Part shown: positions 1 through 43,594 of the stretch, piece by piece
Layout of the letters: each line of letters opens with the position of its first letter
Position numbering within the stretch: position 1 is the first letter of the stretch
DNA from: a virus
Taxonomy: Duplodnaviria > Heunggongvirae > Uroviricota > Caudoviricetes
Virus record (IMG/VR): IMGVR_UViG_2526164599_000004
DNA length: 43,594 bases
Reading direction: 5' to 3' (one strand)
Made by a program: the position numbers and the translations under genes
The notes under the pieces: generated by a model
Database searches by the model: none
What the model saw: only the letters and a program-made list of their open reading frames with translations
Told to the model about the DNA's origin: nothing

Positions 1-1284
1 TTACTTCTTCGCCTCTGCAACCACTTTACTACCCACGCCGCGGTTATTGTATTCCCACATGCGGTTGTAGTTAGTGTCATTCAGATTGCGCTGTATTTCG
101 TCGTTATCATCTACGCTGCCGGTATTACCCGCAAACGGACGATTAGAGATCACCGCATCGGCCCACGGTTTAGCCGTGTTAAAACCTTCGTTGATGGCGC
201 TATCACGGATCACCACCTGACCGTTGGTATTGGCATCAACATCCAGCGAGCGGCCCAGTTGCGCCACACCATCACCGAAAGCATTGAAACGGCTGTTTAC
301 GGCGAGGAAACCGTAGTAAATGTTGGACAGCGTAGCCGGTGCAAACACATACGCTTCTTGCTGAGTACGTGAGTTCACCACGCGGAATTCGGTGTTATCG
401 AACACCACTGCGCCGCGACCAGAAACGATATCCACATCCCCTTCAATGTAGCTGTTGGTCACCAGCGTACGCGGCTGACGGTTGGTTTCCAGACGGTTCT
501 GCACACCGCTGTTGGTGACAAAGAAGGTGTTCTGACGACCGAGAATGTTAACGTTGTTAATCTGCACCAGGTCACCATCAGTACGCAGTGCCACCGCCGG
601 ATGGTTACCTGCATCTACGCTATCGCCCAGCGTGTTTTCGATGGTCAGATTTTGCAGTTGCAGGCCATTGTTTTGTGACCAGAAGACCGCAGAGCAGAGA
701 ACACCGATACTGTCGCTGCGTTTGCTCTGGCAGCTATCGTACATATACCACGCTGGTTTACCTGGCATATATTTGCCGCGCGGGTTGACGTCGTGACGCC
801 AGTCGGCAGGGCTCATGCCACCATCAAGGGAAAGCCCAATCTTCACATCAATCGGTTTTTCACCTGTACCGTACAGAGTAATTCCACCCGGAGCGGCAGG
901 GACATATACCGTTCCCTGATACTCACCAGGCATCACGGCAATATACTGGCGCTTGTTGGTACGCTTGATAATTGCCGCATCTACCGCCGCCTGAATCGTG
1001 GTATGCGTTACACCTTGAGTGCCCGCCGGGCCGACAACAAAGTCAGGTTGCGCAGGCAGGGTAATCGGGGAAGGATTCCACGCTGCAGCACCTGGTGTCA
1101 GGGATGCAAAATAGTGTTGAGCATCGAAATTCTGCGCTTCTTTTGCCGACAGAATCGGGCGAGAAGAGGTACCAGGCGCGGTTTGATCAGAAGGACGTTG
1201 ATCGGGCGGGGTTGAGCTACAGGCGGTCAGCGTCACGCCAAAAGCCAATGCCAGCGCCAGACGGGAAACTGAAAATGTGTTCAC
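1..1284 (-). CDS. ybhC: Host outer-membrane lipoprotein YbhC (pectinesterase-family)
   Basis: 427-aa ORF with lipoprotein signal (LTAC); recognised as E. coli YbhC, the gene flanking attB-lambda on the gal side. Identity from memory, not search. Confidence 0.8.
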   Translation of the reverse strand: MNTFSVSRLALALAFGVTLTACSSTPPDQRPSDQTAPGTSSRPILSAKEAQNFDAQHYFASLTPGAAAWNPSPITLPAQPDFVVGPAGTQGVTHTTIQAAVDAAIIKRTNKRQYIAVMPGEYQGTVYVPAAPGGITLYGTGEKPIDVKIGLSLDGGMSPADWRHDVNPRGKYMPGKPAWYMYDSCQSKRSDSIGVLCSAVFWSQNNGLQLQNLTIENTLGDSVDAGNHPAVALRTDGDLVQINNVNILGRQNTFFVTNSGVQNRLETNRQPRTLVTNSYIEGDVDIVSGRGAVVFDNTEFRVVNSRTQQEAYVFAPATLSNIYYGFLAVNSRFNAFGDGVAQLGRSLDVDANTNGQVVIRDSAINEGFNTAKPWADAVISNRPFAGNTGSVDDNDEIQRNLNDTNYNRMWEYNNRGVGSKVVAEAKK

Positions 1285-1330
1285 AGGTTGCTCCGGGCTA
1301 TGAAATAGAAAAATGAATCCGTTGAAGCCT

Positions 1331-1345
1331 GCTTTTTTATACTAA
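1331..1345. other. attL: attL core (lambda att common core) with P' arm extending to ~1420
   Basis: Exact 15-bp lambda core GCTTTTTTATACTAA at 1331-1345, followed by P'-arm-like sequence (CAGTCAAAAT repeats) and the int 3' end. Confidence 0.85.
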
Positions 1346-1418
1346 GTTGGCATTATAAAAAAGCATTGCTTATCAATTTGTTGCAACGAACAGGTCACTA
1401 TCAGTCAAAATAAAATCA

Positions 1419-2489
1419 TTATTTGATTTCAATTTTGTCCCACTCCCTGCCTCTGTCATCACGATACTGTGATGCCATGGTGTCCGACTTATGCCCGAGA
1501 AGATGTTGAGCAAATTTATCGCTTATCTGCTTCTCATAGAGTCTTGCAGACAAACTGCGCAACTCGTGAAAGGTTGGCGGATCCCCTTCGAAGGAGAGAC
1601 CTGATGCTTTTCGTGCGCGCATAAAATACCTTGATACTGTGCCGGATGAAAGCGGTTCACGACGAGTAGATGCAATTATGGTTTCTCCGCCAAGAATCTT
1701 TTTGCATTTATCAAGTGTTTCCTTCATTGATATCCCGAGAGCATCAACATGCAATGTTGTTGGGATGGCAATTTTTACGCCTGTTTTGCTTTGCTCGACA
1801 TAAAGATATCCATCTACGATATCAGACCACTTCATTTCGCATAAATCACCAACTCGCTGCCCGGTAACAACAGCCAGTTCCATTGCAAGTCTAAGCCAAC
1901 ATGGTGATGATTCTGCTGCTTGATAAATTTTCAGGTATTCGTCAGCCGTAAGTCTTGATCTCCTTACCTCTGATTTTGCAGCGCGAGTGGCTGCGACCGG
2001 GTTTGTTGTTATATGGCCTTCAGCCATAGCCTCTCGGAATGCATCGCTCAGTGTTGATCTGATTAACTTGGCTGATGCCGCCTTTCCCTCGTCTATGTAT
2101 CCATTGAGCATTGCCGCAATTTCTTTTGTGGTGATGTCTTCAAGTGGAGCATCAGGCAGACCCCTCCTTATTGCTTTAATTTTGCTCATGTAATTTATGA
2201 GTGTCTTCTGCTTGATTCCTCTGCTGGCCAGGATTTTTTCGTAGCGATCAAGCCATGAATGTAACGTAACGGAATTATCACTGTTGATTCTCGCTGTCAG
2301 AGGCTTGTGTTTGTGTCCTGAAAATAACTCAATGTTGGCCTGTATAGCTTCAGTGATTGCGATTCGCCTGTCTCGGCCTAATCCAAACTCTTTACCCGTC
2401 CTTGGGTCCCTGTAGCAGTAATATCCATTGTTTCTTATATAAAGGTTAGGGGGTAAATCCCGGCGCTCATGACTTCGCCTTCTTCCCAT
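1419..2489 (-). CDS. int: Lambda integrase (tyrosine recombinase)
   Basis: 356-aa ORF matching lambda Int as recalled; position next to att core. Confidence 0.95.
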   Translation of the reverse strand: MGRRRSHERRDLPPNLYIRNNGYYCYRDPRTGKEFGLGRDRRIAITEAIQANIELFSGHKHKPLTARINSDNSVTLHSWLDRYEKILASRGIKQKTLINYMSKIKAIRRGLPDAPLEDITTKEIAAMLNGYIDEGKAASAKLIRSTLSDAFREAMAEGHITTNPVAATRAAKSEVRRSRLTADEYLKIYQAAESSPCWLRLAMELAVVTGQRVGDLCEMKWSDIVDGYLYVEQSKTGVKIAIPTTLHVDALGISMKETLDKCKKILGGETIIASTRREPLSSGTVSRYFMRARKASGLSFEGDPPTFHELRSLSARLYEKQISDKFAQHLLGHKSDTMASQYRDDRGREWDKIEIK

Positions 2490-2685
2490 TTCTGATCCTC
2501 TTCAAAAGGCTACCTGTTATTGGTCGATTTAAGTCAACCTTTACCGCTGATTCGTGGAACAGATATTCTCTTCCATCCTTAACCGGAGGAGGGAATATCT
2601 TGCATTCGCGCACCCATCGACGAACTGTTTCAAGGCTTCTTGGGCGTCGCTGGCGAGCGTTCCACTCCTGAAGTGTCAAGTACAT
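2467..2685 (-). CDS. xis: Lambda excisionase
   Basis: 72-aa ORF (MYLTLQEWNARQRRPRSLETVRRW...) matching lambda Xis; overlaps int start as in lambda. Confidence 0.93.
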   Translation of the reverse strand: MYLTLQEWNARQRRPRSLETVRRWVRECKIFPPPVKDGREYLFHESAVKVDLNRPITGSLLKRIRNGKKAKS

Positions 2686-2724
2686 CGCAAAGTCTCCGCA
2701 ATTACACGCAAGAAAAAACCGCCA

Positions 2725-2892
2725 TCAGGCGGCTTGGTGTTCTTTCAGTTCTTCAATTCGAATATTGGTTATGTCTGCATGTGCTATCTGCGCCCATATC
2801 ATCCAGTGGTCATAGCAGTCATTGATGTTCTCTGCTTCGATAACTCTGTTGAATGGTTCTCCATTCCATTCACCTGTGACTCGGAAGTGCAT
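2725..2892 (-). CDS. Small hypothetical protein (lambda orf-55-like)
   Basis: 55-codon ORF (MHFRVTGEWNGEPFNRV...) found by hand translation, below the 60-aa ORF-track cutoff; same size and position as the small ORF after xis in lambda. Confidence 0.45.
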   Translation of the reverse strand: MHFRVTGEWNGEPFNRVIEAENINDCYDHWMIWAQIAHADITNIRIEELKEHQAA

Positions 2893-2974
2893 TTATCATC
2901 TCCATAAAACAAAACTCGCCGTAGCGAGTTCAGATATAATTTCCACCAAAGGCAGTAGTTGCTGATGCTAAGAA

Positions 2975-3403
2975 TTATTCAATATCTATTCCTGTAATAT
3001 CTTTTATCTTTTTCCTTGCAAAGCCTTTTGCTAGTGATTTTGAAACACTTATTAGTGTACTAATTCCCTCATCCTTAAAGTTTGTTTTTATAGTTTGCCA
3101 GACCTCCTTTTGACGCAAGTCAGCAATAAAATCATGCCCTCTTGCTGTCAACCTCAGTGGTACTTCGATCCAACTATATCCAACACCTTCCCCTAACTCG
3201 TTGGACATTATATGACCGAACCCAGGTTTTCCATCAACCCTGACTATTAATTCGTAGTCGCATAATAATCGCATATGGAAAATAAAATTTTGGTCATATC
3301 TATTAAAGCCATTATCCTCTAGTTCACTAAGCATCGTGTCAGGGCCATGAGTTTTTTCGAATGCGATAAGTAGATCTTTTAGATATTGCTGGTCTAATTT
3401 CAT
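2975..3403 (-). CDS. Hypothetical protein, AT-rich accessory gene (142 aa)
   Basis: Clean 142-aa ORF in the variable region after xis where lambda carries ea8.5; clearly AT-rich relative to flanking phage genes; no function recognised. Confidence 0.6.
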   Translation of the reverse strand: MKLDQQYLKDLLIAFEKTHGPDTMLSELEDNGFNRYDQNFIFHMRLLCDYELIVRVDGKPGFGHIMSNELGEGVGYSWIEVPLRLTARGHDFIADLRQKEVWQTIKTNFKDEGISTLISVSKSLAKGFARKKIKDITGIDIE

Positions 3404-3430
3404 TGCCGCCTCCGTGACATGTCACAGAGA

Positions 3431-3769
3431 TTTATATCATTAATTTTGTTTCGTGCCAGCCTTTGGTCACCCAGCATTGTGAGTCACCATTACACGGGCA
3501 TGAATTAACAGGAACTCTCTCGCCGCACTTACCGCAACGTTTTCTGCTGATCGATTTTATACGCCAGCGCACACGTGCATCATCCTGGCGGCTCAGTAAC
3601 GCGATGTACTCACCAAACTCGTAAGGCGCATGCCTGAAGCGGCGCGTGGCTCAGTTACGATCCAGCATTTCAATTTCCTGAGCATCAAGTACAAGCTCCA
3701 GCTTACGCATACCGGATGATGCTTGCTTGGCTCTCTGATCGACTTTGCGCTCTGCTGATGATTTAGCCA
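3431..3769 (-). pseudogene. Small ORF (39 codons) followed in-frame, after one TGA, by 73 more codons with a Cys-rich zinc-finger-like tail
   Basis: Hand translation: MAKSSAERKVDQRAKQASSGMRKLELVLDAQEIEMLDRN, TGA at 3650-3652, then in frame ...RKRCGKCGERVPVNSCPCNGDSQCW... to TAA at 3431-3433; the downstream part has no start codon of its own. Confidence 0.3.
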
Positions 3770-3782
3770 TTCTGCTTTTCCT

Positions 3783-3836
3783 GCATTAGGAGAAAGACAA
3801 TCATGGCGGCGCGGATACTTCCGGTATCTTTTTACT
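3783..3836 (-). repeat. Remnant of a NinX-like gene 3' end (about 50 bp homologous to 19631-19688)
   Basis: Reverse complement reads ...ATCCGCGCCGCCATGATTGTCTTTCTCCTAATGCAGGA..., nearly identical to the 3' end of the gene at 19348-19695; only about 22 codons of frame remain. Confidence 0.6.
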
Positions 3837-3964
3837 CGATATTACCCTTCAATGGCACATACAAGAAGAGAGCCATCAACAGGAGTGAGTGAGGAATCGA
3901 CAACCAGCAACGCTTAATTATCTATAGTGTCGTATTTGCTTCATAAAATATGGCGAATAACACA

Positions 3965-3998
3965 AAGCCCGCAGCAGCTCATTGTGCGGGCTTTTCTT
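3965..3998. terminator. Bidirectional intrinsic terminator hairpin
   Basis: AAGCCCGCA...TGCGGGCTT stem followed by TTTTCTT on plus and TTTGTGTT on minus; sits about 70 bp downstream of the 204-aa minus-strand gene. Confidence 0.5.
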
Positions 3999-4063
3999 AT
4001 ACATACTTCCTAGAGATAATTCTATGGAGGCATTAAATTAATACTGTCATTGGTAATATCATA

Positions 4064-4678
4064 TTATCTAAAAGTCTTTCCACTTTTAACGTCTAGGTAT
4101 ATTCTGTTCGACAACGTCATTCCTCCGCAATATGTGAAATAGATGTTTTTCCCCTTATTGCTTGATGCCATCCACCCTCCGATTTCCTTAAAGTCGCTTT
4201 CCGTGCAGACCCCTTCGTTTATTAACTTCCTAGCTGCCGAAGAAAACTCTTTTTTGTATATACGGTAGTCATCAGATCCTTTGATTAAAGTATCATCTCC
4301 GCTCGCATTTTCAGCAGGATCTGATGGCCTTTCACTGCTAAGATCACTAAGTTTAACCCATTCTGAAAACTTGCCATTGACGATTCCGTTTTTTCTTGTG
4401 CAGGATTTATTACCTTCTTTAATATATTCGCTTTCCCCTCCCACACATGAGGCTGAATATGGCTCAGTTATACGAACCCATTCACCTTTTTTTTCTAGAA
4501 AATCTACGCCTTCCCTGAAAAATAGTTTCCCAGCCACTCCGCATTTACTTGAAGGGCAGGTATGTCTTTCCGTTCGATCAACAACAACCCAAAGTCTTGA
4601 TTCATTTTTTGCCATTGCCGATGGTATTTGAGATGAGACAATTAACGTAAGCCCTAAAATTAGTATTGATTTTTTCAT
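4064..4678 (-). CDS. Secreted cysteine-rich protein of unknown function (204 aa)
   Basis: N-terminal signal peptide (MKKSILILGLTLIVSSQIPSAMA|K), several Cys, AT-rich flanks with own terminator; not a lambda gene I recognise. Confidence 0.6.
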   Translation of the reverse strand: MKKSILILGLTLIVSSQIPSAMAKNESRLWVVVDRTERHTCPSSKCGVAGKLFFREGVDFLEKKGEWVRITEPYSASCVGGESEYIKEGNKSCTRKNGIVNGKFSEWVKLSDLSSERPSDPAENASGDDTLIKGSDDYRIYKKEFSSAARKLINEGVCTESDFKEIGGWMASSNKGKNIYFTYCGGMTLSNRIYLDVKSGKTFR

Positions 4679-4814
4679 TGTAATTTCCTTTTACTTTTTA
4701 CAAAGCGTTTAATCATGGCTGATTATCTTTAAGCGTAGTAACAGCCTTGTGCGAAACATGTTACCAAATCGCCATTTCAGTGTATCCGCAGTTAGGCTGC
4801 CACTTCAAGGATTC

Positions 4815-5228
4815 CTAATTACATGGTACGTAAGCGTAAAATCCCGTTGGTTGTCGGGTAATAACTCTGATCAAATCTCCCTTGTCTTTTGCTCTTACGT
4901 ATGCAGCTCTTGTGTATTCAACCCAGGCCTCCAGTTCAGCAATACGCTTACTTCCATCCGAGATAACACCTTCTACTCACGCTGCTCGTTGAGTTTTGAT
5001 TTTTGCTGTCTCCAGCTCAACACGCAGTTTCCTCACCGTTAGCGCAATATCCTCGTTCTCCTGGTCGCGGCGTTTGATGTACTGCTGGTTTCTTTCCCGT
5101 TCATCCAGCAGTGTCAGCACAATCGATGGTGTTACCAGCTCATGGAAAAGGTCCGCGTCAAATCCCCAGTTGTCATGCATTGCCTGCTCTGCCGCTTCAC
5201 GCAGTGCCTGAGAGTGAATTACGCTCAC
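4815..5228 (-). pseudogene. ea22: ea22-like gene interrupted by an in-frame TGA (83-aa N-terminal ORF 4977-5228 plus 53 in-frame codons)
   Basis: N-terminus MS.I.SQALREAAEQAMHD.WGFDADLFHELVTPSIVL... matches lambda Ea22 as recalled; TGA at 4977-4979, then in-frame EGVISDGSKRIAELE... continuing to TAG at 4815-4817. Confidence 0.5.
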
Positions 5229-5446
5229 TTCGAACCTCTCTGTTTACTGATAAGTTCCAGATCCTCCTGGCAACTTGCACAAGTCCGACAACCCTGAACG
5301 GCCAGGCGTCTTCGTTCATCTATCGGATCGCCACACTCACAACAATGAGTGGCAGATATAGCCTGGTGGTTCAGGCGGCGCATTTTTATTGCTGTGTTGC
5401 GCTGTAATTCTTCAATTTCTGATGCTGAATCAATGATGTCTGCCAT
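5225..5446 (-). CDS. TraR/DksA-family C4 zinc-finger protein
   Basis: 73 aa with CxxC...CxxC motif (CCECGDPIDERRRLAVQGCRTCASC); stop overlaps the ea22-like start. Confidence 0.6.
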   Translation of the reverse strand: MADIIDSASEIEELQRNTAIKMRRLNHQAISATHCCECGDPIDERRRLAVQGCRTCASCQEDLELISKQRGSK

Positions 5447-5544
5447 CTTTCATTAATCCCTGAATTGTTGGTTAATACGCTTGAGGGTGAATGCGAATAA
5501 TAAAAAAGGAGCCTGTAGCTCCCTGATGATTTTGCTTTTCATGT

Positions 5545-5760
5545 TCACCGTTCCTTAAAAACGCCGTTTAACATGCCGATTGCTAGGCTTAAATGAGTCG
5601 GTGTGAATCCCATCAGCGTTACCGTTTCGCGGTGCTTCTTCAGTACGCTACGGCAAATGTCATCGACGTTTTTATCCGGAAACTGCTGTCTGGCTTTTTT
5701 GATTTCAGAATTAGCCTGACGGGCAATGCTGCGAAGGGCGTTTTCCTGCTGAGGTGTCAC
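5545..5760 (-). CDS. Hypothetical protein (71 aa from a GTG start; ORF track gives a 93-aa form starting at 5826)
   Basis: GTG at 5758-5760 overlaps the TGA of the upstream small peptide ORF (GTGA coupling); the ATG at 5826 has no obvious ribosome-binding site. Confidence 0.4.
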   Translation of the reverse strand: MTPQQENALRSIARQANSEIKKARQQFPDKNVDDICRSVLKKHRETVTLMGFTPTHLSLAIGMLNGVFKER

Positions 5761-5840
5761 TGAACAAGCCCCATGTCGGCAAGCATAAGCACACAGAATA
5801 TGAAGCCCGCTGCCAGAAAAATGCATTCAGTGGTTGTCAT
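5757..5840 (-). CDS. Candidate 27-aa hydrophobic peptide (MTTTECIFLAAGFIFCVLMLADMGLVQ)
   Basis: ATG overlaps the orf63-like stop (ATGA) and its TGA overlaps the next GTG start; one predicted transmembrane-like stretch; purine-rich GAGAGA upstream. Confidence 0.3.
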   Translation of the reverse strand: MTTTECIFLAAGFIFCVLMLADMGLVQ

Positions 5841-6028
5841 ACCTGGTCTCTCTCATCTGCTTCTGCTTTCGCCACCATCATTTCCAGTTTTTGTGAAAGG
5901 GATGTGGCTAACGTATGAAATTCTTCGTCTGTTTCTACTGGTATTGGCACAAACCTGATTCCAATTTGAGCAAGGCTATGTGCCATCTCGATACTCGTTC
6001 TTAACTCAACAGGAGATGCTTTGTGCAT
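5837..6028 (-). CDS. Lambda orf63-like hypothetical protein
   Basis: 63-aa ORF overlapping orf60a by 28 nt, the same overlap geometry as lambda orf63/orf60a. Confidence 0.6.
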   Translation of the reverse strand: MHKASPVELRTSIEMAHSLAQIGIRFVPIPVETDEEFHTLATSLSQKLEMMVAKAEADERDQV

Positions 6029-6183
6029 ACAGCCCCTCGTTTATTATTTATCTCCTCAGCCAGCCGCTGTGCTTTCAGTGGATTTCGGATAACAGAAAGG
6101 CCGGGAAATACCCAGCCTCGCTTTGTAACGGAGTAGACGAAAGTGATTGCGCCTACCCGGATATTATCGTGAGGATGCGTCAT
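6001..6183 (-). CDS. Lambda orf60a-like hypothetical protein
   Basis: 60 aa from [19 protein letters not shown]...; lies immediately downstream of exo as in lambda. Confidence 0.6.
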
Positions 6184-6860
6184 CGCCATTGCTCCCCAAA
6201 TACAAAACCAATTTCAGCCAGTGCCTCGTCCATTTTTTCGATGAACTCCGGCACCATCTCGTCAAAACTCGCCATGTACTTTTCATCCCGCTCAACCACG
6301 ACATAATGCAGTCCTTCACGCTTCATACGCGGGTCATAGTTGGCAAAGTACCAGGCATCTTTACGTGTCACCCACATGCTGTACTGCACCTGGGCCATGT
6401 AAGCCGACTTTATGGCCTCGAAACCACCGAGCCGGAACTTCATGAAATCCCGGGAGGTAAACGGGCATTTCAGCTCAAGGCCATTGCCGTCACTGCATAA
6501 ACCATCGGGAGAGCAGGCGGTGCGCATACTTTCGTCGCGATAGATGATCGGGGATTCAGTAACATTCACGCCGGAAGTGAATTCAAACAGGGTTCTGGCG
6601 TCGTTCTCGTACTGTTTTCCCCAGGCCAGCGCCTTAGCATTAACTTCCGGAGCCACACCGGTGCAAACCTCAGCCAGCAGGGTGTGGAAGTAGGACATTT
6701 TCATGTCAGGCCACTTCTTTCCTGAGCGGGGCTTTGCTATCACGTTGTGAACTTCTGAAGCGGTGATGACGCCGAGCCGTAATTTGTGCCATGCATCATC
6801 CCCCTGTTCGACAGCTCTCACGTCGATCCCGGTACGCTGCAGGATAATGTCCGGTGTCAT
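6180..6860 (-). CDS. exo: Lambda exonuclease (Red alpha)
   Basis: 226-aa ORF matching lambda Exo ([30 protein letters not shown]...). Confidence 0.95.
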
Positions 6861-7642
6861 GCTGCCACCTTCTGCTCAGTGGCTTTCTGTTTCAGGAATC
6901 CGAGAGCTTTCACTGCTTCGACCTGTGTCAGTTCTGACGATGCGCGAATGTCGCGGCGAAATATCTGGGAACAGAGCGGCAATAAGTCGTCATCCCATGT
7001 TTTATCCAGGGCAATCAGCAGAGTGTTAATCTCCTGCATGGTTTCATCGTTAACCGGAGTGATGTCGCGTTCCGGCTGACGTTCTGCAGTGTATGCGGTA
7101 TTTTCGACAATGCGCTCGGCTTCATCCTTGTCATAGATACCAGCAAATCCGAAGGCCAGACGGGCACACTGAATCATGGCTTTATGACGTAACATCCGTT
7201 TGGGATGCGACTGCCACGGCCCCGTGATTTCTCTGCCTTCGCGGGTTTTGAATGGTTCGCGGCGGCATTCATCCATCCACTCGGTAACGCAGATCGGATG
7301 ATTACGGTCCTTGCGGTAAATCCGGCATGTGCAGGATTCATTGTCCTGCTCAAAGTCCATGCCATCAAACTGCTGGTTTTCATTGATGATACGGGACCAG
7401 CCATCAACGCCCACCACCGGAACGATGCCGTTCTGCTTGTCAGGGAAGGCGTAAATTTCTTTCGTCCACGGATTAAGGCCGTACTGGTTGGCGACGATCA
7501 ACAATGCGATGAACTGCGCATCGCTGGCATCGCCTTTAAATGCCGTCTGGCGAAGAGTGGTGATCAGTTCCTGTGGGTCGACAGAATCCATGCCGACACG
7601 TTCAGCCAGCTTCCCAGCCAGCGTTGCGAGTGCTGTACTCAT
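6857..7642 (-). CDS. bet: Lambda Bet (Red beta single-strand annealing protein)
   Basis: 261-aa ORF matching lambda Bet; overlaps exo start. Confidence 0.95.
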
Positions 7643-7647
7643 CCGTT

Positions 7648-7944
7648 TTATACCTCTGAATCAATATCAACCTGATGGTGAGCAATGGTTTCAACCATGT
7701 ACCGGATGTGTTCTGCCATGCGCTCCTGAAACTCAACATCGTCATCAAACGCACGGGTAATGGCTTTTTTGCTGGCCCCGTGGCGTTGCAAATGATCGAT
7801 GCATAGCGATTCAAACAGGTGCTGGGGCAGGCCTTTTTCCATGTCGTCTGCCAGTTCTGCCTCTTTCTCTTCACGGGCGATCTGCTGGTAGTGACGCGCC
7901 CAGCTCTGAGCCTCAAGACGATCCTGAATGTAATAAGCGTTCAT
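7648..7944 (-). CDS. gam: Gam 3' portion: intact 98-codon ORF beginning at the internal Met ([13 protein letters not shown]...)
   Basis: Matches the lambda Gam C-terminal 98 aa; its ATG is part of the IS target duplication, so the native upstream sequence is replaced by the IS end. Confidence 0.8.
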
Positions 7945-8045
7945 TGTCAGCGCCAATGATATAAGACAGTAATTCACCATTTGGATTGTCCGCTCCACCC
8001 AACATGTTGTTTCCTTAAGGTTCCTACACCACAAAGGGAACACTC

Positions 8046-10012
<1,967 letters not shown>

Positions 10013-10069
10013 TGACCAATAGCGGACATTAAAAATGGCGAAAAACGGCCAATAATCTTGGCGTTGACA

Positions 10070-10193
10070 TCATGGCTGAACTCCTGAAATAGCTGTGAAA
10101 ATATCGCCCGCGAAATGCCAGGCTGATTAGGAAAACAGGAAAGGGGGTTAGTGAATGCTTTTGCTTGATCTCAGTTTCAGCATTAATATCCAT
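10070..10193 (-). pseudogene. gam: gam 5' fragment (first 41 codons, [24 protein letters not shown]...)
   Basis: Matches the lambda Gam N-terminus; separated from the rest of gam by the IS21-family element. Confidence 0.8.
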
Positions 10194-10291
10194 TTTTTAT
10201 AAGCGTCGACGGCTTCACGAAACATCTTTTCATCGCCAATAAAAGTGGCGATAGTGAATTTAGTCTGGATAGCCATAAGTGTTTGATCCAT
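10148..10291 (-). CDS. kil: Lambda Kil
   Basis: 47 aa [46 protein letters not shown]; 3' end overlaps the gam start as in lambda. Confidence 0.85.
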
Positions 10292-10424
10292 TCTTTGGGA
10301 CTCCTGGCTGATTAAGTATGTCGATAAGGCGTTTCCATCCGTCACGTAATTTACGGGTGATTCGTTCAAGTAAAGATTCGGAAGGGCAGCCAGCAACAGG
10401 CCACCCTGCAATGGCATATTGCAT
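10260..10424 (-). CDS. cIII: Lambda CIII (FtsH inhibitor)
   Basis: Hand-translated 54 aa [54 protein letters not shown]; below the ORF-track cutoff. Confidence 0.85.
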   Translation of the reverse strand: MQYAIAGWPVAGCPSESLLERITRKLRDGWKRLIDILNQPGVPKNGSNTYGYPD

Positions 10425-10496
10425 GGTGTGCTCCTTATTTATACATAACGAAAAACGCCTCGAGTGAAGCGTTATTGGTATGCGGTAACGCAGCGC

Positions 10497-10865
10497 TCAG
10501 GCGGCTTTGATAGTCATATCATCTGAATCAAATATTCCTGATGTATCGATATCGGTAATTCTTATTCCTTCGCTACCATCCATTGGAGGCCATCCTTCCT
10601 GACCATTTCCATCATTCCAGTCGAACTCACACACAACACCATATGCATTTAAGTCGCTTGAAATTGCTATAAGCAGAGCATGTTGCGCCAGCATGATTAA
10701 TACAGCATTTAATACAGAGCCGTGTTTATTGAGTCGGTATTCAGAGTCTGACCAGAAATTATTAATCTGGTGAAGTTTTTCCTCTGTCATCACGTCATGG
10801 TCAATTTCAATTTCTATTGATGCTTTCCAGTCGTAATCAATGATGTATTTTTTGATGTTTGACAT
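10497..10865 (-). CDS. ea10: Lambda Ea10
   Basis: 122-aa ORF matching lambda Ea10 as recalled. Confidence 0.8.
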   Translation of the reverse strand: MSNIKKYIIDYDWKASIEIEIDHDVMTEEKLHQINNFWSDSEYRLNKHGSVLNAVLIMLAQHALLIAISSDLNAYGVVCEFDWNDGNGQEGWPPMDGSEGIRITDIDTSGIFDSDDMTIKAA

Positions 10866-11047
10866 CTATTCATATCCTCATAGATAAAAAATCGCCCTCA
10901 CATTGGAGGGCAAAGAAGATTTCCAATAATCAGAACAAGTCGGCTCCTGTTTAGTTACGAGCGACATTGCTCCGTGTATTCACTCGTTGGAATGAATACA
11001 CAGTGCAGTGTTTATTCTGTTATTTATGCCAAAAATAAAGGCCACTA

Positions 11048-11248
11048 TCAGGCAGCTTTGTTGTTCTGTTTACCAAGTTCTCTGGCAATCATTGCCGTCG
11101 TTCGTATTGCCCATTTATCGACATATTTCCCATCTTCCATTACAGGAAACATTTCTTCAGGCTTAACCATGCATTCCGATTGCAGCTTGCATCCATTGCA
11201 TCGCTTGAATTGTCCACACCATTGATTTTTATCAATAGTCGTAGTCAT
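11048..11248 (-). CDS. ral: Lambda Ral (restriction alleviation)
   Basis: 66 aa MTTTIDKNQWCGQFKRCNGCKLQSECMVKPEEMF... Confidence 0.85.
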   Translation of the reverse strand: MTTTIDKNQWCGQFKRCNGCKLQSECMVKPEEMFPVMEDGKYVDKWAIRTTAMIARELGKQNNKAA

Positions 11249-11318
11249 ACGGATAGTCCTGGTATTGTTCCATCACATCCTGAGCATGCTCTTCGAACTC
11301 TTCAAATTCTTCTTCCAT
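11232..11318 (-). CDS. Lambda orf28-like acidic peptide
   Basis: Hand-translated 28 aa MEEEFEEFEEHAQDVMEQYQDYPYDYDY; overlaps the ral start. Confidence 0.5.
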   Translation of the reverse strand: MEEEFEEFEEHAQDVMEQYQDYPYDYDY

Positions 11319-11461
11319 ATATCACCTTAAATAGTGGATTGCGGTAGTAAAGATTGTGCCTGTCTTTTAACCACATCAGGCTCGGTGGTTCTCGTGTACC
11401 CCTACAGCGAGAAATCGGATAAACTCTATTCACCCCTACAGAGAGCAAAAGAGAAACGCCG

Positions 11462-12043
11462 ATGAACAACTCATGGTGGCAGGAACTAATGCATTTTTTC
11501 CTGCAAGGAATGACACTTAAACAGTTGATTCATATGCTAATCATCCTGATCATATTGATTATTGTTATGCCGGTAAGCGTAAAAGAATGGATAAACCTGC
11601 ATAATCCAGAAATCCTTCCTTATTATTGGATGTATTACATCCTGTTGTTCTGCGTTAGCTATGTGCTTAACGGTGTTGTTAATTCCGCTTATCACGCTGT
11701 GACTGAAAGAATTGAGGTATCCGCTGCTCAGAAGCGCAAATCTAAAGAAGAAAAATATGTGCAAGATTTGTTTGATTCGTTAACTCTTGGAGAAAGAGCG
11801 TATTTGGCATTCGCTGTAGCCGCGAATAACCAGCTAAAGACAGAAAAGGGAAGCCCTGAAGCAATCTCATTGCTCGAAAAAGGGCTTCTTATTCGGATAC
11901 CTTCTGCTACTGGATATCCTGAAATCGACCGTTTTGTTATCCCGGAACGCTATAGAAATGAGTGCTACATTCGGTTTGCCGGGAAGGCAGACAGCCTTAT
12001 GGATGAACTTATCGCTCAGGATAAGCATGGCAAAAACAAGTAA
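11462..12043 (+). CDS. sieB: Superinfection exclusion protein B
   Basis: 193 aa with hydrophobic N-terminal region; matches lambda SieB as recalled; plus strand between ral and N as in lambda. Confidence 0.85.
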   Translation: MNNSWWQELMHFFLQGMTLKQLIHMLIILIILIIVMPVSVKEWINLHNPEILPYYWMYYILLFCVSYVLNGVVNSAYHAVTERIEVSAAQKRKSKEEKYVQDLFDSLTLGERAYLAFAVAANNQLKTEKGSPEAISLLEKGLLIRIPSATGYPEIDRFVIPERYRNECYIRFAGKADSLMDELIAQDKHGKNK

Positions 12044-12059
12044 TTAGCAAATGAATTTA

Positions 12060-12332
12060 TCATCTCGCCGTCAGTTGTTTTGATTTCCGGTAGCCTGCCG
12101 CGTAAAGAGCTACGTTCGGAAGACAAGTTGAACCTTCATATTTTCTGGTCAACGTTGTCAGAGTTATCACTTCTGCTCTCATTGCTGGTTTGCGCTTGCA
12201 TTGCAAGACCACTCGTGAAGGGGTTGGCCTGTGTAGCTTGTCGGAGCTGATCGCCTCCTGACTTTGCAGATTTGCGCGACGAGCTCTACGGCGAGAAGCT
12301 GCGGTGCCTTTAAATTCTGTTTTTCTGGACAT
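12060..12332 (-). CDS. N-like transcription antiterminator (P22 gp24-type)
   Basis: 90 aa from MSRKTEFKGTAASRRRARRANLQ (arginine-rich motif); C-terminus ...VALYAAGYRKSKQLTAR resembles P22 gp24 (...VALYAAGHRKSKQITAR); GGAGG ribosome-binding site; not lambda N. Confidence 0.7.
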   Translation of the reverse strand: MSRKTEFKGTAASRRRARRANLQSQEAISSDKLHRPTPSRVVLQCKRKPAMRAEVITLTTLTRKYEGSTCLPNVALYAAGYRKSKQLTAR

Positions 12333-12430
12333 GGATTCCTCCCGAATAAACTTTGGCGATGCAATCTCGAAGCTCCTCCTGAGACGATTGCTTCGGCATT
12401 GCATCCCACAGCTTATGTGGTTGGGTGATC

Positions 12431-12476
12431 TGGCTTTTCAGCCACGTAGTCGAGAGTCGACGTTGTTTAAAGAGCC
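12431..12476 (-). promoter_or_regulatory. nutL: nutL (boxA GCTCTTTAA, boxB hairpin TGGCTGAAAAGCCA)
   Basis: On the minus strand upstream of N; same length and about 75% identical to the nutR element at 15119-15164. Confidence 0.6.
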
Positions 12477-12499
12477 TGCCAGTCTGTTCCATTTGGCTT

Positions 12500-12720
12500 C
12501 CAGCGTCCTGCTGACGGTTAAATAGTACGATATGTACTTTACAAGATCAATACAATTTGTTGTAAGTTGGCGTGGTTTTTTATAACGCTTTGTATTTAAT
12601 AGTGTTGTTTTTTAGCGTGGATGTATTGCCTCGGCGATGTAAGGAGAGATCAGAATTGCGTGGTTTAGTGGGTTGCATCTATTTATTTTTCAATAAATAC
12701 AATTGGTTATGTGTTTTTAG
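12500..12720. promoter_or_regulatory. OL/pL region (operator block about 12521-12552)
   Basis: AT-rich region upstream of nutL; contains a block homologous, in inverted orientation, to the OR block at 14836-14863, plus a second shared motif ACGCTTTGTA. Confidence 0.45.
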
Positions 12721-12740
12721 GTGGGGCGATCGTGAGGCAA

Positions 12741-12769
12741 AGAAAACCCGGCGCTGAGGCCGGGTTTTT
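12741..12769 (-). terminator. Intrinsic terminator ending the cI operon (bidirectional hairpin)
   Basis: CCCGGC-GCTGAG-GCCGGG stem-loop flanked by A-run and T-run, directly after the stop of the 258-aa gene. Confidence 0.65.
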
Positions 12770-13546
12770 CTAGGCTACCAGAGACTCAATCCAAGAGTCT
12801 CTGGTATGGAATGGCAACACTCGTGCGGTATCATTAAATAGTAGTGATAGTTGCTGTAGCTCAGGTGTTAACCCATCGCTGTCAACTATTACAAATCTAT
12901 TGTTTATGTCAGGAACGACCTGACTTAAGTCAACAATCTTCCCAACTGTTGAGTGGGCAGTATTCCATCCCTTACTGCTGGCAAGGCTTACCGTAAACCC
13001 GCGTTTTGGTGGTATTAGTCGAGACTCATTCCTTAGCGTTAACGGAACAGTAATGTTATGCCCACTAATACCTTTCACTTTTTCCTTTAAGGCTAGTCGC
13101 TTCCCAAGCCCTGCTGATTTTAAGTAACTGATTACACATTTTTCGAACTTATCGTCTTTGACCTCAGCATACCAATCAGCAGTTTGGGCGGATGCAAGAA
13201 TCCCACCACGAATAACATTTGCAGTTACCTGTCCAACGGACGACTCATCTGCCCACGCAGATATCTCTCCAGAATCATTTAATGAAATTCCTTGCGAAGC
13301 GAGTGATGACCTAATCAGATCAATTTTCTTTTTAGTCAGGTGGATGCCGCGTGATTCAATATTCATCAATGTATCGCAGTAGTCTGTAACCCTATACTGA
13401 CCACTCATCTCTTGAACGAATACACTTATCTGCTCACAATCATCGTAGTATGTGAAGGGACTAATAACGCGCAGCAACGTGTCGCTCATTGGGTGGCATT
13501 CAAACCCGAGCTTAGATATGACTGTTGAACACGTTACATTTCCCAT
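12770..13546 (-). CDS. Unknown protein B (258 aa), rexAB-position cassette
   Basis: Clean ORF co-oriented with cI; its ATG lies 13 nt inside the 3' end of the 180-aa gene; no family recognised; no obvious transmembrane helices. Confidence 0.6.
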   Translation of the reverse strand: MGNVTCSTVISKLGFECHPMSDTLLRVISPFTYYDDCEQISVFVQEMSGQYRVTDYCDTLMNIESRGIHLTKKKIDLIRSSLASQGISLNDSGEISAWADESSVGQVTANVIRGGILASAQTADWYAEVKDDKFEKCVISYLKSAGLGKRLALKEKVKGISGHNITVPLTLRNESRLIPPKRGFTVSLASSKGWNTAHSTVGKIVDLSQVVPDINNRFVIVDSDGLTPELQQLSLLFNDTARVLPFHTRDSWIESLVA

Positions 13547-14076
13547 GATAGCTGACCTGATTTATCTTGATTAGGTAAAGGTGGGCTGCCTTCATATATG
13601 ATATTAAGCGCCTCGCAAAAATAATTCCAGTAGCCAAAAAAATCATCTGGCTTGATGTTCGTTTCAAGCTTAAGTGCAATTTCTTCCCCAGCTGATTCGA
13701 AGTACATGTGATAGTGAGGACCTCGAGCCACCTCAACAAAATCTGGATGGTTCACTATAGATTTATTACGGTGTGGCTTGTTATCCGCAGGGTACGGGTC
13801 AAGCGCGTAAATGCGCCTGTCATGAAGAAACATCACAAATGAAATCTTCACTATATCCACCCCTTCAACGATAGGAGGACGCCAGTGAAGCATAAATCTT
13901 ATGCCTGTGATTGGGTTGCCAATTTCATCAAAAGCTTTGAGATCCAATTTAAACCAGATTGGGGTTCGTCCCTCACTTCCGGTCCATGTAACTCCGCTAA
14001 AAGTTACTTTTTTCAAGCGAGTAATAGCTTGGTCAACCTCTTTCTGGGTAGGCTTAAAGTCGCCTTTTTTAGCCAC
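13534..14076 (-). CDS. Unknown protein A (180 aa), rexAB-position cassette
   Basis: Clean ORF 46 bp downstream of the cI stop, same strand; no family recognised. Confidence 0.6.
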   Translation of the reverse strand: MAKKGDFKPTQKEVDQAITRLKKVTFSGVTWTGSEGRTPIWFKLDLKAFDEIGNPITGIRFMLHWRPPIVEGVDIVKISFVMFLHDRRIYALDPYPADNKPHRNKSIVNHPDFVEVARGPHYHMYFESAGEEIALKLETNIKPDDFFGYWNYFCEALNIIYEGSPPLPNQDKSGQLSWEM

Positions 14077-14122
14077 TGATTCGTATCACCATGAAAGTTA
14101 TTGTTAATACCTGTGCTTCTTG

Positions 14123-14782
14123 TCACCCAAACGTCTCTTCAGGCCACTGACTAGCGATAACTTTCCCCACAACGGAACAACTCTCATTGCATGGGATCAT
14201 TGGGTATTGTGGGTTTAGTGGCTGTAGAAACACCTGACCGCTATCCCTGATCAGTTTCTTGAAGGTAAACTCATCACCACCAAGTCTGGCTATACAGAAA
14301 TCGCCTGGCTCAACAGCCTGCTCAGGGTCAACCAGAATTAACATCCCGTCAGGAAAGCTGGGCTTGGAACCTGTTGGTGCGGTCATTGAGTTACCTTCAA
14401 CCTCAAGCCAGAATGCAGAGTCACTGGCTTTTTTGGTTGTGCTTACCAATCTCTCCGCATCGCCTTTGGTAAAGGTTCTGAGTTCTGGAGAGAACATCCC
14501 AGCCTGAACATGAGAAAAAACAGGGTACTCATATTGTTTTTTAACTGGGGCCGATGAGTATTCGCCAACAGGTGAAAATGTCCCGTCGTGGTTGAATGAT
14601 ATGTTATCAATACCAAGGTATTTAAACACCACACCAATATCACTAAGAGATGGATGACGAGATCCGCGCAACCAGTGTCCAATCCCACCCTGCGTCATAC
14701 CTAGCTCTTCGGCTAACTTCTCTTGAGTTATGCCGAGCTCTTTCATTCTGGATCTAGCCAGTTCATACCATTTCATTTTCAT
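14123..14782 (-). CDS. cI: CI-type repressor, hybrid: novel N-terminal HTH domain plus lambda CI C-terminal domain
   Basis: C-terminal about 135 aa (...[28 protein letters not shown]...[14 protein letters not shown]) matches lambda CI; N-terminal about 85 aa does not; start chosen at MKMKWYEL with AAGGA ribosome-binding site. Confidence 0.85.
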
Positions 14783-14892
14783 GTCCTTATTATTACGCTT
14801 TGTACTGGAACCATCCATGCACAATGTGTATTTTTACTTGTATTCGTAAAGTACATATTGTATTTTTTATTCGTGTTTACTATGGAGGGCAT
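14783..14892. promoter_or_regulatory. OR region with divergent pRM/pR (operator block about 14836-14863)
   Basis: Intergenic between divergent cI and cro; near-palindromic TACA/TGTA elements shared with OL; exact operators and promoter hexamers not resolved. Confidence 0.5.
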
Positions 14893-15108
14893 ATGAGCAA
14901 CCTACGAAAATATCGAGAGTCACTGAATATCTCTCAAACAACACTTGCTAAGGCAGTTGGATGCACACAGGGAGCTATCGGACATTGGGAATCTGGTCGT
15001 CGCTTCCCAGACCTTAAAACATGCCGTGCTCTTGTTGCGTGCCTAAACAAGTTAGGCGCAAAAGTCAGTCTTGATGACGTGTTCCCGCCGGAACACAAAG
15101 CCGCTTAA
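14893..15108 (+). CDS. cro: Cro-like HTH repressor (non-lambda)
   Basis: 71 aa from MSNLRKYRESLNISQTTLAKAVGCTQGAIGHWESGRR (helix-turn-helix); GGAGGG ribosome-binding site; divergent from cI. Confidence 0.75.
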   Translation: MSNLRKYRESLNISQTTLAKAVGCTQGAIGHWESGRRFPDLKTCRALVACLNKLGAKVSLDDVFPPEHKAA

Positions 15109-15118
15109 TAAGCGGATC

Positions 15119-15164
15119 CGCTCTTTGTAACAACGGACATTCGTCCTACGTCGCTGAAAAGCGA
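15119..15164 (+). promoter_or_regulatory. nutR: nutR (boxA CGCTCTTTG, boxB hairpin TCGCTGAAAAGCGA)
   Basis: Immediately downstream of cro; homologous to the nutL element. Confidence 0.6.
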
Positions 15165-15249
15165 GTTCCAAGATATCTGACCAACTAAGGCCATATGCGT
15201 TTCCACGCATACCTTTCAACTAACTATTCACTATTGGAAATCTTAAGAA

Positions 15250-15546
15250 ATGGAAAGAACAAGTTACAGCAAACTATCACAGCGTGACGTTGATCGCGCA
15301 GAAACAGATTTACTTATCAATCTGTCAGCTATTACCCAGCGCGGTCTGGCAAAGATGATTGGCTGTCATGAATCGAAGATAAGCAGAACGGACTGGAGAT
15401 TTATTGCTTCGGTCTTGTGTGCTTTCGGAATGGCATCAGACATCAGTCCGATTAGCAGGGCTTTTAAGTATGCGCTTGATGGACTCACCAATAAAAAACG
15501 CCCGGCGGCAACCGAGCGTTCTGAACAAATCCAGATGGAGTTCTGA
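15250..15546 (+). CDS. cII: CII-like activator, hybrid: novel N-terminus plus lambda CII C-terminus
   Basis: 98 aa ending ...LTNKKRPAATERSEQIQMEF, which matches the lambda CII C-terminus; N-terminal part differs. Confidence 0.8.
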   Translation: MERTSYSKLSQRDVDRAETDLLINLSAITQRGLAKMIGCHESKISRTDWRFIASVLCAFGMASDISPISRAFKYALDGLTNKKRPAATERSEQIQMEF

Positions 15547-15578
15547 GGTCATTACTGGATCTATCAACAGGAGTCATT

Positions 15579-16478
15579 ATGACAAATACAGCAAAAATAC
15601 TCAACTTCGGCAGAGGTAACTTTGCCGGACAGGAGCGTAATGTGGCAGATCTCGATGATGGTTACGCCAGACTATCAAATATGCTGCTTGAGGCTTATTC
15701 GGGCGCAGATCTGACCAAGCGACAGTTTAAAGTGCTGCTTGCCATTCTGCGTAAAACCTATGGGTGGAATAAACCAATGGACAGAATCACCGATTCTCAA
15801 CTTAGCGAGATTACAAAGTTACCTGTCAAACGGTGCAATGAAGCCAAGTTAGAACTCGTCAGAATGAATATTATCAAGCAGCAAGGCGGCATGTTTGGAC
15901 CAAATAAAAACATCTCAGAATGGTGTATCCCTCAAAACGAGGGAAAATCCCCTAAAACGAGGGATAAAACATCCCTCAAATTGGGGGATTGCTATCCCTC
16001 AAAACAGGGGGACACAAAAGACACTATTACAAAAGAAAAAAGAAAAGATTATTCGTCCGAGAATTCTGGCGAATCCTCTGACCAGCCAGAAAACGACCTT
16101 TCTGTGGTGAAACCGGATGCTGCAATTCAGAGCGGCAGCAAGTGGGGGACAGCAGAAGACCTGACCGCCGCAGAGTGGATGTTTGACATGGTGAAGACCA
16201 TCGCGCCATCAGCCAGAAAACCGAATTTTGCAGGGTGGGCTAACGATATCCGCCTGATGCGTGAACGTGACGGACGTAACCACCGCGACATGTGCGTGCT
16301 GTTCCGCTGGGCATGCCAGGACAACTTCTGGTCCGGTAACGTGCTTAGCCCGGCCAAACTCCGCGACAAGTGGACCCAGCTCGAAATCAACCGTAACAAG
16401 CAACAGGCAGTCGTGACAGCCAGCAAACCAAAACTCGACCTGACAAACACAGACTGGATTTACGGGGTGGATCTATGA
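15579..16478 (+). CDS. O: Lambda replication initiator O
   Basis: 299-aa ORF matching lambda O; contains the ori iterons. Confidence 0.95.
   Translation: MTNTAKILNFGRGNFAGQERNVADLDDGYARLSNMLLEAYSGADLTKRQFKVLLAILRKTYGWNKPMDRITDSQLSEITKLPVKRCNEAKLELVRMNIIKQQGGMFGPNKNISEWCIPQNEGKSPKTRDKTSLKLGDCYPSKQGDTKDTITKEKRKDYSSENSGESSDQPENDLSVVKPDAAIQSGSKWGTAEDLTAAEWMFDMVKTIAPSARKPNFAGWANDIRLMRERDGRNHRDMCVLFRWACQDNFWSGNVLSPAKLRDKWTQLEINRNKQQAVVTASKPKLDLTNTDWIYGVDL
15927..16060 (+). repeat. ori: ori-lambda: four about 18-bp iterons (ATCCCTCAAAACGAGGGA-like) plus AT-rich region
   Basis: Four tandem iteron copies at about 15927-16012, followed by an A/T-rich stretch, all inside O. Confidence 0.85.
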
Positions 16479-17176
16479 AAAACATCGCCGCACAGATGGT
16501 TAACTTTGACCGTGAGCAGATGCGTCGGATCGCCAACAACATGCCGGAACAGTACGACGAAAAGCCGCAGGTACAGCAGGTAGCGCAGATCATCAACGGT
16601 GTGTTCAGCCAGTTACTGGCAACTTTCCCGGCGAGTCTGGCTAACCGTGACCAGAACGAACTGAACGAAATCCGCCGCCAGTGGGTTCTGGCTTTCCGGG
16701 AAAACGGGATCACCACAATGGAACAGGTTAACGCAGGAATGCGCGTAGCCCGTCGGCAGAATCGACCATTTCTGCCATCACCCGGGCAGTTTGTTGCATG
16801 GTGCCGGGAAGAAGCATCCGTTATCGCCGGACTGCCAAACGTCAGCGAGCTGGTTGATATGGTTTACGAGTATTGCCGGAAGCGAGGCCTGTATCCGGAT
16901 GCGGAGTCTTATCCGTGGAAATCAAACGCGCACTACTGGCTGGTTACCAACCTGTATCAGAACATGCGGGCCAATGCGCTTACTGATGCGGAATTACGCC
17001 GTAAGGCCGCAGATGAGCTTGTCCATATGACTGCGAGAATTAACCGTGGTGAGGCGATCCCTGAACCAGTAAAACAACTTCCTGTCATGGGCGGTAGACC
17101 TCTAAATCGTGCACAGGCTCTGGCGAAGATCGCAGAAATCAAAGCTAAGTTCGGATTGAAAGGAGCAAGTGTATGA
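16475..17176 (+). CDS. P: Lambda replication protein P (DnaB loader)
   Basis: 233-aa ORF matching lambda P. Confidence 0.95.
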   Translation: MKNIAAQMVNFDREQMRRIANNMPEQYDEKPQVQQVAQIINGVFSQLLATFPASLANRDQNELNEIRRQWVLAFRENGITTMEQVNAGMRVARRQNRPFLPSPGQFVAWCREEASVIAGLPNVSELVDMVYEYCRKRGLYPDAESYPWKSNAHYWLVTNLYQNMRANALTDAELRRKAADELVHMTARINRGEAIPEPVKQLPVMGGRPLNRAQALAKIAEIKAKFGLKGASV

Positions 17177-17463
17177 CGGGCAAAGAGGCAATTATTCATT
17201 ACCTGGGGACGCATAATAGCTTCTGTGCGCCGGACGTTGCCGCGCTAACAGGCGCAACAGTAACCAGCATAAATCAGGCCGCGGCTAAAATGGCACGGGC
17301 AGGTCTTCTGGTTATCGAAGGTAAGGTCTGGCGAACGGTGTATTACCGGTTTGCTACCAGGGAAGAACGGGAAGGAAAGATGAGCACGAACCTGATTTTT
17401 AAGGAGTGTCGCCAGAGTGCCGCGATGAAACGGGTATTGGCGGTATATGGAGTTAAAAGATGA
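17173..17463 (+). CDS. ren: Lambda Ren
   Basis: 96-aa ORF matching lambda Ren. Confidence 0.9.
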   Translation: MTGKEAIIHYLGTHNSFCAPDVAALTGATVTSINQAAAKMARAGLLVIEGKVWRTVYYRFATREEREGKMSTNLIFKECRQSAAMKRVLAVYGVKR

Positions 17464-17536
17464 CCATCTACATCACTGAGCTAATAACAGGCCTGCTGGT
17501 AATCGCAGGCCTTTTTATTTGGGGGAGAGGGAAGTC

Positions 17537-17783
17537 ATGAAAAAACTAACCTTTGAAATTCGATCTCCAGCACATCAGCAAAACGCTATTCACGCAGTAC
17601 AGCAAATTCTTCCAGACCCAACCAAACCAATCGTAGTAACCATTCAGGAACGCAACCGCAGCTTAGACCAAAACCGAAAGCTTTGGGCTTGCCTTGGTGA
17701 CGTTTCGCGTCAGGTTGAATGGCATGGTCGCTGGCTGGATGCAGAAAGCTGGAAGTGTGTGTTTACCGCAGCATTAAAGCAGC
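17537..17783 (+). pseudogene. ninB: ninB 5' fragment (first about 82 codons) truncated by IS629
   Basis: MKKLTFEIRSPAHQQNAIHAVQQILPDP...FTAALKQ matches the lambda NinB N-terminus; the frame runs into the IS inverted repeat at 17784. Confidence 0.85.
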
Positions 17784-17825
17784 TGAACCGCCCCGGGTTT
17801 CCTGGAGAGTGTTTTATCTGTGAAC

Positions 17826-18716
17826 TCAGGCTGCCAGATCATCGTTTCCGATGGAAGCATAATAAGCTTTTTCTGCTTCTGCCGGTGGGATATGGCCCAG
17901 CCTTTCCAGCAATCGTCGATTGTTATACCAGTCCACCCACGTGAGTGTGGCCAGCTCCACTTCTGTCCGGTTTTTCCAGCTCTTACGGTGTATTACCTCC
18001 GCTTTGTAAAGGCCATTGATGCTCTCCGCCATCGCGTTGTCATACGAGTCACCAGTACTTCCTGTTGATGCCAGTAATCCGGCTTCCTTAAGCCGCTGTG
18101 TGTAGGCCAGCGATACATACTGAGAACCTTTATCACTGTGATGGACTGTGCCGGACGGTCGACGGGCCCATAACGCCTGCTCCAGAGCATCCAGCACGAA
18201 TGTCGTTTCCATAGACGATGAGACCCGCCACCCCACGATGTATCCGGCAAACACATCAATGATGAACGCCACATAGACGACCCCCTGCCATGTGCTGACG
18301 TAAGTAAAATCAGCCACCCACAACTGGTCAGGACGTTCTGCCACAAACTGACGGTTTACGCGGTCGCCTGCGGCAACGGCTTTCCGGCTGACGGTAGTGC
18401 GGACCTTTTTACCCCGGAGAACACCGGCAAGTCCCATAACCGCCATGAGGCGCGCCACTGTACATCTGGCTACCCTGATTCCTTCCCGTAACAACTGACG
18501 CCAGACTTTACGCACACCGTATACCTGATGATTCCCATCGTATACGCGCAGTATCTCTTTCTTCAGCCAGTCATCGCGCTGCGCACGGGCACTGCGTTTA
18601 TCAGGATGATGTCGCTGTTGCTGACAGTGGTAATACGTTGACGGGGCAATATGTAGTTCACTGCATACCGGTCCGACCCCGTACAGCTTACGCAGCTTAT
18701 CCAGCAGTGGCATCAC
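17826..18716 (-). CDS. IS629 transposase OrfB
   Basis: 296 aa, integrase catalytic core; recalled as IS629/IS1203 OrfB. Confidence 0.85.
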
Positions 18717-19039
18717 TTTTTCCAGAGGCGGTCGAACTCCGCCTTCGCAAAATAAGCGGAAGCCTGGCGAAGGATATCGTTACTGCGGCGCAGTTCACGA
18801 TTTTCACGTTCCAGCTCTTTCAGACGCTGACGTTCAGCGGTGGTGAGCCCGCCATCACCGCCTCCGGTATCCCGCTCATGCTGGCGTACCCAGACACGCA
18901 GAGTCTCCGGTGTACAGTCAATCTTTGGGGCAATGGAACAAATTGCCGCCCACTGTGAGTCATATTCGCCCTGACTTTCCAGAACCATACGAATCGCCCT
19001 CTGACGGACTTCGGGGGAAAAACGAGTATTTTTAGTCAT
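18713..19039 (-). CDS. IS629 OrfA (HTH)
   Basis: 108 aa [26 protein letters not shown]...; lies upstream of and overlapping orfB, the usual IS3-family arrangement. Confidence 0.85.
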
Positions 19040-19174
19040 CCTGTTTACCTCTTTCTCAGGGAGTTTAGTCTCCAGGATTCCCGGGGCGGTTCAGTTCATC
19101 AGTCCTCGACGGATGTTTACTACCGTATCCAAAGCGGCATTGATGGCGATCGGGCAGGGCGTCAGGAGGGCTGC

Positions 19175-19351
19175 ATGAGACGACAGCGGCGAAGTTTCAC
19201 CGACATCATCTGCGAAAACTGCAAATACCTTCCAACGAAACGCTCCAGAAATAAACGCAAGCCAATCCCAAAAGAATCTGACGTAAAAACCTTCAACTAC
19301 ACGGCTCACCTGTGGGATATCCGGTGGCTAAGACATCGTGCGAGGAAATGA
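19175..19351 (+). CDS. ninE: NinE
   Basis: 58 aa [51 protein letters not shown]... matches lambda NinE; its ATG overlaps the stop of the truncated upstream frame (ATGA). Confidence 0.8.
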
Positions 19352-19695
19352 CAATGGATTATTCACAGTTAAGTGATTTTGAAATTAACCGAATGGTAGG
19401 AGACATAATTTTTAAAGGCCTTTGGGCATGTAAGCCTGAAACATCAGGGAATAACACCAACAAATGGTATTACGGAAATGCCGATGTAAGTCTTGAGCCA
19501 TTAAACCCTTTGCCTGACTACTGCAATGATCCGAGCGCTTCATGGCCGATTATTGAGAAATACAGGATTTCTATCTTAGACCAGTTAACTGAATGGTGTG
19601 TGGATGCAAAAGGCGTAAGCCCAATATTTGATACCAGACCTCTCCGCGCCGCCATGATTGTCTTTCTCCTGATGCAGGAGGCCAATAATGCTTAG
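19348..19695 (+). CDS. NinX-like phage protein (possibly DUF2591 family; family name from memory)
   Basis: 115 aa from [22 protein letters not shown]...; start overlaps the ninE stop. Confidence 0.5.
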
Positions 19696-19882
19696 CCCAT
19701 CTCAATCCCTTCAATACCTGAAAGGAAGCATAGAGCGGGCTTCAATGTGCACAGAGTGGATTCTATCTAGGTTTAGCGCATACAGAAGATTGCCGGTAAA
19801 GGGCATGCCAAGCAAGTCGATGCTGCATATGCAAAAGAATGCGCGCTGGAAGGTATGGCGAGAACACAGGTTATCTGGCTGA
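19688..19882 (+). CDS. NinF-like small protein (N-terminus conserved, C-terminus divergent)
   Basis: First about 18 aa [18 protein letters not shown] resemble lambda NinF; the remainder does not, so a frameshifted or alternative version is possible. Confidence 0.4.
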
Positions 19883-19901
19883 AAGAGGGGGTTATTAAGG
19901 C

Positions 19902-33777: not shown

Positions 33778-34803
33778 ATGTCGATGTACACAACCGCCCA
33801 GCTGCTGGCGGCAAATGAGCAGAAATTTAAGTTTGATCCGCTGTTTCTGCGTCTCTTTTTCCGTGAGAGCTATCCCTTCACCACGGAGAAAGTCTATCTC
33901 TCACAAATTCCGGGACTGGTAAACATGGCGCTGTACGTTTCGCCGATTGTTTCCGGTGAGGTTATCCGTTCCCGTGGCGGCTCCACCTCTGAATTTACGC
34001 CGGGATATGTCAAGCCGAAGCATGAAGTGAATCCGCAGATGACCCTGCGTCGCCTGCCGGATGAAGATCCGCAGAATCTGGCGGACCCGGCTTACCGCCG
34101 CCGTCGCATCATCATGCAGAACATGCGTGACGAAGAGCTGGCCATTGCTCAGGTCGAAGAGATGCAGGCAGTTTCTGCCGTGCTCAAGGGCAAATACACC
34201 ATGACCGGTGAAGCCTTCGATCCGGTTGAGGTGGATATGGGCCGCAGTGCGGCGAACAACATCACGCAGTCCGGCGGCACGGAGTGGAGCAAGCGTGACA
34301 AGTCCACGTATGACCCGACCGACGATATCGAAGCCTACGCGCTGAACGCCAGCGGCGTGGTGAATATCATCGTGTTTGACCCGAAAGGCTGGGCGCTGTT
34401 CCGTTCCTTCAAAGCCGTCAGGGAGAAGCTGGATACCCGTCGCGGCTCTCATTCCGAACTGGAGACAGCGGTAAAAGACCTGGGCAAAGCGGTGTCTTAT
34501 AAGGGAATGTATGGCGATGTGGCCATCGTCGTGTATTCCGGACAGTACGTGGAAAACGGCGTCAAAAAGAACTTCCTGCCGGACAACACGATGGTGCTGG
34601 GTAACACTCATGCACGCGGTCTGCGCACCTATGGCTGTATTCAGGATGCAGATGCATTGAGTGAGGGTATTAATGCGTCTCCCCGTTATCCGAAAAACTG
34701 GAAGACATCCGGCGATCCGGCGCGAGAGTTCACCATGATTCAGTCAGCACCGCTGATGCTGCTGGCTGATCCTGATGAGTTCGTGTCCGTTCAACTGGCG
34801 TAA
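33778..34803 (+). CDS. E: Major capsid protein E
   Basis: 341 aa from MSMYTTAQLLAANEQKFKFDPLFLRLF... matches lambda gpE. Confidence 0.95.
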   Translation: MSMYTTAQLLAANEQKFKFDPLFLRLFFRESYPFTTEKVYLSQIPGLVNMALYVSPIVSGEVIRSRGGSTSEFTPGYVKPKHEVNPQMTLRRLPDEDPQNLADPAYRRRRIIMQNMRDEELAIAQVEEMQAVSAVLKGKYTMTGEAFDPVEVDMGRSAANNITQSGGTEWSKRDKSTYDPTDDIEAYALNASGVVNIIVFDPKGWALFRSFKAVREKLDTRRGSHSELETAVKDLGKAVSYKGMYGDVAIVVYSGQYVENGVKKNFLPDNTMVLGNTHARGLRTYGCIQDADALSEGINASPRYPKNWKTSGDPAREFTMIQSAPLMLLADPDEFVSVQLA

Positions 34804-34844
34804 TCATGGCCCTTCGGGGCCATTTTCTCTCTGTGGAGGAGTCC

Positions 34845-35240
34845 ATGACGAAAGATGAACTGATTGCCCGTCTCCGTTCGCTGGGTGAGCAACTGAACCG
34901 TGATGTCAGCCTGACGGGGACGAAAGAAGAACTGGCGCTCCGTGTGGCAGAGCTGGAAGAGGAGCTTGATGACACGGATGACGCAGCCGGTCAGGACACG
35001 TCTGTCAGCCCGGAAAATGTGCTGACCGTGCATGAAAATGAGGTGGTATCAGCGCAGCCGGATACCGTGACTGATACGGCTGAACTGGTCACGGTCGTGG
35101 CACTGGTGACGCTGCATACTGATGCACTTCACGCCACGCGGGATGAACCTGTGGCATTTGTGCTGCCGGGAACGGCGTTTCGTGTCTCTGCCGGTATGGC
35201 AGCCGAAATGACAGAGCGCGGCCTGGCCAGAATGCAATAA
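34845..35240 (+). CDS. FI: DNA packaging protein FI
   Basis: MTKDELIARLRSLGEQLNRDVSLTGTKEELALRVAEL... matches lambda gpFI. Confidence 0.9.
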   Translation: MTKDELIARLRSLGEQLNRDVSLTGTKEELALRVAELEEELDDTDDAAGQDTSVSPENVLTVHENEVVSAQPDTVTDTAELVTVVALVTLHTDALHATRDEPVAFVLPGTAFRVSAGMAAEMTERGLARMQ

Positions 35241-35251
35241 CGGGAGGCGCT

Positions 35252-35605
35252 GTGGCTGATTTCGATAACCTGTTCGATGCTGCCATTGCCTGCGCCGATG
35301 AAACGATACGCGGGTACATGGGAACGTCAGCCACCATGACATCCGGTGAGCAGTCCGGTGCTGTGATACGTGGTGTTTTTGATGACCCTGAAAATATCAG
35401 CTATGCCGGACAGGGCGTGCGCGTTGAAGGCTCCAGCCCGTCCCTGTTTGTCCGGACTGATGATGTGCGGCAGCTGCGGCGCGGCGACACGCTGACCATC
35501 GGTGAGGAAAACTTCTGGATAGACCGGATTTCGCCGGATGATGGCGGAAGCTGTCATCTCTGGCTTGGGCGGGGCGTACCGCCTGCCGTTAACCGTCGCC
35601 GCTGA
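35252..35605 (+). CDS. FII: Head completion protein FII
   Basis: 117-aa ORF matching lambda gpFII. Confidence 0.95.
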   Translation: MADFDNLFDAAIACADETIRGYMGTSATMTSGEQSGAVIRGVFDDPENISYAGQGVRVEGSSPSLFVRTDDVRQLRRGDTLTIGEENFWIDRISPDDGGSCHLWLGRGVPPAVNRRR

Positions 35606-35616
35606 AAGGGGGATGT

Positions 35617-36195
35617 ATGGCCATAAAAGGTCTTGAGCAGGCCGTTGAAAACCTCAGCCGTATCAGCAAAACGGCGGTGCCCGGTGCCGCCGCAATGGCC
35701 ATTAACCGCGTTGCTTCATCCGCGATATCGCAGTCGGTGTCACAGGTTGCCCGTGAGACAAAGGTACGCCGGAAACTGGTAAAGGAAAGGGCCAGGCTGA
35801 AAAGGGCCACGGTCAAAAATCCGCAGGCCAGAATCAAGGTTAACCGGGGGGATTTGCCCGTAATCAAGCTGGGTAATGCGCGGGTTGTCCTTTCGCGCCG
35901 CAGGCGTCGTAAAAAGGGGCAGCGTTCATCCCTGAAAGGTGGCGGCAGCGTGCTTGTGGTGGGTAACCGTCGTATTCCCGGCGCGTTTATTCAGCAACTG
36001 AAAAATGGCCGGTGGCATGTCATGCAGCGTGTGGCCGGGAAAAACCGTTACCCCATTGATGTGGTGAAAATCCCGATGGCGGTGCCGCTGACCACGGCGT
36101 TTAAACAAAATATTGAGCGGATACGGCGTGAACGTCTTCCGAAAGAGCTGGGCTATGCGCTGCAGCATCAACTGAGGATGGTAATAAAGCGATGA
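35617..36195 (+). CDS. Z: Tail completion protein Z
   Basis: 192-aa ORF matching lambda gpZ. Confidence 0.9.
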   Translation: MAIKGLEQAVENLSRISKTAVPGAAAMAINRVASSAISQSVSQVARETKVRRKLVKERARLKRATVKNPQARIKVNRGDLPVIKLGNARVVLSRRRRRKKGQRSSLKGGGSVLVVGNRRIPGAFIQQLKNGRWHVMQRVAGKNRYPIDVVKIPMAVPLTTAFKQNIERIRRERLPKELGYALQHQLRMVIKR

Positions 36196-36587
36196 AACAT
36201 ACTGAATTCCGTGCAGCCGTACTGGATGCACTGGAGAAGCATGACACCGGGGCGACGTTTTTTGATGGTCGCCCCGCTGTTTTTGATGAGGCGGATTTTC
36301 CGGCAGTTGCCGTTTATCTCACCGGCGCTGAATACACGGGCGAAGAGCTGGACAGCGATACCTGGCAGGCGGAGCTGCATATCGAAGTTTTCCTGCCTGC
36401 TCAGGTGCCGGATTCAGAGCTGGATGCGTGGATGGAGTCCCGGATTTATCCGGTGATGAGCGATATCCCGGCACTGTCAGATTTGATCACCAGTATGGTG
36501 GCCAGCGGCTATGACTACCGGCGCGACGATGATGCGGGCCTGTGGAGTTCAGCCGATCTGACTTATGTCATTACCTATGAAATGTGA
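36192..36587 (+). CDS. U: Tail terminator protein U
   Basis: 131-aa ORF matching lambda gpU. Confidence 0.9.
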
Positions 36588-36594
36588 GGACGCT

Positions 36595-37335
36595 ATGCCT
36601 GTACCAAATCCTACAATGCCGGTGAAAGGTGCCGGGACCACCCTGTGGGTTTATAAGGGGAGCGGTGACCCTTATGCGAATCCGCTTTCAGACGTTGACT
36701 GGTCGCGTCTGGCAAAAGTTAAAGACCTGACGCCCGGCGAACTGACCGCTGAGTCCTATGACGACAGCTATCTCGATGATGAAGATGCAGACTGGACTGC
36801 GACCGGGCAGGGGCAGAAATCTGCCGGAGATACCAGCTTCACGCTGGCGTGGATGCCCGGAGAGCAGGGGCAGCAGGCGCTGCTGGCGTGGTTTAATGAA
36901 GGCGATACCCGTGCCTATAAAATCCGCTTCCCGAACGGCACGGTCGATGTGTTCCGTGGCTGGGTCAGCAGTATCGGTAAGGCGGTGACGGCGAAGGAAG
37001 TGATCACCCGCACGGTGAAAGTCACCAATGTGGGACGTCCGTCGATGGCAGAAGATCGCAGCATGGTAACAGCGGCAACCGGCATGACCGTGACGCCTGC
37101 CAGCACCTCGGTGGTGAAAGGGCAGAGCACCACGCTGACCGTGGCCTTCCAGCCGGAGGGCGTAACCGACAAGAGCTTTCGTGCGGTGTCTGCGGATAAA
37201 ACAAAAGCCACCGTGTCGGTCAGTGGTATGACCATCACCGTGAACGGCGTTGCTGCAGGCAAGGTCAACATTCCGGTTGTATCCGGTAATGGTGAGTTTG
37301 CTGCGGTTGCAGAAATTACCGTCACCGCCAGTTAA
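36595..37335 (+). CDS. V: Major tail tube protein V
   Basis: 246 aa from [31 protein letters not shown]... matches lambda gpV. Confidence 0.95.
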
Positions 37336-37350
37336 TCCGGAGAGTCAGCG

Positions 37351-37773
37351 ATGTTCCTGAAAACCGAATCATTTGAACATAACGGTGTGACCGTCACGCT
37401 TTCTGAACTGTCAGCCCTGCAGCGCATTGAGCATCTCGCCCTGATGAAACGGCAGGCAGAACAGGCGGAGTCAGACAGCAACCGGAAGTTTACTGTGGAA
37501 GACGCCATCAGAACCGGCGCGTTTCTGGTGGCGATGTCCCTGTGGCATAACCATCCGCAGAAGACGCAGATGCCGTCCATGAATGAAGCCGTTAAACAGA
37601 TTGAGCAGGAAGTGCTTACCACCTGGCCCACGGAGGCAATTTCTCATGCTGAAAACGTGGTGTACCGGCTGTCTGGTATGTATGAGTTTGTGGTGAATAA
37701 TGCCCCTGAACAGACAGAGGACGCCGGGCCCGCAGAGCCTGTTTCTGCGGGAAAGTGTTCGACGGTGAGCTGA
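37351..37773 (+). CDS. G: Tail assembly chaperone G
   Basis: 140-aa ORF matching lambda gpG. Confidence 0.95.
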   Translation: MFLKTESFEHNGVTVTLSELSALQRIEHLALMKRQAEQAESDSNRKFTVEDAIRTGAFLVAMSLWHNHPQKTQMPSMNEAVKQIEQEVLTTWPTEAISHAENVVYRLSGMYEFVVNNAPEQTEDAGPAEPVSAGKCSTVS

Positions 37774-38189
37774 GTTTTGCCCTGAAACTGGCGCGTGAGA
37801 TGGGGCGACCCGACTGGCGTGCCATGCTTGCCGGGATGTCATCCACGGAGTATGCCGACTGGCACCGCTTTTACAGTACCCATTATTTTCATGATGTTCT
37901 GCTGGATATGCACTTTTCCGGGCTGACGTACACCGTGCTCAGCCTGTTTTTCAGCGATCCGGATATGCATCCGCTGGATTTCAGTCTGCTGAACCGGCGC
38001 GAGGCTGACGAAGAGCCTGAAGATGATGTGCTGATGCAGAAAGCGGCAGGGCTTGCCGGAGGTGTCCGCTTTGGCCCGGACGGGAATGAAGTTATCCCCG
38101 CTTCCCCGGATGTGGCGGACATGACGGAGGATGACGTAATGCTGATGACAGTATCAGAAGGGATCGCAGGAGGAGTCCGGTATGGCTGA
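37351..38189 (+). CDS. G-T: Tail assembly chaperone G-T fusion made by -1 programmed frameshift
   Basis: Slippery heptamer GGGAAAG at 37749-37755 near the end of G; the T frame then stays open to 38189, as in lambda. Confidence 0.85.
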
Positions 38190-40743
38190 ACCGGTAGGCG
38201 ATCTGGTCGTTGATTTGAGTCTGGATGCGGCCAGATTTGACGAGCAGATGGCCAGAGTCAGGCGTCATTTTTCCGGTACGGAAAGTGATGCGAAAAAAAC
38301 AGCGGCAGTCGTTGAACAGTCGCTGAGCCGACAGGCGCTGGCTGCACAGAAAGCGGGGATTTCCGTCGGGCAGTATAAAGCCGCCATGCGTATGCTGCCT
38401 GCACAGTTCACCGACGTGGCCACGCAGCTTGCAGGCGGGCAAAGTCCGTGGCTGATCCTGCTGCAACAGGGGGGGCAGGTGAAGGACTCCTTCGGCGGGA
38501 TGATCCCCATGTTCAGGGGGCTTGCCGGTGCGATCACCCTGCCGATGGTGGGGGCCACCTCGCTGGCGGTGGCGACCGGTGCGCTGGCGTATGCCTGGTA
38601 TCAGGGCAACTCAACCCTGTCCGATTTCAACAAAACGCTGGTCCTTTCCGGCAATCAGGCGGGACTGACGGCAGATCGTATGCTGGTCCTGTCCAGAGCC
38701 GGGCAGGCGGCAGGGCTGACGTTTAACCAGACCAGCGAGTCACTCAGCGCACTGGTTAAGGCGGGGGTAAGCGGTGAGGCTCAGATTGCGTCCATCAGCC
38801 AGAGTGTGGCGCGTTTCTCCTCTGCATCCGGCGTGGAGGTGGACAAGGTCGCTGAAGCCTTCGGGAAGCTGACCACAGACCCGACGTCGGGGCTGACGGC
38901 GATGGCACGCCAGTTCCATAACGTGACGGCGGAGCAGATTGCGTATGTTGCTCAGTTGCAGCGTTCCGGCGATGAAGCCGGGGCATTGCAGGCGGCGAAC
39001 GAGGCCGCAACGAAAGGGTTTGATGACCAGACCCGCCGCCTGAAAGAGAACATGGGCACGCTGGAGACCTGGGCAGACAGGACAGCACGGGCATTCAAAT
39101 CCATGTGGGATGCGGTGCTGGATATTGGTCGTCCTGATACCGCGCAGGAGATGCTGATTAAGGCAGAGGCTGCGTTTAAGAAAGCAGACGACATCTGGAA
39201 TCTGCGCAAGGATGATTATTTTGTTAACGATGAAGCGCGGGCGCGTTACTGGGATGATCGTGAAAAGGCCCGTCTTGCGCTTGAAGCCGCCCGAAAGAAG
39301 GCTGAGCAGCAGACTCAACAGGACAAAAATGCGCAGCAGCAGAGCGATACCGAAGCGTCACGGCTGAAATATACCGAAGAGGCGCAGAAGGCTTACGAAC
39401 GGCTGCAGACGCCGCTGGAGAAATATACCGCCCGTCAGGAAGAACTGAACAAGGCACTGAAAGACGGGAAAATCCTGCAGGCGGATTACAACACGCTGAT
39501 GGCGGCGGCGAAAAAGGATTATGAAGCGACGCTGAAAAAGCCGAAACAGTCCGGCGTGAAGGTGTCTGCGGGCGATCGTCAGGAAGACAGTGCTCATGCT
39601 GCCCTGCTGACGCTTCAGGCAGAACTCCGGACGCTGGAGAAGCATGCCGGAGCAAATGAGAAAATCAGCCAGCAGCGCCGGGATTTGTGGAAGGCGGAGA
39701 GTCAGTTCGCGGTACTGGAGGAGGCGGCGCAACGTCGCCAGCTGTCTGCACAGGAGAAATCCCTGCTGGCGCATAAAGATGAGACGCTGGAGTACAAACG
39801 CCAGCTGGCTGCACTTGGCGACAAGGTTACGTATCAGGAGCGCCTGAACGCGCTGGCGCAGCAGGCGGATAAATTCGCACAGCAGCAACGGGCAAAACGG
39901 GCCGCCATTGATGCAAAAAACCGGGGGCTGACTGACCGGCAGGCAGCGCGGGAAGCCACGGAACAGCGCCTGAAGGAACAGTATGGCGATAATCCTCTGG
40001 CGCTGAATAACGTCATGTCAGAGCAGAAAAAGACCTGGGCGGCTGAAGACCAGCTTTGCGGGAGCTGGATGGCAGGCCTGAAGTCCGGCTGGAGTGAGTG
40101 GGAAGAGAGCGCCACGGACAGTATGTCGCAGGTAAAAAGTGCAGCCACGCAGACCTTTGATGGTATTGCACAGAATATGGCGGCGATGCTGACCGGCAGT
40201 GAGCAGAACTGGCGCAGCTTCACCCGTTCCGTGCTGTCCATGATGACAGAAATTCTGCTTAAGCAGGCAATGGTGGGGATTGTCGGGAGTATCGGCAGCG
40301 CCATTGGCGGGGCTGTTGGTGGCGGCGCATCCGCGTCAGGCGGTACAGCCATTCAGGCCGCTGCGGCGAAATTCCATTTTGCAACCGGAGGATTTACGGG
40401 AACCGGCGGCAAATATGAGCCAGCGGGGATTGTTCACCGTGGTGAATTTGTCTTCACGAAGGAGGCAACCAGCCGGATTGGCGTAGGAAATCTTTACCGG
40501 CTGATGCGCGGCTATGCCACCGGCGGTTATGTCGGTACACCGGGCAGCATGGCGGACAGCCGGTCGCAGGCGTCCGGGACGTTTGAGCAGAATAACCATG
40601 TGGTGATTAACAACGACGGCACGAACGGTCAGATAGGGCCACAGGCACTGAAGGCGGTTTATGACGTAGCCCGTAAGGCGGCAATGGATGTTGTGACCGG
40701 GCAGATGCGCGATGGTGGTCTGTTCTCCGGAGGTGGACGATGA
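38182..40743 (+). CDS. H: Tail tape measure protein H
   Basis: 853-aa ORF matching lambda gpH. Confidence 0.95.
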   Translation: MAEPVGDLVVDLSLDAARFDEQMARVRRHFSGTESDAKKTAAVVEQSLSRQALAAQKAGISVGQYKAAMRMLPAQFTDVATQLAGGQSPWLILLQQGGQVKDSFGGMIPMFRGLAGAITLPMVGATSLAVATGALAYAWYQGNSTLSDFNKTLVLSGNQAGLTADRMLVLSRAGQAAGLTFNQTSESLSALVKAGVSGEAQIASISQSVARFSSASGVEVDKVAEAFGKLTTDPTSGLTAMARQFHNVTAEQIAYVAQLQRSGDEAGALQAANEAATKGFDDQTRRLKENMGTLETWADRTARAFKSMWDAVLDIGRPDTAQEMLIKAEAAFKKADDIWNLRKDDYFVNDEARARYWDDREKARLALEAARKKAEQQTQQDKNAQQQSDTEASRLKYTEEAQKAYERLQTPLEKYTARQEELNKALKDGKILQADYNTLMAAAKKDYEATLKKPKQSGVKVSAGDRQEDSAHAALLTLQAELRTLEKHAGANEKISQQRRDLWKAESQFAVLEEAAQRRQLSAQEKSLLAHKDETLEYKRQLAALGDKVTYQERLNALAQQADKFAQQQRAKRAAIDAKNRGLTDRQAAREATEQRLKEQYGDNPLALNNVMSEQKKTWAAEDQLCGSWMAGLKSGWSEWEESATDSMSQVKSAATQTFDGIAQNMAAMLTGSEQNWRSFTRSVLSMMTEILLKQAMVGIVGSIGSAIGGAVGGGASASGGTAIQAAAAKFHFATGGFTGTGGKYEPAGIVHRGEFVFTKEATSRIGVGNLYRLMRGYATGGYVGTPGSMADSRSQASGTFEQNNHVVINNDGTNGQIGPQALKAVYDVARKAAMDVVTGQMRDGGLFSGGGR

Positions 40744-41069
40744 AAACCTTCCGCTGGAAAGTGAAACCCGGTATGGATGTGGCTTCGGCCCCTTCTGTAA
40801 GAAAGGTGCGCTTTGGTGATGGCTATTCCCAGCGAGCGCCTGCCGGGCTGAATGCCAACCTGAAAACGTACAGCGTGACGCTTTCTGTTCCCCGTTGGGA
40901 GGCCACGGTACTGGAGTCGTTTCTGGAAGAGCACGGGGGCTGGAAGGCCTTTCTGTGGACGCCGCCTTATGAGTGGCGGCAGATAAAGGTGACCTGCGCA
41001 AAATGGTCGTCGCGGGTCAGTATGCTGCGTGTTGAGTTCAGCGCAGAGTTTGAACAGGTGGTGAACTGA
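40740..41069 (+). CDS. M: Tail tip protein M
   Basis: 109-aa ORF matching lambda gpM. Confidence 0.95.
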   Translation: MKTFRWKVKPGMDVASAPSVRKVRFGDGYSQRAPAGLNANLKTYSVTLSVPRWEATVLESFLEEHGGWKAFLWTPPYEWRQIKVTCAKWSSRVSMLRVEFSAEFEQVVN

Positions 41070-41767
41070 TGCAGGATATCCGGCAGGAAACACTGAATGA
41101 ATGCACCCGTGCGGAGCAGTCGGCCAGCGTGGTGCTCTGGGAAATCGACCTGACAGAGGTCGGTGGAGAACGTTATTTTTTCTGTAATGAGCAGAACGAA
41201 AAAGGTGAGCCGGTCACCTGGCAGGGGCGACAGTATCAGCCGTATCCCATTCAGGGGAGCGGTTTTGAACTGAATGGCAAAGGCACCAGTACGCGCCCCA
41301 CGCTGACGGTTTCTAACCTGTACGGTATGGTCACCGGGATGGCGGCAGATATGCAGAGTCTGGTCGGCGGAACGGTGGTCCGGCGTAAGGTTTACGCCCG
41401 TTTTCTGGATGCGGTGAACTTCGTCAACGGAAACAGTTACGCCGATCCGGAGCAGGAGGTGATCAGCCGCTGGCGCATTGAGCAGTGCAGCGAACTGAGC
41501 GCGGTGAGTGCCTCCTTTGTACTGTCCACGCCGACGGAAACGGATGGCGCTGTTTTTCCGGGACGTATCATGCTGGCCAACACCTGCACCTGGACCTATC
41601 GCGGTGACGAGTGCGGTTATAGCGGTCCGGCTGTCGCGGATGAATATGACCAGCCAACGTCCGATATCACGAAGGATAAATGCAGCAAATGCCTGAGCGG
41701 TTGTAAGTTCCGCAATAACGTCGGCAACTTTGGCGGCTTCCTTTCCATTAACAAACTTTCGCAGTAA
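41069..41767 (+). CDS. L: Tail tip protein L
   Basis: 232-aa ORF matching lambda gpL. Confidence 0.95.
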   Translation: MQDIRQETLNECTRAEQSASVVLWEIDLTEVGGERYFFCNEQNEKGEPVTWQGRQYQPYPIQGSGFELNGKGTSTRPTLTVSNLYGMVTGMAADMQSLVGGTVVRRKVYARFLDAVNFVNGNSYADPEQEVISRWRIEQCSELSAVSASFVLSTPTETDGAVFPGRIMLANTCTWTYRGDECGYSGPAVADEYDQPTSDITKDKCSKCLSGCKFRNNVGNFGGFLSINKLSQ

Positions 41768-41772
41768 ATCCC

Positions 41773-42516
41773 ATGACACAGACAGAATCAGCGATTCTGG
41801 CGCACGCCCGGCGATGTGCGCCAGCGGAGTCGTGCGGCTTCGTGGTAAGCACGCCGGAGGGGGAAAGATATTTCCCCTGCGTGAATATCTCCGGTGAGCC
41901 GGAGGCGTATTTCCGTATGTCGCCGGAAGACTGGCTGCAGGCAGAAATGCAGGGTGAGATTGTGGCGCTGGTCCACAGCCACCCCGGTGGTCTGCCCTGG
42001 CTGAGTGAGGCCGACCGGCGGCTGCAGGTGCAGAGTGATTTGCCGTGGTGGCTGGTCTGCCGGGGGACGATTCATAAGTTCCGCTGTGTGCCGCATCTCA
42101 CCGGGCGGCGCTTTGAGCACGGTGTGACGGACTGTTACACACTGTTCCGGGATGCTTATCATCTGGCGGGGATTGAGATGCCGGACTTTCATCGTGAGGA
42201 TGACTGGTGGCGTAACGGCCAGAATCTCTATCTGGATAATCTGGAGGCGACGGGGCTGTATCAGGTGCCGTTGTCAGCGGCACAGCCGGGCGATGTGCTG
42301 CTGTGCTGTTTTGGTTCATCGGTGCCGAATCACGCCGCAATTTACTGCGGCGACGGCGAGCTGCTGCACCATATTCCTGAACAACTGAGCAAACGAGAGA
42401 GGTACACCGACAAATGGCAGCGACGCACACACTCCCTCTGGCGTCACCGGGCATGGCGCGCATCTGCCTTTACGGGGATTTACAACGATTTGGTCGCCGC
42501 ATCGACCTTCGTGTGA
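41773..42516 (+). CDS. K: Tail assembly protein K (NlpC/P60 and JAB-like domains)
   Basis: ORF matching lambda gpK sequence; exact annotated start not verified. Confidence 0.85.
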   Translation: MTQTESAILAHARRCAPAESCGFVVSTPEGERYFPCVNISGEPEAYFRMSPEDWLQAEMQGEIVALVHSHPGGLPWLSEADRRLQVQSDLPWWLVCRGTIHKFRCVPHLTGRRFEHGVTDCYTLFRDAYHLAGIEMPDFHREDDWWRNGQNLYLDNLEATGLYQVPLSAAQPGDVLLCCFGSSVPNHAAIYCGDGELLHHIPEQLSKRERYTDKWQRRTHSLWRHRAWRASAFTGIYNDLVAASTFV

Positions 42517-43085
42517 AAACGGGGGCTGAAGCCATTCGGGCGCTGGCCACACAGCTCCCGGCGTTTCGTCAGAAACTGAGCGACGGCTGGTATCAGGTAC
42601 GGATTGCCGGGCAGGATGTCAGCACGTCCGGATTAACGGCGCAGTTATATGAGACTCTGCCTGATGGCGCTGTGATTCATATTGTTCCCAGAGTCGCCGG
42701 GGCCAAGTCAGGTGGCGTATTCCAGATTGTCCTGGGGGCTGCCGCCATTGCCGGATCATTCTTTACCGCCGGGGCCACCCTTGCAGCATGGGGGGCAGCC
42801 ATTGGGGCCGGTGGTATGACCGGCATCCTGTTTTCTCTCGGTGCCAGTATGGTGCTCGGTGGTGTGGCGCAGATGCTGGCACCGAAAGCCAGAACTCCCC
42901 GTACACAGACAACGGATAACGGCAAACAGAACACCTATTTCTCCTCACTGGATAACATGGTTGCCCAGGGCAATGTTCTGCCGGTTCTGTACGGTGAAAT
43001 GCGCGTGGGGTCGCGGGTGGTCTCTCAGGAGATCAGCACGGCAGACGAAGGGGATGGTGGTCAGGTTGTGGTGATTGGTCGCTGA
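42414..43085 (+). CDS. I: Tail assembly protein I
   Basis: 223-aa ORF matching lambda gpI; overlaps the K 3' end. Confidence 0.9.
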   Translation: MAATHTLPLASPGMARICLYGDLQRFGRRIDLRVKTGAEAIRALATQLPAFRQKLSDGWYQVRIAGQDVSTSGLTAQLYETLPDGAVIHIVPRVAGAKSGGVFQIVLGAAAIAGSFFTAGATLAAWGAAIGAGGMTGILFSLGASMVLGGVAQMLAPKARTPRTQTTDNGKQNTYFSSLDNMVAQGNVLPVLYGEMRVGSRVVSQEISTADEGDGGQVVVIGR

Positions 43086-43144
43086 TGAAAAACGTTTATG
43101 TGAAACCGCCTCCGGGCGGTTTTGTCGTTTATGGAGCGTGAGGA

Positions 43145-43594
43145 ATGGGTAAAGGCAGCAGTAAGGGGCATACTCCGCGCGAAGCGAAGGACAACCTGAA
43201 GTCCACGCAGTTGCTGAGTGTGATCGATGCCATCAGCGAAGGGCCGGTTGAAGGTCCGGTGGATGGATTAAAAAGCGTGCTGCTGAACAGTACGCCAGTG
43301 CTGGACAGTGAGGGGAATACCAATATCTCCGGCGTCACGGTGGTGTTCCGGGCCGGTGAGCAGGAGCAGACACCGCCGGAGGGATTTGAATCCTCCGGCT
43401 CCGAGACGGTGCTGGGTACGGAAGTGAAATACGACACGCCGATCACCCGGACCATCACGTCGGCAAACATTGACCGACTGCGTTTTACCTTCGGCGTGCA
43501 GGCACTGGTGGAAACCACCTCAAAGGGGGACAGGAATCCGTCGGAAGTCCGCCTGCTGGTTCAGATCCAGCGTAATGGTGGCTGGGTGACGGAA
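43145..43594 (+). CDS. J: Host-specificity (central tail fibre) protein J, N-terminal part; runs off the window
   Basis: MGKGSSKGHTPREAKDNLKSTQLLSVIDAISEGPVEGPVDGLKSVLLNSTPVLD... matches the lambda gpJ N-terminus; open to the window end. Confidence 0.9.
   Translation, partial: MGKGSSKGHTPREAKDNLKSTQLLSVIDAISEGPVEGPVDGLKSVLLNSTPVLDSEGNTNISGVTVVFRAGEQEQTPPEGFESSGSETVLGTEVKYDTPITRTITSANIDRLRFTFGVQALVETTSKGDRNPSEVRLLVQIQRNGGWVTE

Follow-up and report, generated by a model that had tools for sequence, protein, structure and literature searches.

The open reading frame at positions 2975-3403 of the window, by which we mean the whole 43,594-nucleotide stretch of viral DNA analyzed here, encodes a protein of the DUF2513 family. 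It is best read as a horizontally shuffled cassette at the variable, xis-proximal end of the exo-xis region, with a small, soluble and non-enzymatic product. More specifically, we propose, with a probability of about 0.5, that it is a self-contained, AT-rich accessory cassette, that its product is a winged-helix protein of the binding type, expressed early from pL and possibly from a promoter of its own, and that its role is regulatory and not catalytic. The gene itself is already catalogued and is not new, as it belongs to a known Pfam and PHROG family and carries a RefSeq name. As it stands, it is an ordinary accessory gene that annotation pipelines have already labeled.

The window begins in E. 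coli ybhC and continues into a lambda-type prophage integrated beside ybhC. In blastn comparisons, the prophage region shares 99.8% identity with the E. coli ATCC 8739 prophage and 97.9% with Chlobot, a plaque-isolated phage. The integration end of the prophage is organized as follows.

1419-2489, minus strand: int (ORF list and annotation)
2467-2685, minus strand: xis (ORF list and annotation)
2725-2892, minus strand: lambda orf55, 55 aa (ORF list and annotation)
2906-2931, minus strand: terminator-like hairpin, GAACTCGC-TACG-GCGAGTT and then TTGTTTT, 44 nt after the stop codon of the DUF2513 gene (terminator scan)
2941-4929, minus strand: mosaic substitution relative to lambda, 1,989 bp (blastn against lambda J02459, Chlobot and ATCC 8739; annotations)
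2975-3403, minus strand: coding sequence of the DUF2513 family, 142 aa (ORF list, Pfam, PHROG, RefSeq identity, AlphaFold, GC)
3432-3770, minus strand: phrog_536 'transcriptional regulator' gene with a CxxC...CxC C-terminus (PHROG match; pseudogene in RefSeq)

The reading frame opens with ATG, closes with TAA and comprises 142 codons, and the ORF list holds no overlapping frame of 40 aa or more on the opposite strand. An earlier note on this DNA had described a clean ORF with markedly low GC compared with int and xis, and both descriptions are borne out. On the calculation that the note had named as a check, the GC content is 36.1% (GC3 30.8%), against 45.1% for int, 47.9% for xis, 44.6% for orf55 and 50.8% for the window, which places the ORF within the lowest 1.6% of all 429-nt segments window-wide. 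It is not the lowest spot: the minimum of 29% lies near 22 kb in a prophage-borne porin gene (21059-22141, minus strand; Porin_1, E 3e-153). Homologues of the DUF2513 gene have a GC content of 36-43%, even in Serratia and Enterobacter; as judged from base composition, AT-richness moves together with the gene.

Across Enterobacterales, homologues occur at 47-96% identity. Comparison of the ORF with the Serratia, Enterobacter and Yersinia copies gives a dN of 0.15-0.41 at saturated dS; among close E. coli alleles dN/dS is about 0.7, a value computed from no more than some 11 substitutions. All 33 complete E. coli-type copies in IMG/VR have the gene intact, and the RefSeq genomes that were inspected likewise list it as intact. 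ORF 2975-3403 is a real, conserved gene under purifying selection and not a chance ORF.

Homology to lambda (J02459, blastn) extends from the att core to window position 2940 (lambda 29333) and resumes at 4930, which corresponds to lambda 30094 inside ea22, so that the DUF2513 ORF belongs to a mosaic substitution. In lambda terms, the 1,989 bp replace 29334-30093, i.e., ea8.5 and the 3' part of ea22, and they bring in the DUF2513 gene, the phrog_536 gene, a UmuD-like remnant and a gene for a 204-aa signal-peptide protein. The earlier note had seen a one-for-one replacement of ea8.5 next to xis. The exchange is in fact larger, since it also takes the 3' part of ea22 and introduces three more items, and 'next to xis' is inexact because the 55-aa orf55 and the hairpin intervene. 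Its placement of the ORF in a variable slot of lambdoid phages was right: of the 238 phage records in which the xis-orf55 flank occurs, 237 diverge at around window positions 2936-2940, and the left junction of the substitution is thus a general mosaic boundary. The xis-proximal end of the exo-xis region has been described as a variable gene set downstream of ea22 that is transcribed early from pL (PMC8614690), and the DUF2513 gene is co-oriented with this early-left operon. In ATCC 8739, the copy of the module carries an IS1 insertion. The 204-aa protein of the module (4064-4678, minus strand; GC 39%) has an N-terminal signal peptide, a weak SH3_3 match and a match to phrog_8310.

The assignment to the DUF2513 family is firm. 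The protein matches Pfam PF10711 over profile positions 1-100 of 100 with 42.9 bits (gathering cut-off 29.6; E 6.8e-11) and PHROG 585, a family listed as of unknown function, with an E-value of 2.3e-34. An identical protein in RefSeq, WP_000762730.1, is named 'DUF2513 domain-containing protein', and the product of the annotated ATCC 8739 gene is 100% identical as well. The label 'function unknown' given by the earlier note consequently holds for the biochemistry only, given the family membership and the RefSeq name. Neither of the two results that the note had named as refuting turned up: the GC is deviant, and the protein has no homology to a phage core protein. Nothing sets the window protein apart from DUF2513/PHROG 585 and the related family YjcQ (PF09639): the full-length match, the size class of about 110-150 aa, the winged-helix fold and the habitat of prophages, plasmids and genomic islands are all shared.

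The AlphaFold model (pLDDT 93.3) consists of three helices, four strands and then three further helices. It predicts a winged helix-turn-helix core in residues 1-86, the wing of which is unusually long, and three conserved helices behind this core, so that the winged helix-turn-helix of the DUF2513 family is present in the window protein. In the enterobacterial subfamily, conservation is highest in helix 1, helix 3 (FxFHMRLLxD), the PLRLT strand, the GHDF start of helix 4 and helix 5, and lowest in helix 2 and in wing residues 62-81, the latter also showing indels. In the wider family, R84 is invariant and Y7, L12, H43, G63, T86 and G89 are nearly so. Searches for a more telling relative gave no match in NCBIfam or in a PDB sequence search, and Foldseek against PDB and BFVD returned only weak generic winged-helix matches and unnamed viral proteins. 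No enzyme, toxin or defence model matches the protein, and Rfam has nothing in or near the ORF. A literature search on DUF2513/PF10711, IPR019650, YjcQ, phrog_585 and the RefSeq accession found no functional study; the one paper found to mention the family employs a member as a PCR marker. The idea that a C-terminal helix acts as a membrane-active amphipathic peptide was dropped as unsupported, the hydrophobic moment being only moderate (0.36-0.45).

Of 5,426 complete E. coli genomes, 183 have the gene and 130 the whole module; among the 3,172 E. coli genomes with a match to some part of 2600-5000, the majority have the xis-orf55 flank alone. Among the 238 phage records sharing this flank, a single one has the DUF2513 gene. 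By tblastn, the protein is found in only three of 50,697 phage records, none of which is lambda, 434, HK022 or an Stx phage; plaque-isolated Chlobot does carry the gene. The copies that reside on large plasmids are parts of the same prophage that were captured by IS26. An exhaustive profile search returned 1,490 cluster representatives at E <= 1e-3, and a scan of one genome per species gave 62 loci in Proteobacteria, Bacteroidota, Bacillota, Nitrospirota, Gemmatimonadota, Verrucomicrobiota and others. In most of the 61 loci with a callable ORF, the product has about 110-150 aa.

The genomic contexts of the homologues are diverse. One Serratia homologue lies near int between unrelated genes, a second Serratia prophage has it after DnaB in a nin-like region, and in a Klebsiella phage it stands between the lysis genes and the small terminase gene. 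Homologues thus occupy three accessory-gene positions in lambdoid phages. No neighbor family recurs in more than four of the 61 loci, and by Pfam content, 139 neighbors are genes of the phage-late or nin type where the locus is enterobacterial and housekeeping genes in other loci. A conserved partner gene was rejected because the neighbors do not cluster and their Pfam content is heterogeneous; the DUF2513 gene moves alone between prophage contexts. On the 5.9-kb Aeromonas veronii plasmid pAV1812-1 (locus L012, 2534-3405), the DUF2513 gene overlaps the end of a RelE/ParE toxin gene by 14 nt, and a TraY-like ribbon-helix-helix gene precedes the toxin gene; the DUF2513 gene is here probably co-transcribed with the toxin-antitoxin pair.

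Three elements lie just upstream of the start codon.

3409-3413, minus strand: strong Shine-Dalgarno sequence GGAGG, 5 nt before the ATG (read from the sequence)
3414-3425, no strand assigned: perfect 12-bp palindrome GTGACATGTCAC between the phrog_536 stop codon and the Shine-Dalgarno sequence
3431-3459, minus strand: candidate sigma-70 promoter with -35 CTGGCA (3459-3454), a 17-nt spacer and an extended -10 TGaTATAAA (3439-3431)

The GGAG of the Shine-Dalgarno sequence is kept in the Serratia, Enterobacter and Yersinia loci. The candidate promoter reaches into the end of phrog_536 and covers its final codons and its stop codon. It is weak, with four of six matches in the -35 and five of six in the -10 hexamer, and was missed by a standard promoter scan, which returned nothing on the minus strand. 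In a dedicated scan with criteria set post hoc, the two strands of the window together contain only two such sites. The -35, the 17-nt spacing and the -10 are kept in five loci (L003, L022, L023, L141 and L171), the -10 reading TATAAA or TATAGT in the first three. Since the hexamers overlap the GWHETKL end of phrog_536 and its stop codon, coding constraint may explain their conservation. A promoter that is weak, identified post hoc and confounded by coding in its conservation counts against the part of our proposal in which the gene is a self-promoted unit of the moron type. Downstream of the gene, the hairpin at 2906-2931 lies within the lambda-shared segment ending at 2940; Serratia homologues have a different strong terminator in the same relative place.

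A second DUF2513 subgroup, about 50% identical (L027, L029, L030, L032, L033 and L084), shares a different conserved stretch of some 75 nt on the 5' side of the gene, which includes the inverted repeat GGCATTCACTGAGTGCC and an extended -10-like motif, TGnGATAAT. At two of these loci, the stretch directly follows an upstream terminator. This conserved region suggests that DUF2513 genes travel with their own expression signals.

The upstream phrog_536 gene has a different fate from its neighbor. It is inactivated here by a TGC-to-TGA nonsense mutation at codon 40, which is also found in ATCC 8739, and premature stops occur in about half of the E. coli-type IMG/VR copies; according to a translation comparison, it is intact in Chlobot and in plasmid pMCR10_SCLZS19. 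The gene precedes DUF2513 in E. coli, in Yersinia and in two IMG/VR lineages. In Serratia and Enterobacter, the sequence upstream of the -35 is unrelated and only the last nine or so phrog_536 codons remain, the two junctions lying within 3 nt of each other.

The palindrome GTGACATGTCAC is single in the window at up to one mismatch. Its core TGACATGTCA is kept with no or one change in Serratia L003, Enterobacter L022 and Yersinia L023, loci that were found via the protein. Folded as RNA, it grows into an 8-bp stem spanning 3410-3429, in which the GGAG of the Shine-Dalgarno sequence is paired; a regulatory hairpin sequestering this site was discarded, as the fold is not significant (z = -1.7). 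Across viral contigs, the 3' end of phrog_536 (GWHxxKL and stop), the palindrome TGACATGTCAC and the GGAG (window 3410-3460) precede different small genes, namely DUF2513 in 41 contigs and other ORFs of 70-81 aa in at least seven (IMG/VR; L114, L090, L158, L087 and others). An upstream palindrome, as expected of the operator of a MarR/PadR-type regulator, thus exists but also occurs in loci without DUF2513, and the palindrome as the protein's own operator is rejected as stated. With at least seven loci having it before unrelated genes, it is not specific to DUF2513: the phrog_536 end, palindrome and GGAG together appear to be a shared linker or cargo slot and not a DUF2513-specific operator. 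This element may serve as a cargo slot or as a recombination linker, and its conservation could guide the discovery of further accessory genes.

From these elements we derive the following model for the accessory cassette. After infection or induction, the DUF2513 gene would be read within the N-antiterminated pL transcript. Transcription could in addition start at the weak extended -10 candidate promoter embedded in the 3' end of phrog_536 and stop at the hairpin 2906-2931, in which case the gene would form a moron-type unit. By analogy with winged-helix proteins of the PadR/MarR type, the protein would act by binding, probably as a dimer, and its target may be either nucleic acid or a partner protein. 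Helix 3 (FxFHMRLL), the PLRLT strand and the GHDF helix start would make up the binding surface, the specificity of which could be tuned by the variable wing. The expected outcome would be regulatory, directed at phage development or at the physiology of the host in the manner of other exo-xis proteins, and neither catalytic nor toxic. The resemblance to PadR/MarR/HxlR-type regulators is confined to the fold. The window protein has no match to these sequence families, its winged helix-turn-helix is acidic, and its wing is much longer and carries a variable insertion. With pI values of 5.8 for the whole protein, 4.7 for the winged-helix part and 9.5 for the C-terminal helices, only the latter are basic; an acidic winged helix is unusual for a DNA-binding surface and counts against our proposal.

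With the genes of the lambdoid exo-xis early proteins, the window gene shares genomic slot and orientation. Exo-xis proteins are small, non-essential and early, and are thought to modulate the lysis-lysogeny decision (PMC8614690, PMC3824215); Phi24B gp05, encoded in the same variable slot, is also a predicted winged helix-turn-helix protein (PMC8614690). There is, however, no sequence relationship between the exo-xis proteins of lambda and the window protein, lambda 29334-30093 being replaced outright. In particular, Ea8.5, with its hybrid homeodomain/zinc-finger fold, is no homologue: blastn leaves a gap between 2940 and 4930, tblastn is blank in lambda records and the predicted fold is a winged helix-turn-helix.

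Morons are independent promoter-gene-terminator units of lambdoid phages, such as bor and lom. The window gene is moron-like in its deviant base composition, in the terminator directly downstream and the candidate promoter directly upstream, and in its presence or absence among otherwise near-identical phages. Unlike a simple moron, it is also placed for reading from pL.

The earlier note had remarked that isolated AT-rich genes next to the integration module often carry accessory or defence functions. The accessory half of this remark fits an AT-rich accessory gene in a variable slot; for the defence half we found no direct support, the protein having neither a PADLOC or NCBIfam match nor an effector domain. 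A few distant relatives join the same domain to defence effectors. About ten of the best 150 family representatives are longer than the stand-alone form. P0140 joins DUF2513 to a TIR domain of the CAP12/Pycsar type (Pfam 7.7e-21; PADLOC PDC-S35, PycTIR), P0242 to TIR_2 (PADLOC PDC-S66, 1.8e-57; ThsB, 1.8e-35) and P0209 to a PDC-S60-like domain, while P0127, P0206 and P0214 share a C-terminal domain that matches AbiTi and PDC-M14B weakly (E 3e-4 to 5e-7). A search with P0140 showed that its TIR type is combined with many alternative N-terminal domains, DUF2513 being among them in seven clusters. The DUF2513 domain can thus form the front end of immune effectors. These single-protein effectors with swappable N-terminal sensors are about 40% identical to the window protein in the shared domain, which they carry N-terminally, whereas the window protein stops after its three C-terminal helices. 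The fusions do not by themselves establish the stand-alone prophage protein as a defence protein. Together with the moron-like layout, the fusions to TIR and AbiTi-like effectors are indirect hints of defence carriage.

A first alternative, which we consider unlikely, takes the gene as a lysogen-expressed defence or superinfection-exclusion factor. Transcribed from its own promoter, it would recognize a component of an incoming phage or plasmid with its wing and block it either through binding alone or with the help of a recruited host factor. Apart from the seven DUF2513-TIR clusters and the other fusions, such a role would suit the deviant GC, the candidate promoter and the terminator, the use of three different accessory positions whatever the timing of the operon, the hypervariable wing, and a gene that stays intact in prophages while phrog_536 decays. 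Against it stand the searches for defence components. The window protein matches no family in PADLOC-DB v2 at E <= 1, it ends at residue 142 with helices only and thus without a C-terminal effector domain, and its neighbors are the phrog_536 pseudogene and orf55, so that no effector gene adjoins it, in keeping with the lack of a conserved effector neighbor across loci. Furthermore, all DUF2513 fusions found are from environmental metagenome contigs and not from E. coli, the promoter is only a candidate, and the gene also lies inside the lytic pL operon. In one Serratia prophage (L008, 5064-5981), a 305-aa protein is encoded 19 nt upstream of the DUF2513 homologue and has a weak match (E 1e-4) to the PADLOC CBASS TIR-effector model; given this match, the two could be a split sensor-effector pair.

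Next in rank, and likewise improbable, is a role in early counter-defence or host takeover from pL, in which an effector-less sensor copy or general binder titrates or masks a cue of host immunity or inhibits a host protein. The position in the early-left operon, as for Gam, Ral and Kil, the small acidic product and the use of the same domain as N-terminal module of immune effectors would all agree with it. So would the arrangement around phrog_536: group A copies follow this putative regulator, its 3' linker precedes different small cargo genes elsewhere, and the whole loosely recalls regulator-linked variable anti-defence loci. Yet we found no DUF2513-effector fusion in Enterobacterales for such a protein to oppose, and a more specific variant, a decoy for E. 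coli DUF2513-TIR proteins, found no support as all fusions come from metagenome contigs. Homologues also reside in late-operon gaps and on small plasmids beside toxin-antitoxin genes, which is a misfit with a dedicated early role, and structure searches showed no resemblance to any known anti-defence protein.

A more far-reaching synthesis of these two readings is speculative and doubtful. It would make the DUF2513 winged helix a recognition module for a phage or plasmid cue that has been wired to TIR and AbiTi-like killing domains in soil bacteria and that, in enterobacterial prophages, persists as an effector-less, self-promoted cassette acting as a binding-only superinfection-exclusion or counter-defence factor; the promoter-palindrome-Shine-Dalgarno linker after phrog_536 would mark a cargo slot under one regulator. 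If DUF2513 turned out to act as a sensor or decoy in the conflict between phage and host, the gene would be of modest importance, given that about 1,500 clusters of the family, formed at 50% identity, are spread over mobile elements from many phyla and that the E. coli lambda-type copy is the member easiest to test genetically. That the gene is a functionless passenger, a decaying remnant riding on the mosaic module, is very improbable: the surrounding module does decay (phrog_536 nonsense, UmuD-like fragment, IS1 in ATCC 8739) and the close E. coli alleles show a dN/dS near 0.7 over their few substitutions, but the gene is intact in 33 of 33 complete IMG/VR copies and in the inspected RefSeq genomes, is conserved across genera with low dN at saturated dS, has a confidently predicted fold and is carried by a plaque-isolated phage. 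The accessory cassette with a binding-type, regulatory product hence remains our preferred reading.

Several other features of the window deserve mention. A 258-aa DUF1828 protein and a 180-aa DUF6978-like protein are encoded at 12770-14076 (minus strand), on the same strand as the putative cI (14123-14824) and beside it, in the position of lambda rexAB. They match the PADLOC candidates PDC-M24B (E 5e-7) and PDC-M24A (E 4e-4), respectively, and this pair is a more plausible candidate for lysogen-expressed defence than the DUF2513 gene. A SieB superinfection-exclusion homologue (PF14163, E 7e-25) is located at 11462-12043. The gam region is interrupted by a 2,125-bp IS21-family element (7945-10069), absent from lambda, Chlobot and the ATCC 8739 copy, that encodes IstA (390 aa, 8046-9218) and IstB (265 aa, 9215-10012; PF01695, E 1e-87); a further match of IstB, to DrmD in PADLOC, probably reflects no more than AAA+ similarity. 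Two IS3-family copies (17826-19039 and 23121-24334) with ORFs of 108 and 296 aa each contain an ALIL frameshift pseudoknot (Rfam RF01497, 116 bits; 18642-18758 and 23937-24053). A low-GC DUF1398 gene lies at 26744-27169, and the cIII thermoregulator RNA (RF01804) is present at 10379-10437.

What the first reader, a model, noticed from the sequence alone, without database searches (positions are those of the whole stretch)
3431..5228. Two ORFs each interrupted by a single in-frame TGA
The ea22-like gene (TGA at 4977-4979) and the small gene at 3431-3769 (TGA at 3650-3652) both continue in frame for 53 and 73 codons after the stop, with no internal start. For ea22 the segment after the stop still resembles the lambda Ea22 central region. 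These are most simply nonsense-mutation pseudogenes, though sequencing error or stop read-through cannot be excluded from sequence alone.
Basis: partly seen in the sequence, partly recalled or inferred. Interest (0 to 1): 0.35.

Follow-up and report, generated by a model that had tools for sequence, protein, structure and literature searches.

The report
Two broken genes in a prophage
Both in-frame TGA stops are real, inherited lesions in two accessory genes of a lambda-like prophage of E. coli; they are ordinary pseudogenes that the public annotation already flags, not sequencing errors or recoding signals.

Summary
The window is a lambda-like prophage at attB-lambda (next to ybhC) of an E. 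coli ATCC 8739-type strain. Both TGAs exist on the minus strand. It is a homologue of phage epsilon15 gp49 / phiV10 p55 (PHROG 536), normally 112 codons. Its TGA replaces TGT, the codon of an invariant Cys40. The allele recurs in at least 28 complete genomes and on 804 contigs, so it is not a sequencing error. Codons after the stop evolve neutrally (8 non-synonymous to 2 synonymous changes, several at invariant residues), and no SECIS-like hairpin follows. This is a plain nonsense pseudogene. The ea22-like TGA (4977-4979) is not a point mutation. Compared with lambda ea22 and with rare intact alleles, the window has one extra A (A4 to A5, 5000-5004) and a 4-base deletion (TTAC, between 4974 and 4973). 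The net change is -3. The TGA is lambda's out-of-frame cGTGAg, exposed within the shifted segment. A sister lineage lacks these indels but carries two TAG stops instead, so the gene was disabled independently. RefSeq/PGAP already annotates 'internal stop' and 'frameshifted'. Interest is low.

The parts
3432..3770 (-). epsilon15 gp49 / phiV10 p55-like gene (PHROG 536), 112 codons plus stop, interrupted at codon 40. A pseudogene.
   Evidence: Translation. Full-length PHROG 536 hit, 6.7e-49. Intact 339-nt homologues in epsilon15, phiV10, TL-2011b, a Klebsiella phage and E. coli prophages. PGAP note 'internal stop' on the identical sequence.
3651..3653 (-). In-frame TGA that replaces TGT (Cys40)
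   Evidence: DNA alignments. Cys40 is invariant in 31 and in 62 aligned homologues.
3654..3770 (-). Remaining 39-codon ORF (N-terminal fragment MAKSS...MLDRN)
   Evidence: The exact product was called on 804 contigs.
3432..3650 (-). 72 untranslated former codons plus TAA. They held the Cys-rich C-terminal half (C79, C82, C91, C93, C99) and are now drifting.
   Evidence: Within the TGA clade there are 8 non-synonymous and 2 synonymous changes, including R66H, G80D, G80R and C99Y at invariant or near-invariant sites. Omega is about 1.1, against 0.23 in intact alleles.
4977..5228 (-). ea22-like ORF as it now reads: GTG start, 83 codons, TGA at 4977-4979
   Evidence: Pfam Ead_Ea22 hit, 9.3e-20. 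84% identical to lambda Ea22 over residues 1-101, read across the stop.
5000..5004 (-). A5 run with one A more than lambda and the intact alleles (A4). This is the +1 frameshift.
   Evidence: Alignments. Motif scan of all fetched loci.
4973..4974 (-). Junction of a 4-base deletion (TTAC of lambda GAG TAT TAC GAA). It restores the starting frame and also creates TAG (4973-4975) in the lambda frame.
   Evidence: The allele P0036 (84 aa...SKLNEQRE) reads in the lambda frame and stops where the deletion would create TAG (its DNA was not fetched).
4930..4976 (-). Post-stop segment still homologous to the end of the lambda Ea22 coiled-coil (VEGVISDGSKRIAELE)
   Evidence: Megablast homology to lambda ends at window 4930. 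Protein alignment. The coiled-coil/CTD boundary at about residue 102 is taken from PMC10834534.
4818..4929 (-). Short non-lambda C-terminal module (WVEYTRAAYVRAKDKGDLIRVITRQPTGFYAYVPCN) plus TAG
   Evidence: The same tail ends rare intact Ea22-like proteins of 141, 161 and 183 aa. Its core matches an internal part of a 208-aa plasmid protein and PHROGs 21749 and 20174.

Best explanation
Both interrupted frames are inherited inactivating lesions in non-essential accessory genes of a lambda-like prophage integrated at attB-lambda.

(1) Small gene. This is a homologue of epsilon15 gp49. A single T-to-A change turned the codon of an invariant cysteine (TGT, Cys40) into TGA. Translation stops after 39 residues. 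The product lacks the second predicted helix and the whole Cys-rich C-terminal half. The downstream codons have since drifted neutrally.

(2) ea22-like gene. This was a mosaic: a lambda-type N-terminus and coiled-coil joined to a short non-lambda tail. It suffered a 4-base deletion and a 1-base insertion in an A-run. Together they scramble 9 codons, expose an out-of-frame TGA, and put the rest back in the starting frame by arithmetic (+1 - 4 = -3). The product is an 83-residue N-terminal fragment. Nothing downstream of either stop is expected to be made in meaningful amounts.

Shown: the lesions, their ancestral states, their population spread, and the relaxed constraint after the small-gene stop.

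Inferred: that neither fragment has a function, and the order of the two ea22 indels.
For: Small gene:
- TGT changed to TGA against 3 to 7 intact alleles, including the syntenic relative MB06102 and phage Chlobot.
- The family is 112 aa in most of the 120 listed clusters (298 found), and Cys40 is invariant.
- Intact alleles have pN/pS 0.23 in both halves.
- The TGA clade shows 8 non-synonymous to 2 synonymous changes downstream, hitting R66, G80 (twice) and C99. Omega is about 1.1, and P = 0.03 under the family's level of constraint.
- There is no hairpin beyond chance after the TGA (z +0.77) and no Rfam hit.
- PGAP annotates 'internal stop'.

ea22:
- The A5 versus A4 run and the missing TTAC are seen against lambda and against an intact allele with the same tail.
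- The lambda frame is closed by TAG at the deletion junction.
- A sister lineage (pOHT76-1_1 and others) lacks the indels but has GAG-to-TAG and TGG-to-TAG 22-24 codons further on. Its 100- and 103-aa products are common. The gene was therefore disabled independently.
- PGAP annotates 'frameshifted; incomplete'.

Context: the prophage carries IS21- and IS3-family insertions, and relatives carry further IS1/IS3 insertions and deletions.
Against: - The disrupted alleles are far commoner than the intact ones (804 and 940 contigs, against 1 to 9 for intact mosaic ea22). This could reflect selection for the truncated forms rather than drift or hitch-hiking in successful clones.
- Phage Chlobot, deposited as a complete phage genome, carries the same ea22 lesion. 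The 83-aa form is therefore at least compatible with an apparently viable phage.
- The 43-kb circular record pOHT76-1_1 carries the small-gene TGA, so that allele is not confined to obviously dead prophages.
- The substitution tally rests on only 10 changes.
- No expression data are available.
Confidence: 0.9

Rival explanations
1. The small-gene TGA is recoded, either as selenocysteine (a Sec/Cys pair with the TGT homologues) or by programmed read-through, so that a full-length 112-aa protein is still made.
For: The TGA sits exactly on an invariant Cys codon, which is the classical signature used to find selenoproteins. The allele is widespread and split into at least three sub-lineages. E. 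coli has the Sec machinery (general knowledge).
Against: - No stable hairpin follows the TGA: MFE -16.6 kcal/mol against -18.8 for shuffles, z +0.77. The small local stem is equally present in TGT alleles.
- No GGUC-type loop is visible in the 60 nt after the stop (read from the sequence).
- There is no Rfam hit.
- Downstream codons are not under constraint, and invariant residues R66, G80 and C99 are replaced within the clade.
- TGT to TGA is one of only nine single-base routes to TGA, so hitting a Cys codon is not improbable.
- The stop context is TGA-G, which is not the leakiest (own knowledge).
- The TGA is confined to one clade of one species and is absent from all isolated phages.
Confidence: 0.02
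2. The stops are sequencing or assembly errors in this one record.
For: The ea22 lesion includes a homopolymer-length change (A4 to A5), a classic error type. One 887-bp metagenome contig reads TTA in place of the TGA.
Against: Identical sequence occurs in 28 complete genomes from many laboratories and platforms. All 11 fetched loci that carry the window's ea22 allele have both the A5 run and the deletion. The products were called on 804 and 940 contigs. Several independent ATCC 8739 assemblies agree.
Confidence: 0.01
3. The truncations are selected, not neutral. Either a CTD-less Ea22 fragment (83 to 103 aa: N-terminal segment plus coiled-coil) is a working or dominant-negative variant, or loss of the full-length protein benefits the lysogen. 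The 39-aa peptide might likewise act on its own.
For: There are three independent lesions in the same mosaic ea22 (the -4/+1 indels, GAG to TAG, TGG to TAG). Truncated forms outnumber intact ones by about 100 to 1 in public data. Phage Chlobot carries the lesion. The N-terminal and coiled-coil part still scores as Ead_Ea22. The literature says the lambda CTD alone is inactive and that oligomerisation may reside in the N-terminal/coiled-coil part (PMC10834534).
Against: - Abundance may only reflect clonal spread of a resident prophage at one att site.
- The 83-aa form also loses a quarter of the coiled-coil and ends in 7 scrambled residues.
- Within the small gene the N-terminal 39 codons also show only non-synonymous changes in the TGA clade (A2T, S5A, A10V, E37D). 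This gives no sign of constraint on the peptide.
- No functional data exist for any truncated form.
Confidence: 0.1

Closest known systems
Phage lambda Ea22 (ead/Ea22-like family, Pfam PF13935), exo-xis region
   Same: Same position between the TraR/DksA-like orf73 homologue and xis. Same GTG start. 84% identical over residues 1-101, read across the stop. N-terminal segment and coiled-coil are conserved.
   Different: Interrupted after 83 codons by a +1/-4 indel pair. The lambda C-terminal domain (residues about 102-182) is absent and replaced by a 36-residue unrelated tail.
Salmonella phage epsilon15 gp49 / Escherichia phage phiV10 p55 (PHROG 536, labelled 'transcriptional regulator')
   Same: Same length (339 nt), collinear, 71-86% identical, with the same conserved Cys pattern.
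   Different: In Uetakevirus phages it is the intact last gene of the early-left operon, next to the terminase. Here it lies in the b/exo-xis region of a lambdoid prophage, preceded by a UmuD-like remnant, and carries TGA at Cys40.
Bacterial selenoprotein genes (for example E. coli fdhF): UGA paired with Cys in homologues, plus a SECIS hairpin
   Same: TGA aligned with an invariant Cys codon of homologues.
   Different: No SECIS-like structure and no constraint after the stop.
Ordinary prophage pseudogenes as flagged by NCBI PGAP ('internal stop', 'frameshifted; incomplete')
   Same: The identical sequences in RefSeq genomes carry exactly these notes.
   Different: Nothing material. This report adds the ancestral states, the indel mechanism and the population picture.

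Membership tests
Ead/Ea22-like family (PF13935) | N-terminal segment plus central coiled-coil matching the Ead_Ea22 profile | tested here: met
   Pfam hit 9.3e-20, 72 bits against a cut-off of 27, residues 3-76. 84% identity to lambda Ea22 residues 1-101.
Ead/Ea22-like family (PF13935) | Uninterrupted ORF running into a C-terminal domain | tested here: not met
   TGA after codon 83. The +1/-4 indels are seen against lambda and against the intact allele P0175. PGAP: frameshifted, missing C-terminus.
epsilon15 gp49 family (PHROG 536) | Full-length similarity to the 112-115 aa profile | tested here: met
   With Cys restored: 6.7e-49, residues 1-111 on profile positions 2-114 of 115.
epsilon15 gp49 family (PHROG 536) | Intact 112-codon ORF with the invariant Cys40 | tested here: not met
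   TGA at codon 40. Cys40 is invariant in 62 homologues.
Bacterial selenoprotein gene | In-frame UGA aligned with Cys in homologues | tested here: met
   TGT in all intact alleles.
Bacterial selenoprotein gene | SECIS hairpin immediately 3' of the UGA | tested here: not met
   Fold of 67 nt gives z +0.77, and 156 of 200 shuffles fold at least as well. No Rfam match.
Bacterial selenoprotein gene | Purifying selection on codons after the UGA | tested here: not met
   8 non-synonymous to 2 synonymous changes, omega about 1.1, with invariant residues replaced.
Programmed stop-codon read-through | Stop conserved at the same site across divergent homologues, with a constrained extension | tested here: not met
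   The stop is confined to one E. coli prophage clade. All phage homologues and most clusters have Cys. The extension is unconstrained.
Programmed ribosomal frameshift (ea22) | A slippery site whose alternative frame stays open into the downstream domain | tested here: not met
   Both other frames are closed. The lambda frame hits TAG at 4973-4975, and the third frame has stops shortly after (three-frame translation).

The most novel reading that the evidence does not exclude
The repeated, independent truncation of the same mosaic ea22 gene (the -4/+1 indels in one lineage, two TAGs in another), together with the roughly 100-fold excess of truncated over intact alleles, reflects selection in lysogens. 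The selection would be against the full-length protein, or for a CTD-less coiled-coil fragment that still modulates the lysis-lysogeny decision. A far less likely reading is that the TGA on the invariant Cys40 of the gp49-like gene is decoded as selenocysteine or tryptophan at a useful level.
Probability: 0.08. Interest if true: 0.35.

Novelty: already known. Interest (0 to 1): 0.08.

Why it matters
It matters little beyond correct annotation. The case shows that an ORF continuing in frame after a stop can come from a compensating indel pair as well as from a point nonsense mutation. It also shows that a TGA on a conserved Cys codon is not in itself evidence for selenocysteine. The independent lesions in the mosaic ea22 gene add a small data point on how the poorly understood exo-xis region decays, or is trimmed, in resident prophages.

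Tried and rejected
- Selenocysteine or read-through. I folded the 67-68 nt after each TGA and found no structure beyond shuffles. An Rfam scan of 3300-5400 at E up to 10 gave only weak, irrelevant hits at a terminator near 3960-4050.
- Function of the gp49-like protein. There was no Pfam family. NCBIfam gave only a sub-threshold hit to the LexA-regulated protein family PRK11675 (E 0.028). The AlphaFold2 model was poor (pLDDT 64.5). Foldseek against the PDB and a profile search of PDB sequences found nothing. The ribbon-helix-helix plus Cys-cluster idea therefore remains a guess.
- Possibility that epsilon15 and phiV10 also carry a split gene, suggested by '(x2)' in the tblastn table. This was rejected: the second feature is only the 8-base overlap with the upstream gene, and the ORFs are intact.
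- Programmed frameshifting at the ea22 A-run. This was rejected because both alternative frames are closed.
- My first reading of the ea22 tail as merely a truncated foreign domain was softened. The same tail ends several intact proteins with different N-termini.
- The promoter/terminator scan of 3300-5500 showed nothing above shuffles.

Full report
WHERE WE ARE. The window starts in ybhC and runs into a lambda-like prophage on the minus strand. The gene order is int (1419-2489), xis, a DUF2513 gene (2975-3403), the small gene, a 204-aa secreted-protein gene (4064-4678), the ea22-like gene, a TraR/DksA-like gene, orf61/63/60a homologues, then exo, bet and gam. The region is 100% identical to E. 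coli ATCC 8739 and FORC_081.

THE OBSERVATION. Both in-frame TGAs are present. The ea22-like frame starts with GTG at 5228, as in lambda. It reads 83 codons, then TGA at 4977-4979, then 52 more sense codons to TAG at 4818-4820. The small gene starts with ATG at 3770. It reads 39 codons, then TGA at 3651-3653, then 72 sense codons to TAA at 3432-3434. An in-frame GTG at 3572 does open a 46-codon ORF, so 'no internal start' is not strictly true for the small gene. By composition alone, open stretches of these lengths have p of about 0.09 and 0.04. The real support is homology across the stops.

THE SMALL GENE.
- With the stop read as Cys, the protein matches PHROG 536 end to end (6.7e-49).
- It is collinear with gp49 of Salmonella phage epsilon15, p55 of phiV10, and equivalents in TL-2011b and a Klebsiella phage. 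All of these are intact 339-nt genes.
- A protein search found 298 clusters across Escherichia, Salmonella, Citrobacter, Klebsiella and others. Most of the 120 listed are 112 aa long.
- In alignments of 32 and 62 members, Asn39-Cys40 is invariant, as are C79, C82, C91 and C93.
- DNA alignments show TGT at codon 40 in every intact allele. This includes the syntenic, closely related prophage of strain MB06102 and phage Chlobot. The lesion is therefore a single T-to-A change.

SPREAD OF THE TGA ALLELE.
- The identical 81-mer around the TGA is in 28 complete genomes from humans, poultry, cattle, pigs, a goose, an opossum and old NCTC strains.
- Every further variant I sampled in the 95-99% identity band also carries TGA and is flagged 'internal stop' by PGAP: LR-28, 13C1065T, 1409, VTB97420v and SZQ1.
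- The exact 39-aa product was called on 804 contigs.
- All ten sampled places sit at the same attachment site, next to int and ybhC. They differ in their IS1/IS3 insertions and deletions.
- No isolated phage in the phage collection has the TGA allele.

IS THE SMALL-GENE TGA DECODED? A TGA on an invariant Cys codon is the textbook selenoprotein signature, so I tested it.
- The 67 nt from the stop fold no better than shuffles (z +0.77). The small local stem is also present in TGT alleles.
- Rfam finds nothing there.
- Intact alleles show pN/pS of about 0.23 in both halves of the gene.
- Within the TGA clade, the changes after the stop are R47H, A48S, Y50C, R66H, G80D, G80R, V88A and C99Y, against two synonymous changes.
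- That gives omega of about 1.1. The probability of at least 8 non-synonymous changes out of 10 is 0.03 under the family's constraint and 0.64 under neutrality.
- Several of these changes destroy invariant residues. The part after the stop is therefore not being maintained.

Function of the intact protein remains unknown. There was no Pfam family, only a sub-threshold NCBIfam hit, a poor AlphaFold model (pLDDT 64.5), and no PDB match by profile or fold.

THE ea22-LIKE GENE. Against lambda ea22, the window is about 93% identical from 5240 down to 4930, with two differences in length.
- The run GC-AAAA-TC of lambda is GC-AAAAA-TC here (window 5000-5004).
- The TTAC of lambda's GAG TAT TAC GAA is missing (junction between 4974 and 4973).
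- Between the two indels the frame is shifted. Lambda's ...K S K L N E Q R E Y Y E... becomes ...K I K T Q R A A stop V E....
- The TGA is lambda's C-GTG-AG read out of frame. It is not a substituted codon.
- Because +1 - 4 = -3, the sequence after the deletion is back in the starting frame.
- The lambda frame is closed too: the deletion creates TAG at 4973-4975. A rare allele, P0036 (84 aa...SKLNEQRE, 3 contigs), reads in the lambda frame and stops where the deletion would create TAG. I did not fetch its DNA, so I infer that it carries the deletion without the extra A. The third frame is also closed.
- No frameshifting or slippage route therefore gives a long product.

THE ea22 TAIL.
- Homology to lambda stops at about residue 101. 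According to the NMR study of Ea22 this is the coiled-coil/C-terminal-domain boundary (PMC10834534).
- The remaining 36 residues (WVEYTRAAYV...YVPCN) are unrelated to the lambda CTD.
- Their core matches an internal part of a 208-aa plasmid protein and of proteins of roughly 108-kb Escherichia phage records such as Cyrano.

OTHER ea22 ALLELES.
Each is represented by 1 to 9 sequences.
- The DNA of P0175 has the A4 run and TTAC, confirming the ancestral state.
- A sister lineage (pOHT76-1_1 and others) also has the A4 run and TTAC. It carries GAG-to-TAG and TGG-to-TAG at the coiled-coil/tail junction, plus several non-synonymous changes in the tail.
- Its 100- and 103-aa products are common: P0214 has 166 member sequences and P0268 is on 211 contigs.
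- The window's 83-aa product is on 940 contigs, and the same lesion is in phage Chlobot and strain MB06102.
- One 887-bp metagenome contig has the window allele with TTA in place of TGA. As a single observation it may be an error.

INTERPRETATION. Both genes are broken, the breaks are old enough to have spread and diversified, and RefSeq already labels them 'internal stop' and 'frameshifted; incomplete'. The small gene is a textbook nonsense pseudogene. The ea22 case is a compensated double indel, not a nonsense substitution. The same gene was knocked out differently in a sister lineage, which is the usual mark of a gene no longer needed. The alternative is that truncation is favoured, and I cannot distinguish the two. 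I give it about 0.1, because truncated forms vastly outnumber intact ones and an apparently viable phage carries the lesion. The prophage itself is IS-ridden, with an IS21-family element at 8046-10012 and two identical IS3-family copies 5295 bp apart. This fits a resident, decaying element.

VERDICT. Sequencing error is excluded, and recoding is not supported. The finding is ordinary and already annotated, so interest is low.

Noticed in passing
window 8046-10012 (+): An IS21-family element (IstA-like 390-aa transposase plus IstB 265-aa ATPase) is inserted in the early-left region, just beyond the gam-side genes of the prophage.
   Followed up: partly
window 17783-19039 and 23078-24334 (-): Two copies of an IS3-family element (108-aa and 296-aa ORFs), identical over the 300 nt compared and 5295 bp apart. 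They flank a segment containing a porin gene (21059-22141, Porin_1, 3e-153). This may be a composite unit or a duplication.
   Followed up: partly
window 4064-4678 (-) and terminator about 3965-3998: A 204-aa protein with a signal/lipoprotein-like N-terminus and a weak SH3_3 hit (PHROG 8310). It lies in an AT-rich block with its own hairpin terminator, between the two pseudogenes, and looks like a moron. In an ATCC 8739 derivative adapted to AgNO3, an IS1 sits between it and the ea22 remnant (L001 1473-2170).
   Followed up: no
window about 3845-3910 (-); L007 45-290: A remnant of a UmuD-like / S24 peptidase gene lies just upstream of the small gene. Relatives (LR-28, 13C1065T) keep a longer 246-nt remnant preceded by a LexA-box-like TACTGT-N8-ACAG. 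In a Klebsiella phage the umuD-like gene lies just downstream of the gp49 homologue instead.
   Followed up: partly
L026/L029 (NZ_CP174001.1, pOHT76-1_1): A 43,337-bp circular 'plasmid' record is a lambdoid phage genome carrying the small-gene TGA. A partial diguanylate cyclase gene lies next to int. It could be an excised prophage or an assembly artefact.
   Followed up: partly
L005 3971-4309 (phage Chlobot PP925838.1): The intact 112-codon gp49-like ORF is not annotated in Chlobot. The record instead calls a 'UmuD-like protein' (3831-4148) and a 46-aa 'transcriptional regulator' (4169-4309) over it.
   Followed up: no
L030 56-469 (ENA metagenome contig, P0176): The window's ea22 allele with TGA changed to TTA, giving an open 137-codon frame that keeps the scrambled 9-residue stretch. 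It is a single short contig, so it may be either a revertant or an error.
   Followed up: partly
window 3432-3770 versus L002, L003, L010-L013: The gp49-like gene sits in two quite different contexts. In epsilon15-like phages and prophages it is the last gene before the small terminase subunit. In this lambdoid prophage family it lies between ea22 and xis. That indicates module transfer between phage types.
   Followed up: no

Follow-up and report, generated by a model that had tools for sequence, protein, structure and literature searches.

A predicted exported protein with an SH3b domain and an unnamed C-terminal module, encoded by an accessory gene in the exo-xis region of a lambda-type prophage

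Among the closest described systems are the morons bor and lom of lambda and cor of phi80 and N15. Each consists of one foreign gene that deviates in GC content, is missing from close relatives, lies in the late region, has a terminator and possibly a promoter of its own, and encodes a predicted envelope protein. Bor and Lom bring a general benefit to the host. A second comparison is offered by the inhibitors Ivy, PliC/MliC, PliG and LprI and by the T4 protein Sp (spackle), which protect the cell wall against muralytic enzymes. These are small exported proteins, patchily distributed and without a partner gene. They are often disulfide-bonded and are found in soluble and lipoprotein forms, into which the PliC/MliC inhibitors in particular are split. 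Cell-wall-binding domains of the bacterial SH3b type are present in lysostaphin, in phage endolysins and in NlpC/P60 proteins, where they accompany a hydrolase. The exo-xis region of lambda holds ea8.5, ea22, orf61, orf63 and orf60a, the small cytoplasmic modulators of the lysis/lysogeny decision for which this slot is known; it is not known for host-interaction genes. The documented promoter of the region is pL (PMC7093339).

The stretch of DNA analysed here, called the window throughout (43,594 nucleotides, virus record IMGVR_UViG_2526164599_000004), represents a prophage of the lambda type, inserted at the attachment site of lambda. Its positions 1-5570 are 99.9% identical to the chromosome of E. 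coli FORC_081, with the order ybhC, int, xis and the cargo gene that is the subject of this work (Table 1). Like bor, lom and cor, the gene stands alone, is foreign and deviant in GC content, is missing from close relatives, has a terminator and a possible promoter of its own, and encodes a predicted envelope protein. Unlike them, it is located in the early exo-xis region in the orientation of pL and not in the late region, and it has no sequence relation to any of them. With ea8.5, ea22, orf61, orf63 and orf60a it shares the slot, the orientation and a probable read-through from pL, but its product, which is foreign in origin and has two domains, is predicted to be exported and is not a small cytoplasmic modulator. 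The anatomy of the gene and its accessory status are well supported, while the protective mechanism proposed below is a best guess only.

Table 1. Features of the cargo gene and its surroundings (positions are those of the window)
Feature	Position	Strand	Details and basis
Coding sequence, 204-aa putative exported protein	4064..4678 (including stop codon)	-	ORF list, PHROG 8310, WP_000748284, dN/dS
Signal peptide, residues 1-23 (MKKSILILGLTLIVSSQIPSAMA)	4610..4678	-	Predicted cleavage after AMA; read from sequence
Bacterial SH3b-type beta-barrel domain, approximately residues 28-112	4343..4597	-	
Unclassified C-terminal alpha/beta domain, approximately residues 129-204	4067..4294	-	
Ribosome-binding site AAGGA	4686-4690	-	7 nt 5' of ATG; read from sequence
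Intrinsic terminator hairpin with U-rich tail	3956..3994	-	Bidirectional through A-run before stem
Candidate sigma-70 promoter TTGAAG-N18-TACACT	4779..4808	-	8/12 consensus positions, by eye, below scan threshold; weak
Mosaic segment, 1,989 bp, 41% GC	2941..4929	.	Replaces lambda 29334-30093; lambda comparison
Unit moving between replicons	4062..4820	-	Coding sequence and the 142 nt 5' of it; blastn match of 85% identity on E. fergusonii plasmid NZ_CP099330

The earlier note had reported a gene for a 204-aa protein without giving its strand; the corresponding ORF lies on the minus strand and opens with ATG. Its GC content is 39%, against 51% for the window, and a gap of 298 nt separates the stop codon of a truncated ea22 (4977) from its start codon. 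The dN/dS ratio of the ORF is 0.085 in comparison with the E. fergusonii copy, which is 85% identical, and 0.086 in comparison with phage Chlobot, and the protein has 82 homologous clusters. These ratios, together with relatives in several phyla, argue that the ORF is a real gene and not a chance reading frame, and that it is, as judged from its substitutions, under strong purifying selection. The profile of PHROG 8310 matches the protein over its full length (positions 1-204 of 204, E = 3.6e-136) and carries the label 'unknown function', and RefSeq names WP_000748284 'hypothetical protein'. Searches of NCBIfam with the whole protein and with its C-terminal domain gave no match, the same two queries returned from Pfam nothing except a weak match to SH3_3, and none of the defence models of PADLOC-DB v2 matched the protein at E <= 0.1. 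An Rfam scan of positions 3400-5300 produced a sole match, to the Thr-leader (E = 0.53), which was judged to be due to chance. Literature searches by protein accession and PHROG number found no paper, and nothing relevant was found on superinfection exclusion by periplasmic SH3-domain prophage proteins or on such exclusion through peptidoglycan.

The protein is predicted to be exported by means of a Sec-type signal peptide. Its N-terminus reads MKK-SILILGLTLIVSS-QIPSAMA, followed by KNES after the predicted cleavage site, and thus comprises n, h and c regions and an AxA motif; the positive n-region, the hydrophobic h-region of about 10-15 residues and the small residues at -3 and -1 that define such leaders are all present. 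Every one of the 42 aligned relatives begins with a signal peptide, a lipobox or a membrane anchor, their cleavable leaders being of either the signal-peptidase-I type or the lipoprotein type. The cleavable leader that had been predicted from the window sequence agrees with the leaders conserved across the family. In the AlphaFold model residues 1-23 are left unstructured, with a pLDDT of about 46-50 over residues 1-20, as expected for a segment that lies outside the fold.

Six cysteines are present, at positions 41, 46, 78, 93, 158 and 184. The description of the protein as cysteine-rich was generous for a content of 2.9%, but the residues appear meaningful, each being kept by 90% or more of the family. 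Of these, the invariant C158 and C184 form the sole pair retained by relatives that have the C-terminal domain alone. Both N-terminal pairs are absent together in the two most divergent relatives, one of which has lost the residues between C78 and C93 through a deletion. This pattern of conservation and loss fits the pairings C41-C46, C78-C93 and C158-C184, from which we infer three disulfide bonds in the mature protein.

The N-terminal half of the protein contains a domain of the SH3b fold. The AlphaFold model, built on the 42 relatives, has a mean pLDDT of 90.4 and displays an SH3-like beta-barrel. The window protein itself scores 16.1 bits against Pfam SH3_3 (PF08239; E = 0.013, residues 40-72), under the gathering score of 27 bits, and the distant homologues L084 (31.7 bits), L040 (32.5 bits), P0135 (32.8 bits) and P0161 (27.8 bits) exceed this cut-off; precomputed PF08239 matches also exist for several homologues. 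Compared with the SH3b domains of lysostaphin, phage endolysins and NlpC/P60 proteins, this one has two extra cysteine pairs, one in a CPSSKC loop (C41/C46) and one closing an inserted excursion (residues 78-93, C78/C93). It is, moreover, joined to a small unclassified domain and not to a hydrolase, the connection being a short RPxDPA linker.

This C-terminal domain is a module found widely in predicted exported proteins; it is unnamed and is represented neither in Pfam nor among solved structures. Modelled separately, it shows an alpha-alpha-beta-beta-beta topology with a pLDDT of 85.6. It is marked by the motifs SDD[YF], GGW.KS, YFTYCGG and N[RK]IYL, and S135, D136, D137, D162, W169, S172, Y180, Y183, N191 and Y194 are invariant or near-invariant besides the two cysteines; these conserved polar and aromatic residues suggest a conserved ligand. 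A profile search with the domain collected 535 clusters (50% identity), of which 403 reached E <= 1e-10. In all family members the domain occupies the C-terminal end, and it is found alone in exported proteins of about 100 aa, behind an SH3b domain in proteins of about 200-250 aa, or in longer proteins, whose additional parts in the longest cases are SH3b, ankyrin repeats or HIRAN only and never an enzyme. The names of the members in the sources searched go no further than 'hypothetical' or 'exported hypothetical'. Comparison of the domain with Pfam and with PDB sequences returned no valid match, and no neighbour of its model was found among viral structures. De novo designed TIM barrels, which were the only nominally significant hits when family profiles were searched against PDB sequences, were rejected as spurious: the score sums fourfold repeats and no single stretch passes.

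The same data bear on the possibility that the C-terminal domain is a small enzyme, targeted to peptidoglycan by the SH3b domain, which modifies or cleaves a component of the wall. The architecture of SH3b plus 'effector' recalls endolysins and NlpC/P60 hydrolases, and the invariant S135 and S172 and near-invariant D136, D137 and D162 are in keeping with it. Such an activity is nevertheless very improbable for a domain of only about 75 residues that has neither a sequence match nor a fold match to hydrolases or transferases and that is also exported on its own. A constitutively exported wall hydrolase encoded by a prophage would, in addition, be risky for the host.

The cargo gene is part of a mosaic segment. 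The lambda interval that this segment replaces covers ea8.5 together with the 3' part of ea22, and the flanks on both sides are 97% identical between lambda and the window. As had been proposed, the gene is therefore not a lambda gene; lambda has ea8.5 and an intact ea22 at this position. The segment also holds a DUF2513 gene (2975-3403), a Cys-rich ORF of 46 aa and an S24/UmuD-like remnant, and its composition is foreign to the prophage. Of 5,426 complete E. coli genomes, the 130 that carry the gene also have the segment as one block, and its middle part is found elsewhere in more than 1,000 genomes. Its left junction is a common break, at which homology ends in many lambdoid phages. A DUF2513 gene also directly follows the stand-alone homologue of Marinobacter; with only two independent lineages, this association was regarded as a coincidence of mobile cargo.

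Within the mosaic segment, a smaller unit is what moves between replicons. It is shared with an 88-kb E. fergusonii plasmid bearing phage-type genes, in which the similarity to the window ends at the stop codon of the gene. The same slot of phage ev099 holds a different exported protein, a signal-peptide-bearing member of the LprI family annotated as a lysozyme inhibitor. Absence from lambda, deviant GC content and mobile relatives make it reasonable to read the gene as accessory cargo, as had been suggested earlier; the accompanying idea of a host-interaction role goes beyond the evidence and is a guess.

Among 50,697 phage records, DNA and protein searches found the gene in one only, that of Chlobot, so that the homology search does not make it the common conserved phage protein that the earlier note had named as its possible refutation. 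It occurs in 130-133 of 5,426 E. coli genomes (about 2.5%), and high-identity copies on plasmids are lambdoid fragments carried by large plasmids. The closest clade is 57-69% identical to the window protein and consists almost entirely of proteins of exactly 204 aa. Its genes are found in small Pseudomonas islands, where a tyrosine integrase gene directly precedes them, in the accessory region of an Aeromonas prophage between a Q-type antiterminator and a holin and adjoining a restriction-modification system, and on a 5.3-kb Citrobacter plasmid of the ColE1 type. A PHROG search with the neighbours in the Pseudomonas islands and on the ColE1-type plasmid gave no informative match. The stand-alone C-terminal-domain genes of Agrobacterium and Rhizobium lie among phage-like genes, and that of Marinobacter at an island edge, with PIN, NERD and antitoxin-like genes. 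The wider family is found on chromosomes of alpha-, beta-, gamma- and epsilon-proteobacteria, Acidobacteria and Vampirovibrionales. Its deeper members are mostly chromosomal with housekeeping neighbours, among them pheT/metW and, in Vibrio, nap, secDF and a gene for a GGDEF-EAL protein. A tyrosine recombinase was located within 8 kb at 7 of 77 genome loci. When the ORFs within 5 kb were clustered for about 76 loci, no conserved partner gene emerged, only lineage-specific synteny such as that with Vibrio housekeeping genes and Pseudomonas integrases. The genomic context thus indicates a self-sufficient single gene that is often mobile, and nothing more specific.

This distribution has suggested another possibility, namely that the protein is an ordinary envelope-maintenance factor, a peptidoglycan-binding scaffold or a modulator of the cell's own wall enzymes, which was picked up by mobile elements and, like Bor and Lom, gives a general benefit in fitness, stress tolerance or colonisation without being aimed at phages or toxins. 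A family so widespread on chromosomes, next to housekeeping genes, points to a general envelope role and not to a dedicated anti-phage role; the lack of a conserved partner gene agrees with this, and the conserved residues of the C-terminal domain may point to a universal ligand. The clade of the window protein (57-100% identity), however, lies on or next to mobile elements at every locus whose neighbours were examined, and so patchy an occurrence within E. coli would be unusual for a housekeeping function. We regard such a role as somewhat unlikely for the window protein, though only slightly less probable than the protective role preferred below.

Transcription of the gene can be considered from both of its ends. 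About 70 nt 3' of the stop codon, the hairpin AAAGCCCGCAC...GCGGGCTTT at 3964-3994 continues into GTGTTATT when read on the minus strand and into TTTCTTAT when read on the plus strand, giving U-rich tails in both directions. The hairpin alone has a folding energy of -16.9 kcal/mol, and the 117-nt region around it a z-score of -2.9 relative to shuffled sequences, which bears out the bidirectional terminator predicted previously. The E. fergusonii copy has a different bidirectional terminator 3' of the gene, so that two independent enterobacterial contexts have a terminator at this place. Polymerase modified by N would not be stopped by the terminator of the prophage.

A promoter belonging to the gene is weakly supported. 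A scan of the coding strand with the sigma-70 consensus called none, and the candidate listed in Table 1 is a weak one. The E. fergusonii copy (L087) has both of its hexamers without change, while the spacer between them carries several substitutions. Promoter-like sites occur 100-160 nt upstream of the gene or its homologues in three contexts, including TTGACT-18-AAGAAT (9/12) in E. fergusonii and TTGACA-17-TACTAT (10/12) on the Citrobacter ColE1-type plasmid (L007), both of which the scan did call. Spacers separate the gene from its neighbours on both sides, without any overlap, in all contexts examined. These spacers and the absence of a conserved partner support the notion of a stand-alone gene; its further description as monocistronic exceeds the evidence, given that the gene is embedded in the pL operon. 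With its absence from the closely related phages compared here, its differing composition and its own terminator, the layout fits that of a moron as far as it can be read from the DNA.

The cargo gene is oriented as int, xis, exo and bet and lies within the path of the leftward pL operon, so that it may be expressed only after induction. It could accordingly be argued that it is an early gene of this operon, switched on after infection or induction through N-antiterminated read-through and silent in the lysogen, whose product remodels the wall before lysis or blocks secondary infection. Besides its place between exo, xis and int in their orientation, the documented activity of pL in this region, the failure of the scan to call a consensus promoter on its strand and its presence in the viable phage Chlobot agree with such an arrangement. 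We consider it unlikely that expression is confined in this way. A strong terminator stands directly 3' of the gene, the 142 nt upstream of the coding sequence have travelled with it into a non-lambdoid replicon, and the homologues on islands and the ColE1-type plasmid have promoter-like sites and no pL-like operon. The gene is, furthermore, intact where pL has been separated from it or lost. In the window an IS21-family element (7945-10069) lies between pL and the gene; in the FORC_081 prophage the bet-to-ren part is deleted and the ORF remains intact, as it does in a lambdoid fragment on an IncA plasmid. Its preservation despite the IS21 insertion and the bet-ren loss argues mildly for a role that is independent of pL.

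Our tentative preference, held with well under even confidence, is for a unit of the moron type, with a product that would attach to peptidoglycan in the periplasm and protect the envelope, the mechanism being inferred. Recombination would have placed the accessory unit in the exo-xis region of a lambda prophage. The mature 20-kDa protein would fold in the periplasm with its three disulfides and be docked on peptidoglycan by the SH3b domain, leaving the C-terminal domain to bind either a conserved component of the envelope or a wall-degrading enzyme at its active site. The wall of the lysogen might in this way be protected from the muralytic machinery with which a superinfecting phage enters or from an external hydrolase of the lysozyme or toxin type, the outcome that would benefit a prophage most, and the terminator would shield xis and int from transcription in the prophage state. 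Such an action would resemble that of T4 Sp or of the PliC/MliC, Ivy and LprI inhibitors, with which, as with PliG, the window protein has in common its small size, export, patchy occurrence, lack of a partner gene and, within its family, soluble and lipoprotein forms. The analogy is supported by these two kinds of form, which recall PliC/MliC, and by the LprI-family gene in the same slot of ev099. No similarity in sequence or fold to Ivy, PliC/MliC, PliG, LprI or T4 Sp was found; it is therefore appropriate to say that the protein may work like these inhibitors and not that it is a member of their families. A bolder version of the same proposal, which we consider quite unlikely, holds that the C-terminal domain represents a new class of periplasmic wall guards with an undescribed fold, in which a peptidoglycan-anchored inhibitor of muralytic enzymes or of genome entry would serve as a single-gene exclusion or immunity factor spread by prophages, islands and plasmids of gamma-proteobacteria.

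The locus is thus an ordinary prophage accessory gene, already present in databases as a hypothetical protein, and a useful candidate for screening; its C-terminal domain is the mildly notable part. The exo-xis region has so far been studied mostly for cytoplasmic modulators of lysis and lysogeny. Because ev099 carries its LprI-family gene there, the ea8.5 position of this region is a site at which exported proteins are swapped. If the protein does guard the wall, a protection factor consisting of a single gene and acting in the periplasm would be added to the known benefits of prophages for their hosts, and a role would be assigned to an unnamed domain family of about 535 clusters.

The ea8.5 position of lambdoid phages is a swap site for exported proteins, since phage ev099 carries there a gene of the LprI family with its own signal peptide, in the position that the replacement segment with the 204-aa gene occupies in the window. 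At window 2936-2940, homology to the window ends in many lambdoid, Stx, and P22-like phages, and for this reason these positions are a recurrent mosaic junction. The matching stretch is annotated as the tL4 terminator in an HK022 record.

Besides the 204-aa gene, the 1,989-bp replacement segment contains a DUF2513 gene. In Marinobacter litoralis, a stand-alone homologue of the C-terminal domain is followed directly by a DUF2513 gene (locus L099, 5401-5763); among the loci compared, this proximity to the 204-aa gene or a homologue was found in only two independent lineages. An S24/UmuD-like remnant in the window is 73.5% identical to an intact S24 peptidase gene on the Escherichia fergusonii plasmid (locus L087, 2498-2599). 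The S24 module and the 204-aa gene module are thus in reversed order in the two molecules, because the S24 sequence lies downstream of the gene in the window and upstream of its homologue on the plasmid. In Escherichia coli NZ_CM173849.1 (hits H2 and H136), IS1 elements break up the replacement segment, one of them being inside the 901-bp region around the 204-aa gene.

Small Pseudomonas integrative islands (locus L003, 6402-12411, and loci L088-L093) have a fixed gene order, in which an integrase is followed by the 204-aa homologue and by ORFs of about 236, 105, 130, and 337 aa. These ORFs gave no informative Pfam or PHROG match, except for a weak transcriptional-regulator match of the ORF of about 236 aa. 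The islands are an uncharacterised element type.

Coordinates of the features discussed
Feature	Position	Strand	Remark
DUF2513 gene	window 2975-3403	-	inside replacement segment
S24/UmuD-like remnant	window 3808-3909		
IS21-family element	window 7945-10069	+	istA 8046-9218, istB 9215-10012
DUF1828 gene	window 12770-13546	-	
Weakly DUF6978-like gene	window 13534-14076	-	
cI-like repressor	window 14123-14824		adjoins preceding pair
IS3-family transposase ORF	window 17826-18716	-	
Porin gene	window 21059-22141	-	Gram-negative porin, 360 aa
IS3-family transposase ORF	window 23121-24011	-	
LprI-family gene	L096 1230-1928		phage ev099 (NC_049953), 232 aa, annotated lysozyme inhibitor

Elsewhere in the prophage, the porin gene is flanked on both sides by IS3-family transposase ORFs of equal length and identical Pfam hit profiles, which together look like a composite transposon arrangement. 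The DUF1828 and DUF6978-like genes overlap by a few bases and are located where lambda carries rexA and rexB, which makes this pair a possible candidate for a function in exclusion or defence. Compared with phage Chlobot, the gam/kil interval of the window holds the IS21-family insertion. As this element lies within the pL operon, with pL on one side and the 204-aa gene on the other, the prophage is probably impaired.

What the first reader, a model, noticed from the sequence alone, without database searches (positions are those of the whole stretch)
5757..5840. Candidate 27-aa hydrophobic peptide translationally coupled between two small early genes
MTTTECIFLAAGFIFCVLMLADMGLVQ has one transmembrane-like stretch. 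Its ATG overlaps the upstream stop (ATGA) and its TGA overlaps the next GTG start (GTGA), a tight coupling chain in the pL operon. It competes with the 93-aa reading of the next gene, whose ATG lacks a ribosome-binding site. Small membrane peptides in this operon are often host-toxic or regulatory, like Kil.
Basis: inference. Interest (0 to 1): 0.4.

Follow-up and report, generated by a model that had tools for sequence, protein, structure and literature searches.

The report
Hidden small membrane-peptide gene in lambda
A 27-codon reading frame wedged between two small early genes of lambda-like phages evolves like a real gene for a tiny membrane-spanning peptide, yet standard annotation misses it because it reads the same DNA as the start of the next gene.

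Summary
It lies in the exo-xis block of the pL operon of a lambda-like E. coli prophage.

I compared 315 related loci (127 distinct haplotypes). Every common nucleotide polymorphism inside the ORF is silent in the peptide frame. The same changes alter amino acids in the competing 93-aa 'orf61' frame. For variants seen in at least 2 haplotypes the split is 10 synonymous to 5 non-synonymous, against 27% synonymous expected (p=0.0015). The 93-aa frame shows no excess.

Two natural mosaics place recombination junctions at the peptide's ATG and at the 71-aa start of orf61. So orf61 is really 71 aa, and the 84-nt 'gap' upstream is a separate gene.

The peptide is very hydrophobic, with one membrane-spanning-like stretch, and matches no known family. 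It is absent from the lambda, 933W, 434 and RefSeq E. coli annotations. It is only sporadically auto-called 'hypothetical protein', although the region sits in 58% of complete E. coli genomes.

Translation and function are untested. Published Δorf61 mutants also removed this ORF.

Verdict: a probable real, undescribed small membrane-protein gene, a new member of a known kind. Interest is moderate.

The parts
5757..5840 (-). 27-codon ORF ('pep27'), MTTTECIFLAAGFIFCVLMLADMGLVQ. Predicted single-pass small membrane peptide. Equivalent to lambda NC_001416 complement(30925..31008).
   Evidence: The ORF is. It is intact in 292 of 296 loci, and the amino-acid sequence is identical in 250 of 296. Synonymous changes are in excess in this frame only. 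Hydrophobicity is in the top 1% of small ORFs in the window.
5837..5840 (-). ATGA overlap: the stop codon of orf63 and the start codon of pep27.
   Evidence: The same ATGA overlap is kept where a DNA methyltransferase gene replaces orf63 (L193).
5848..5854 (-). GAGAGAG, a weak-to-moderate Shine-Dalgarno-like stretch 8-14 nt upstream of the pep27 ATG.
   Evidence: The duplex with the 16S 3' tail is -5.6 kcal/mol (background median -2.6; orf73, a gene known to be expressed, scores -4.9). In the mosaic L193 the equivalent position holds GGGAGG, at -10.3 kcal/mol.
5757..5760 (-). GTGA overlap: the stop of pep27 and the start of the 71-aa orf61. The start is ATG in lambda and in 249 of 296 loci, and GTG here and in 47 of 296.
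5545..5760 (-). orf61 read as 71 aa (V/M-TPQQENALRS...), the downstream partner in the coupling chain.
   Evidence: Databases hold 71-aa forms annotated by PGAP. Phage 434 is annotated from this start. In mosaic L029 the gene begins at this ATG behind a GAGG, with unrelated DNA upstream. Purifying selection is strong (17 S: 8 N among common variants, p=5e-5). In the AlphaFold2 model, mean pLDDT by 10-residue block is 74-89 for residues 21-90.
5761..5826 (-). The 22-codon N-terminal extension of the annotated 93-aa reading of orf61. It overlaps pep27 in another frame and is judged not to be under protein-level selection.
   Evidence: In this frame common variants split 1 S: 5 N (at least 3 haplotypes) and 0 S: 3 N (at least 5 haplotypes), and pN exceeds pS in 4 of 5 pairwise comparisons. 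The extension is absent in L029, L030 and the 71-aa forms. Mean pLDDT is 44 and 60 for residue blocks 1-10 and 11-20. The SD is weak and misplaced. The frame is nevertheless open, with its ATG, in all 296 loci.
5837..6028 (-). orf63 (DUF1382), the upstream partner in the coupling chain.
   Evidence: Pfam PF07131, E=3e-31. Annotated in lambda.
5453..5548 (-). A 31-aa ORF whose GTG overlaps the orf61 stop (GTGA). An ATG lies 6 nt further on. This is the next link of the chain.
   Evidence: The length matches the 31-aa 'orf2313' that a review attributes to lambda ribosome profiling. The equation rests on length and place only.
6001..6189 (-). orf60a (DUF1317), the first gene of the packed block. 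It overlaps orf63 by 28 nt.

Best explanation
The 84-nt stretch between orf63 and orf61 is a separate protein-coding gene for a 27-residue, single-helix inner-membrane peptide. It is not the N-terminus of a 93-aa Orf61.

Proposed mechanism:
- The gene is transcribed with the delayed-early pL operon.
- A ribosome that terminates orf63 at TGA restarts on the overlapping ATG, helped by a modest SD.
- A ribosome that terminates the peptide at TGA restarts on the overlapping ATG/GTG of the 71-aa orf61. The three products are therefore made in a linked ratio.
- At 27 residues the peptide is finished before it leaves the ribosome tunnel, so it must enter the membrane after translation, as other bacterial micro-proteins do.

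Shown here: the anatomy, frame-specific purifying selection, gene-boundary behaviour in mosaics, and hydrophobic character.

Inferred: translation, membrane location, and function. My best guess for function (about 0.35) is a trans-acting membrane micro-protein. It would bind or perturb a host inner-membrane component early in lytic growth. It would then contribute to the pro-lytic and host-physiology effects now credited to 'orf61' or to the exo-xis block.
For: 1. Selection, by locus counts. In 315 loci (127 haplotypes), all variants present in more than 10 loci are at codon position 3 of the peptide frame and are silent. One site carries 3 alleles and another carries 4. Summed allele counts are S/N 339/48 in the peptide frame against 26/176 in the 93-aa frame.
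2. Selection, by haplotype counts. Variants in at least 2 haplotypes split 10 S: 5 N against 27% expected (p=0.0015). Variants in at least 3 haplotypes split 8 S: 2 N (p=0.0006). This is as strong as for the orf71 body.
3. Pairwise divergence. pS is 0.11-0.22 with pN=0 in 4 of 5 comparisons.
4. Integrity. There is no indel in 296 loci from 30 nt upstream to 12 nt downstream of the ORF, and the ORF is intact in 292 of 296.
5. Mosaic L193. A methyltransferase gene replaces orf63 up to 3 nt or less before the peptide ATG. The ATGA overlap is kept and a strong GGGAGG SD is present.
6. Mosaic L029. Unrelated DNA replaces orf63 plus the peptide, and orf61 starts at the 71-aa ATG.
7. Start signals. 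The SD of the peptide ATG is better than that of the 93-aa ATG.
8. No RNA-structure explanation. The fold z-score is +1.29 and there is no Rfam hit in the stretch.
9. Hydrophobicity ranks 4th of 485 small ORFs. The rare amino-acid variants are mostly compatible with a membrane helix: T3A, D22G, F8L, A21V, V26A.
10. Some pipelines have called exactly this protein: 981 contigs, UniRef A0A0A2SGE8.
11. Circumstantial. Infection with Phi24B lacking exo-xis gives lower degP (log2 -3.0) and htpX (-2.4) than wild type. To my knowledge these are envelope-stress genes. That result maps to the whole region, not to this ORF.
Against: - There is no direct evidence of translation.
- A review of lambda ribosome profiling names only a 7-aa and a 31-aa new ORF in this block. 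I could not read the original paper or its tables.
- The family is young and narrow (94% nucleotide identity or more, Escherichia/Shigella phages), so the test rests on about 15-30 variable sites.
- The antisense frame on the plus strand (ORF 5773..5958) shares third positions and shows a weaker 'shadow' excess (8 S: 9 N, p=0.035).
- The 93-aa frame stays open, with its ATG, in all 296 loci.
- The SD is only moderate.
- The peptide has no Lys or Arg, so there is no positive-inside signal, and the summed insertion energy is borderline at about 0.
- PGAP does not call it.
- In this particular window an IS21-family element sits between kil and gam, so pL-driven expression may be impaired here.
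Confidence: 0.72

Rival explanations
1. Relay ORF only. The frame is translated, but only so that ribosomes leaving orf63 are delivered to the poorly signalled start of orf61. The peptide itself does nothing.
For: The 4-nt overlaps at both ends and the weak SD before the orf61 start (-4.7 kcal/mol) fit termination-reinitiation. Where the peptide ORF is absent (L029), orf61 has its own GAGG.
Against: A pure relay needs only an open frame, not a particular amino-acid sequence. Yet non-synonymous changes are held at low frequency (10 loci or fewer of about 300) while silent ones reach 33-99 loci. In addition, 250 of 296 loci encode the identical peptide.
Confidence: 0.12
2. The current annotation is right. 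Orf61 is 93 aa (61 aa in frameshifted lambda) starting at ATG 5826, and the 27-codon frame is an untranslated alternative frame.
For: The ATG and an open frame are present in all 296 loci. RefSeq 933W and many E. coli records annotate 93 aa. PHROG 303 aligns over residues 1-93.
Against: In that frame the changes are non-synonymous (S/N 26/176 by allele counts; T20A in about one third of loci and G7R in 11%) and pN exceeds pS in 4 of 5 pairwise comparisons. The SD is weak and misplaced. The extension is missing in natural 71-aa, 76-aa and mosaic forms. In the AlphaFold2 model, mean pLDDT is 44 and 60 for residue blocks 1-10 and 11-20, and a published model also leaves residues 1-23 out of the fold.
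Confidence: 0.06
3. Nothing is encoded. The stretch is a short spacer that looks conserved only because all copies share a recent ancestor, and the silent-site pattern is chance.
For: Overall divergence is low (95-99% identity in 180 phage records). Few sites vary. orf63, a protein with a solved structure, itself shows no significant synonymous excess in the same data.
Against: The binomial p is 0.0006-0.0015 in the peptide frame and there is no signal in the other two sense frames. Silent variants are significantly more frequent than replacement variants (Mann-Whitney p=0.004). There are no indels in 296 loci. A mosaic junction falls exactly at the ATG.
Confidence: 0.07
4. The constraint comes from the antisense ORF on the plus strand (5773..5958, 61 aa), whose third codon positions coincide with those of the peptide frame.
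For: That frame shows a weaker synonymous excess (8 S: 9 N, p=0.035), and its first 25 residues are identical between lambda and the window.
Against: Every accepted gene in the block shows the same 'shadow' signal in that antisense frame (orf71 p=0.0004, orf73 p=0.0002), so it is a by-product. Two of the commonest silent sites (window 5769 and 5760) lie outside the antisense ORF. Two changes that are silent in the peptide are Met-to-Ile in the antisense frame. The part of the antisense ORF over orf63 differs by 3 amino acids between lambda and the window, and it is replaced entirely in L193. Promoter-like sites on either strand are no more frequent than chance (1 found against 1.4 expected).
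Confidence: 0.03

Closest known systems
Small single-pass inner-membrane proteins of enterobacteria (KdpF 29 aa, AcrZ 49 aa, MgtS 31 aa, MgtR 30 aa, CydX 37 aa), from my own knowledge of the literature
   Same: The size is under 50 aa, with one hydrophobic helix and few charged residues. KdpF also lacks Lys and Arg. These genes are often missed by annotation and are embedded in or next to operons. They act by binding larger membrane proteins.
   Different: There is no sequence similarity (no hit in Pfam, NCBIfam or PDB). No partner is known. The gene is phage-encoded and expressed only in lytic development. Membrane location is untested.
Other small translated ORFs of the lambda exo-xis block: the 7-aa 'orf2311' and 31-aa 'orf2313' reported from ribosome profiling (Liu et al. 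2013, as cited in PMC8614690)
   Same: They sit in the same operon block, have the same tight packing, and are equally absent from the reference annotation. The 31-aa ORF is the next-but-one gene (5453..5548).
   Different: This 27-aa ORF is not named in the review. It is hidden under an annotated gene rather than lying in an intergenic gap. For the 31-aa ORF I found no significant synonymous excess, whereas this one has it.
   Same: It is a small, non-essential host-directed product of the same delayed-early operon.
   Different: To my knowledge Kil is not a membrane peptide. The peptide matched no family in Pfam, PHROGs, NCBIfam or PADLOC, so nothing links it to Kil, and I made no direct comparison of the two sequences. 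Kil lies upstream at about 10148-10290 in this window.
Type I toxins (TisB 29 aa, DinQ 27 aa, ShoB 26 aa, Ibs 18-19 aa), from my own knowledge
   Same: The length and the strongly hydrophobic helix are similar.
   Different: Type I toxins are stand-alone loci with their own promoter and an antisense RNA, and most carry basic residues. Here the ORF is translationally coupled inside an operon, there is no excess of promoter-like sites, and there is no Lys or Arg.

Membership tests
Genuine protein-coding small ORF | The reading frame is kept intact across relatives. | tested here: met
   292 of 296 loci are intact. There are no indels. 2 loci have ATA in place of ATG, and 2 have Q27stop.
Genuine protein-coding small ORF | Synonymous substitutions are in excess in this frame and not in the overlapping frames. 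| tested here: met
   10 S: 5 N (at least 2 haplotypes, p=0.0015) and 8 S: 2 N (at least 3 haplotypes, p=0.0006). The other sense frames give p above 0.4. pN=0 in 4 of 5 pairwise comparisons.
Genuine protein-coding small ORF | A start codon with a usable ribosome-binding context. | tested here: met
   The ATG overlaps the upstream stop. The SD-like GAGAGAG scores -5.6 kcal/mol (orf73 scores -4.9). In mosaic L193 a GGGAGG scores -10.3.
Genuine protein-coding small ORF | Direct evidence of translation (ribosome footprints, tagged product, mass spectrometry). | not testable with these tools
   Liu et al. 2013 is not held. No paper in the library contains the peptide sequence.
Small single-pass membrane proteins | At most about 50 aa, with one hydrophobic segment long enough to span the bilayer. 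| tested here: met
   Residues C6-V26 (21 residues) sum to -0.14 kcal/mol on the Hessa scale. The core C6-A21 sums to -3.4. GRAVY is 1.62.
Small single-pass membrane proteins | Positively charged flank (positive-inside rule). | tested here: not met
   There is no Lys or Arg. The only charged residues are E5 and D22 (sequence). Some accepted members, such as KdpF, also lack them, so this feature is not decisive.
Small single-pass membrane proteins | Membrane localisation and a membrane-protein partner. | not testable with these tools
   This needs fractionation or topology fusions and pull-downs.
Type I toxin-antitoxin | Own promoter plus an antisense or overlapping regulatory RNA. | tested here: not met
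   The ORF is coupled inside the operon. Only one promoter-like site was found in 1.1 kb, at or below the shuffle expectation of 1.4, and it is about 270 nt away. There is no Rfam hit.
N-terminus of a 93-aa Orf61 (current annotation) | Purifying selection in the 93-aa frame over codons 1-22. | tested here: not met
   S/N is 26/176 by allele counts. pS=0 with pN=0.02-0.04 in 4 of 5 pairs.
N-terminus of a 93-aa Orf61 (current annotation) | The extension is present in all homologues and is part of the fold. | tested here: not met
   71-aa, 76-aa and mosaic forms lack it. Mean pLDDT is 44 and 60 for residue blocks 1-10 and 11-20. A published model excludes residues 1-23.
ZapA (the name PGAP gives to the downstream gene) | A match to Pfam ZapA above threshold, or a ZapA fold. 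| tested here: not met
   PF05164 gives E=0.014 and 16.2 bits against a cut-off of 23.8. Foldseek against PDB finds no match with E below 1 and no ZapA.
Programmed frameshift fusion (Orf63-peptide or peptide-Orf61) | A slippery heptamer or a prfB-like shift site at the junction. | tested here: not met
   No X XXY YYZ motif precedes either overlap. The 89-aa Orf63-peptide fusions in databases arise from different 1-nt deletions and occur alongside fusions into the other frames.

The most novel reading that the evidence does not exclude
The peptide, not Orf61, is the active product behind the phenotypes reported for lambda Δorf61 (more lysogens, higher host survival). Laboratory lambda carries a frameshifted orf61 but an intact peptide ORF, and the published deletion removed both.

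A 27-residue membrane micro-protein could bias the lysis-lysogeny decision from within the inner membrane. One route would be modulation of the FtsH/HflKC protease that degrades CII, as the membrane peptide MgtR steers FtsH in Salmonella. Another would be a contribution to the 'bin' block of host replication initiation that was mapped to this gene cluster.
Probability: 0.1. Interest if true: 0.72.

Novelty: new member of a known kind. Interest (0 to 1): 0.45.

Why it matters
Lambda is the best-annotated temperate phage. Its exo-xis block is a long-standing puzzle: it is conserved and expressed early, it affects lysogeny, prophage induction and host replication, and yet it is dispensable in the laboratory.

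If this ORF is real, four things follow:
1. The block contains one more gene than every functional study has assumed.
2. orf61 is mis-annotated. It should be 71 aa, not 93 or 61 aa, and the laboratory lambda copy is a frameshifted pseudogene.
3. The published Δorf61 phenotypes in lambda and in the Shiga-toxin phage Phi24B cannot be assigned to Orf61 alone, because the deletions also removed this ORF.
4. A membrane-active product would offer a lead for the envelope-stress signature that depends on the exo-xis region.

The region is present in 3,142 of 5,426 complete E. coli genomes and in most Stx phages. The gene is therefore very common and essentially unnamed.

Tried and rejected
Family and structure searches with no result:
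- Pfam, PHROGs, NCBIfam, PADLOC and PDB sequence searches with the peptide gave nothing significant.
- The large protein homology search refuses queries under 40 aa, and the structure predictor needs at least 30 aa.
- The genome-contig scan with Orf61 returned mainly lambda DNA contaminating unrelated assemblies. It gave no distant relatives.
- blastn in 'distant' mode found nothing below about 95% identity, so deep comparative tests are impossible.

Synteny at greater distance:
- I looked for a conserved small hydrophobic ORF after more divergent DUF1382 genes (75-81% identity). Those are followed directly by Ea22-like or DUF4222 genes with no peptide and no orf61. The peptide therefore travels with orf61, not with orf63.

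Explanations considered and dropped:
- An RNA-structure explanation was rejected (z=+1.29; no Rfam hit).
- Programmed frameshifting was rejected because there is no slippery site.
- The Orf63-peptide fusion proteins in databases were rejected as evidence. They come from various 1-nt deletions, and fusions into the other frames are equally present.
- The 'ZapA' label of the neighbouring gene was rejected.

Literature:
- The primary ribosome-profiling paper could not be read.
- Literature searches for the peptide sequence, and for small membrane proteins of the exo-xis region, found nothing.
Full report
WHAT IS THERE

The window is a lambda-like E. coli prophage. Positions 5400-6200 are 98.4-98.5% identical to phage lambda, and 180 phage records match at 95-99%.

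On the minus strand the genes run as follows:

| Gene | Coordinates |
|---|---|
| bet | 6857-7642 |
| exo | 6180-6860 |
| orf60a | 6001-6189 |
| orf63 | 5837-6028 |
| the 27-codon ORF | 5757-5840 |
| 'orf61' | 5545-5826 as 93 aa, or 5545-5760 as 71 aa |
| a 31-aa ORF | 5453-5548 |
| orf73, a TraR homologue | 5225-5446 |
| an Ea22-like ORF | 4977-5228 |

This is the 'exo-xis' block of the pL operon. The cIII thermoregulator lies at 10379-10437 on the same strand.

The first is GTATGA, the orf63 stop with the peptide ATG. The second is CAGTGACA, the peptide stop with a GTG in frame with orf61.

HOW THE DATABASES READ THIS DNA

- RefSeq lambda annotates orf61 as a 61-aa protein that starts 20 nt inside orf63.
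- 933W annotates a 93-aa 'cell division protein ZapA'.
- The phage 434 record starts the gene at the position of the window's GTG, giving 71 aa.
- PGAP in RefSeq E. coli uses either 93 or 71 aa.
- None of the phage or RefSeq E. coli records I inspected annotates the 27-aa ORF.
- An exact look-up shows that some pipelines have called it. The sequence is recorded as a 'hypothetical protein' of E. coli on 981 contigs, with UniRef entry A0A0A2SGE8.
- No paper in the searchable library contains the peptide sequence.
- A review of the region says lambda ribosome profiling added a 7-aa and a 31-aa ORF to this block, and does not mention this one. I could not obtain the primary paper.

LAMBDA VERSUS THE WINDOW

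The pairwise alignment already gives the answer in miniature.
- Three nucleotides differ inside the 84-nt ORF. All three are silent in the peptide frame (ACT/ACG, GGG/GGA, CAG/CAA).
- In the orf61 frame the same three changes give a stop/Gly change upstream of the ATG, an Ala/Thr change, and a Val/Met change.
- The last of these is the start codon of the 71-aa form. It is ATG in lambda and GTG here.
- Lambda also has one extra A in an A-run (window 5695-5700), which frameshifts orf61. Only the laboratory-lambda lineage has this insertion: 22 of 311 loci.

POPULATION TEST

I collected 315 related loci. The searches used flanking genes or flanking DNA as bait, not the peptide (and the annotated records). 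I anchored each locus to the window by blastn.

- Over orf63 to orf61 there are 127 distinct haplotypes.
- Inside the peptide ORF, every variant present in more than 10 loci lies at codon position 3 of the peptide frame and is silent. One such site has three alleles and another has four.
- These same sites are codon position 1 of the 93-aa frame.
- Summed allele counts are S/N 339/48 in the peptide frame and 26/176 in the 93-aa frame. Silent variants are significantly more frequent than replacement variants in the peptide frame (Mann-Whitney p=0.004) but not in the 93-aa frame (p=0.53).

Each (site, allele) was then counted once, and only if seen in several distinct haplotypes:

| Region and frame | Haplotype threshold | S : N | Expected synonymous | p |
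|---|---|---|---|---|
| Peptide ORF, peptide frame | at least 2 | 10 : 5 | 27% | 0.0015 |
| Peptide ORF, peptide frame | at least 3 | 8 : 2 | 26% | 0.0006 |
| Same nucleotides, 93-aa frame | at least 2 | 3 : 7 | 32% | 0.66 |
| Same nucleotides, 93-aa frame | at least 3 | 1 : 5 | 32% | 0.9 |
| orf71 body, own frame | at least 2 | 15 : 10 | 29% | 0.0013 |
| orf71 body, own frame | at least 3 | 14 : 6 | 29% | 0.00016 |

The peptide's signal is as strong as that of the accepted orf71 body. Nei-Gojobori pairwise values agree. For the peptide, pS is 0.11-0.22 with pN=0 in four of five comparisons. For the 93-aa extension, pS=0 with pN=0.02-0.04 in four of five.

At the protein level:
- 250 of 296 loci encode the identical peptide.
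- No other peptide variant exceeds 10 loci.
- The ORF is intact in 292 of 296 loci, and there are no indels in or around it.
- The 22-residue extension of the 93-aa reading has three common protein variants, in 157, 79 and 33 loci.

A CAVEAT THAT I CHECKED

The plus-strand ORF 5773..5958 shares its third codon positions with the peptide frame, so many changes are silent in both. That frame shows a weaker excess (8 S: 9 N, p=0.035).

Several observations make it a by-product rather than the source of constraint:
- The same 'shadow' appears antisense to every accepted gene in the block (orf71 p=0.0004; orf73 p=0.0002).
- Two of the commonest silent sites (5769, 5760) lie outside the antisense ORF.
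- Two changes that are silent in the peptide are Met-to-Ile in the antisense frame.
- The rest of the antisense ORF is not conserved.
- Promoter-like sites are no more frequent than chance.

An RNA-structure explanation also fails. The stretch folds less well than shuffled versions (z=+1.29) and has no Rfam match.

MOSAIC VARIANTS

Lambdoid phages recombine mostly at gene borders (established knowledge). Two natural mosaics bracket the peptide ORF.

1. E. coli A36 (L193). A DNA adenine methyltransferase gene replaces orf63. Homology to the window begins 3 nt or less before the peptide ATG. The new upstream gene again ends in ATGA. A strong GGGAGG (-10.3 kcal/mol) precedes the ATG.
2. L029. An unrelated 250-aa gene replaces orf63 and the peptide. 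orf61 begins at the ATG that corresponds to the window's GTG, behind a GAGG. Homology resumes at about codon 7.

A 71-aa form with a divergent N-terminus is common (344 member sequences).

More distant DUF1382 (orf63) genes are followed by other genes, with neither the peptide nor orf61. In all 296 loci that contain the peptide ORF, orf61 follows it. The units are therefore [orf63], [peptide] and [orf61, 71 aa], and the peptide travels with orf61.

OTHER SUPPORT FOR THE 71-AA START

- AlphaFold2 on the 93-aa sequence gives mean pLDDT of 44 and 60 for residue blocks 1-10 and 11-20. Blocks covering residues 21-90 give 74-89.
- A published model likewise drops residues 1-23.
- The SD before the 93-aa ATG is weak and misplaced (-3.8 kcal/mol). 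The peptide ATG scores -5.6, comparable to orf73 at -4.9, a protein known to be made.
- The 'ZapA' name for orf61 is not supported. The Pfam score is below threshold and there is no PDB fold match.

THE PEPTIDE

- The sequence is MTTTECIFLAAGFIFCVLMLADMGLVQ.
- It has a 16-residue apolar core (C6-A21), which extends to 21 residues through V26 with D22 inside it.
- It has two Cys, E5 and D22, and no basic residue.
- It is among the four most hydrophobic of 485 small ORFs in the window. Its summed insertion energy is about zero, which is borderline but compatible with a membrane helix.
- D22 is not invariant. D22G occurs in 8-9 loci and gives an unbroken 21-residue apolar stretch.
- It matches no family or solved structure.

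HOW IT MOST LIKELY WORKS

Shown: a frame-specific constraint on the amino-acid sequence, gene-boundary behaviour in mosaics, start and stop codons that overlap the neighbours' stop and start, and strong hydrophobicity.

Inferred:
- Ribosomes finishing orf63 restart on the overlapping ATG.
- Ribosomes finishing the peptide restart on orf61, so the three products are made in a linked ratio.
- The 27-residue product is released before it emerges from the ribosome and inserts into the inner membrane after translation.
- There it binds or perturbs a host membrane component during early lytic growth.

I put the first layer (a real, translated gene) at about 0.7. I put the specific trans-acting membrane role at about 0.35.

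A pure 'relay ORF' role is the main rival (0.12). It fits the anatomy but not the amino-acid conservation.

LINKS TO PUBLISHED PHENOTYPES (LEADS, NOT TESTS)

- The Δorf61 mutants of lambda and Phi24B replaced 'the nucleotide sequence of orf61' by an 87-nt scar. That removes all of the peptide ORF in lambda and, by the 93-aa ORF coordinates, 70 of its 84 nt in Phi24B.
- Both mutants gave more lysogens, and the effect was also seen in lambda. Lambda's orf61 is a frameshifted remnant.
- Infection with Phi24B lacking the exo-xis region gives lower degP (log2 -3.0) and htpX (-2.4) than wild type. That would fit a membrane-perturbing product somewhere in the region.
- Polar effects on orf73 and ea22 could explain the same data.

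NOVELTY AND SCORE

Small single-helix membrane proteins hidden in operons are a known kind, and phage genomes are known to hold many unannotated small genes. This one appears undescribed in the literature I could search. It is absent from the reference annotations I inspected. It is present in 58% of complete E. coli genomes. It also changes the reading of a studied gene, orf61.

It is a new member of a known kind. Interest is 0.45: useful and testable, but without a demonstrated product or function.

One local note: in this window an IS21-family element (8046-10012) sits between kil and gam, so this particular copy may not be expressed normally from pL.

Noticed in passing
window 5695-5700 (equivalent to lambda NC_001416 about 30860): Reference lambda has 7 A where the window and 289 of 311 related loci have 6. 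This frameshifts orf61 into the annotated 61-aa product. All 22 loci with 7 A that I could identify are laboratory lambda records or lambda DNA contaminating unrelated genome assemblies. Lambda's orf61 therefore looks like a laboratory-lineage pseudogene of a 71-aa gene.
   Followed up: yes
window 8046-10012 (+): An IS21-family element is inserted antisense into the pL operon between kil/cIII and gam. It encodes IstA-like (390 aa) and IstB (265 aa, PF01695, E=1e-87) proteins. It separates gam-bet-exo and the exo-xis block from pL in this prophage.
   Followed up: partly
window 18642-18758 and 23937-24053 (-): Two ALIL pseudoknot matches with the same score (116.2 bits), the frameshift element of IS3-family transposases. 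They indicate two copies of the same IS about 5.3 kb apart. With the IS21 insertion, this suggests a decaying prophage.
   Followed up: no
window 5453-5548 (-), hairpin 5524-5506: The 31-aa ORF after orf61 contains a terminator-like hairpin plus T-run inside its coding sequence. Its GTG overlaps the orf61 stop (GTGA). It has the length of the 31-aa 'orf2313' reported from lambda ribosome profiling. It shows no significant synonymous excess in my data (5 S : 6 N).
   Followed up: partly
window 5837-6028 (-): orf63 (DUF1382) has a solved NMR structure and published phenotypes. Yet it shows no significant synonymous excess (7 S : 12 N among common variants; pN/pS about 0.4-1 in pairwise comparisons). 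Its neighbours do show one, so selection on it looks relaxed or diversifying.
   Followed up: partly
L193 349-986 (E. coli A36) and L029 741-1716: Two natural mosaics. In L193 a Dam-like methyltransferase replaces orf63 up to the peptide ATG. In L029 a 250-aa gene with no Pfam domain on record replaces orf63 plus the peptide, up to the first codons of the 71-aa orf61.
   Followed up: yes
proteins P0115, P0118, P0122, P0124, P0126, P0134 (89 aa): Database proteins that fuse Orf63 in frame to the 27-aa peptide through different single-base deletions near the ATGA junction. Fusions into the other two frames also exist (P0117, P0004). They probably reflect sequencing errors or decaying prophages rather than biology.
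   Followed up: partly
window 4064-4678 (-): A 204-aa ORF with a signal-peptide-like N-terminus (MKKSILILGLTLIVSSQIPSAMA) and no Pfam match lies just downstream of the truncated Ea22-like ORF. It may be a secreted accessory ('moron') protein.
   Followed up: no
window 17460-17540 (+): Another very hydrophobic small ORF (26 aa, MTIYITELITGLLVIAGLFIWGRGKS) with a basic C-terminal tail. It ranks among the five most membrane-helix-like small ORFs of the window.
   Followed up: no
window 5545-5760 (-): The PGAP name 'cell division protein ZapA' for the orf61 product is not supported. Pfam ZapA scores 16.2 bits against a cut-off of 23.8. The AlphaFold2 model has no PDB match with E below 1.
   Followed up: yes

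Follow-up and report, generated by a model that had tools for sequence, protein, structure and literature searches.

Does a phage control region whose repressor is lambda-like over only part of its length specify a new immunity, or does it recombine known parts? We address this question for positions 12060-15546 of a Caudoviricetes sequence analysed as a single stretch of 43,594 nucleotides (the window), for which an earlier note, made from the letters of the sequence, had proposed a mosaic immunity region with hybrid cI and cII genes, a novel cro and, by implication, a new immunity type. As phage control regions of the lambda family go, this one is ordinary: a patchwork of modules in which the repressor, Cro and N are those of the Shiga-toxin phage VT2-Sakai, a type that was catalogued years ago. 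We conclude with high confidence that the region is the immunity region, still intact, that governs early regulation in a lambda-like E. coli phage of that type, and it most likely works as a lambda-like switch.

A catalogued immunity type

Protein comparison revealed that Cro and N are 100% and cI 99.6% identical to those of Stx2 phage II, VT2-Sakai and PhiR11_1, leaving nothing novel about cro; the alleles were named cI2c, cro4 and N2 by Smith et al. (2012; PMC3430580). As these alleles are published, and the operators have been annotated and used in gel shifts, the region represents a well-known immunity type, and the new type implied by the earlier note falls away. The immunity-specific DNA is present in 776 of 5426 complete E. 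coli genomes (approximately one in seven) and in 64 phage records, with identical alleles carried by VT2-Sakai, Stx2 II, phages 1717 and 2851, the PA series, ev017, 2G7b and PhiR11_1. VT2-Sakai was sequenced in 1999, and the Stx2 II record dates from 2003.

Every gene of the region was assigned by Pfam, PHROG and NCBIfam, and the gene order, N-nutL-OL-(rex slot)-cI-OR-cro-nutR-cII-oop-O, is that of lambda. The region further resembles lambda in its tImm-like terminator, in its oop-O module and over the 21 residues that end cII, whereas its operators are unrelated to those of lambda and its N belongs to another family. Stx2 II and VT2-Sakai have the same nutL and nutR and the same cI joint with lambda as the window, but they carry an HK022-like O after an all-HK97-type cII where the window has lambda-type O and P, and other ORFs between cI and OL where the window has a DUF6978-like/DUF1828 pair; the window's backbone, unlike theirs, is lambda-like and without stx genes. 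Elsewhere in the window lie two IS3-family insertions (17783-19094 and 23078-24389), given which the prophage as a whole may not be fully functional.

A hybrid repressor

The cI2c repressor gene, annotated at 14123-14818 on the minus strand (Pfam HTH_3 and Peptidase_S24), codes for a protein whose N-terminal domain, of HTH_3 type, belongs to the phage L family, while its hinge and C-terminal S24 domain are of the lambda type. From YEYPVF to its end the protein matches lambda cI at 135 of 136 residues (99.3%), and its N-terminal domain is 23% identical to lambda and 23% to P22. The DNA is 94.9% identical to lambda over 14123-14533 and drops to about 30% from 14534, with blastn and a base-by-base comparison placing the joint at 14533/14534. 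On one side of this joint lies the part that sets DNA-binding specificity, on the other the domain for cleavage and oligomerisation; lambda CI and CI2c were previously described as the same at the carboxy terminus, with a unique amino terminus (PMC3430580). The lambda-type part contains an Ala-Gly cleavage site and Ser/Lys motifs (EGNSMT and FTFKKL), and the hinge and S24 domain would be expected to support RecA-stimulated self-cleavage and dimer-dimer contacts.

The annotated start of cI probably falls inside OR2, and the true start is likely the ATG at 14782, giving a protein of 219 rather than 231 amino acids. Within the 12-codon extension, codons 7 and 12 hold both of the non-synonymous differences from three other alleles, while downstream of it all differences are synonymous (15 against Stx2 II), a pattern that supports the downstream start. 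With a start at 14782, OR3 would occupy -9 to -25 and OR2 -35 to -51, nearly identical to the same geometry in lambda (OR3 -11 to -27, OR2 -34 to -50). The VT2-Sakai copy of cI contains a stop codon and is a pseudogene, so the type phage is uninformative on function.

Operators, promoters and Cro

Six 17-bp sites with the consensus WWNNACRNNNTGTAYTK are predicted in two clusters. OL, with pL, spans 12522-12597 on the minus strand, where the pattern ACRNNNTGTAYT matches all three sites (OL1 12523-12539, OL2 12548-12564, OL3 12581-12597); OR, with divergent promoters, spans 14789-14866 and also has matches to the pattern (OR3 14791-14807, OR2 14817-14833, OR1 14849-14865). The pattern has nine matches in 43.6 kb against 0.76 expected, seven of them within OL and OR, although, with these six sites themselves the source of the pattern, the enrichment is only partly independent. 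The pattern also picks out OR1-3 and the OL sites in phage L and has no match in the lambda immunity region. Four of the six operators could be compared directly with VT2-Sakai sequences: OR1, OR2 and OL1 are identical to those in Table S1 of PMC10742460, in which the VT2-Sakai operators were used in gel-shift assays, and OR3 differs from its counterpart in one of 17 bases. The Stx2 phage II entry in GenBank (2003) has putative operators annotated at all six positions; the window's OL2 and OL3 depart from their equivalents there at a few bases. Operators have also been predicted for phages said to be of the Sakai Stx2a prophage type (PMC4587872).

OL and OR share an inverted block, as the earlier note had reported with coordinates that we correct to 12514-12542 and 14846-14874. 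The block is 29 nt long and 83% complementary, with an exact 13-nt core (GTAAAGTACATAT), and its local alignment score of 33 exceeds the maximum of 28 in 1000 shuffles (14.2 +/- 2.1). Centre-to-centre spacing is 26 and 32 bp in OR and 25 and 33 bp in OL, compared with 23 and 24 bp in the OR and 24 and 20 bp in the OL of lambda; since this spacing is unlike that of lambda despite a lambda cooperativity domain, the pairing scheme could differ.

A scan for consensus promoters returned none of pR, pL and pRM. We placed all three by analogy, each hexamer matching at three to five of six positions: putative pL on the minus strand (-35 TTGATC 12545-12550, -10 TACTAT 12522-12527) by alignment with pR, putative pRM on the minus strand (-35 TGGATG 14812-14817, -10 AATAAT 14789-14794) and putative pR on the plus strand (-35 TTGTAT 14838-14843, -10 TATTTT 14861-14866). 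With this layout, cI dimers would bind the three operators at each of OR and OL and repress pR and pL; cI at OR2, centred near -43, would probably activate pRM, whose transcript would probably be leaderless, as in lambda, and begin with the ATG at 14782. A literature search found no experiment with this repressor on its own operators; the sole binding data are for lambda CI on VT2-Sakai operators, with an apparent Kd of 3.7-6.4 uM against 0.2-0.35 uM on lambda OR1/OL1.

The lytic branch would be served by Cro (cro4, 71 aa; 14893-15108, plus strand), an HTH_3 protein (Pfam HTH_3, E 4e-12) and paralogue of the cI N-terminal domain that may bind the same operators as cI. It is not of the lambda Cro fold family and gave no significant match to lambda Cro; it is 69% identical to phage L Cro, and the solved structure nearest to it is 28tn_A (E 4.5e-17).

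N and its nut sites

The N antiterminator (N2, 90 aa; 12060-12332, minus strand) belongs to Pfam PF25694 N_peptide (E 2.3e-32) and has the arginine-rich motif GTAASRRRARRANLQ. A 114-aa ORF reaching 12404 was rejected as an over-extension; a GGGAGG Shine-Dalgarno sequence stands 5 nt before the ATG at 12332. The earlier description of N as P22 gp24-like is approximate: the two align at 39% (E 5e-12), but the allele is closest to the N of HK97, 933W and H-19B, with 56-58% of its 90 residues identical to HK97/933W N; the extra length of N1 appears in the alignment as a gap of some 37 residues. N2 is 37 residues shorter than N1 and has a different arginine-rich motif, while N2, P22 gp24 and the N1 of H-19B, 933W and HK97 share the C-terminal 20 residues and an arginine-rich N-terminus; the last 64 nt of the gene (12060-12123) are common to P22, HK97 and 933W.

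Sequence and RNA folds define nutL at 12431-12475 on the minus strand, with boxA GCTCTTTAA (12467-12475), a spacer hairpin GTCGA-CTC-TCGAC (12449-12461) and boxB UGGCU-GAAA-AGCCA (12431-12444). On the plus strand, folds define nutR at 15119-15164, with boxA CGCTCTTTG (15119-15127), a spacer hairpin GGAC-ATTC-GTCC (15135-15146) and boxB UCGCU-GAAA-AGCGA (15151-15164). The resemblance of about 75% previously noted between the two sites is 73% by our count (41 of 56 aligned columns), with an alignment score of 42 against 15.5 +/- 2.1 in shuffles (maximum 25). Each has boxA GCTCTTT and the boxB core GCTGAAAAGC, and each boxB folds into a 5-bp stem with a GAAA tetraloop, the stems differing by a compensatory C-G/G-C change; lambda has a GAAAA pentaloop in place of the tetraloop. 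From 15118 on, nutR is homologous to that of 933W, and it aligns with the 933W and HK97 sites, from which it differs in having lost the C of the boxB loop (GAAA in place of GACAA). The boxA, the boxA-boxB spacer hairpin and the boxB stem are shared with the H-19B, 933W, HK97 and P22 nut systems, and two hairpins were reported in H-19B nutR (PMC3526286).

Among N2-carrying IMG/VR loci, nutL is kept in 79 of 80 and nutR in the 74 long enough to contain it. At both nut sites N2 always occurs with GAAA and N1 (HK97/933W-type) with the GACAA pentaloop, none of 149 loci being mismatched across at least six different immunity cassettes, although IMG/VR redundancy means that these loci represent far fewer independent lineages. 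At nutL and nutR, N2 would bind the GAAA-loop boxB hairpins and, together with boxA and Nus factors, render RNA polymerase resistant to termination.

cII and exchange of modules

The cII gene (15250-15546, plus strand; Pfam Phage_CII, E 7e-34) is likewise hybrid. Residues 1-77 are 93.5% identical to 933W, 88% to HK97 and 28% to lambda, the last 21 match lambda at 20 positions, and base-by-base comparison places the DNA crossover near 15481-15484. The lambda-type tail coincides with the oop RNA terminator (15495-15522, minus strand; terminator scan), the left end of a lambda-type oop-O-P replication module, and 15484-16693 is 98.9% identical to lambda; the cII joint is the attachment point of this module. 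The hybrid is polymorphic, with an all-HK97-type cII in Stx2 II and VT2-Sakai and a lambda-type tail in PhiR11_1, ev017 and 2G7b. A CII-box-like TTGC-N6-TTGT inside cII (15259-15272, minus strand), as far from the start codon as the C1 site annotated in P22, may be where cII activates pRE in the establishment of lysogeny.

The mosaic outlined in the earlier note is well founded: cI is lambda-type in its C-terminal domain but not in its N-terminal one, cII at its end but not at its N-terminus, Cro and N not at all, and recombination joints lie inside both cI and cII. It reflects module exchange, in which the operator-cI-cro cassette has been exchanged between conserved nut sites, and the prediction that its immunity should differ from that of lambda is accepted as part of this reading.

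Alternative readings

Phages L and ST64T of Salmonella, with c2/cro immunity, are the nearest classical relatives of the window's DNA-binding parts, and it is conceivable, if rather unlikely, that the specificity equals or cross-reacts with theirs, placing 'immL' on a lambda backbone. Besides the identity of Cro (69%), the cI N-terminal domain is 48-55% identical to c2 of L/ST64T, the stretches likely to form the recognition helices are almost identical (TQGGIGHW against TQGAIGHW in cI, TQGAIGHW against TQGAIGHY in Cro), and the OR1-3 and OL sites of L fit the same operator motif in a nearly identical OR layout (spacings of 26 and 34 bp in L, 26 and 32 bp in the window). However, the operators differ at outer and central positions, and lambdoid repressors whose DNA-binding domains are about 50% identical usually differ in specificity, which speaks against equivalence. 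Phage L also differs in its P22-like c2 C-terminal domain (47% identical to the window's), its P22-type gp24 (N) and nut sites, and its host. That the cI N-terminal domain, cro and operators instead form a new, undescribed specificity draws on their lack of useful similarity to lambda, 434-type and P22 proteins; we consider this extremely improbable, given the named alleles' identical copies across phage records and E. coli genomes (PMC3430580) and the agreement of the operators with those of VT2-Sakai and the Stx2 II annotation.

The stop codon in VT2-Sakai cI and the two IS3-family insertions could suggest a decaying remnant in a defective prophage whose switch function has been lost. This appears very unlikely: all ORFs in 12060-15546 are intact, and operators, nut sites and terminators are conserved. 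Past codon 13, cI has only synonymous changes relative to three other alleles, which indicates purifying selection. Near-identical regions occur in phage records deposited as complete genomes (2G7b and ev017, with flanks 99.2-99.6% identical), and the PhiR11_1 record names E. coli K-12 MG1655 as host. We therefore favor the intact VT2-Sakai-type region.

Cargo in the rex slot

Between cI and OL, an uncharacterised gene pair forms a two-gene cargo that occupies the rex slot, both genes lying on the minus strand and overlapping by 13 nt. The proximal gene (13534-14076) encodes a DUF6978-like protein of 180 aa (PHROG 2017, E 7e-74; Pfam DUF6978, E 7e-5, below the family cut-off; PADLOC PDC-M24A, E 4e-4), and the distal gene (12770-13546) a DUF1828 protein of 258 aa (Pfam DUF1828, E 2.5e-10) in a family of unknown function (PHROG 1960, E 3e-119), with a weak PADLOC match to PDC-M24B (E 5e-7). 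The cI operon ends at a lambda tImm-like intrinsic terminator, a bidirectional hairpin (12741-12769, minus strand) with a GC-rich stem (ACCCGGC/GCCGGGT) followed by a T-run, and the DNA at 12644-12771 is 90.6% identical to lambda DNA downstream of rexB. The genes at 12770-14076 were absent from the earlier note, although they lie inside its coordinates; in Yersinia prophages the same pair directly follows cI.

Organization of the immunity region

The window represents a lambda-like phage or prophage of E. coli, and we found no tRNAs in it. Its best matches are PhiR11_1, Chlobot, ev017, and 2G7b, with 97% identity across 55-62% of the first 25 kb. The interval 12060-15546 is preceded by sieB, ral, and ea10 and followed by lambda-type O and P, and displays the lambdoid switch architecture: cI (14123-14818 as annotated, minus strand) and cro (14893-15108, plus strand) diverge around a tripartite OR (OR3-OR2-OR1, 14791-14865), and a second tripartite operator region, OL (OL1-3 with pL, 12522-12597), adjoins N (12060-12332, minus strand, 90 amino acids). 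Each operator region has three 17-bp sites, those of OR lying between cI and cro and those of OL between nutL and the terminator of the cI operon. At gathering thresholds, Rfam returned no match inside the region, with the nut, boxB, and oop families all absent; the matches in the window were limited to Lambda_thermo and two ALIL elements, all outside it. The Lambda_thermo match, which denotes the cIII thermoregulator, scored 88.5 bits at 10379-10437 on the minus strand, upstream of the region.

A common and already named immunity type

[quoted passage not shown] Identity to Stx2 converting phage II and PhiR11_1 is 100% for N and Cro and 99.6% for cI, and VT2-Sakai has the same N and Cro with a cI that is the same save for its known stop codon and one residue. 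Operator annotations agree: the GenBank record of Stx2 converting phage II marks putative 17-bp operators at all six corresponding sites, and among the VT2-Sakai operators listed in PMC10742460, OR1, OR2, and OL1 are the window's own and OR3 is off by one base. A novel immunity type, which the earlier note had implied by calling cro novel, is ruled out by these identities and by the literature naming the alleles.

Related sequences are abundant. The cI N-terminal domain and Cro have counterparts with at least 80% identity in 64 phage records, 776 of the 5426 complete E. coli genomes carry the immunity-specific DNA (14534-15117), and the whole 3.6-kb interval, cargo included, is 99.8% identical in five genomes. 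The window's region thus adds another instance to a very common type, and the same cassette controls the induction of Stx2a prophages of the Sakai type, which matter clinically.

Among phage records outside the VT2-Sakai group, none exceeded 60% identity to the cI N-terminal domain, and alignments, which covered lambda, P22, 933W, and HK97, ruled out close kinship of this domain or of cro to any of the four. Lambda immunity was likewise rejected: the DNA ceases to match lambda beyond 14533, the cI N-terminal domain is 23% identical to lambda's, and the operator motifs are unrelated to the TATCACCGC-type 17-bp operators of lambda, so that only the cI C-terminal domain is lambda's.

Recombination joints

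The earlier note had placed recombination joints inside cI and cII, with lambda-type sequence in the C-terminal part of each and non-lambda sequence in the N-terminal part, and both joints could be located, which supports the mosaic interpretation. In the cI protein, 135 of 136 residues from YEYPVF to the C-terminus are lambda's, compared with 23% identity upstream. The DNA tells the same story in blastn and base-by-base comparison, with 94.9% identity to lambda over 14123-14533 and a drop to about 30% from 14534, so that the joint falls at 14533/14534. Because the Ala-Gly cleavage site comes about ten codons after this point, the hinge, the cleavage site, and the oligomerization domain are all lambda's. 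Smith et al. state that lambda CI equals CI2c at the carboxy terminus and is unique at the amino terminus (PMC3430580).

In cII (15250-15546), residues 1-77 are 93.5% identical to 933W, 88% to HK97, and 28% to lambda, and 20 of the last 21 residues are lambda's. Base-by-base comparison sets the crossover at about 15481-15484, which coincides with the start of the oop terminator (15495-15522, minus strand) and of an O region 98.9% identical to lambda, so the hybrid cII is the edge of a lambda-type replication module. The protein belongs to the CII/C1 activator family (Pfam PF05269, E 7e-34), and a predicted pRE site of the TTGC-N6-TTGC type, TTGCTGTAACTTGT, overlaps the cII 5' end at 15259-15272. 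Its distance from the start codon equals that of the C1 site annotated in P22.

A P22-like ral-sieB block (11068-12123, 87% identical) extends into the last 64 nt of N, which indicates a third joint inside that gene. The C-terminal 20 residues of N are common to the N proteins of P22, HK97, and 933W and invariant in their alignment. The mosaic joints of the region are textbook lambdoid module boundaries.

Operators and heteroimmunity

The six operators, oriented alike, are WWNNACRNNNTGTAYTK. Their core pattern, ACRNNNTGTAYT, has nine matches in the window against 0.76 expected, seven of them in OL and OR, in a count that draws on the same six sites from which the pattern was derived. Salmonella phage L (comparison locus L010) provides an independent check, with eight matches against 0.14 expected that include OR1-3 and OL sites, and a scan of the lambda immunity region gave zero matches. 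This outcome supports the view that the window's phage would be heteroimmune to lambda, a difference in specificity that the earlier note had anticipated. Published gel shifts put lambda CI on VT2-Sakai operators at 3.7-6.4 uM, versus 0.2-0.35 uM on its own OR1 and OL1 (PMC10742460).

The inverted block said to be shared by OL and OR holds up at 12514-12542 against 14846-14874, with a local score of 33 versus 14.2 +/- 2.1 in shuffles. A fourth operator between OR1 and OR2 was considered and rejected, as by eye no site there fits the consensus. Although the cooperativity (C-terminal) domain of cI is 99% lambda, operator spacing is unlike lambda's: centers are 32 bp (OR1-2) and 26 bp (OR2-3) apart at OR, where lambda has 24 and 23 bp, and 25 bp (OL1-2) and 33 bp (OL2-3) apart at OL, where lambda has 24 and 20 bp. 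Since our literature search found no binding data for the cognate repressor of VT2-Sakai-type operators, this layout of the Stx2a-type cassette, a lambda cooperativity domain with non-lambda spacing, is a fair target for study.

Among classical phages, L and ST64T come closest in the DNA-binding parts, at 69% identity in Cro and 48-55% in the c2 N-terminal domain, and cross-immunity between phage L and the window's immunity type is conceivable. The phage L OR and OL sites (1584-1623 and 2395-2466 of L010) fit ACRNNNTGTAYT, its OR layout is nearly the window's, with spacings of 34 and 26 bp compared with 32 and 26, and the recognition-helix stretches are almost identical. At these levels of identity we nonetheless consider actual cross-reaction unlikely.

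Repressor start and promoters

The cI protein combines Pfam HTH_3 (E 2e-10) and Peptidase_S24 (E 1.3e-28) domains, and its C-terminal domain contains VQAGMF, EGNSMT, and FTFKKL, with both the Ala-Gly site and the Ser/Lys dyad present. Its annotated start, ATG 14818, falls within OR2. Compared with three other alleles, cI has two non-synonymous differences, at codons 7 and 12 of a 12-codon extension (14782-14818), and downstream of this extension every allele difference is synonymous (15 versus Stx2 converting phage II). A start inside OR2 and non-synonymous changes confined to the extension lead us to think that the true start is at 14782, or two codons later, and database records of this cI probably begin 12 codons early, inside OR2.

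Promoters were placed by alignment and analogy, and a consensus promoter scan missed all three. Predicted pR (TTGTAT-17-TATTTT) has OR1 across its spacer and -10 hexamer; in predicted pL (TTGATC-17-TACTAT), OL1 takes the register that OR1 has in pR; and predicted pRM (TGGATG-17-AATAAT) would start at the A of ATG 14782, a codon standing 7 nt past the AATAAT -10 hexamer, a position that suggests a leaderless cI of 219 amino acids, as in lambda. Counted from that start, OR3 occupies -9 to -25 and OR2 -35 to -51, close to the lambda positions (-11 to -27 and -34 to -50). This placement favors a cI mRNA without a leader and activation of pRM from OR2.

N2 and its boxB tetraloops

The N2 protein falls in the P22 gp24/H-19B N family (PF25694, E 2.3e-32), and its earlier description as P22 gp24-like is approximate; the allele itself is identical to N of Stx2 converting phage II and PhiR11_1. 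The HK97/933W N proteins are 37 residues longer, and the arginine-rich motif of N2 is its own. Its two nut sites, nutL (12431-12475) downstream of pL and nutR (15119-15164) downstream of cro, each comprise boxA and boxB with a hairpin in the spacer; H-19B nutR has also been reported to contain two hairpins (PMC3526286). Homology of the pair, also an earlier claim, is borne out by 73% identity and a score of 42 versus 15.5 +/- 2.1 in shuffles. The minimum-energy fold of nutL RNA (12425-12478, minus strand; -14.1 kcal/mol, z -2.35) pairs the boxA region with the boxB 3' arm, an alternative to the two-hairpin form, which is the nutR centroid.

RNA folding gives both boxB elements (12431-12444 and 15151-15164) a 5-bp stem and a GAAA tetraloop closed by U-A, and the stems differ by a compensatory change, UGGCU/AGCCA in nutL versus UCGCU/AGCGA in nutR. 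The boxB loops of known N systems are pentaloops, GACAA in P22, H-19B, and 933W and GAAAA or GAAGA in lambda; known complexes with such pentaloops have a single loop base extruded, and in the lambda literature this flipped-out base is important for NusA engagement. The window's loops are GAAA at both sites and hence not pentaloops, the 933W nutR loop having a C that the window's nutR loop has lost.

This pairing of N allele and loop is general among the IMG/VR loci compared (L011-L090 and L092-L171), where all 80 N2 loci have GAAA, all 80 loci with the HK97/933W-type N (N1) have GACAA, and mismatches number 0 of the 149 loci that span both nut sites, the loci being redundant so that these counts exceed the number of independent events. 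Between the nut sites, the immunity cassette falls into at least six classes across L011-L171, four of them paired with either N type. Several cassettes with either N, together with perfect linkage of N and loop, shows that the operator-cI-cro cassette is swapped within nut-site flanks that stay conserved, and that N travels, or is selected, along with both boxB loops.

Known N/boxB recognition falls into three classes, those of lambda, 21, and P22/H-19B. N2 with its GNRA (GAAA) tetraloop boxB may constitute a fourth, uncharacterized class, a proposal that we advance tentatively and with the balance of our judgment against it; we found no description of the pairing in the literature covered, which excluded older subscription papers. 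If the proposal is true, a natural system without the flipped base would bind RNA, and perhaps recruit NusA, differently, and the unbroken linkage between N allele and loop type at both nut sites, whichever immunity cassette lies between them, would reflect strict specificity. The N2/GAAA-tetraloop pairing is a natural test of the purpose of the extruded boxB base.

Cargo genes and insertion elements

Between cI and OL, in the position occupied by rex in lambda, lie a DUF6978-like gene (13534-14076, minus strand, 180 amino acids) and a DUF1828 gene (12770-13546, minus strand, 258 amino acids) that overlap by 13 nt and end at a lambda-like terminator (12741-12769). The pair had no DNA match in the phage collection; it was found in 13 complete E. 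coli genomes and in several IMG/VR loci, once beside a different immunity cassette. In Yersinia prophages, a 66% identical copy comes immediately after unrelated cI genes, and the same slot of ev017 holds a divergent gene pair. Neither gene matched NCBIfam, all homologs are annotated as hypothetical, and the AlphaFold model of the 180-amino-acid protein, whose conserved His residues are H102, H110, H121, and H123, is poor (mean pLDDT 56). Weak matches to the PDC-M24A (E 4e-4) and PDC-M24B (E 5e-7) profiles of PDC-M24, a candidate defense system in PADLOC, occur in the expected order and adjacency. From position only, a role in exclusion or defense is a reasonable guess.

Outside the region, two identical 1312-bp IS3-family elements lie in direct orientation at 17783-19094 and 23078-24389, each with an ALIL frameshift pseudoknot, minus-strand orfA and orfB, and ends TGAACCGCCCCGGG. 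Some 4 kb separates the two, with rusA and a porin gene of the OmpC family among its contents; copy 1 is without matching flanks, and copy 2 is flanked by GGAC on both sides.

Follow-up and report, generated by a model that had tools for sequence, protein, structure and literature searches.

The window is the whole 43,594-nucleotide stretch of DNA analyzed here, IMG/VR virus record IMGVR_UViG_2526164599_000004 of the class Caudoviricetes. Two overlapping genes, referred to as A and B, lie directly downstream of the cI-type repressor gene on the same strand, and the unit ends at an intrinsic terminator. It consists of the following features.

14123–14824, minus strand: cI-type repressor gene (HTH and S24 peptidase domains; Pfam Peptidase_S24 1.3e-28, HTH_3 2e-10), which heads the unit.
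14077–14122, minus strand: cI-A spacer of 46 nt; a Shine-Dalgarno-like GGTGA lies ~9 nt ahead of the GTG start of A.
13534–14076, minus strand: gene A, 180 aa, GTG start at 14076; predicted soluble and mostly β, a putative distant DUF6978/PDC-M24A relative.
12770–13546, minus strand: gene B, 258 aa, ATG start at 13546; predicted soluble, with DUF1828 and a DUF1829-type PD-(D/E)xK-like domain.
12739–12771, minus strand: intrinsic terminator (hairpin and T-run), which closes the unit; its stem begins within the B stop codon.

RefSeq starts the repressor at an ATG two codons further in (14818), and the gene is annotated as 'LexA family protein' in identical Escherichia coli prophages. The end of A and the start of B overlap by 13 nt. 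The coordinates, lengths, strand and overlap given for the two reading frames in a preliminary description made from the DNA sequence are all correct. A scan of the cI-A spacer detected no terminator-like site and no convincing promoter. Lambda has an internal promoter for rexB; in a search for an equivalent site within the cassette, promoter-like sequences were no more common than in shuffled sequence. The hairpin at the end of the unit (12771–12741) has a folding energy of -21.1 kcal/mol (z = -4.29), and none of 200 shuffled sequences folded equally well, which bears out the terminator placed there in the preliminary description. A simple consensus scanner missed it because the flanking A/U tracts lengthen the stem. 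An N-family antiterminator gene followed by a SieB-like gene lies beyond the terminator. The G+C content of the cassette is 43% compared to 51% for the whole window, a difference that was counted in favor of the explanation preferred below.

Purifying selection on A and B is strong. The dN/dS ratios are ~0.05 for A and ~0.02 for B when calculated against reference alleles with 77–83% nucleotide identity (A, 81–83%; B, 77–80%), a distance at which synonymous sites are saturated. The MAKK amino terminus of A is retained among its homologs. A and B are real genes, and the dN/dS ratios rule out that they are pseudogenes or chance open reading frames. The encoded proteins are both mildly acidic and their predicted structures are soluble globular proteins. 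Neither has a hydrophobic segment of membrane strength (maximum 19-residue Kyte-Doolittle scores of 1.22 for A and 0.79 for B), in agreement with the earlier statement that transmembrane helices are absent, and no signal peptide was detected in either protein.

Protein A matches Pfam DUF6978 through its C-terminal part only, with a score of 23.6 bits that falls under the gathering threshold of 29.6. DUF6978 was matched at E ≤ 0.01 by 14 of 61 A relatives. The sequence comparison suggests that A is a distant DUF6978 relative at best. The residues that are invariant in the A family are R88, D/E93, H102, H121, H123 and N158. Such an Arg/acid/His-His-His/Asn cluster is typical of a catalytic or metal center. 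A has no significant structural neighbor in the PDB.

Protein B consists of two domains. Residues ~1–125 form a DUF1828 domain with a type III secretion chaperone-like fold, and residues ~130–258 form a putative DUF1829-type PD-(D/E)xK-like domain. Pfam DUF1828 was matched over residues 30–112 with 40.9 bits, above the threshold of 22, and was matched by 68 of 80 B relatives. A published HHpred analysis of the B homolog WP_000968518.1 (250 aa) from the ECOR collection assigned DUF1828 to residues 25–114 with a probability of 99.5 and DUF1829, which belongs to Pfam clan PDDEXK, to residues 155–241 with a probability of 98.8 (PMC13092281). The preliminary description stated that neither protein belongs to a recognized family. 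These assignments contradict that statement for B, and A is at least a sub-threshold relative of DUF6978. Two structural classes are indicated for B. The first comprises the small type III secretion chaperone-fold proteins SpcU, SicP, ShcA, DUF2170 and XisI, and the second comprises the PD-(D/E)xK proteins Can2, VC1899, NgoMIV, PspGI, Cfr10I, NucC and NucS. A Foldseek search of the B model against the PDB returned nothing at E ≤ 1e-3; the highest probabilities were for Card1 and SpcU. Searches of all PDB chains with the sequences and family profiles of A and B gave no meaningful match, NCBIfam had no match for either protein and the Pfam scan detected no kinase domain in B or A. A profile search for the B family across 1.84 billion representative proteins recovered only 213 clusters, and the full-length members are standalone proteins of ~250 aa. 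The B family is therefore small and has a fixed architecture.

The conserved residues of B were located in an alignment of 80 diverse members. The N-terminal domain conserves D36, D55 (80 of 80), G67 and G93-E94, and the C-terminal domain conserves G159-x-S161-G162-H163, W194, G202-K203, D206, R217 and E/D222. The position of the canonical catalytic aspartate of PD-(D/E)xK enzymes, before β2, is H163 in B; the residue is histidine in 55 of the 80 members and lysine or arginine in 14. There is no conserved (D/E)xK motif on β3 (residues 181–186), and D206 and E/D222, the acids that are conserved, occur at other positions. On these criteria, which combine sequence with predicted secondary structure, the C-terminal domain of B has a predicted nuclease-like fold that lacks the canonical active site.

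The distribution of the pair was determined in IMG/VR, one genome per GTDB species, and phage and E. coli records, which together gave 102 loci with a B homolog. An A homolog lies immediately upstream of B on the same strand in 101 of these loci; the two genes overlap by 4 nt at 51 loci and by 13 nt at 46. In comparisons between loci the identity of A tracks that of B (Spearman 0.90) with no discordant pairs, indicating that A and B travel and evolve as one unit. The pairing is obligate, and the pair is ancient. Prophages with A and B reside in Escherichia, Klebsiella, Salmonella, Yersinia, Providencia, Xenorhabdus, Pantoea, Pseudomonas, Azotobacter and Burkholderia. Pseudomonas phage phPA-G has an A gene that lacks an annotation. 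In 95 of 100 loci the gene upstream of A is co-oriented with it; most often this gene encodes a cI-type repressor, and the repressors are of many unrelated types. The four largest clusters of upstream genes account for 81 loci and have representatives that look like HTH repressors; S24 and HTH domains were found in 11 of the 18 distinct upstream protein types scanned. The gap between the repressor and A has a median of 95 nt (95 related loci), and a hairpin with a T-run lies ≤150 nt after the B stop codon in 98 of 100 related loci. The repressor linkage, the short gap and the terminator together define a conserved [repressor]-A-B-terminator unit, whichever repressor heads it. Of 5426 complete E. 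coli genomes, 61 (~1%) have the cassette at ≥99% identity, O104:H4 outbreak strains among them. RefSeq annotates A in these copies as 'hypothetical protein' (WP_001074607.1) and B as 'DUF1828 domain-containing protein' (WP_000528776.1).

The cassette occupies the position of rexA-rexB in lambda. The window matches lambda across the C-terminal domain of cI (14123–14533, 94.9% identity) and again just past rexB, including the terminator (12644–12771, 90.6% identity). There is no match to lambda between these two flanks, and neither the cassette nor N has one. The A-B pair therefore substitutes for rexA-rexB at the same two joints, and both the rex position and the mosaic flanks (lambda-like cI C-terminal domain, cassette and N unlike lambda) reported in the preliminary description are confirmed. 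A second exchange is evident within the A-B family. Phages ev207 and PhiR63_2 are ~97% identical to the window on either side of the cassette interior (positions ≤12802 and ≥14033), so they have its cI, cro, cII, N and sieB genes. Between these positions their cassette is a diverged allele (amino acid identities of 41% for A and 51% for B), with one breakpoint in the first 44 nt of A and the other in the final 33 nt of B. The ΦR-named temperate phages were used in the SNIPE paper (PMC13190303). An O104:H4 prophage shows the converse arrangement, with the allele of the window at 98% identity joined to a different repressor N terminus, cro and replication module.

The survey of the cI-adjacent slot proposed in the preliminary description recovered RexAB, PD-Lambda-2-like and unrecognized cargoes. 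The slot holds RexA-RexB in lambda. BP-4795 has a HigB-like toxin and an HTH protein that match PD-Lambda-2_A/B, plus a third gene that is PD-T4-9_C-like. A pair of 283- and 163-aa proteins from a family that was not recognized is present in 2G7b and PhiR11_1, and a single 345-aa protein, also of no recognized family, is found in mEp332. Five distinct types of cargo were seen when the two A-B alleles are counted as one, and two of the five are established defense systems or their homologs. The interval from cI to the terminator is a hotspot for variable cargo between conserved recombination joints.

PADLOC-DB 2.0 was searched for known relatives, and the two-gene candidate system PDC-M24 was the only family matched by either protein. 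B matches PDC-M24B weakly (E = 5.4e-7, 27.5 bits, positions 4–167 of 256), and the match of A to PDC-M24A is both weak and partial (E = 3.8e-4, 18.8 bits, residues 98–160 only). PDC-M24B was matched by 63 of the 80 diverse B relatives with a best E-value of 8.8e-55. The three PDC-M24A profiles matched 12, 7 and 4 of the 61 A relatives, counts that may overlap, and PDC-M24A was the sole PADLOC match among these relatives. PDC-M24 is likewise a pair of neighboring genes in the same orientation, with a small A (profiles of 146–148 positions) and a B of ~255 aa; the proteins of the window differ in that they match weakly and form a divergent enterobacterial branch. These profile matches suggest that the pair is a divergent member of PDC-M24, one that a threshold-based PADLOC run would probably miss. 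No published validation or mechanism for PDC-M24 was found in the literature searched, and apart from the DefensePredictor supplement that literature yielded nothing relevant on DUF1828 or DUF6978. No experimental reports of defense, toxicity or expression for the A-B pair were found in the searchable literature.

DefensePredictor (DeWeirdt, Mahoney & Laub, Science 2026, PMC13092281) lists a diverged ECOR pair, B WP_000968518.1 (250 aa) and A WP_001062368.1 (185 aa), as 'Predicted novel defense gene', with log-odds of 5.6 and 4.9–5.4. The lengths of the two proteins are those of the ev207 copies. The small protein is assigned there to a cluster represented by WP_001074607.1 (PMC13092281), which is the RefSeq accession of A in copies that are 99.2–99.9% identical to the cassette of the window. 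The pair is not among the 94 experimentally tested units of DefensePredictor (PMC13092281), so its defense role is predicted only. Units with log-odds of 4–8 were validated in 12 of 27 cases (44%) against a 24-phage panel (PMC13092281); we made this count ourselves on parts one and two of Table S6, which has three parts. The failure of more than half of the comparably scored candidates in these two parts to give a phenotype was counted against a defense function. DS-34, one of the units validated in that paper, consists of cI and one hypothetical gene (PMC13092281). The preliminary description called the cassette an undescribed defense module. It is a good candidate given that its hotspot slot also holds RexAB and PD-Lambda-2-like systems, but it is a probable divergent member of the catalogued PDC-M24, and a diverged version of it is on the DefensePredictor list. 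The profile, structure and PADLOC searches suggested at the same time yielded families and PDC-M24 but no significant Foldseek match for B or PDB neighbor for A. The A-B pair is a real, catalogued defense candidate that belongs to a divergent branch.

Three known types of system invite comparison. DS-6/HipAD is a validated two-gene E. coli system whose second protein, like B, has an N-terminal DUF (DUF3037) and a C-terminal DUF1829 domain, and this DUF3037-DUF1829 protein is proposed to bind DNA and to act as the non-toxic partner of a HipA-like kinase (PMC13092281). The precedent of a DUF1829 protein as a non-toxic effector partner was counted in favor of defense. The systems differ in that the partner in DS-6 is a HipA-like kinase and the partner here is the unrelated small protein A, and the N-terminal domains are different; the DUF1829 assignment in DS-6B is also the weaker one (HHpred probability of 0.78). 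RexB of lambda is a polytopic membrane protein. RexA-RexB and A-B share the layout of two genes on the cI strand, placed between the C-terminal domain of cI and the terminator region after rexB, but A-B has no membrane protein and no sequence relationship to the Rex proteins, and the fold classes of B differ. The PADLOC RexA and RexB models score about 9e-110 and 9e-61 on the lambda proteins and did not match A or B at E ≤ 1, in accord with the earlier view that the pair does not resemble RexAB. The PD-(D/E)xK defense nucleases of the Can2/Card1 and NucC types differ from A-B, which has no CARF or cyclic-nucleotide-sensing domain and no associated cyclase, and their canonical catalytic motif is not conserved in B.

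The explanation that best accounts for the data overall, and in which we have moderate confidence, is that A and B constitute an obligate two-protein prophage cargo module that protects the lysogen. We consider it probable, at a similar level, that the pair affects phage infection. The anti-phage role is proposed from the hotspot context together with the two independent predictors. From the layout shared with lambda rexAB, a lysogen is predicted to express the pair together with the repressor, and by this analogy a lysogen transcript probably extends from the cI promoter through A and B to the terminator. Translational coupling would produce A and B in a fixed ratio for assembly into a putative complex. 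The most likely job of the pair would be to shield the lysogen from other phages by exclusion or abortive infection. In the working model sensing or regulation would fall to B. Type III secretion chaperones bind polypeptides in an extended state, and the DUF1828 domain of B, with its similar fold, would either keep hold of A or trap a protein of the phage. The C-terminal domain of B, predicted to be restriction endonuclease-like, has no canonical catalytic residues and would therefore bind nucleic acid without cutting it. A would be the candidate effector that is released or activated upon infection. This specific division of roles is put forward tentatively. The idea that the pair represents a new abortive infection mechanism, in which B as a chaperone-like sensor with a degenerate nuclease-like module gates A and the rex-slot alleles set which phages are recognized, is likewise speculative. 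A would then be a small His-rich enzyme with a fold that is not represented in the PDB.

The roles of the two proteins might also be reversed. B would then be the effector, a non-canonical PD-(D/E)xK nuclease switched on by a phage product at the DUF1828 domain, and A would be its antitoxin-like inhibitor or a specificity subunit. The conserved S161-G-H163, K203, D206, R217 and E/D222 residues of B are compatible with such an activity, but the aspartate before β2 is replaced by His/Lys/Arg, β3 has no (D/E)xK motif and the Foldseek matches are not significant. The invariant His/Arg/acid/Asn cluster of A would also be unusual for a mere inhibitor, and the DUF1829 protein of HipAD is the proposed non-toxic partner of that system. 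We regard the reversed arrangement, the main rival of the working model, as unlikely.

Two further readings dispense with phage defense. An influence of RexA on the CI/Cro switch has been reported, and the A-B pair could be an addiction module of the toxin-antitoxin kind or could modulate the lysis-lysogeny switch, in either case serving prophage maintenance or induction. The tight overlap and obligate pairing, the linkage to repressor genes across unrelated repressors and the nucleic-acid-binding-type domain in B all fit such a role. The pair is nevertheless dispensable cargo, since 2G7b, PhiR11_1 and lambda hold other genes between the same cI and flanks; the cassette moves among different immunity types, and it was flagged by two independent defense predictors. 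These considerations make a role in prophage maintenance or induction improbable. Prophage cargo genes also include functions in host fitness such as stress or virulence, and the presence of the cassette in pathogenic lineages such as O104:H4 could be taken to indicate a benefit outside phage conflict and prophage control. It is very hard to credit such a function for proteins that lack both a signal peptide and membrane segments and that match neither metabolic nor virulence families, and whose genes are spread over prophages of Enterobacterales, Pseudomonas and Burkholderia, beside the repressor.

The lambda immunity region is the best-understood phage genetic neighborhood and is easily manipulated. 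If the A-B pair does defend the lysogen, a validated and mechanistically unexplored system would be added to this region, and the DUF1828, DUF1829-type and DUF6978-like families would acquire a known biology along with a PADLOC candidate. The rex slot is a cheap hunting ground, with at least two more types of unrecognized cargo, those of 2G7b/PhiR11_1 and mEp332, located there. The cassette is carried by prophages of pathogenic E. coli, including O104:H4, and by ~1% of complete genomes, and so could influence the phage susceptibility of clinical strains.

Homologues of A and B, the overlapping 180-aa and 258-aa minus-strand genes of the window, were located in two further records. In the Pseudomonas phage VB_PaD_phPA-G, an A homologue that is missing from the GenBank annotation lies at 3420/3483-4004 of the comparison locus (L003) and overlaps the start of the B homologue by 4 nt. 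A 518-nt contig labelled Actinomadura rugatobispora (L094) carries an A/B junction of the enterobacterial type with 57% identity to B; it most probably stems from contamination of the assembly and not from an actinobacterial genome.

Features of the window (window coordinates)
1-2489, minus strand, left end: pectinesterase-like (YbhC-like) ORF and lambda-type integrase with an arm-binding domain
8046-10012, plus strand: IS21-type element (IstA-like transposase, 390 aa; IstB ATPase, 265 aa)
11462-12043, plus strand: SieB-like superinfection exclusion gene (Pfam SieB, 7e-25; phrog_1301)
17826-18716 and 23121-24011, minus strand: two IS3-family transposase ORFs of 296 aa each, with identical Pfam profiles
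21059-22141, minus strand: 360-aa ORF between the two transposase ORFs

The SieB-like gene is a second exclusion-type gene within the immunity region and adjoins N, as in lambda. The YbhC-like ORF together with the lambda-type integrase suggests that the prophage is integrated at a site resembling the lambda attachment site. The IS21-type element has inserted into the leftward early operon, with the recombination genes on one side and ea10/ral on the other, so a partly defective prophage is possible. In strain LST200A the corresponding position is annotated with an OmpC-family porin, and the 360-aa ORF has this porin's size. The arrangement, a porin-sized ORF bracketed by two transposase ORFs with identical profiles, may therefore be composite-transposon-like.

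The slot between cI and the conserved terminator, which holds rexA-rexB in lambda and A-B in the window, has other occupants in related loci.

Occupants of the cI-terminator slot (locus coordinates)
3566-4946, phages 2G7b and PhiR11_1 (L105/L108): pair of unrecognised proteins, 283 and 163 aa
3588-4625, phage mEp332 (L106): unrecognised 345-aa protein
3575-4916, phage BP-4795 (L107): ORF22-21-20, with PADLOC profile matches

The 283/163-aa pair and the 345-aa protein have no match in Pfam or PADLOC and are candidates for additional cargo. BP-4795 ORF22-21-20 matches the PADLOC defence-component models PD-Lambda-2_A (2.5e-42; HigB-like toxin), PD-Lambda-2_B (3.8e-50; N-terminal part only) and PD-T4-9_C (3e-11). 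Judged by these profile matches, ORF22-21-20 is a hybrid of two validated systems, PD-Lambda-2 and PD-T4-9.

Follow-up and report, generated by a model that had tools for sequence, protein, structure and literature searches.

Why does a complete copy of IS629 in the nin region of a lambda-like prophage lack the short target duplication that a normal insertion would leave, and what happened to the genes on either side of it? The locus lies in a stretch of 43,594 nt of tailed-phage DNA (IMG/VR record IMGVR_UViG_2526164599_000004), called the window here, which is identical to positions 73980–117573 of the draft contig AIHI01000004.1 (GCA_000250375.2). The right end of the window is the end of that contig and falls inside tail gene J. 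The prophage adjoins ybhC, the att-lambda site, and carries two copies of the element: copy 1 in the nin region and copy 2 in a lysozyme gene. The junctions of copy 1 with its flanks are known from the draft-assembly contig alone. A preliminary description of the window had taken copy 1 as the mark of a deletion, and we asked how much DNA is absent, which genes it came from and by what route it was most probably lost.

Copy 1 is a complete element of 1,310 bp on the minus strand (17784–19093), and the same boundaries were obtained from a search for inverted repeats, from comparison with copy 2 and from alignments to intact relatives. Its terminal inverted repeats, IRR at the orfB end (17784–17808, plus strand) and IRL at the orfA end (19069–19093, minus strand), match at 23 of 25 positions. 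Two minus-strand frames lie between them. orfA (18713–19039) specifies the 108-aa HTH DNA-binding part of the transposase (Pfam HTH_Tnp_1, PF01527, E = 4e-12), and orfB (17826–18716) the 296-aa catalytic DDE part (Pfam rve, PF00665, E = 3.5e-27, together with HTH_21, PF13276, and rve_3, PF13683). The frames overlap at 18713–18716. This overlap is covered by a full-model match to the ALIL pseudoknot (18642–18758, minus strand; Rfam RF01497, 116.2 bits against a gathering score of 50), an RNA element for programmed −1 frameshifting, which is accordingly the predicted frameshift signal of the element.

Aligned over its full length and without gaps, copy 1 is 96.0% identical to the IS629 of phage BP-4795 and 95.7% identical to the element annotated as "insertion sequence: IS3 family IS629" in phage Stx2_499 (95.6–96.0% over the annotated elements of these two phages), while IS629 copies 100% identical to it reside on ETEC chromosomes and plasmids, for example those of H10407. 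The values for the two phages exceed the identity of about 95% that goes with the name IS629, at the edge of the isoform range. Published IS629 subtypes differ from one another by 4–5% (PMC3271280), and the divergence of copy 1 from the O157:H7 copies, also 4–5%, is consistent with that spread. Judged by these sequence characters, copies 1 and 2 are both of the IS629 type within the IS3 family.

Copy 2 provides an internal control for the ends of copy 1. It occupies 23079–24388 on the minus strand, within an rrrD-type lysozyme gene, and its flanks, read directly, carry the 4-bp target duplication GGAC at 23075–23078 and 24389–24392 (23075–24392 with the duplication included). On the uninterrupted sequence of the E. 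coli CE0021a prophage the two flanks overlap by exactly these 4 bp; copy 2 is therefore a simple insertion into the lysozyme gene. It lies 5.3 kb from copy 1 in the same orientation and is identical to it at all 1,310 positions (100%), so that the IS tips of copy 1 are fixed unambiguously. Since copy 2 keeps its own duplication intact, it was not the recombination partner of copy 1.

Copy 1 is flanked by CAGC and GTTC: on its left side the sequence closes with ...AAAGCAGC, and on its right side it opens with GTTCATCAG.... When the ends were re-examined against copy 2, against the inverted repeats and against two intact relatives, no direct repeat of 3–4 bp was found around copy 1 in any register. 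The preliminary description was thus right that this copy has no target duplication, and the missing duplication marks a secondary rearrangement rather than a failure of IS629 membership. At the right junction the right end of the element, GGTTCA, is joined to a flank that begins with GTTCA, so that the same five bases are present twice, once in the IS tip and once at the start of the flank.

The gene on the left is ninB/orf, which specifies a recombination mediator. Its 5′ 247 nt remain (ninB′, 17537–17783, plus strand), that is, 82 codons and 1 nt, and they match the Pfam NinB profile (PF05772, E = 4.5e-33) over positions 2–81 of 131. The 82 residues are identical to the start of the 146-aa NinB of phage ev099; 82 of 146 codons are left. 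From there the frame continues for 53 codons into the IS, to 17944, and would give a 135-aa fusion product. Upstream, between ren and ninB, a tR2-like intrinsic terminator resembling that of lambda (17489–17512, plus strand; in the terminator scan, a stem of 8 bp that includes 6 G-C pairs and precedes a T-run) was left untouched by the event.

To the right of the element, comparison of translations identified a 3′ remnant of a phage gene for a 175-aa Dam-type N6-adenine methyltransferase (dam′, 19094–19178, plus strand), 85 nt that consist of 1 nt, 27 codons and the stop. The 27 residues are identical to the C-terminal 27 of the 175-aa enzyme in ev099 and CE0021a. The intact protein of the relatives matches Pfam Dam (PF05869) with E = 6.4e-65, the remnant by itself being too short to score. 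The dam′ stop overlaps the ATG of ninE at 19175 (ATGA), and ninE itself (19175–19351, plus strand; full-length match to Pfam NinE, PF05322, E = 4.2e-43) is intact, the first undamaged gene past the event. Both sides agree with what had been read from the letters at the outset, namely a ninB cut after about 82 codons at the IS inverted repeat, and a sequence past the IS that starts within a reading frame and ends in the ATGA overlap with ninE. The span given there, 17537–19174, rightly takes in ninB′, the element and the dam remnant.

We sized the missing DNA against two relatives in which the module is uninterrupted. In the compared locus of phage ev099 (NC_049953.1) the left flank runs up to 2500 and the sequence resumes with the right flank at 3134, so that 2501–3133 is absent from the window; in that of the CE0021a prophage the flanks end and start at 3367 and 4001, with 3368–4000 absent. 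Against both, the absent segment measures exactly 633 bp, and no base is extra or lost at either IS end. It comprises the final 194 nt of ninB and the initial 443 nt of dam, 4 nt being common to both genes, and its edges read AGGATGTTGTTCC... on the ninB 3′ side and ...CTGATTTGGCGACC on the dam 5′ side. The preliminary description had also counted ninC among the losses, along with the rest of ninB and most of the gene before ninE, all removed by an IS-mediated deletion or by recombination between IS copies. Loss of the ninB 3′ end and of 443 nt of dam, exactly at the IS, bears out most of this proposal, but only two genes are affected. In the closest relatives dam shares 4 nt with ninB on one side and 4 nt with ninE on the other, which leaves no space for a further gene such as ninC; this lineage lacks ninC, and dam directly follows ninB. 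The lambda nin region, suggested earlier as the yardstick for the gap, is the wrong comparator here, the gene before ninE being a dam-type methylase and not ninC or ninD.

The spacing of the two flanks was surveyed in complete E. coli genomes with a 600-nt query in which both flanks were joined without the IS. Both flanks occur in one place in 1,048 complete genomes, with a median of 2 places per genome, and the full-coverage matches among those listed span 1,233 bp, that is, 600 + 633. Measured against this very well conserved module the deletion is real, and its limits match the IS ends base for base. Neither a hidden duplication nor an alignment that closes the gap emerged; the sequence is truly absent relative to the relatives. 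The joined flanks without an IS, as an IS-free deletion would leave them, were not found in the 5,426 complete E. coli genomes, which ties the deletion to the IS. Identity of the flanks to their best relatives is 97–98% on the left and 99.4% on the right. Similar steps in identity occur elsewhere in the CE0021a alignment.

Neither IS junction of copy 1 was found in the 5,426 complete E. coli genomes, and the left junction was likewise not found in GTDB species representatives or in viral contigs. The 135-aa NinB′-IS fusion product is present in one contig only, as a single-member protein cluster. The event is strain-specific and presumably recent, and its junction, unique to one assembly, could serve as a strain-specific marker in the manner of O157 IS629 site typing. 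Two sets of candidates for a closer relationship were rejected. The best matches with at least 80% coverage proved to be joined pieces with an IS nearby whose junctions differ. RM9131, which has the left junction of copy 2 in common and an att-lambda location, carries a different, heavily rearranged effector-carrying prophage that is uninformative on copy 1.

Related damage to the same module is seen in finished genomes. In EC1515 an IS629-like element that lacks a duplication separates P′ from dam′, and 1,650 bp are absent; strain G5 has an IS629-like element in ninB, 26 bp upstream, with sitD on its other side. MLI104K2 combines a simple IS insertion in ninE (duplication ATC) with a 676-bp deletion that involves no IS and takes away ninB and the 5′ part of dam.

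At the copy 1 locus itself there is an intact IS, no duplication, exactly 633 bp absent between the IS ends, and two truncated genes. An IS-mediated deletion, of whatever sub-type, very probably explains this arrangement; from its product we infer the order of events, the end that moved and the role of the transposase. The leading version, to which we give about an even chance, is a one-step intramolecular transposition, or adjacent deletion, by IS629 in the nin region. IS629 would have inserted normally, either into ninB or into the adjoining dam-type methyltransferase gene, making a 3–4 bp duplication. The transposase OrfAB, produced via −1 frameshifting, would later have linked one end of the element to a second site in the same DNA molecule, at a distance of 633 bp, perhaps starting from a tandem dimer or an IRR-IRL junction intermediate of the kind described for IS3-family elements. 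The intervening 633 bp would have been lost and one complete IS would have stayed; its two flanks, coming from different sites, would then have no duplication in common. The flanks are colinear and 633 bp apart in the relatives, so a simple local deletion suffices and a third IS629 with complementary flanks, which had been proposed as something to look for, is not needed.

Precedents for such an outcome have been published. IS3 creates adjacent deletions of various lengths, some with the IS fully preserved and without IEE (PMC8860574). At IS629 sites of O157:H7, matching duplications were present at only 21 of 47 sites in four genomes (PMC3271280), and many genomic deletions in O157 have been attributed to IS629 (PMC9943667).

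Copy-out-paste-in transposition by itself does not predict one-step adjacent deletions (bioRxiv 10.1101/2023.06.07.543989), and a two-step route fits it without extra assumptions (same source). A second IS629 would have inserted at a distance of 633 bp from the first, with the same orientation, by a local hop of a circular copy-out product and with a duplication of its own, and RecA-dependent recombination between the direct copies would then have removed the 633 bp along with one of the copies. What remained would be identical to the observed arrangement, an intact IS whose flanks do not match and a deletion that stops at the IS ends; the one-step and two-step routes leave identical products, and the sequence cannot separate them. 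Movement of this IS subtype within the same prophage is evident from copy 2, 100% identical, in the same orientation and 5.3 kb away, and RM9131 shows that IS-IS recombination rearranges such prophages. Against this, two independent same-orientation insertions within 633 bp are required, and no genome with a single or a double insertion at these two sites was found among the complete E. coli genomes and viral contigs searched, though absence there does not mean that such a genome never existed. Both hypothetical pre-deletion ancestor junctions, with IS629 and a duplication at one endpoint, were also not found in viral contigs. Nothing in copy 1 marks it as a chimera of two IS variants, though two identical parents would not show up in this way. 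Taken together, we regard the two-step route as possible but on the unlikely side.

An assembly artefact is very unlikely. In that case the real genome would have two IS629 copies around the 633-bp segment or be arranged in some further way, and assembly of the draft would have merged the copies and dropped the short unique piece. The contig is indeed a draft with two perfectly identical internal repeats of 1.3 kb, it ends in the repetitive tail gene J, and the junction-specific fusion protein is confined to it. Yet both junctions are clean to the base, the remaining prophage is colinear with its relatives, and copy 2 was assembled with its correct duplication. An IS without a duplication and with DNA absent beside it is also found in finished genomes, EC1515 being an example.

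Slightly less probable still is an exchange between prophages, in which IS629 copies in ninB of this prophage and in dam of a second lambdoid prophage on the same chromosome recombined to give a hybrid prophage, a large inversion or deletion, and a reciprocal junction elsewhere. Only here would a third IS629 with complementary flanks be expected. Many E. coli have several prophages that bear the module (the survey gave a median of 2 places per genome), rrrD has been split by an IS within an att-lambda prophage in RM9131, and the different identities of the left and right flanks could mean that the two sides differ in history. Identity steps of this size are nevertheless normal phage mosaicism, as seen elsewhere in the same alignment, and the flanks are adjacent genes of one module in more than 1,000 genomes, which makes a local deletion far more economical. 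The weakest proposal, that the 633 bp were lost first without an IS and that IS629 then landed by chance exactly on the junction, is extremely unlikely: IS-free deletions do occur here (in MLI104K2 a 676-bp segment covering ninB and the 5′ half of dam is gone, and its junction carries no IS), but a normal insertion would have left a 3–4 bp duplication that copy 1 lacks, the IS-free junction is absent from the 5,426 complete genomes, and an exact landing on an existing junction would be a coincidence.

We think it quite unlikely, on present indications, that target choice of IS629 in lambdoid prophages is non-random. The likeness between the right end of copy 1 and the flank to which it is joined could, by analogy, reflect attraction of the transposase to sequence that resembles an IS tip, a preference that has been reported for IS911. 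In other strains a 95%-identical IS629 subtype has apparently struck the rrrD site of copy 2 independently, with a 3-bp as against a 4-bp duplication. If both were true, the nin and lysis modules would hold IS629 hot spots that systematically disable prophages.

For the prophage, the predicted consequence of the deletion is inactivation of both NinB/Orf and the phage Dam methylase. The nin region of lambda is dispensable. Three IS elements are present in all: besides the two IS629 copies, the second of which disrupts the lysozyme gene, an IS21-family element lies in the early-left (pL) operon (istA, 8046–9218; istB, 9215–10012). The prophage is a decaying element and probably lysis-defective. 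In annotation, the ninB and phage dam genes of the window are best entered as pseudogenes truncated by an IS. Such events are known already, with good documentation for IS629 and the IS3 family, and this is ordinary IS damage: another documented case of IS629 eroding prophages, which opens no new question and has little import past annotation.

The element and its locus can be set beside four known systems. With IS629/IS1203, of the IS3 family in E. coli and Shigella, it shares the length of 1,310 bp, terminal repeats that begin with TGAACCGCCCCGGG, orfA (HTH) and orfB (rve/DDE) with the ALIL frameshift pseudoknot, and the 4-bp duplication at copy 2. It differs in that the subtype found here is 4–5% removed from the O157:H7 copies and in that copy 1 has no duplication.

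The nin5 deletion of lambda also removes DNA between P and Q, including ninB, and by established lambda genetics is compatible with phage viability. About 2.8 kb is lost in nin5 as against 633 bp here, where the tR2-like terminator is kept and the event is IS-borne.

IEE-promoted excision concerns the same IS family. According to Kusumoto et al. (2011), as cited in PMC9943667 and bioRxiv 10.1101/2023.06.07.543989, the deletions that IEE promotes start at the IS and extend from a few nucleotides to more than 40 kb; in the products the IS is typically gone, wholly or in part, and the joint displays microhomology. The present deletion likewise starts at the IS, but its ends are exact, the whole IS is kept and no microhomology has collapsed. 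Since the element survives whole and GTTCA is present twice, IEE-type microhomology joining was rejected as the direct cause.

The closest counterpart is the class of IS-mediated adjacent deletions, exemplified by IS1 in gal, by IS3, IS911 and IS629, and by small IS629-associated polymorphisms in O157. The 633-bp size and the ninB-dam location are specific to this strain, with the junction in one assembly only; we find no difference of substance. In those events as in this one, a complete IS remains, one flank has been exchanged for more distal DNA of the same molecule with no duplication, and the deletion stops exactly at the IS tip.

IS629-like elements, 96–97% identical, are found in the same nin region of other E. 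coli genomes, among them EC1515, G5 and MLI104K2. In EC1515 the element, also present in EC974, lacks a target duplication, and 1,650 bp are gone between truncated remnants of gene P and of the phage Dam-type methyltransferase gene (P′ and dam′). The G5 element lies 26 bp upstream within ninB and joins ninB to sitD. MLI104K2 carries a simple insertion in ninE, flanked by an ATC duplication, and has a separate, IS-free deletion of 676 bp that takes out ninB along with a 5′ portion of dam. In the window, the lambda tR2-like intrinsic terminator just upstream of ninB (17489–17512) is intact.

At the right end of IS629 copy 1, the copy in the window's nin region, the tip GGTTCA is followed directly by flanking sequence that starts with GTTCA, so that five nucleotides of the tip occur twice in tandem (19088–19098). 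Since the flanking GTTCA is also found in intact relatives, it belongs to the target, and its match to the tip may be a chance event, expected roughly once in 1,000 per junction. The tip repeat was absent at the three other full-length IS copies checked outside rrrD.

IS629 copy 2 interrupts an rrrD-type lysozyme gene and, together with its 4-bp duplication GGAC, occupies 23075–24392. Its left junction is present in four other assemblies, with an identical 62-aa product. Two loci with an IS at the rrrD site are L008 (about 10150–11459) and L011 (about 740–2049). Their elements are only 95% identical to that of the window and are flanked by a 3-bp duplication (GAC) where the window has 4 bp; both differences suggest that the site was struck independently by separate IS insertions. 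In the finished genome RM9131, the copy-2 left junction is present at att-lambda, and the 3′ part of rrrD adjoins int, behind another IS copy. This placement of the rrrD 3′ part indicates an IS–IS inversion in RM9131. The observations on this insertion also cover L012 (8810–9166 and 19892–21296).

The early-left (pL) operon carries a plus-strand insertion of an IS21-family element (about 7973–10042) that separates gam from kil and has candidate terminal repeats at 7973–7994 and 10021–10042. It encodes IstA (istA, 8046–9218, plus strand), with rve and Mu-transpos_C_2 domains, and IstB (istB, 9215–10012, plus strand; IstB_IS21, E = 1e-87). A full-length Rfam match to the lambda cIII thermoregulator RNA element (10379–10437, minus strand; 88.5 bits) confirms that the early-left region is of lambda type. 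A 50-nt inverted repeat, 90% complementary (3779–3828 and 19630–19679), pairs the ninX 3′ end with a place in the early-left arm, where the second copy is probably part of another ninX/DUF2591-like gene on the other strand.

The window and the draft contig end together inside a lambda J-type tail-tip gene (43130–43594). Assemblies typically break in this way where prophage DNA is repeated, and the prophage's right attachment site therefore falls outside the window. A late-region cargo gene for a 360-aa OmpC/NmpC-type porin sits on the minus strand (21059–22141), with the Q antiterminator gene on one side and the holin gene on the other. Many E. coli prophages are arranged alike, and in DLP12 the porin gene is likewise placed on the opposite strand between Q and holin.
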